Shown here in pieces: positions 1 through 17,488 of a stretch of DNA of 17,488 nucleotides (position 1 is its first letter; every line of letters starts with the position of its first letter). The stretch comes from Nitrososphaeria archaeon (GTDB lineage Archaea; Thermoproteota; Nitrososphaeria; JACIWG01). The position numbers and the translations under genes are program-made. Below the pieces are notes generated by a model. It was not told where the DNA came from, did no database searches, and saw nothing but the letters and a program-made list of their open reading frames with translations. Location: the NCBI GenBank assembly GCA_050011875.1, contig JBEKIG010000026.1, forward strand, positions 1 through 17,488, in the 5' to 3' direction.

Positions 1-402
1 TTTGAATTTGCTCAAACTCTCTCAGGAAGGGTGCAGCTTGCAGTTCAAAAGTTTGCAGAGGCCATGGAAGTCATACCTTTGACTCTGGCTGAAAACGCTG
101 GAATGAATCCGATAGACACCCTGGTTGAGCTTAGAGCGAAGCATAGTAAGGGTGAAAAGACTGTTGGCATAAACGGACTTGTCGGAAAGGTTGAGGATGT
201 TAAGAACTTTGGGGTCTATGAGCCGACGGCTGTCAAAGAAGAGATTCTTTCAGCAGCCACTGAAGCAGCGACAATGCTTCTGAGGATAGATGACGTCATA
301 GCATCCAGTAAAACAAAATATAGTCCGCCAACAGGTTCAAGAGGTCCGTCATTCCACCCGCCATCCATAGGTCCGCCAACAGGCGGAATGGGAGAAGAAT
401 AA
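1..402 (+). CDS. Thermosome (group II chaperonin) subunit, 3' part; gene starts before the window
   Basis: The frame is open from base 1 (FEFAQTLSGRVQLAVQKFAEAMEVIPLTLAENAGMNPID...). It has the typical group II chaperonin C-terminal motifs IPxTLAENAG, GVYEP and ATEAATMLLRIDDVIAS, followed by a Pro/Gly tail. The alpha/beta subunit type cannot be resolved. Confidence 0.96.
   Translation, partial: FEFAQTLSGRVQLAVQKFAEAMEVIPLTLAENAGMNPIDTLVELRAKHSKGEKTVGINGLVGKVEDVKNFGVYEPTAVKEEILSAATEAATMLLRIDDVIASSKTKYSPPTGSRGPSFHPPSIGPPTGGMGEE
323..383 (+). repeat. 13-bp direct repeat GTCCGCCAACAGG (323-335, 371-383) encoding two PPTG units in the thermosome tail
   Basis: Exact repeat read directly from the sequence, 48 bp apart and in frame. 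Confidence 0.8.
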
Positions 403-1028
403 AGCCCATTCTTATTCACTTATTCTTGCATTGATCAGCTAACTCTTGATAAATAACTCACTAAGCTGGCATTAACCTTTCGGGAGAGAAGAGAGATTGT
501 ATGGCATCACGTTTATCGTCAAGTTTATGCTTCTTCCAGACCTTTACTTTAAGCTGTGATTGATTCTTGATTATATCCATAAAAACCTGACATAGCCAAT
601 TTAAAGTCCCTCTACGTGTTTAATAATAGATTGTCTCGTCCAATAATTTTGTTATTCAAGAATTAACTTGGCCAAATCATTGCAATTGAAGACTTCGGAT
701 AATTTATTGTTAAAGATTCATATTTAATTTATACACTTATTAGAAAATTATGAAGTGAAAAAAAACTATAGCATTTTAGATTTCTCGCTTACAGGAAGAG
801 TATGAATAGGAGTAGGAGAGAGAAGTTCGGGTTTAGGGGCTAAACTTTAATATCAACACCCGGGATGATTAAAAAAAGATACACAGATTGAAATAGGTTA
901 AACTCAAGGATGGCGGTTGAGATATTCGAGAGTGTACTTGGATCGTCAATTGAAAGGTTGGGCGTTGGAAAAGTTTTTGTTCTTGAGTCTTTAGACTTAT
1001 ATATCGATTAAATATTTGTTCTAAGATA

Positions 1029-1415
1029 ATGTCAGGAACAACTAGTGAGGGAAGTACTCAATTCTGTCAATACTGTGGTGCGGAGATAGACATAAAGGCT
1101 GAAATATGCCCAAAATGTGGTTTAAGAGTAGTTCCTCCACCAATTATTCCTCCGTCCGTTAGCCCTTCCACAGTTTCAACTCCACAGAAAAGTGTAGCAC
1201 TCGCAGCTGCACTTTCTTTCATATTTGTTGGTCTGGGACAAATTTACAATGGGCAAATCAGGAAGGGAATAGAGTTTATTATAGCTGGAATAGTATGTAT
1301 TATCTTGATTTTTGTACTAATTGGAACACCGCTATACTTTGTTCTCTGGGTTTACAGTATCTACGATGCTTACAATACCGCAAAAAAGATTAACGCAGGT
1401 ACAATTAAAACGTAA
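1029..1415 (+). CDS. Zinc-ribbon / TM2-domain membrane protein
   Basis: N-terminal CQYC...CPKCG zinc ribbon, a Pro/Ser linker, and a TM2-like KSVALAAALSFIFVGLGQIYNGQIRKG motif followed by hydrophobic helices and SIYDAY. Confidence 0.88.
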   Translation: MSGTTSEGSTQFCQYCGAEIDIKAEICPKCGLRVVPPPIIPPSVSPSTVSTPQKSVALAAALSFIFVGLGQIYNGQIRKGIEFIIAGIVCIILIFVLIGTPLYFVLWVYSIYDAYNTAKKINAGTIKT

Positions 1416-1715
1416 TTTGTCAGTATTCTTATGCATATAGTCAGACACGCTCTTTCTAACAAATAATCGTAGTGTATGAATGGAAAGTTGAGTGGCCCGT
1501 GGACATTGTCAGTGACACATAGTGACCGCAGATAGAACTCGAAGCAACAGTTATCATGCCTTACGGATAGACATTTCTTAACCATCTTTGCAAAATTTGT
1601 CTCTGCGAATCTGAACCAATGCTGATGTAAGGTTCGGAATATCTGAATAAATTTAGTGATAAGAAAATCCCGCTTTCATAAATGTTTAATTTCCCTAATT
1701 TTAGTATGTCTTCTC

Positions 1716-2846
1716 GTGGTCGACAGCAGGACAACAATATTGACGACTCTATCCCTAGACGCGTTCCTTTGGGGACTGGTAAACAGTCTCTTTGGGCCGT
1801 CAAGTCTAAGTCTTATGAGCTCATTTAATGTAGATTTTGCCACCGTAGGTGTTGCCACTTCTGCTGCCTCCTTTGGCGCTATGTTTGGTATTTTTACAGG
1901 AAGATATGCGGATAAATATGGCGCATATTACATCACAAGACTTTCTTTATTCTTCTTAGGTCTCACAACTTTACTCGCCGGCTTCGCAAACAGTATTTTT
2001 ATTTTTATAGGAATATATTTTCTAACTGGTATTTCGATAGGAACTTACCAAGCTTCCTCTAGCCAAGCAATCTTAGACCTCTATCCTGAAAATAAAATCA
2101 AGATGCTAAGCTTCAATCAAGCTTTTTTTGGAATCGGATCAACCATAGGTCCGACCCTTGTAGCTTTAATCGTTTCAAACTTTAACTCCTGGAAGATTGC
2201 TTACATGCTATACGGGGGACTTTTAGCAGTCTCCATGGTCTTCCAATTCAGGATTAAACAAGCAAGAACGCAAAGTGTGACCCTATCTGAGGGGAAAAGT
2301 GTGAAAGATAACTCCTTTTACGTGCTCTTAACAGCGATGTTTTTCATGTTCATAGTTGGGCAAGCAATTTCTTCTTGGCTACCAACTTTTATAGTTACTT
2401 CAAACAAAGCAACCTACCTTGAGGCAAGTGCTCTGCTTAGTTGCTACTGGGGAGCCGGAACCGTTATGAGAATGTTCGGATGGAAGTTAGTGGATAAGAC
2501 GGGAGAGAAGAAAGCGCTAGTTTACTTTCTCTCAGTCTGTACCATTTGCACCCTCGTCGCAATCGGAGTCACTGGGTTCATCCCTAACGCCTTTATCTGG
2601 GGGATCGTAGGACTTGTCTATGTCCCTATTTATCCTCTTATTATGACAGTTGCTTACAGCAAGTACAGGCGTAACCCCGGGAGAGCTATAGGCAGACTAA
2701 TTTTTTTCGCTAACTTTGGTGCATTAATAACGGCGCCCCTAATAGGTACAATAGACGCCATATCTGGCCCAAATATAGCGACCTTAATTATGCCCATATC
2801 AAGTCTAGTTGTTCTGATGATGTTTCTGAAGTTGAATATTGATTAA
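1716..2846 (+). CDS. Major facilitator superfamily transporter
   Basis: About 12 hydrophobic segments, MFS motif A-like GRYADKYG, its repeat WKLVDKTG, and the FFGIGSTIGP motif. The ORF track starts at 1656; the in-frame GTG at 1716 (MVDSRTTIL...) is a plausible alternative start. Substrate unknown. Confidence 0.9.
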   Translation: MVDSRTTILTTLSLDAFLWGLVNSLFGPSSLSLMSSFNVDFATVGVATSAASFGAMFGIFTGRYADKYGAYYITRLSLFFLGLTTLLAGFANSIFIFIGIYFLTGISIGTYQASSSQAILDLYPENKIKMLSFNQAFFGIGSTIGPTLVALIVSNFNSWKIAYMLYGGLLAVSMVFQFRIKQARTQSVTLSEGKSVKDNSFYVLLTAMFFMFIVGQAISSWLPTFIVTSNKATYLEASALLSCYWGAGTVMRMFGWKLVDKTGEKKALVYFLSVCTICTLVAIGVTGFIPNAFIWGIVGLVYVPIYPLIMTVAYSKYRRNPGRAIGRLIFFANFGALITAPLIGTIDAISGPNIATLIMPISSLVVLMMFLKLNID

Positions 2847-3076
2847 TCATACCGACGAGGTATGGAAATCATGTAAGAATAAGCTCTGAGTTTTGGAGTT
2901 TCAATAAAATATTGGAAGATATAGATCTTAATCAAATTGAAATCAATACATTTTATTGAAGCAGAAGGTTATTGACGAATAAATCTCTCCATTTGATTAT
3001 ATGAAAAATCAGATAATGTCATCAAATTTTAACGGCTCTAGCATATTTTTTAAGGTCAGATGCCGGGTTATAACAT

Positions 3077-3090
3077 AAACGCTTAAATAA
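3077..3090 (+). promoter_or_regulatory. Putative archaeal BRE/TATA promoter of the CBS gene
   Basis: AAACG-CTTAAATAA lies about 35 nt upstream of the ATG at 3124. Confidence 0.45.
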
Positions 3091-3123
3091 ATAACCTGGA
3101 CATATCATTGTTCGATCTTAGCC

Positions 3124-3555
3124 ATGCCCAACCTTGTTAAAGATTATATGGATAAAGAGGTTCCCACAGTTGAAGAAAGCCAACTTTCTACCGAAGCGGC
3201 TAAGATTATGATGAAAACAGGGAAAGGATTTCTTATAGTTCTACAGAACAGCAAGCTTTCGGGTATTTTGACAGAAAGGGACTTTGTAAATAAGATAGTG
3301 GCCGCTGAACGTGATCCAATAAAAGTTAAGGTTGGAGACATCATGTCCTTTCCGTTGATAACCATAGACCCTGATGAAGATATTCTTAGAGCATCTGAAA
3401 TGATGCAAAAGCATGACGTCCGAAGACTGCCTGTCACAAGAGGAGGAATAATCTATGGCGTAATAACAGCAAAAGATATCGCACGCCAAGCCGGTGAATA
3501 CGTGGAACGAGAAGTTAAAGAAATATTGAAGCGGTCTACACAATTTAGATATTAG
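3124..3555 (+). CDS. CBS-domain pair protein (stand-alone Bateman module)
   Basis: Two CBS repeats: VKDYM...GILTERDFV and VGDIMS...VRRLPV...GVITAKDIA. Confidence 0.93.
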   Translation: MPNLVKDYMDKEVPTVEESQLSTEAAKIMMKTGKGFLIVLQNSKLSGILTERDFVNKIVAAERDPIKVKVGDIMSFPLITIDPDEDILRASEMMQKHDVRRLPVTRGGIIYGVITAKDIARQAGEYVEREVKEILKRSTQFRY

Positions 3556-3662
3556 AAATAATAAGTATAATAATTATTGGGATTTTGTCACCTTGTCGTC
3601 GGATAGATGGGGCTGTAAATAATCGTCGGGTAACTTTATTAGTTCGTATAAAGGCTTGGAAT

Positions 3663-3864
3663 TTACATCTTCGATTTTGCGAGAATTTTTCCTGCTTCTT
3701 CCAAAAGCATGGACAATTCATTCCCGTTTTCGATGGGGATATTGTTCTTTTCGCAGAAGTGTAATATTTCACGAAATAAATTTCCTATTACTCAAGTTCA
3801 AGGGAAAGCAGTTTTTAGCCCTATAGAGCTTTTCTAATACATTTATTACATCAAGGTCGGACAA
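3663..3864 (-). pseudogene. Probable frameshifted small gene, third member of the RHH operon
   Basis: A TTG at 3864 with an upstream GGTGA overlaps the end of the 142-aa gene and reads MSDLDVINVLEKLYRAK... A different frame (3788-3663) continues IGNLFREILHFCEKNNIPIENGNELSMLLEEAGKILAKSKM*. No family recognised. Confidence 0.4.
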
Positions 3865-4279
3865 TGCCCTCTTCACCATTTCGGGAGTCTCTTCGGTTTC
3901 TTAACTCCTTAAATAATTCCCCTAATACTTTAGCATTTTCAGCTAATTCTTTGCTTGAAGCATCTTCCTCTAAGCCTAGAATTAATTTGATAAGTGCTCT
4001 ATCCTTTTCAACAAGTTTTTTGTTTTCCAGCGTTACATTTCTATTCTCTTCTAAAACGTATTCGTCTTTTAGAATAGTGCGATATTGGGACAAAAGTGTT
4101 GTCCACAAATCTACATTTTCTTGAACTAACTTTTGTATCCACCCGTAAGTTGGTTTAGAGGGCCCTTTCGGCATATTTTGGTAGATTGCATTAATTTGTC
4201 CTTTTAATAGTGAGGCTTCATCCTTCTTTTTATTTATATAAGTATCCCATTGTCTTTTAATGTTCTCATCTTCAGTCAT
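3851..4279 (-). CDS. Hypothetical helical / coiled-coil protein (142 aa)
   Basis: ATG start overlapping the upstream RHH gene (ATGACTGA). Charged, Leu-rich heptad-like segments. No family recognised. Confidence 0.75.
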   Translation of the reverse strand: MTEDENIKRQWDTYINKKKDEASLLKGQINAIYQNMPKGPSKPTYGWIQKLVQENVDLWTTLLSQYRTILKDEYVLEENRNVTLENKKLVEKDRALIKLILGLEEDASSKELAENAKVLGELFKELRNRRDSRNGEEGIVRP

Positions 4280-4439
4280 TCTTTTGCTTCACCTTCTTCG
4301 ATTGCTTCTCTATCCATGCCTCAATTGCCTCTTCTAACGCATCGCTGATATTTCCTTTCTTCATGCCTTTGCTTTCGAATACAGCCCTTCTAAATTGCTC
4401 TTCAAGTTTATCATCTAACACTATATTCATCTTACCCAT
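4272..4439 (-). CDS. Small ribbon-helix-helix (CopG/MetJ-like) DNA-binding protein, 55 aa, absent from the ORF track
   Basis: Manual translation gives MGKMNIVLDDKLEEQFRRAVFESKGMKKGNISDALEEAIEAWIEKQSKKVKQKND*. It has an alternating beta strand (KMNIVL), helix A, a G-N-I-S turn and helix B (SDALEEAIEAW). Confidence 0.82.
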   Translation of the reverse strand: MGKMNIVLDDKLEEQFRRAVFESKGMKKGNISDALEEAIEAWIEKQSKKVKQKND

Positions 4440-4476
4440 TTAGGTCAAGGTCTATATGGAGATATAATTATATTAA

Positions 4477-4716
4477 TATTTAGAGATAGCTACATATATA
4501 GAAAATCATATTAAGAGAATTGACGCTAACTCTTACAAAGTTAATTCCCAATCTGGAAATGGCGTATGTGAAGTCTTCAGCACCGAGTTAGGTTGGAAAT
4601 TTTCTTGTCCAGATTCCATTTATCGTTGTGTGAAGTGCAAGCACATTTATGCAGTTGAATTTTCCCTTTCAATAAGAAAAGAAGTTGAAATAAGGAAAAT
4701 AGTTTCATGCGTTTGA
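4477..4716 (+). pseudogene. Start-less, truncated N-terminal SWIM zinc-finger fragment resembling archaeal SWIM-DDE (IS6-like) transposases
   Basis: The open frame reads YLEIATYIENHIKRIDANSYKVNSQSGNGVCEVFSTELGWKFSCPDSIYRCVKCKHIYAVEFSLSIRKEVEIRKIVSCV*. It has YKVxSQSG and a SWIM CxC...CKH motif with the first Cys replaced by F. There is no start codon and no DDE domain. Confidence 0.7.
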
Positions 4717-4878
4717 GAAACCAATATCTCAGTAATCAAAATAATAACAGTTTACTATGTGATTTTAGAAATAATCATTATACAAACTATTTTTACTAAA
4801 GCGTCAAAGACAGGAGATACTAGATAAAGTTGAGACGTAATATAAATTAAATCAAATATAGATGTTGGTACCGGTTGA

Positions 4879-5934
4879 TTATTTTTTCGATTCAATATCC
4901 TTTATTTCTAACTCAATGGATTTGATAATGTCTTCTATGTCTTGAATTTTATCAAATATACTTCGCAGGTCGTCAATACTTAGAGTTTTATGTCTTAAAA
5001 CATCATCTTTCCCTTTCAGTAATTCTATGACACTTATTTCAGATAGAGTTGCCTTGTTTGAAGTGTCCTCTGTAATATTTAGCAGCGCATTTAACACGTC
5101 TTTACTATGTGTAGTAATTACAACCTGCCAATCTTTTGATAAAAGCCATCTTAAGAACTCCTTAATTATATTTGGATGTAATGAAGTCTCAAAATCATCT
5201 AAAAGAATAAGATGAGGTTCAAATAGTTGTAGCCAAAGTGCAATAAGAACGACTCTTGTTATACCTGATCCAAGGTCTTTAATATTAACGTAGTAAGGAA
5301 CATTTTCAGAGGTTTGTTTTCTGCCGACTATTTCAGGATTAAAAAGAAGTTCTGTGTATTCATCATCAACGCATTTATTTACAATCTCTTGCATTAAACT
5401 TAAATTTACACCATTTTTTATCAGAGTATTTTTAAAAGTCATACTTTGTTCTAAAATAGTTTCAATAGAGCTTAGATGATTAGGATCGTTTGGTATATAT
5501 ACTGTCCAATTAAATCTTTCCGTCTCACCTTTATATCTGAAGAGACTCCCTAACTGATCAAAGAATTCACGTTTTTTATCTGAATATCTGATAATGCCCC
5601 CATCCTCAATTTCCAAATTATAACTTGGTTCTTTGTCTTGGAGGGTTAACCTGACAAATTCGTTACCTATTGAGATACCTATAGTCGCTTTACCTGCATA
5701 TTTATATAATAATGATAAAAATTGGAAATGACTTTTTGTTATATTCTGCAGTCTGCTTAAATTAGTTGGTAATGTTAAATCTGTAGGAAATGGAAATAGA
5801 GATAATGCTTCCAGAATCGAACTTTTTCCTGCATTATTTCTACCTATCAGAACCACAAATTTTGAGAGTTTTATTGGTTCAATACAATTTCTTATCCCTC
5901 TAAATTCTTTAATATCGATTTGATTTATTATCAA
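4879..5934 (-). CDS. ABC-type ATPase of the AAA_15/AAA_21 (OLD/AbiEii-like) group
   Basis: N-terminal IxIKEFRGI strand, Walker A GRNNAGKSS, signature-like DLGSG, Walker B/D-loop LILLDDFETSLHP and H-loop ITTHS. No TOPRIM or nuclease domain is evident. TTG start. Confidence 0.9.
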   Translation of the reverse strand: MIINQIDIKEFRGIRNCIEPIKLSKFVVLIGRNNAGKSSILEALSLFPFPTDLTLPTNLSRLQNITKSHFQFLSLLYKYAGKATIGISIGNEFVRLTLQDKEPSYNLEIEDGGIIRYSDKKREFFDQLGSLFRYKGETERFNWTVYIPNDPNHLSSIETILEQSMTFKNTLIKNGVNLSLMQEIVNKCVDDEYTELLFNPEIVGRKQTSENVPYYVNIKDLGSGITRVVLIALWLQLFEPHLILLDDFETSLHPNIIKEFLRWLLSKDWQVVITTHSKDVLNALLNITEDTSNKATLSEISVIELLKGKDDVLRHKTLSIDDLRSIFDKIQDIEDIIKSIELEIKDIESKK

Positions 5935-6353
5935 GTGGTCATTTATATTATTTCCATTAGGTTAATATGTATTTCGTCTTTTACAAATATTCTGAACATA
6001 ATTTCTCCCGTACGTAATCGACAATGTCTTAGACACATAATAAATAGGGGGAAATTACCTCTCGTTGAATTAGTAATCTCCTTTTTTATAGATTTTGCAC
6101 ATTTTTCACTATTATATTTTATAACTTATTATTTTCTTAATCCTTCAGAACATATAAAGTATATACGCAGGTGGAAAATCGAGAAATTGGCGATATAGGG
6201 TAAAAAGTGAAGAATCGAAACTATCTTCTCCTTTATAAGATGTCTTGATACTATAAAGAGATTTAGGTTATAAGACAAAAGACGATATCGTAAGCAGATT
6301 AAAGGTTCAATTCGCCACTTCTTTGCGATCTTTTCAGTCTTTCGGAAGCCTAT

Positions 6354-7004
6354 TTATACTGTAGGGCTTTCAACAGGTTGGGGTTTTTTCTTTCCTGAAC
6401 CCTTTGGCCTTCCCCTTCTTCTTGGCGTCTTTTTTTCTTCTTCAGGGGTCCCAGAAGGCTCTTGTTTAGGTGTTACTTCTACCACTTTTGAAGACTCTTC
6501 TTTTGCAACTGCTGCAATCGGCGCTGCTATTTCTTGTCCAACAGTTGAAGGCTCTTGAGGAATTTCAGGTGGAGCAACAGTCAAATCTTCTTTTGCAGGG
6601 AGAACCTGTTCTGTTGGAGCCACGGTTACAGAAGGAGGCTGCACAGCCAGCGATTCAGATTCTGGTTTAGGCGCTTCTTCTACCACCTTTGAAGGCTCAC
6701 CTTTTACAGCCGCTATAATCTGCTCCATTGTTCCTTTTGTAGCAATTGAAGTCTGCTGGATAATCTGTGGTGGCGCAATAGGTATGCTTGCTTGTGTAGT
6801 TGGAACCTGTCCTGTTGGCACCTCAGCTGTAGAAGGAGGTTGCTCTGCTATTTTTTCAGATTCTGGAGCTGGTTTATTAGATGTCTTTTGTTCCGTCTTT
6901 TTTTCCTCCATCGGTTTTCTGCTCAAAAGTAGGTAAAGCAATATCACTATAACTATCGCGGCGACCAGTATCACGATCAGTTCCCAAACGTTCATCCATA
7001 TCAT
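6354..7004 (-). CDS. Single-pass membrane-anchored Pro/Glu/Ala-rich protein with a C-terminal AT-hook
   Basis: N-terminal TM helix LIVILVAAIVIVILLYLLL followed by SRK, a long low-complexity region with an internal repeat, and C-terminal PRRRGRPKGSGKKK (6384-6425). Confidence 0.82.
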   Translation of the reverse strand: MIWMNVWELIVILVAAIVIVILLYLLLSRKPMEEKKTEQKTSNKPAPESEKIAEQPPSTAEVPTGQVPTTQASIPIAPPQIIQQTSIATKGTMEQIIAAVKGEPSKVVEEAPKPESESLAVQPPSVTVAPTEQVLPAKEDLTVAPPEIPQEPSTVGQEIAAPIAAVAKEESSKVVEVTPKQEPSGTPEEEKKTPRRRGRPKGSGKKKPQPVESPTV

Positions 7005-7247
7005 ATATACTTAGAAAAAGGATGCTTATAAGCGAATAAAAAATTAAAACAGTGTTACCTCCAATTTGTATCCCTTTTTATAATCGTAATCCGGGAGCAC
7101 CTATATCCTTCTCGGGCTGAAGCCTAAGTCGTCAACAAGCTGCTTAATTATGTCCTCCTTCTTCTCCATGTACCGTACATCCTAACTCATCATTTTTTGA
7201 AATAAACGTCACCATTATGGTTTGATATGTCAATCAGCAACATAATT

Positions 7248-7319
7248 TGTAATTTATTTTGAACCTTATGATATTAAATGGAGTTAATCAACTATAAACT
7301 TTAATAAAAGTATTTCATA
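7248..7319 (+). repeat. Direct repeat copy 1 (duplicate of the hydrogenase promoter region)
   Basis: The core 7267-7304 matches 12071-12108 at 36 of 38 positions. Both copies then share AAGTATTTCATA and are preceded by TGTAAT(T/C)TATTTT. Confidence 0.88.
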
Positions 7320-7327
7320 TAAAAAAT

Positions 7328-7662
7328 TTACCTTATGGCATATTTATTCAAAATATTTTTGGGAATAACAAATATTATGACGGCTATAACTGAAGTAAGT
7401 ATTGCTTGTCCCCATGAGGCATCGAACAAGTGCTTAAACAGTGCTAACCAAATTATCAGCCGTATTATAGCGACGGCGAGCCAGGCAAAGAAGTACCCAA
7501 ATACGCTTCCGATAATCACTCCAAACACCACTATCCATACGGTATCTGTGAACTTTGCCTTACTACCTCCAACAATAGCCCTTCCAGCGAGCCATAAGAA
7601 GGGTGAGATAATTATGATGTTCAGTATCAGGTGTAAAGAAGGGTGTCTAAATTAAAAGCCAA
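7328..7662 (-). pseudogene. Frameshifted small multi-pass membrane protein
   Basis: A TTG at 7662 after a GGTG RBS reads MAFNLDTLLYT then stops. Restoring one base near 7630 joins it to LILNIIIISPFLWLAGRAIVGGSKAKFTDTVWIVVFGVIIG...KHLFDASWGQAILTSVIAVIIFVI. The ORF track shows only 7328-7531. Confidence 0.65.
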
Positions 7663-8289
7663 ACACTGCACCTGAAACAAGAACGTGTTTCTCAATATAA
7701 ATAGTTTTTTGGTTGGCCTTGCTACTTCTTTTGTTAGGCATGCACGAAAAAAAGTGAGAAATTTTAGTCGCTATATAAATATGGTAGAAGCTGAATAGGA
7801 CTAGCATTCCGTAATAATGTTGTCTATGTAAGGTTCAACGAGGCTGGGATAAAGTGAGGAAAGATGGAATATAACTGAAACTTCTTGAGGAGTTTATTAA
7901 GAAAATAGGAGGAACACCGTGTTCCTTGACTGTTATGCCTTATAATTTTAGAAGACGAGAAAGACGATCAAGACACAATAATCCTGATAAATCAACTCCT
8001 TAGCCTTAAGTTTCTAAATAGTTATCTTCAGCTTTGCTGTGCTCATGCTTTCCAAAATGACTTCGTTTTAATATTAGTGATGCCCACGGAAGAAGTCAGA
8101 GTTCAAAGTATTCGCCTACTGTTTGCGGACTGGATTCGTTCTCTTCTGAACTATTTAGCGTTTCAAAGTTACTTGGTTCTTTTCTTCAACGTGTCTTGTT
8201 ATAGTAGATAAACTTGAATAGCGTTGATAATTACTGTTAAGCAGTTGGCCATTATAAGGCCAAAAGAGATAAAAATAGAGAATATTCTA

Positions 8290-9321
8290 ATGAGGATGAA
8301 CGGATGTGCTGTGGAAATCAAGATAGTCACAAGAACGGATTGGCCATCTTTCAGTAACATTGCATCGACTATATGTAAGGCAATCAGGCCCATATGTGCA
8401 TGTACAGTGCAGGATTGGAAAACTGCTACTCCTGGCGGATACATACTTTTCATCGATACTGTGCATGCTGAATCCCTTAAATTCCTTGAAAAGATTTTGT
8501 TGAAGAGCAATGTCGTCTTCTATGGCACAACAGAAGGGATGAGCCTTCTCGACCCCAAGTCGCTTGCTGTTGCAAAACGTGCCACAATAGTTGCTGTAAG
8601 CAATTTTGTGAAGCAGATGCTGGAAGAAATTGGAGTACCAGTAGCCGGAGTATTGCATCATGCACTAGATATGGAAGACAAAGATGTAGACCCTCATTCT
8701 TGCAAGAAATGGAAAATGAGAACGGAAGGAAAGGCAGTTGTTCTGACGATCTCCGCAAATCACCCAAGAAAAGGTTTAGAATTACTATTAGAGGCTTACA
8801 GAGCTGTAGAACAAAAAGTAGAAGACACATTCCTCATCATACATTCACAACAACATGGCTATTGTGACTTGGACAAAGAGGCAAAAAAAAGCGGTATCAG
8901 AAGATTTCATTTTACAAATAGATTTGGAGAGATGAGACAACAGGAGATTAATGCACTTTATAAGATATGTAAAGTATATGTCCAACCTAGCCTCTCGGAA
9001 GGCTTCGGCCTACCTATTATAGAGGCTTTTCGATTCAACAAGCCAGTTATCGCAGTAGATGCACCACCCTTCAACGAAATAATCAAGCATAGGAAAAGTG
9101 GAATCCTTGTACCGCCTACAGATATTAGATGGCACAACTTCGAGAACAAAGTAAACTTCAAAATGCACAACTATAGTGCAGAGGATTTAGCAGACGCAAT
9201 CATTGAGTGCATTTCGAATAAAGTCCTCTATACTAGAATGCGAACTAATATACTCAGAGAAAAACACAACTGGGACGCACAAAAACTCTATCCAAAACTT
9301 CTGGACTACTTTAAAAGGTAA
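8290..9321 (+). CDS. Glycosyltransferase family 4 (GT-B, retaining)
   Basis: AVSNFV, HPRKG and VQPSLSEGFGLPIIEAF (E-x7-E) motifs and KPVIA. The start is uncertain (TTG 8224, ATG 8290/8296 or GTG 8311). Confidence 0.92.
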   Translation: MRMNGCAVEIKIVTRTDWPSFSNIASTICKAIRPICACTVQDWKTATPGGYILFIDTVHAESLKFLEKILLKSNVVFYGTTEGMSLLDPKSLAVAKRATIVAVSNFVKQMLEEIGVPVAGVLHHALDMEDKDVDPHSCKKWKMRTEGKAVVLTISANHPRKGLELLLEAYRAVEQKVEDTFLIIHSQQHGYCDLDKEAKKSGIRRFHFTNRFGEMRQQEINALYKICKVYVQPSLSEGFGLPIIEAFRFNKPVIAVDAPPFNEIIKHRKSGILVPPTDIRWHNFENKVNFKMHNYSAEDLADAIIECISNKVLYTRMRTNILREKHNWDAQKLYPKLLDYFKR

Positions 9322-9400
9322 CGATACAACCTGAACAACGTAGATTGAGTTTTTCCCATAAGATTTAAGTTCGACCTTCATAAAGTATACTAGAATACAA

Positions 9401-10048
9401 ATGGCTATCACTATCGATAAGATCGTAGCATACATTATAGAGTTGGGCATGATGCTTCTTCAAGTAGCGATCGTTTTGGTTGTAGCGATAGTTGTAGGGA
9501 AAATAGGTGGATGGATGGTAAACAAAGTGTTTAGCAGGGTTCATATTGTTGAAAGCTTTAGAAAGAGCTCTATAGGACGGGCAATACTAAGAGCGGGATA
9601 CACTCCTGCATCATTTCTTGCGACCTGCTTCAAATTCGTGGTCTACGTTTTTGCATTGTTCGTGATAATTGACATCTTCTTCCCAGAGAACCAAATGGTT
9701 TCGAATGCGCTGGCATTCATTCCAAAGTTAATTGGTGCAGGCCTTATACTTCTGCTTGGATCCTTCTTTGGAGACAGCGTGGAAGAAGTCTTTGTCACAG
9801 GTGTACAAGTAGGAAACCAGATAAAGGTCAGCCTAGGTCAGGTTTTAAGGTTTGTCGTCTACTTCGTTTCGATAACCATAGCATTGGCGTATCTAGGATT
9901 TGATGTGACAATACTCTACATCTTTGCACAAGCAGCTGCACTTGCAATTGGAATTTCTTTTGGGGTCATAATCGCGATATTACTGATAAGCGAATACAGG
10001 GAGGACTTCAAAACCTTGCTTAAGAAGGAGGTTAGTAATGAAGGTTGA
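9401..10048 (+). CDS. MscS/CmpX-like transmembrane protein (TM-helix repeats, no cytoplasmic MscS cage)
   Basis: Two repeated membrane units (AIVLVVAIVVGKIGG...FKFVVYVFALFVII and FIPKLIGAGLILLLG...LRFVVYFVSITIALAYLGFDVT) followed by AAALAIGISFG, similar to MscS TM2-TM3. Confidence 0.75.
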   Translation: MAITIDKIVAYIIELGMMLLQVAIVLVVAIVVGKIGGWMVNKVFSRVHIVESFRKSSIGRAILRAGYTPASFLATCFKFVVYVFALFVIIDIFFPENQMVSNALAFIPKLIGAGLILLLGSFFGDSVEEVFVTGVQVGNQIKVSLGQVLRFVVYFVSITIALAYLGFDVTILYIFAQAAALAIGISFGVIIAILLISEYREDFKTLLKKEVSNEG

Positions 10049-10775
10049 AGCTATGTTCTTTGATTATGATGGAACCCTTAGCCCAATAGATGTTGGAAGG
10101 GAAGAAGCAGGCCTCTCGCCAACACTTGAGCACACATTAGTTCGCCTTTCGAAAAAAACATTAATTGGAGTCGTAACAACCAAGGACTTTAAATTCATCA
10201 GCAGAAGAGCTGGCTTCGCACAGGTCTTAGCATGTGTAGGCGGACTTGAAATTTTATCCAAAGGAGATGGAGAATACAGGGTTTTCTATAAATATAGAAA
10301 GGGAAAGCAACTAAAAATCCAAACTTTATATAAAGGAATTCCTCGCAACTTATTCTTCGTTGAGGAGAAGCATTTCTTCACAGGAGAAGTCGTAGGCTTT
10401 TGCTTAGACTGGAGAGGACAATACGGTTCATTCAATAAAATAAAAGATTACGTGAATTATGTAAGGGAAAAAGCACGTAAGAGTTCTCTATACATAGTCC
10501 AAGGAAGAAACTCACCATTCTTAGATGTCTATTTATCAAGAATTGATAAAGGTATGGCTGTCAAAAGAATCAGCAGGAAATTCGCTTTGAACCTGGCGAA
10601 TTGTATGTACTTTGGTGATTCGGAGATAGATAATAGTGCATTTAGGAGCGTAGGCTTTTCTTTTGGTGTACTACATAAAGAAAATAAGAACACTAGACTT
10701 GAATGTGACAGATACGTTAAGTTGGAGGATCTTCCTGTATTCCTTAAAGACTTACTAATTTCTTTTAATGCTTAA
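10038..10775 (+). CDS. HAD subfamily IIB phosphatase, trehalose-6-phosphate-phosphatase-like
   Basis: Motif I FFDYDGTLSPI, motif II VVTTK, cap-domain LDWR, motif III DKG and motif IV YFGDSEID. RBS AGGAGGT. Overlaps both neighbouring genes. Confidence 0.85.
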   Translation: MKVEAMFFDYDGTLSPIDVGREEAGLSPTLEHTLVRLSKKTLIGVVTTKDFKFISRRAGFAQVLACVGGLEILSKGDGEYRVFYKYRKGKQLKIQTLYKGIPRNLFFVEEKHFFTGEVVGFCLDWRGQYGSFNKIKDYVNYVREKARKSSLYIVQGRNSPFLDVYLSRIDKGMAVKRISRKFALNLANCMYFGDSEIDNSAFRSVGFSFGVLHKENKNTRLECDRYVKLEDLPVFLKDLLISFNA

Positions 10776-12054
10776 GATTGGACGGTCGAACGATTTGGTA
10801 AAGCCTTCCGACGGGCTGAGAGTTGGTATAATAATGTATCAGACGAGCAACAGCAAGGGGCAGGAACTAGTCGCCCAAAGAATGACCAGAGAATTCATCA
10901 GACTTGGTCATAGCGCATACTTGATTACTTCGCCATATAAGGATGGGAAAAGGGTAATATCCGACGAACTCTTCGAAAAAAGTGAGAAGGGTTATCTTGT
11001 CGTTGAAAACGACACAATGCAAATCCCAATTATTAGGGTGAATGGTTACATTAGCTCTTGGCCACCCAGGAGGATAATGTTCAGAGATTTCATCAGCGTT
11101 CTTAAAAGGATAGTCGATGATCTAAACTTGAATACGATAATAACCCATAGTACGTTATGGAATGGCCCAGAGGAAGTCGTCAAGTTTTCAGAATGGTGGA
11201 ATATACTGTACGAAAGTAAGATGGTAGATCATTCGTTGATATATCTTCACATGTCCCACTATCAGCCTCCATTAGTATCAAGGTATGAGCCCATAGAGCT
11301 GGCGTATAGAGTTGCATGGAACAGGTCATTTTTCCCTTTGATCTTTAAGAAAGCCGATCTGATACTGTGCACTACTCCCATTGAAATGGAACATATGACC
11401 AAGTTGGGATGCCCACCAAAAAAGTTATTTCTTTACCTGGGTGTGCTTGACGAAAACCTAGTCGAATTAGGTGCCAAAGCATCTCTCACGAACTTTGCTA
11501 GAAAATATAATATACCAGAGGATAAGAAGATAGTCTCGTACATTGGAACAATGGAAAAGAGGAAGAACCCTCTTGCAGTAGCGAAGGTAGCTCGTCTGCT
11601 CTCAAATCAGAGAGATCTATATTTCGTTCTAGCTGGAAGACCTGGAGGCCAAGAAAAGGAAGTTAAACGTGAAATTAGAAACTTGAACAACATTAAGTAC
11701 GTAGGCGAAATATCAGACTCGGACAAGGCAGACCTCTTAAGCGGATCCTACGTCAACATTATTCTTAGTCATATGGAAGCTTTAGGTCTGACGCAGATTG
11801 AATCCATGTACTTTGGAGTTCCAATCCTGACATCAGCAACTGATGGCCAACGTTGGTTGGTCAGAGACAAAGTAGATGGAATTCACTTGAAAGGTCCTGA
11901 GGATATTGGCGGCGCAGTCGAAAGTCTGCGCTATCTTGCAGAACGTCCAGAAGAGAGGGCGAGGTTATCAGCAAATGTCAAAGAAAGGGCGAAAATGTTT
12001 CTAATGACCACCATAATCTCTTCACTAATTGAGAAAATCATGACTATAATGTAA
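10768..12054 (+). CDS. Glycosyltransferase family 4 (candidate non-classical trehalose-6-phosphate synthase or activator GT)
   Basis: N-terminal SKGQELVA loop, GTMEKRKN and LSHMEALGLTQIESM (E-x7-E). Translationally coupled to the HAD gene. The specific function is inferred from context. Confidence 0.88.
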   Translation: MLKIGRSNDLVKPSDGLRVGIIMYQTSNSKGQELVAQRMTREFIRLGHSAYLITSPYKDGKRVISDELFEKSEKGYLVVENDTMQIPIIRVNGYISSWPPRRIMFRDFISVLKRIVDDLNLNTIITHSTLWNGPEEVVKFSEWWNILYESKMVDHSLIYLHMSHYQPPLVSRYEPIELAYRVAWNRSFFPLIFKKADLILCTTPIEMEHMTKLGCPPKKLFLYLGVLDENLVELGAKASLTNFARKYNIPEDKKIVSYIGTMEKRKNPLAVAKVARLLSNQRDLYFVLAGRPGGQEKEVKREIRNLNNIKYVGEISDSDKADLLSGSYVNIILSHMEALGLTQIESMYFGVPILTSATDGQRWLVRDKVDGIHLKGPEDIGGAVESLRYLAERPEERARLSANVKERAKMFLMTTIISSLIEKIMTIM

Positions 12055-12127
12055 TCTATTTTAATATCCATATGATATTAAATAGAGTTAATTAACTATA
12101 AACTTTAAATAATATAAGTATTTCATA
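12050..12127 (+). promoter_or_regulatory. Direct repeat copy 2: putative hydrogenase operon promoter with palindrome AGTTAATTAACT (12086-12097) and TATA box TTTAAATA (12104-12111)
   Basis: A perfect 12-bp palindrome sits just upstream of a BRE/TATA-like AAAC-TTTAAATA, about 45 nt before the hydB ATG. The block is conserved in copy 1. Confidence 0.7.
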
Positions 12128-12154
12128 ATCCAATTATTAATTTGGAGCTAGAAC

Positions 12155-13177
12155 ATGACAAACTTCATCATGCCTGAAGAAGGTTTGGAACATCTAATTA
12201 AGACGCTGTGCGGATCGTATGAGGTTTTTGGGCCGGTCCGGAAAGGTGTTGAATGCAGTTTCGAGAAGATTACATCAGCAAAGGACCTCTGGCTCGATTA
12301 CCCGACGACGATATTGCCTCCTAAGAAGTTCTTTACTCCTCCGAGGGAAACTATCTTCACATTTAAGGAAGATAAGATTTCAAAGATAGAGGACATGATA
12401 CCAGAAGAGAGACAGATCCTTCTTGGGGTTCATTCATGTGATATGGCTTCATTTACATTTTTGGACAGAGTCTTTCTAGGCTTTAGAAGCGATCCAAGAT
12501 ATCTTAGGCGTAGAAACAACTTTCTTATATTTGCTCTCACGTGTAAGAAAGTTTCAGAGACATGTTTCTGTCAGTCAATGGGGACAGGCCCCGAAGCGCC
12601 TTCCGGATATGACGTACTGATGACCGATATTGGTGGAAGATATTTGTTGGAAGCGTCTTCTAGTGGAGGAAACGCGCTATTAGGATCGCTAGGGTTTCAG
12701 CAGGCCACAGTTGAGGATTTTGAAGCAAAGCGGGGATGCCTTGAAAGCTTGAAGGGACAGTTCAAAAAGGCTGTAAACCGATCTGGATTGGTGGAATTAG
12801 CCTACAACAATCAGGAGCATCCCGTTTGGAAGAAATATGGGAATATATGTGTAGCTTGCGGACAGTGCGCGATGGTCTGCCCCACATGCTTCTGCTTCGA
12901 TGTCAAGGACAGGATGGACCTATCCCTACAAAGCGGAGAAAGATACCGGGAATGGGATGTCTGTCTTCTCCTTGAGTTCGCTGAAGTTGCTTTGGGCGGT
13001 AACTTCAGGAAATCGAGGGATGCTAGGCTCAGGCAGTTCATGTGCCATAATCTAAGTTACGGCGTAATGCAATATAATTTAATGAAGTGCGTGGGATGTG
13101 GACGTTGCATAAAGGCTTGCCCTGTCCAGATAGACATTACTGAAATCGCAAGGGAGTTGAGGGAGGTGTCGAGTTGA
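12155..13177 (+). CDS. hydB: Group 3b [NiFe] hydrogenase (sulfhydrogenase) beta subunit, 4Fe-4S dicluster
   Basis: PPKKFF, GVHSCD, CFCQSMGTGP, CVACGQCAMVCPTCFC and CVGCGRCIKACP motifs. First gene of a BGDA operon. Confidence 0.95.
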   Translation: MTNFIMPEEGLEHLIKTLCGSYEVFGPVRKGVECSFEKITSAKDLWLDYPTTILPPKKFFTPPRETIFTFKEDKISKIEDMIPEERQILLGVHSCDMASFTFLDRVFLGFRSDPRYLRRRNNFLIFALTCKKVSETCFCQSMGTGPEAPSGYDVLMTDIGGRYLLEASSSGGNALLGSLGFQQATVEDFEAKRGCLESLKGQFKKAVNRSGLVELAYNNQEHPVWKKYGNICVACGQCAMVCPTCFCFDVKDRMDLSLQSGERYREWDVCLLLEFAEVALGGNFRKSRDARLRQFMCHNLSYGVMQYNLMKCVGCGRCIKACPVQIDITEIARELREVSS

Positions 13178-14010
13178 AGGACCCATATGAGAGAGACGTG
13201 GCAGAGATACTAGGGGTCCAGCTTGAGACTTCCAACACTAAGACCTTTGTTATGAAGTTTCTTGATGAAGGAAGACAGAGTAACTTTAGCTTTATACCTG
13301 GCCAGTTCATTGTCATATCGATTCCAGGTGTTGGAGAAGCGATGTTCTCGATATCGTCTAGCACATCAAATCATGAGAACTTTTCTACAACGATACGGAA
13401 CGTCGGCAGGGTGACAGGAATGATACATAAGTACAACGTTGGGGACAGGATATTGGTGGGAGGACCATATGGAAGCGGATGGCCGATGGGTCAGCTTGAA
13501 GGCAAAGATATTATGATCGTGACCGGCGGCATAGGTCTTCCTTCTCCAAGGCCCGTGATAAACTACATAAATGAGCATCGAAGAGATTTTGGTTCTCTAG
13601 AGATTTTGTACGGCACAAGAACTCCCGCAGAGAGCGTCTTTGCTTGGGAACAAGAAGCTTGGAGAAAGATGGAAAGCACTCGGCTAGCACTGTGCGTGGA
13701 CTATGTACCTGAAGGGGTTCAGTGGGAGCATAAGGTGGGAGTTGTTACGACACTGTGCGAGGAGATGGTGACGAAGCCAAGAAATGCTGTCGCCCTTATC
13801 TGTGGGCCCGAGGTCATGATGCACTTTGTCGTCTTAGACTTGTTGAAAAGAGGTTTTCATGAAGACCAGCTTTACCTAAGCTTGGAGCGTAGGATGCGGT
13901 GCGGCATAGCGCAGTGTGGACACTGCCAGCTTGGACCGAAGTTCGTGTGCAAAGACGGACCTGTCTTCAGGTACTCAGAAATCATGGGACTTCCTGACTG
14001 TGGCATTTAA
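13174..14010 (+). CDS. hydG: Group 3b hydrogenase gamma subunit (FAD/NAD(P)-binding, 2Fe-2S)
   Basis: PGQF, FSISS, GPYGSGWP, GGIG, CGPEVMM and ERRMRCGIAQCGHCQ...CKDGPVF motifs. TTG start with a GGAGGTG RBS, overlapping the hydB stop. Confidence 0.95.
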   Translation: MKDPYERDVAEILGVQLETSNTKTFVMKFLDEGRQSNFSFIPGQFIVISIPGVGEAMFSISSSTSNHENFSTTIRNVGRVTGMIHKYNVGDRILVGGPYGSGWPMGQLEGKDIMIVTGGIGLPSPRPVINYINEHRRDFGSLEILYGTRTPAESVFAWEQEAWRKMESTRLALCVDYVPEGVQWEHKVGVVTTLCEEMVTKPRNAVALICGPEVMMHFVVLDLLKRGFHEDQLYLSLERRMRCGIAQCGHCQLGPKFVCKDGPVFRYSEIMGLPDCGI

Positions 14011-14025
14011 TGGAGGTTGAGACGA

Positions 14026-14793
14026 ATGCCAACAGAGAAAAAGCTCAGAGTTGCCGTATACAAGTTCACAGGTTGCGCGGGATGCCAGATGGAGTTTCTT
14101 AGGCTGGAGGACGAACTCCTAGACATTGTCAAGAAGATTGAGTTCGTCTACTTTAAGATGGCACAGAACAGAGATGAACTTGAACGATATGACCTATGCT
14201 TTGTAGAGGGCTCGGTCTCTACACCTAGAGAACTTGAAGAGATCAAGTTGATAAGGGCGCAGACGAAAACCCTAATCGCATTCGGGGACTGCGCGATAAC
14301 AGGCTGTGTTCCATCCATTCGAAACTGGCTTTCGCAGTCTGAAGTGGAAAGGGCAGTCTATAGAGACACTTCTCCCATAAGATCCTTTAAAGTGGGCGGA
14401 ATAGGAGAATACGTTCCTGTCGACATATCGTTATCTGGTTGCCCCCCTCACAAGGATATGATATTTGCGACGATAAGGTCTTCTCTGCTCGGTATAAGGC
14501 CTGACCTGCGGAAGCACGCGGTCTGCATGGAGTGCAAGCTACGCGAAAACGTCTGCATATTGACAAGCCTTAGCAAACTGTGTATGGGTCCGGTTACGAG
14601 GGGTGGTTGTGGTGCAATATGTCCCACGTATGGAAGGGAATGTGAAGGATGTTATGGACCGATGAGTGATGCGAACCCGTCCCCACTCGCTTCGGAGTTT
14701 CGCAGGCTTGGAATTAGCACCGACGATCTCGTTAGAAAGTTCAGAAAATATGCGGGAACATCTAAGGAATTTCGGGAGGTTTCAGGACTATGA
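14026..14793 (+). CDS. hydD: Group 3b hydrogenase delta (small) subunit
   Basis: CAGC, EGSV, GDCA and GCPP proximal-cluster motifs, then CMECK...CMGP...CGAICP...CEGC. The ATG at 14026 is preferred over the TTG at 14017 because GGAGGT lies at 14012-14017. Confidence 0.95.
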   Translation: MPTEKKLRVAVYKFTGCAGCQMEFLRLEDELLDIVKKIEFVYFKMAQNRDELERYDLCFVEGSVSTPRELEEIKLIRAQTKTLIAFGDCAITGCVPSIRNWLSQSEVERAVYRDTSPIRSFKVGGIGEYVPVDISLSGCPPHKDMIFATIRSSLLGIRPDLRKHAVCMECKLRENVCILTSLSKLCMGPVTRGGCGAICPTYGRECEGCYGPMSDANPSPLASEFRRLGISTDDLVRKFRKYAGTSKEFREVSGL

Positions 14794-16094
14794 GTAAAAA
14801 AGAGGTTACAGATGCCAGGACTGATGCCAATAAGGCTGAGGTGAGCTATGTTGCCAGGGTGGAAGGGCAGGCTGGTATCAACGTCGAAGTTACAGGAGCG
14901 GGAGAAGCGAGTGCCCAGTTTAAAGTTTTTGAACCAATGAGATTCTTTGAGGCTTTCCTAGTCGGGAGGAGATATCACGAAGTCCATGAACTAGCTTCAA
15001 GAATCTGTGGTATCTGCCCGATAGCTCATCAAATGACCGCGCTCCGAGCTGTTGAAAATGCGTTTAAGGTCGAAGTTACAGCCCAGACAAGGGCTCTCAG
15101 GAGGCTCCTGTCTCTAAGCGCATGGATACAGAGCCACACGCTTAGCCTCTACTTTCTAACGGCACCCGACTACCTCGGCTTCGGCGGTGCATTCGAGATA
15201 GCAAAGGATAACATTGATGTCGTTAGGCAGGCGCTTAGGCTCAAGAAGTTGGGTAACGATATAGGAGAGCTAATAGGTGGAAGAGCGGTTCACCCTATTT
15301 CGGCGATTGTTGGAGGCTTCACAAAGGAGCCGACAAAGGAAGGCCTGGCTGAGATTAGGCTGAGGTTGAAGAAAGAAAAGGAAGCTATATGGGATGCGGT
15401 CGAACTGTTCCGCAGATTCGACTACCCTTCAGTTGACCGTGAGACAGAACTAGTAGCGATTTCAAGTGATGAGGAGTATGCCGTAAACGAGGGAAAACTC
15501 ACGTCCAGCAGTGGCCTCAACGTGCGCGAAGGAGAATACCGCACTCACGTGGAGGAGAAGGAAGTGAATTATTCTAATACAAAGAAATCATTTATTGACG
15601 GCAAGGAATTCCTTTCCGGCCCGATCGCTAGAGTGAGCCTTAATTATGGAAAGCTCACATCCGACGCAAAGAAGGCGTCTGACCAATTAGGGTTCAGTCC
15701 ACCTTCCTTTGACCCTTTCATGAATATTAAGGCGAGAGTTATCGAGATAGTCTATGCCCTGGACGAGGCTGTTAGGATAATTGACAACCTTAGGCTTGGC
15801 TTTAGTGAGCAGCCTATCAAAGCAGAGACAGGAACGCCATGCGAAGGCGCCGCACTTACAGAGGCGCCTAGAGGGCTTCTATACCACTGGTACAAGTTTG
15901 ATTCTTCCGGCACCGTGCAAAAGGCGGACATAGTTACGCCAACCGCACACAATTCCGCTAGTATTGAGAGTTCGCTCTGTTCGCTAGCGCCTAAGCTCCT
16001 CAAACAGGGTCAGGACCTGACTTTGGGATGTGAAAAACTCATTAGGGCCTATGACCCCTGTATATCGTGCTCAGTTCATGTGACAAGAATTTAA
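14790..16094 (+). CDS. hydA: Group 3b [NiFe] hydrogenase alpha (large) subunit
   Basis: RVEG, L1 RICGICPIAH, GRAVHP, EAPRGLLYH and L2 DPCISCSVH, followed by a 4-residue extension (VTRI). Confidence 0.97.
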   Translation: MSKKEVTDARTDANKAEVSYVARVEGQAGINVEVTGAGEASAQFKVFEPMRFFEAFLVGRRYHEVHELASRICGICPIAHQMTALRAVENAFKVEVTAQTRALRRLLSLSAWIQSHTLSLYFLTAPDYLGFGGAFEIAKDNIDVVRQALRLKKLGNDIGELIGGRAVHPISAIVGGFTKEPTKEGLAEIRLRLKKEKEAIWDAVELFRRFDYPSVDRETELVAISSDEEYAVNEGKLTSSSGLNVREGEYRTHVEEKEVNYSNTKKSFIDGKEFLSGPIARVSLNYGKLTSDAKKASDQLGFSPPSFDPFMNIKARVIEIVYALDEAVRIIDNLRLGFSEQPIKAETGTPCEGAALTEAPRGLLYHWYKFDSSGTVQKADIVTPTAHNSASIESSLCSLAPKLLKQGQDLTLGCEKLIRAYDPCISCSVHVTRI

Positions 16095-16604
16095 TAAGAA
16101 ATTAGACAAGCCCAAACGCACTCGGGAAATGTTTACGATGACTTTCGCAAGAAGTCGGATTCCAACCGAAGACTGGAACAGGATGATAAAGGATGTTTTT
16201 AAGCTCATCGAAGAAACCCGACTGAAATTTATCTATGACAAATAAATAATAGATAATGAATTATATTAATTATATAAGGATAAAATAATAAGTGTTCTCA
16301 TGTGTTAGAGCATCCATGTAAGAAGGAAAGAGAATTTGGGACGTTTAGAACTTGATGACCAAAAAATAAAGGTGAAAAGATAGAGAAGATAGTTAAAGAA
16401 CTTTAACGTAAAGGGCTAGGGGATAAACTAACTCAAATGTCCTATGCGTTATAATATTTAAAAAAAATTGAACGAACTTCAAACAGTTACATCTCTGACT
16501 AAAGCTCATGTGTCAGGTTACCGATAAATATAACCTACCAGCACCAGTTAAGACACTTTTTGACCTGTCTGGAATGAGTTTAGCGAGACATGGAAACGTT
16601 CACT

Positions 16605-16688
16605 TTAGGGAAAAACACCTATTTCTGCGGGTATGGCAACCATTGAGAACAGGATTAATGTTTTCCTTTTATCTATCACCTTTTCCAT
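16605..16688 (-). pseudogene. Short ORF or truncated 5' end of a secreted/membrane protein gene
   Basis: A TATA-like CTTTTAATAAA and a strong RBS GAGGTGA precede an ATG. It reads MEKVIDKRKTLILFSMVAIPAEIGVFP* (27 aa, like the start of a signal peptide). Confidence 0.35.
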
Positions 16689-17308
16689 GTCACCTCTTGT
16701 GATAGTGGATATATTGCAATTTATTAAAAGGTTTTTCAGAATTATACCAAAATGTGTTCCTAATTTTACACAAATTATGCCAAATTTAAGATAAGACAGT
16801 TTGTAGGCATCTTGTTCACTAAAGATCCAATATCATACTGGGAACATTCAAACCATGTATTTTATGAGTTAATCACTACCTTCTCTTTTAGATTTCAGTA
16901 TTTAAAGAAGAAAGACCAGCAAAAACCGATTGTGCAAAGATTGCATTTTTCTTAAACTGAACATTAGCGAACATAAAGGTTATGAAGAATGTGGTTTAAC
17001 AAAACTTTGAACATGGAGAGAAATAAAATATAATGATAAAGGGTTAGAGATCCTCAAACAATTAAACCTGCAACCAAAAGACAGTAAAAACATCTTAGAC
17101 ACCTTGATTTCATCTTTAAGTTATACTGAACAATCTGATAAAAATAAAATATAGGAAAAGATGTCTAAAGTGTCTTAGATGGCTGTATTCTAAACATTTA
17201 ACACTGGTGTCAGAGCTTTATTTTTCTCAATCGTTGTAAAGTTATTAAATTCTTTTATTTGGTTGTGTATGAGAGAAAATTTTAACAATTTTAACGTGAC
17301 TATTTCTT

Positions 17309-17488
17309 TTAAATATTCTTCTGTTTTAGAGGTATTCTGACCTTGAAGGTTGAGCCGACGCCGACCTTGCTTTCCACGGATATGCTGCCACGATTGGCTT
17401 CAACTAGCCGCTTGCAAACCACCAACCCTAACCCTTGACCTTTAGCCTTAGTCGTAAACAGGGGGGTGAAAAGCTTGCTCATGTTTTC
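17309..17488 (-). CDS. Sensor histidine kinase, C-terminal HATPase_c end; gene starts beyond the window; absent from the ORF track
   Basis: Manual translation gives ENMSKLFTPLFTTKAKGQGLGLVVCKRLVEANRGSISVESKVGVGSTFKVRIPLKQKNI*, with an F box (FTPLFTTK), G2 box (GQGLGL) and GSTF. Confidence 0.92.
   Translation of the reverse strand, partial: ENMSKLFTPLFTTKAKGQGLGLVVCKRLVEANRGSISVESKVGVGSTFKVRIPLKQKNI

Follow-up and report, generated by a model that had tools for sequence, protein, structure and literature searches.

The window analyzed here is a stretch of 17,488 nucleotides from a Nitrososphaeria archaeon (contig JBEKIG010000026.1). Four co-oriented genes were found on its plus strand at positions 8290–12054 in the order GT4-1, MSC, HAD, GT4-2, the last three of which overlap; this layout, already described in a first-pass annotation made from the letters alone, was borne out by the plus-strand ORF list and the overlaps. 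GT4-1 (8224/8290–9321, +; 343 aa from the ATG at 8290), a short GT4 glycosyltransferase and an accessory member of the neighborhood, is separated by a 79-nt gap from MSC (9401–10048, +; 215 aa), an all-helical MscS-like membrane protein. These are followed by HAD (10038–10775, +; 245 aa), a HAD-IIB protein of the trehalose-phosphatase (TPP) type, and by GT4-2 (10768–12054, +; 428 aa), a GT4 glycosyltransferase representing the conserved core enzyme. According to the ORF coordinates, HAD shares 11 nt with MSC at one end and 8 nt with GT4-2 at the other, and is translationally coupled to both adjoining genes. All four genes are real, since each has hundreds of conserved homologues. GT4-1 might also start at TTG 8224, ATG 8296, or GTG 8311, the last of these being close to where the family consensus begins. 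A TATA-like AT-rich stretch, read by eye at 9369–9391 (+) in the gap before MSC, may be an internal promoter for MSC, HAD, and GT4-2.

GT4-2 matched Pfam Glycos_transf_1 with 95.8 bits, and its homologues, sharing about 50% identity, were found under the source names Vulcanisaeta, Bathyarchaeia/Bathyarchaeota, Sulfolobales, Desulfurococcaceae, and Zestosphaera. None of the 62 family-invariant columns, K266 and E337..E345 among them, is altered in the protein of the window; its canonical lysine and EX7E motif align with those of sucrose-phosphate synthase (SPS) and MshA, while the motifs of the N-terminal domain (YQTS..KGQE, WPPRR, HSTLWNGPEE, HYQPP) are family-specific. The putative active site is strongly conserved but has been lost in the clade of Thermoproteus tenax. 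Among PDB entries, the GT4-2 profile had its best match with SPS (6kih, 89 bits), with MshA at 72 bits and PimA at 38.8 bits. The AF2 model (pLDDT 91.2) gave MshA, SPS, and BshA as top Foldseek matches, MshA being the best fold match; small-acceptor GT4s ranked only narrowly above lipid-acceptor ones (roughly E 1e-19 vs. 1e-16). GlgM was also among the nearest solved enzymes, all of which act on small soluble acceptors: inositol-1-P for MshA, fructose-6-P for SPS, malate for BshA, and glucose-1-P for GlgM.

HAD scored above the cut-off for NCBIfam HAD-IIB (TIGR01484, 58.1 against 41.8) and matched Pfam Hydrolase_3 with 32.8 bits; scores for the trehalose-phosphatase models, Pfam Trehalose_PPase (PF02358, 22.9 bits against 27) and NCBIfam T6PP (TIGR00685, 39.5 against 68), were under the cut-offs. 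In the family alignment, D9, D11, K171, and D198 are invariant and T47, T48, and D194 nearly so. The family profile found OtsB2 (5gvx) as the best PDB match over nearly the full length (E 2.3e-13); further matches across most of the profile were also trehalose-6-phosphate phosphatases (5dxi, 1u02, 5dxl, 6upb), and those of other kinds were restricted to its C-terminal part. With the motif FFDYDGTLSPI present and the full-length relatives of solved structure all being trehalose-6-phosphate phosphatases, the initial assignment to a trehalose-phosphatase-type HAD-IIB is supported.

The only Pfam match of MSC was PF05552 (25 bits, cut-off 22); the MscS beta-domain was not found in the Pfam search, and NCBIfam NF033912 was matched in the N-terminal part of the model only. 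VIA-align of the AF2 model (pLDDT 83) against 48,161 chains placed two MscS structures on top, 4hw9 (Z 9.0, 107 residues aligned) and 7dlu (Z 8.1, 110 aligned), and aligned 151 residues with YnaI (Z 7.7), Z values of this range (7.7–9.0) not being decisive for helical proteins. Residues 106–215 of the model correspond to MscS residues from about 18 to 138 (TM1–TM3). MSC resembles MscS-family channels in its membrane domain but lacks their beta and alpha-beta cytoplasmic domains. Members of its family are typically about 230 aa long (median of 233 aa among the best 150 representatives), and the cytoplasmic part of full MscS was matched in only 3 of these 150.

Of 41 GT4-2 loci, 30 encode MSC no more than 1 kb away, and in nine it is replaced by a membrane extension fused to the C-terminus of GT4-2; the last two comprise a contig end and a pseudogene. 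GT4-2 is always paired with a membrane element, either a separate MSC or a fused extension. The extensions comprise 165–212 aa with one or two hydrophobic segments, three of the four scanned matched bPH_2 weakly, and all nine GT4-2 proteins bearing them form a single clade (support 97/96). Such strict alternation is at least as suggestive of a role in tethering or regulating the enzyme as of one in solute release. Of the solute-releasing channel proposed at first, the MscS-like membrane domain stands, but the cytoplasmic MscS domains are missing. The osmotic context itself is supported by genes for full-length MscS channels, which recur inside the cluster in several arrangements (4/41 and 8/79 loci). 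A gene for an Lrp/AsnC regulator was also found inside the cluster.

GT4-1 matched Glycos_transf_1 with 99.9 bits and belongs to a family of 335–337 aa proteins with 54–63% identity, in which R160-K161-G162 and E237..E245 (EX7E) are invariant. Its profile had TreT as the best PDB match, in the C-terminal domain only (E 2e-11), and the TreT_GT1 domain was not found in it by Pfam. Among the metagenome loci of GT4-1, 23 extended for 2.5 kb or more on either side of the gene; GT4-2 was located within 2.5 kb in 19 of these, and HAD as well in 11. The family is, however, missing from 42 of the 43 genomes carrying GT4-2/HAD, its sole instance being a pseudogene. GT4-1 is accessory, though often linked to GT4-2; GT4-2, HAD, and the membrane element make up a universal core, and the two glycosyltransferases, for which a joint complex was one suggestion at first, are not equal partners.

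This core is conserved across Thermoproteota, where GT4-2 and HAD co-occur whether adjacent or not: in a sample of 301 genomes, 29 encoded both, 6 the glycosyltransferase only, 8 HAD only, and 258 neither. Outside family f17, HAD was present in 17 of 18 carriers with intact GT4-2; in 17/41 loci, the two genes are no more than 1 kb apart. A survey of synteny, proposed in the first-pass annotation, which named a lack of conservation elsewhere as a refuting outcome, showed that the gene neighborhood does recur in other genomes, the MSC-HAD-GT order of the window being identical in six loci (L121, L124, L144, L145, L015, L154). In g41 genomes, a HAD homologue, TreT, TPSP, GT, MSC, and full MscS are encoded within about 11 kb. 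The flanking genes otherwise vary among loci, which indicates a self-contained module. Its occurrence is patchy: with the genome of the window counted, two of the 41 close relatives have HAD, and the module was not found in a same-genus genome.

We failed to find GT20, TreT_GT1, or TreY in the genome of the window (97.21% complete), which extends to the whole genome the observation that the window has no GT20 OtsA/TPS. Likewise, GT20 was above the cut-off in none of the 23 carriers outside f17, and TreT_GT1 was matched in none of them. Carriers outside Thermoproteaceae, including the genome of the window, are without GT20 and TreT.

The msc-gt-tpsp operon of T. tenax (TTX_1304a, TTX_1305, and TTX_1304, respectively) has been described as a "trehalose synthase complex" (PMC3634074). 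Phmmer scores were 121 bits for GT4-2 with TTX_1305 (27% identity) and 37 bits for MSC with TTX_1304a, which align over the full length. Of the 62 residues invariant in the GT4-2 family, TTX_1305 retains 25; in the N-terminal domain, where 32 of them lie, it retains only 9. In the ML tree, it forms a 100/100 clade with 10 g41 glycosyltransferases on a branch of length 1.07, and this clade falls inside the 41-row GT4-2 family as sister to the g60 clade (96/92). Judged by these comparisons and the common msc-gt adjacency, TTX_1304a and TTX_1305 are the distant T. tenax orthologues of MSC and GT4-2, and the link with T. tenax drawn at first is one of orthology, not just of analogy.

We give about even odds (a probability of roughly 0.5) to the cluster being a stress (osmo)protectant sugar module. 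GT4-2 would itself be catalytic, as an NDP-sugar:sugar-phosphate glycosyltransferase whose product is most likely trehalose-6-phosphate, from which HAD would strip the phosphate at the membrane to yield the free solute. MSC would anchor the enzyme there; it may also link enzyme activity to membrane tension, and may let the solute out as well. GT4-1 would be a second GT with a promoter of its own, giving some lineages an alternative product or an extended one. The T. tenax/Pyrobaculum GT would be a degenerate descendant, which kept a binding and activating role alone after the arrival of the GT20-TPP fusion (TPSP). Several facts count against this explanation: the sole characterised member of the GT4-2 family, TTX_1305, is inactive as a TPS alone; HAD scores under the curated TPP cut-offs; HAD is kept in g41/g60 genomes next to a TPSP (see below); membrane tethering of GT4-2 would also fit a lipid acceptor; and the flanks of the g46 loci (see below), the patchy module, and the narrow structural ranking of small over lipid acceptors weigh in the same direction.

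The same two steps could instead lead to a different product, with GT4-2 and HAD making a sucrose-like, glucosyl-glycerol/glycerate-type, or glycosyl-inositol solute that GT4-1 might extend to a larger osmolyte. We consider this unlikely, although it stands ahead of the other alternatives. The closeness of GT4-2 to SPS in sequence and to MshA in fold fits it, as do the JGI label of inositol-3-phosphate glycosyltransferase on some GT4-2 homologues and the S6PP label on 27–34% of the members of the Atlas clusters nearest HAD. In g41/g60 genomes, HAD is retained beside a TPSP having its own TPP domain; therefore, its substrate need not be trehalose-6-phosphate. The solved structures that match most of the HAD profile nevertheless point to trehalose, and every biochemical or genomic link of the family is to trehalose genes.

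More doubtful is a division of labor as in T. tenax, where TTX_1305 activates TPSP by complex formation, having no TPS activity of its own (PMC3634074). GT4-2 would be a non-catalytic activator or scaffold, GT4-1 a synthase in place of the GT20 TPS domain, and HAD a substitute for the TPP domain, together forming a split, all-GT4 trehalose synthase complex. The RKG and EX7E residues kept in GT4-1, its TreT match, its frequent linkage to GT4-2, and the TreT occupying its position in g41 loci agree with this, but GT4-1 lacks the TreT_GT1 domain and the putative active site of GT4-2 is strongly conserved. Moreover, nearly all GT4-2/HAD genomes are without GT4-1, and outside f17 they have no GT20 or TreT either, which would leave an activator without a target. 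Least probable is envelope or lipid glycosylation unrelated to compatible solutes, in which membrane-bound GT4-2 would act on a lipid, lipid-linked acceptor, or protein with HAD and MSC as accessories. It would account for the obligatory membrane link, the GT2 and NAD-epimerase genes flanking g46 loci, the label "involved in cell wall biosynthesis" on GT4-2 and GT4-1 homologues in some sources, and the mostly virus-labelled GT clusters neighboring GT4-1 in the Atlas; TTX_1305 was also reported to be closest to PimA (PMC3634074). Against it, the GT4-2 profile scores PimA far under SPS and MshA, the co-occurring HAD is TPP-like, MscS and Lrp/AsnC genes lie inside a self-contained module with varying flanks, and biochemistry in T. 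tenax links the GT to trehalose synthesis (PMC3634074).

Sulfolobus acidocaldarius combines a GT4-type TPS, Saci_1249, with a HAD phosphatase, Saci_0016 (PMC7688234), and resembles our case as a TACK archaeon with a GT20-independent, GT4-based TPS/TPP pathway and a non-canonical HAD phosphatase. Between Saci_0016 and the HAD family, hhalign gave an alignment of 180 columns (probability 97.5, E 5.6e-12), and the start DYDxTLS is common to both. Saci_1249, however, aligns with GT4-2 and GT4-1 over the common C-terminal GT-B donor domain only (phmmer, 39 and 26 bits) and ranks only fourth for the GT4-2 profile among the GT4s of its own genome, where the saci_1249 primer match and the Saci_0016 locus are about 1 Mb apart. 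Membership of either glycosyltransferase in the Saci_1249 family, a comparison raised in the first-pass annotation, was ruled out.

In SPS/SPP and in MshA with its phosphatase, a GT4 first glycosylates a small phosphorylated acceptor, and the phosphatase acts second. The two-step logic is shared, and GT4-2 has its nearest solved relatives among these synthases; the similarity does not, however, extend beyond the GT4 fold and the donor domain (13–18% identity), the N-terminal motifs being specific to the GT4-2 family. None of these systems is known to depend on a membrane partner.

A close counterpart is the T. tenax operon. Both units have a membrane-only MscS-like protein directly upstream of a GT4 and include a TPP-type phosphatase function, and the promoter reported before msc (PMC3634074) has its parallel in the TATA-like stretch seen by eye before MSC. 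The T. tenax GT, TTX_1305, showed no TPS activity alone in vitro and made no trehalose with the isolated TPP domain; it did bind TPSP, and in its presence the activity of the TPP domain on its own rose from 8 to about 20 U/mg (PMC3634074). The genome of the window differs in lacking a GT20 TPS domain, in having an extra GT4 (GT4-1), and in a GT4-2 that keeps the family-invariant residues largely lost from TTX_1305; its phosphatase is a stand-alone HAD-IIB not orthologous to the TPP domain of TPSP, with which BLASTP aligned motif I only. The operon was called unique to Thermoproteus and Pyrobaculum (PMC3634074), whereas the msc-gt core occurs here in many other Thermoproteota lineages. The cluster is the widespread and probably ancestral form of the T. 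tenax trehalose stress operon and may represent an unrecognised route to a protective sugar.

The cluster comprised four genes, all located on the forward strand. The gene of the first glycosyltransferase, GT4-1 (8290–9321, 343 aa from the ATG at 8290), had an alternative start at 8224, and the consensus start of its family fell in the region of the GTG at 8311. After a 79-nt AT-rich gap, MSC, encoding a 215-aa MscS-like membrane protein (9401–10048), was followed by HAD, encoding a 245-aa HAD-IIB protein resembling trehalose-phosphate phosphatases (TPP; 10038–10775), and by GT4-2, encoding a second, 428-aa GT4 enzyme (10768–12054). MSC and HAD overlapped by 11 nt and HAD and GT4-2 by 8 nt; thus, these three genes are probably translated as one unit. 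The four-gene arrangement described in the first-pass annotation was therefore borne out, and Pfam and NCBIfam agreed with the labels proposed there. Its statement that a classical GT20 synthase was missing from the window extends to the entire genome (G000, 97.21% complete), in which no match to GT20, TreT_GT1, or TreY was found.

Genes 5' of the cluster were unrelated to the module. On its 3' side, past a 100-nt AT-rich spacer, Pfam identified a four-gene [NiFe] hydrogenase operon (12155–16094, forward strand) with Fer4_22, FAD/NAD-binding (with a DHODB Fe-S domain), Oxidored_q6 small, and NiFeSe large subunits. The G+C content of this region was 0.48–0.50 and that of the cluster about 0.39. 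An ATPase of the AAA_15/AAA_21 type (4879–5934, reverse strand), lying inside a low-GC stretch (4001–6000, G+C 0.31–0.32), matched the PADLOC defence ATPases PDC-M38A (90 bits), then AbiLi, AriA, and Old; together with adjoining ORFs of no family match, it may form a small defence or mobile island.

The C-terminal part of GT4-2 matched Glycos_transf_1 as a member of the GT4 type would: the Pfam score of the protein was 95.8 bits, and K266 and E337..E345 (EX7E) aligned with sucrose-phosphate synthase (SPS) and MshA. We take these residues, and their counterparts in GT4-1, to be the conserved Lys and EX7E motifs of GT-B enzymes. Homologues of about 50% identity carried the source names Vulcanisaeta, Bathyarchaeia/Bathyarchaeota, Sulfolobales, Desulfurococcaceae, and Zestosphaera. 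The AF2 model of GT4-2 (pLDDT 91.2) had its best fold matches in MshA, sucrose-phosphate synthase, and BshA, and the best sequence matches of the profile were SPS, MshA, WlaC, GlgM, and TreT. Most of the nearest solved enzymes use small, often phosphorylated acceptors; the margin of small-acceptor enzymes over lipid-acting GT4s among the matches was narrow. GT4-2 is probably the enzyme of the module, i.e., the candidate synthase. A GT4-2 of 649 aa was also found together with HAD on a contig whose label assigns it to a Limnocylindrales (Chloroflexota) MAG (L009); this GT4-2 nested among Bathyarchaeia in the tree, which reflects either misbinning or gene transfer.

Motifs I–IV of the HAD family were intact: D9, D11, K171, and D198 were invariant and T47, T48, and D194 nearly so. 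The protein exceeded the cut-off of the HAD-IIB model (TIGR01484, 58.1 versus 41.8) and remained under the curated cut-offs for TPP (PF02358, 22.9 versus 27; TIGR00685, 39.5 versus 68.05). Some of its relatives pass the TPP cut-off, e.g., the HAD of locus L119 with 39 bits, and many have precomputed PF02358 matches. The best PDB match of the HAD profile was OtsB2 of Mycobacterium tuberculosis (5gvx, E 2.3e-13, positions 5–214), and the other matches covering most of the profile, 1u02 (positions 5–238), 5dxl, 5dxi, and 6upb, were all trehalose-6-phosphate phosphatases (T6PPs). Phosphatases other than TPP matched the C-terminal part of the profile only, at most positions 90–218. Distant relatives on Nitrososphaeraceae contigs (25–28% identity) had no glycosyltransferase neighbour, and glutamine synthetase was encoded beside two of them.

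The distribution of both genes was analyzed in an even sample of the phylum Thermoproteota (301 genomes; E ≤ 1e-40 for GT4-2 and E ≤ 1e-10 for HAD). GT4-2 was found in 35 genomes and HAD in 37; both were present in 29, GT4-2 alone in 6, and HAD alone in 8. The counts are descriptive, since kinship between genomes makes them non-independent. Of the six genomes with GT4-2 alone, four belonged to group g41 and had the GT20-TPP fusion (TPSP), and one contained a pseudogene; of the eight with HAD alone, five were members of the family Thermoproteaceae (f17). The genome G169, counted as HAD-only, encoded a GT with 121 bits against GT4-2 of the window, which did not reach the listing threshold of E ≤ 1e-40. 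Among the carriers, i.e., genomes with GT4-2 and/or HAD, GT20 was limited to Thermoproteaceae (19 of 20 genomes of this family). In the 23 carriers outside Thermoproteaceae neither a GT20 above the cut-off nor a TreT_GT1 match was found; therefore, a GT acting as an "activator", the role ascribed to its Thermoproteus tenax relative, would have no target there.

Within the lineage of our archaeon, HAD was found neither in a genome of the same genus (G001) nor in eight other genomes of the same family. Counting G000 itself, it was present in 2 of 41 close relatives; thus, the module is patchy in this lineage, which may have gained it laterally.

Forty-one GT4-2 loci, comprising 33 of the 34 hit regions (all but that of genome G232) and 8 HAD-anchored regions, were examined by scoring ORFs with profile HMMs. 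MSC was located within 1 kb of GT4-2 in 30 loci. In nine loci without MSC, GT4-2 was 573–649 aa long and had a C-terminal extension of 165–212 aa with one or two hydrophobic segments, giving a weak bPH_2 match in three of the four proteins scanned; these nine fused forms constituted one clade (97/96, ML tree). Of the last two loci, one was a contig end and the other contained a shortened gene interrupted by a stop codon. Thus, every assessable GT4-2 had a membrane link of one of two kinds, which excluded each other. This alternation of MSC with the fused membrane domain argues that MSC serves, as one of its roles, to anchor GT4-2 in the membrane or to regulate it there.

The only Pfam match of MSC was PF05552, the "conserved TM helix" of MscS-type proteins (25 bits versus a cut-off of 22). 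The cytoplasmic beta-domain (PF00924) and the C-terminal MscS domain were absent according to Pfam, and the protein stopped behind its last helix, at residue 215. The AF2 model was all-helical (pLDDT 83). In a VIA-align search of 48,161 chains, MscS of Helicobacter pylori and Escherichia coli ranked highest with Z of 9.0 and 8.1, values that are not decisive for helical proteins; residues 106–215 of the model matched the MscS membrane domain, and YnaI was matched over 151 residues. Foldseek returned nothing at E ≤ 0.001 with this model; its local match to 6vyk had a probability of 0.99 and an rmsd of 1.9 Å over 87 columns, the E-value being not significant. An exhaustive profile search (E ≤ 1e-3) yielded 2944 representatives. 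Among the top 150, the median length was 233 aa and only three proteins matched the cytoplasmic part of full MscS; therefore, MSC represents a family of its own and not a truncated gene.

The distance between HAD and GT4-2 was at most 1 kb in 17 of the 41 loci and at most 6 kb in 22 (10 and 15, respectively, in the 33 GT4-2-anchored regions alone), and in several genomes, e.g., those of f29, HAD was encoded elsewhere. The gene neighbourhood, whose conservation in other genomes the first-pass reading had made a test of its proposal, recurred elsewhere. The exact order MSC–HAD–GT4-2 was found in six loci (L121, L124, L144, L145, L015, and the closest metagenome relative, L154); the profile of GT4-1 matched 1 of 43 carrier genomes (G304, locus L119), as a remnant with three stops beside a TnpB-like insertion. 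In that locus (4640–9776), a TnpB-like ORF (Cas12f1-like_TNB) split HAD from GT4-2, and a 185-aa fragment of an MscS beta-domain lay beside it. The MSC and HAD frames of genome G144 (L015, identical to L127) were split, HAD having one TAG, and GT4-2 of genome G156 (L146) was truncated with one TAG; either gene decay or misassembly accounts for these defects.

GT4-1 matched Glycos_transf_1 with 99.9 bits and contained R160-K161-G162 and E237..E245 (EX7E). Its family was tight (54–63% identity, 335–337 aa). The N-terminal domain of TreT (TreT_GT1, PF21269) was not found in G000, and GT4-1 resembled TreT in the C-terminal domain only. At loci anchored on GT4-2 or HAD no GT4-1 was found. Of 79 metagenome loci anchored on GT4-1 itself, 23 offered at least 2.5 kb on both flanks: GT4-2 was within 2.5 kb in 19, with HAD as well in 11, and 4 had neither. 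The arrangements included GT4-2(−) GT4-1(+) HAD(−); HAD, Lrp/AsnC, MSC, GT4-2, full MscS, GT4-1; and MSC, GT4-2, GT4-1. The order is thus shuffled yet the neighbourhood is kept, which indicates a functional link of GT4-1 to the module; it is an accessory gene outside the core. The view that GT4-1 has no conserved association with the other genes was dropped, since it is linked on many metagenome contigs, though absent from most carrier genomes.

An Lrp/AsnC-type regulator gene was located directly 5' of MSC in loci L158–L160, and in L158 and L159 a full MscS of 306–310 aa was encoded between GT4-2 and GT4-1. PF20706 ("GT4-conflict") was narrowly passed by GT4-1 (28 bits versus a cut-off of 26); a defence-system reading of this match was rejected because PADLOC was negative for all four cluster proteins. 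The nearest ESM Atlas clusters to GT4-1 were glycosyltransferases with mostly viral labels (Taleaviricota, Uroviricota). On viral contigs its profile found five loci only, at 32–33% identity; therefore, the virus-labelled neighbours are to be regarded as a mere lead.

Taken together, GT4-2 and HAD are a candidate two-step synthase/phosphatase pair, a reading to which we assign a probability of about 0.5. Regarding its product, the T6PP-like HAD, the trehalose genes of group g41, and the MscS neighbours point to osmotic stress and trehalose. In g41 genomes, TPSP adjoined the GT in convergent orientation with a full MscS nearby, and a HAD homologue was located 3–4 kb from the GT with DUF5752 and TreT in between. 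Among the genome loci, 4 of 41 had a full-length MscS gene within the cluster; among the metagenome loci the figure was 8 of 79, and in six of these eight the MscS gene lay immediately upstream of GT4-1. Against trehalose count the scores of the window HAD below the TPP cut-offs and the fact that Thermoproteaceae genomes keep HAD beside a TPSP having its own TPP domain. In three g41 loci (L132, L135, and L138), full MscS, TPSP, GT, MSC, DUF5752, TreT, and the HAD homologue formed a "trehalose island" within about 11 kb. In each of the 11 g41 genomes for which both matches were listed, TPSP and GT were convergent; in G169 they were co-directional.

A further-reaching proposal, which we consider rather doubtful, is that the GT4-2 family would constitute a third, unrecognised class of synthases of trehalose-6-phosphate or another sugar phosphate. 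Such enzymes would be active only when tethered to the membrane, either docked to a cage-less MscS-derived protein or fused to a membrane domain of their own, so that membrane tension would gate solute synthesis and perhaps release; the T. tenax GT would represent the degenerate remains of an ancestral mechanosensor-synthase.

Many archaea, among them the abundant Bathyarchaeia of sediments and cultured Vulcanisaeta, have the module and no recognised synthase of trehalose or other compatible solutes; in the Vulcanisaeta genomes, neither GT20 nor TreT was matched. If GT4-2 and HAD are a synthase/phosphatase pair, this gap would be filled and a new GT4 sugar-phosphate synthase added. The strict alternation of an MscS-like partner with a fused membrane domain provides a concrete and testable example of how an enzyme may be coupled to the scaffold of a mechanosensitive channel.

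The closest characterised system is the msc-gt-tpsp operon of T. tenax, described in 2013 as unique to Thermoproteus and Pyrobaculum (PMC3634074). There, the GT has no TPS activity by itself and is required by the GT20-TPP fusion for its TPS activity. Combined with the TPP domain in isolation, the GT yields no trehalose and increases the phosphatase activity of this domain, which is 8 U/mg without it, to about 20 U/mg (PMC3634074). We located the GT (TTX_1305) and the MSC-like protein (TTX_1304a) in G169 via an exact 27-nt match to a published primer. GT4-2 matched TTX_1305 with 121 bits (E 2.4e-38), and MSC aligned with TTX_1304a end to end (37 bits); thus, both are related to their counterparts in the msc-gt pair of T. 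tenax. Unlike in T. tenax, HAD stands between MSC and GT4-2, and the TPSP partner is missing from G000.

In the ML tree, TTX_1305 and ten g41 GTs formed a clade (100/100, branch length 1.07) nested within the GT4-2 family, with the slower g60 clade as sister. Sixty-two alignment columns did not vary among 36 family members from outside Thermoproteaceae; all 62 were kept by GT4-2 of the window, 48 by the g60 representative, and 25 by TTX_1305. The latter retained just 9 of the 32 invariant columns of the N-terminal domain, lacking, among others, G31-Q32-E33, W98-P-P-R-R102, H127, H164, Q166, N185, R265, and G360-Q361; the EX7E glutamates were still present. Why the TPSP of T. tenax depends on a GT4 "activator" whose gene adjoins that of a truncated MscS has been a puzzle since 2013. 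The answer we offer is that the msc-gt pair may be what is left of an older and widespread pathway.

The GT4-type TPS of Sulfolobus acidocaldarius (Saci_1249) was located in G132 via an exact 22-nt match to a published primer; the 444-aa protein starts with MFSVSIS and ends with YGKNVNL, as its primers predict. It differed from both glycosyltransferases of the window: phmmer gave 39 bits against GT4-2 and 26 bits against GT4-1, hhalign aligned the C-terminal donor domain only (profile columns 187–412 and 160–359, respectively), and three other proteins of its own genome matched the GT4-2 profile better. Neither enzyme of the window belongs to the Sulfolobus GT4-TPS family. Saci_0016, the experimentally confirmed Sulfolobus TPP, also in G132, aligned with the HAD family across 180 columns. 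Thus, the first-pass interpretation, which invoked both precedents, is supported in part: the relation to the T. tenax operon held, through the scores of GT and MSC and the nested position of TTX_1305, and a kinship of either GT with the S. acidocaldarius TPS beyond the C-terminal domain did not.

Neither full-text literature searches nor the two key papers (PMC3634074 and PMC7688234) yielded a description of the module outside Thermoproteus and Pyrobaculum. The kind of system is already known; new are its breadth and its GT20-free form with a stand-alone TPP-like HAD, as well as the rule that GT4-2 comes with a membrane element, the degeneration of the T. tenax GT characterised earlier, and the accessory GT4-1.
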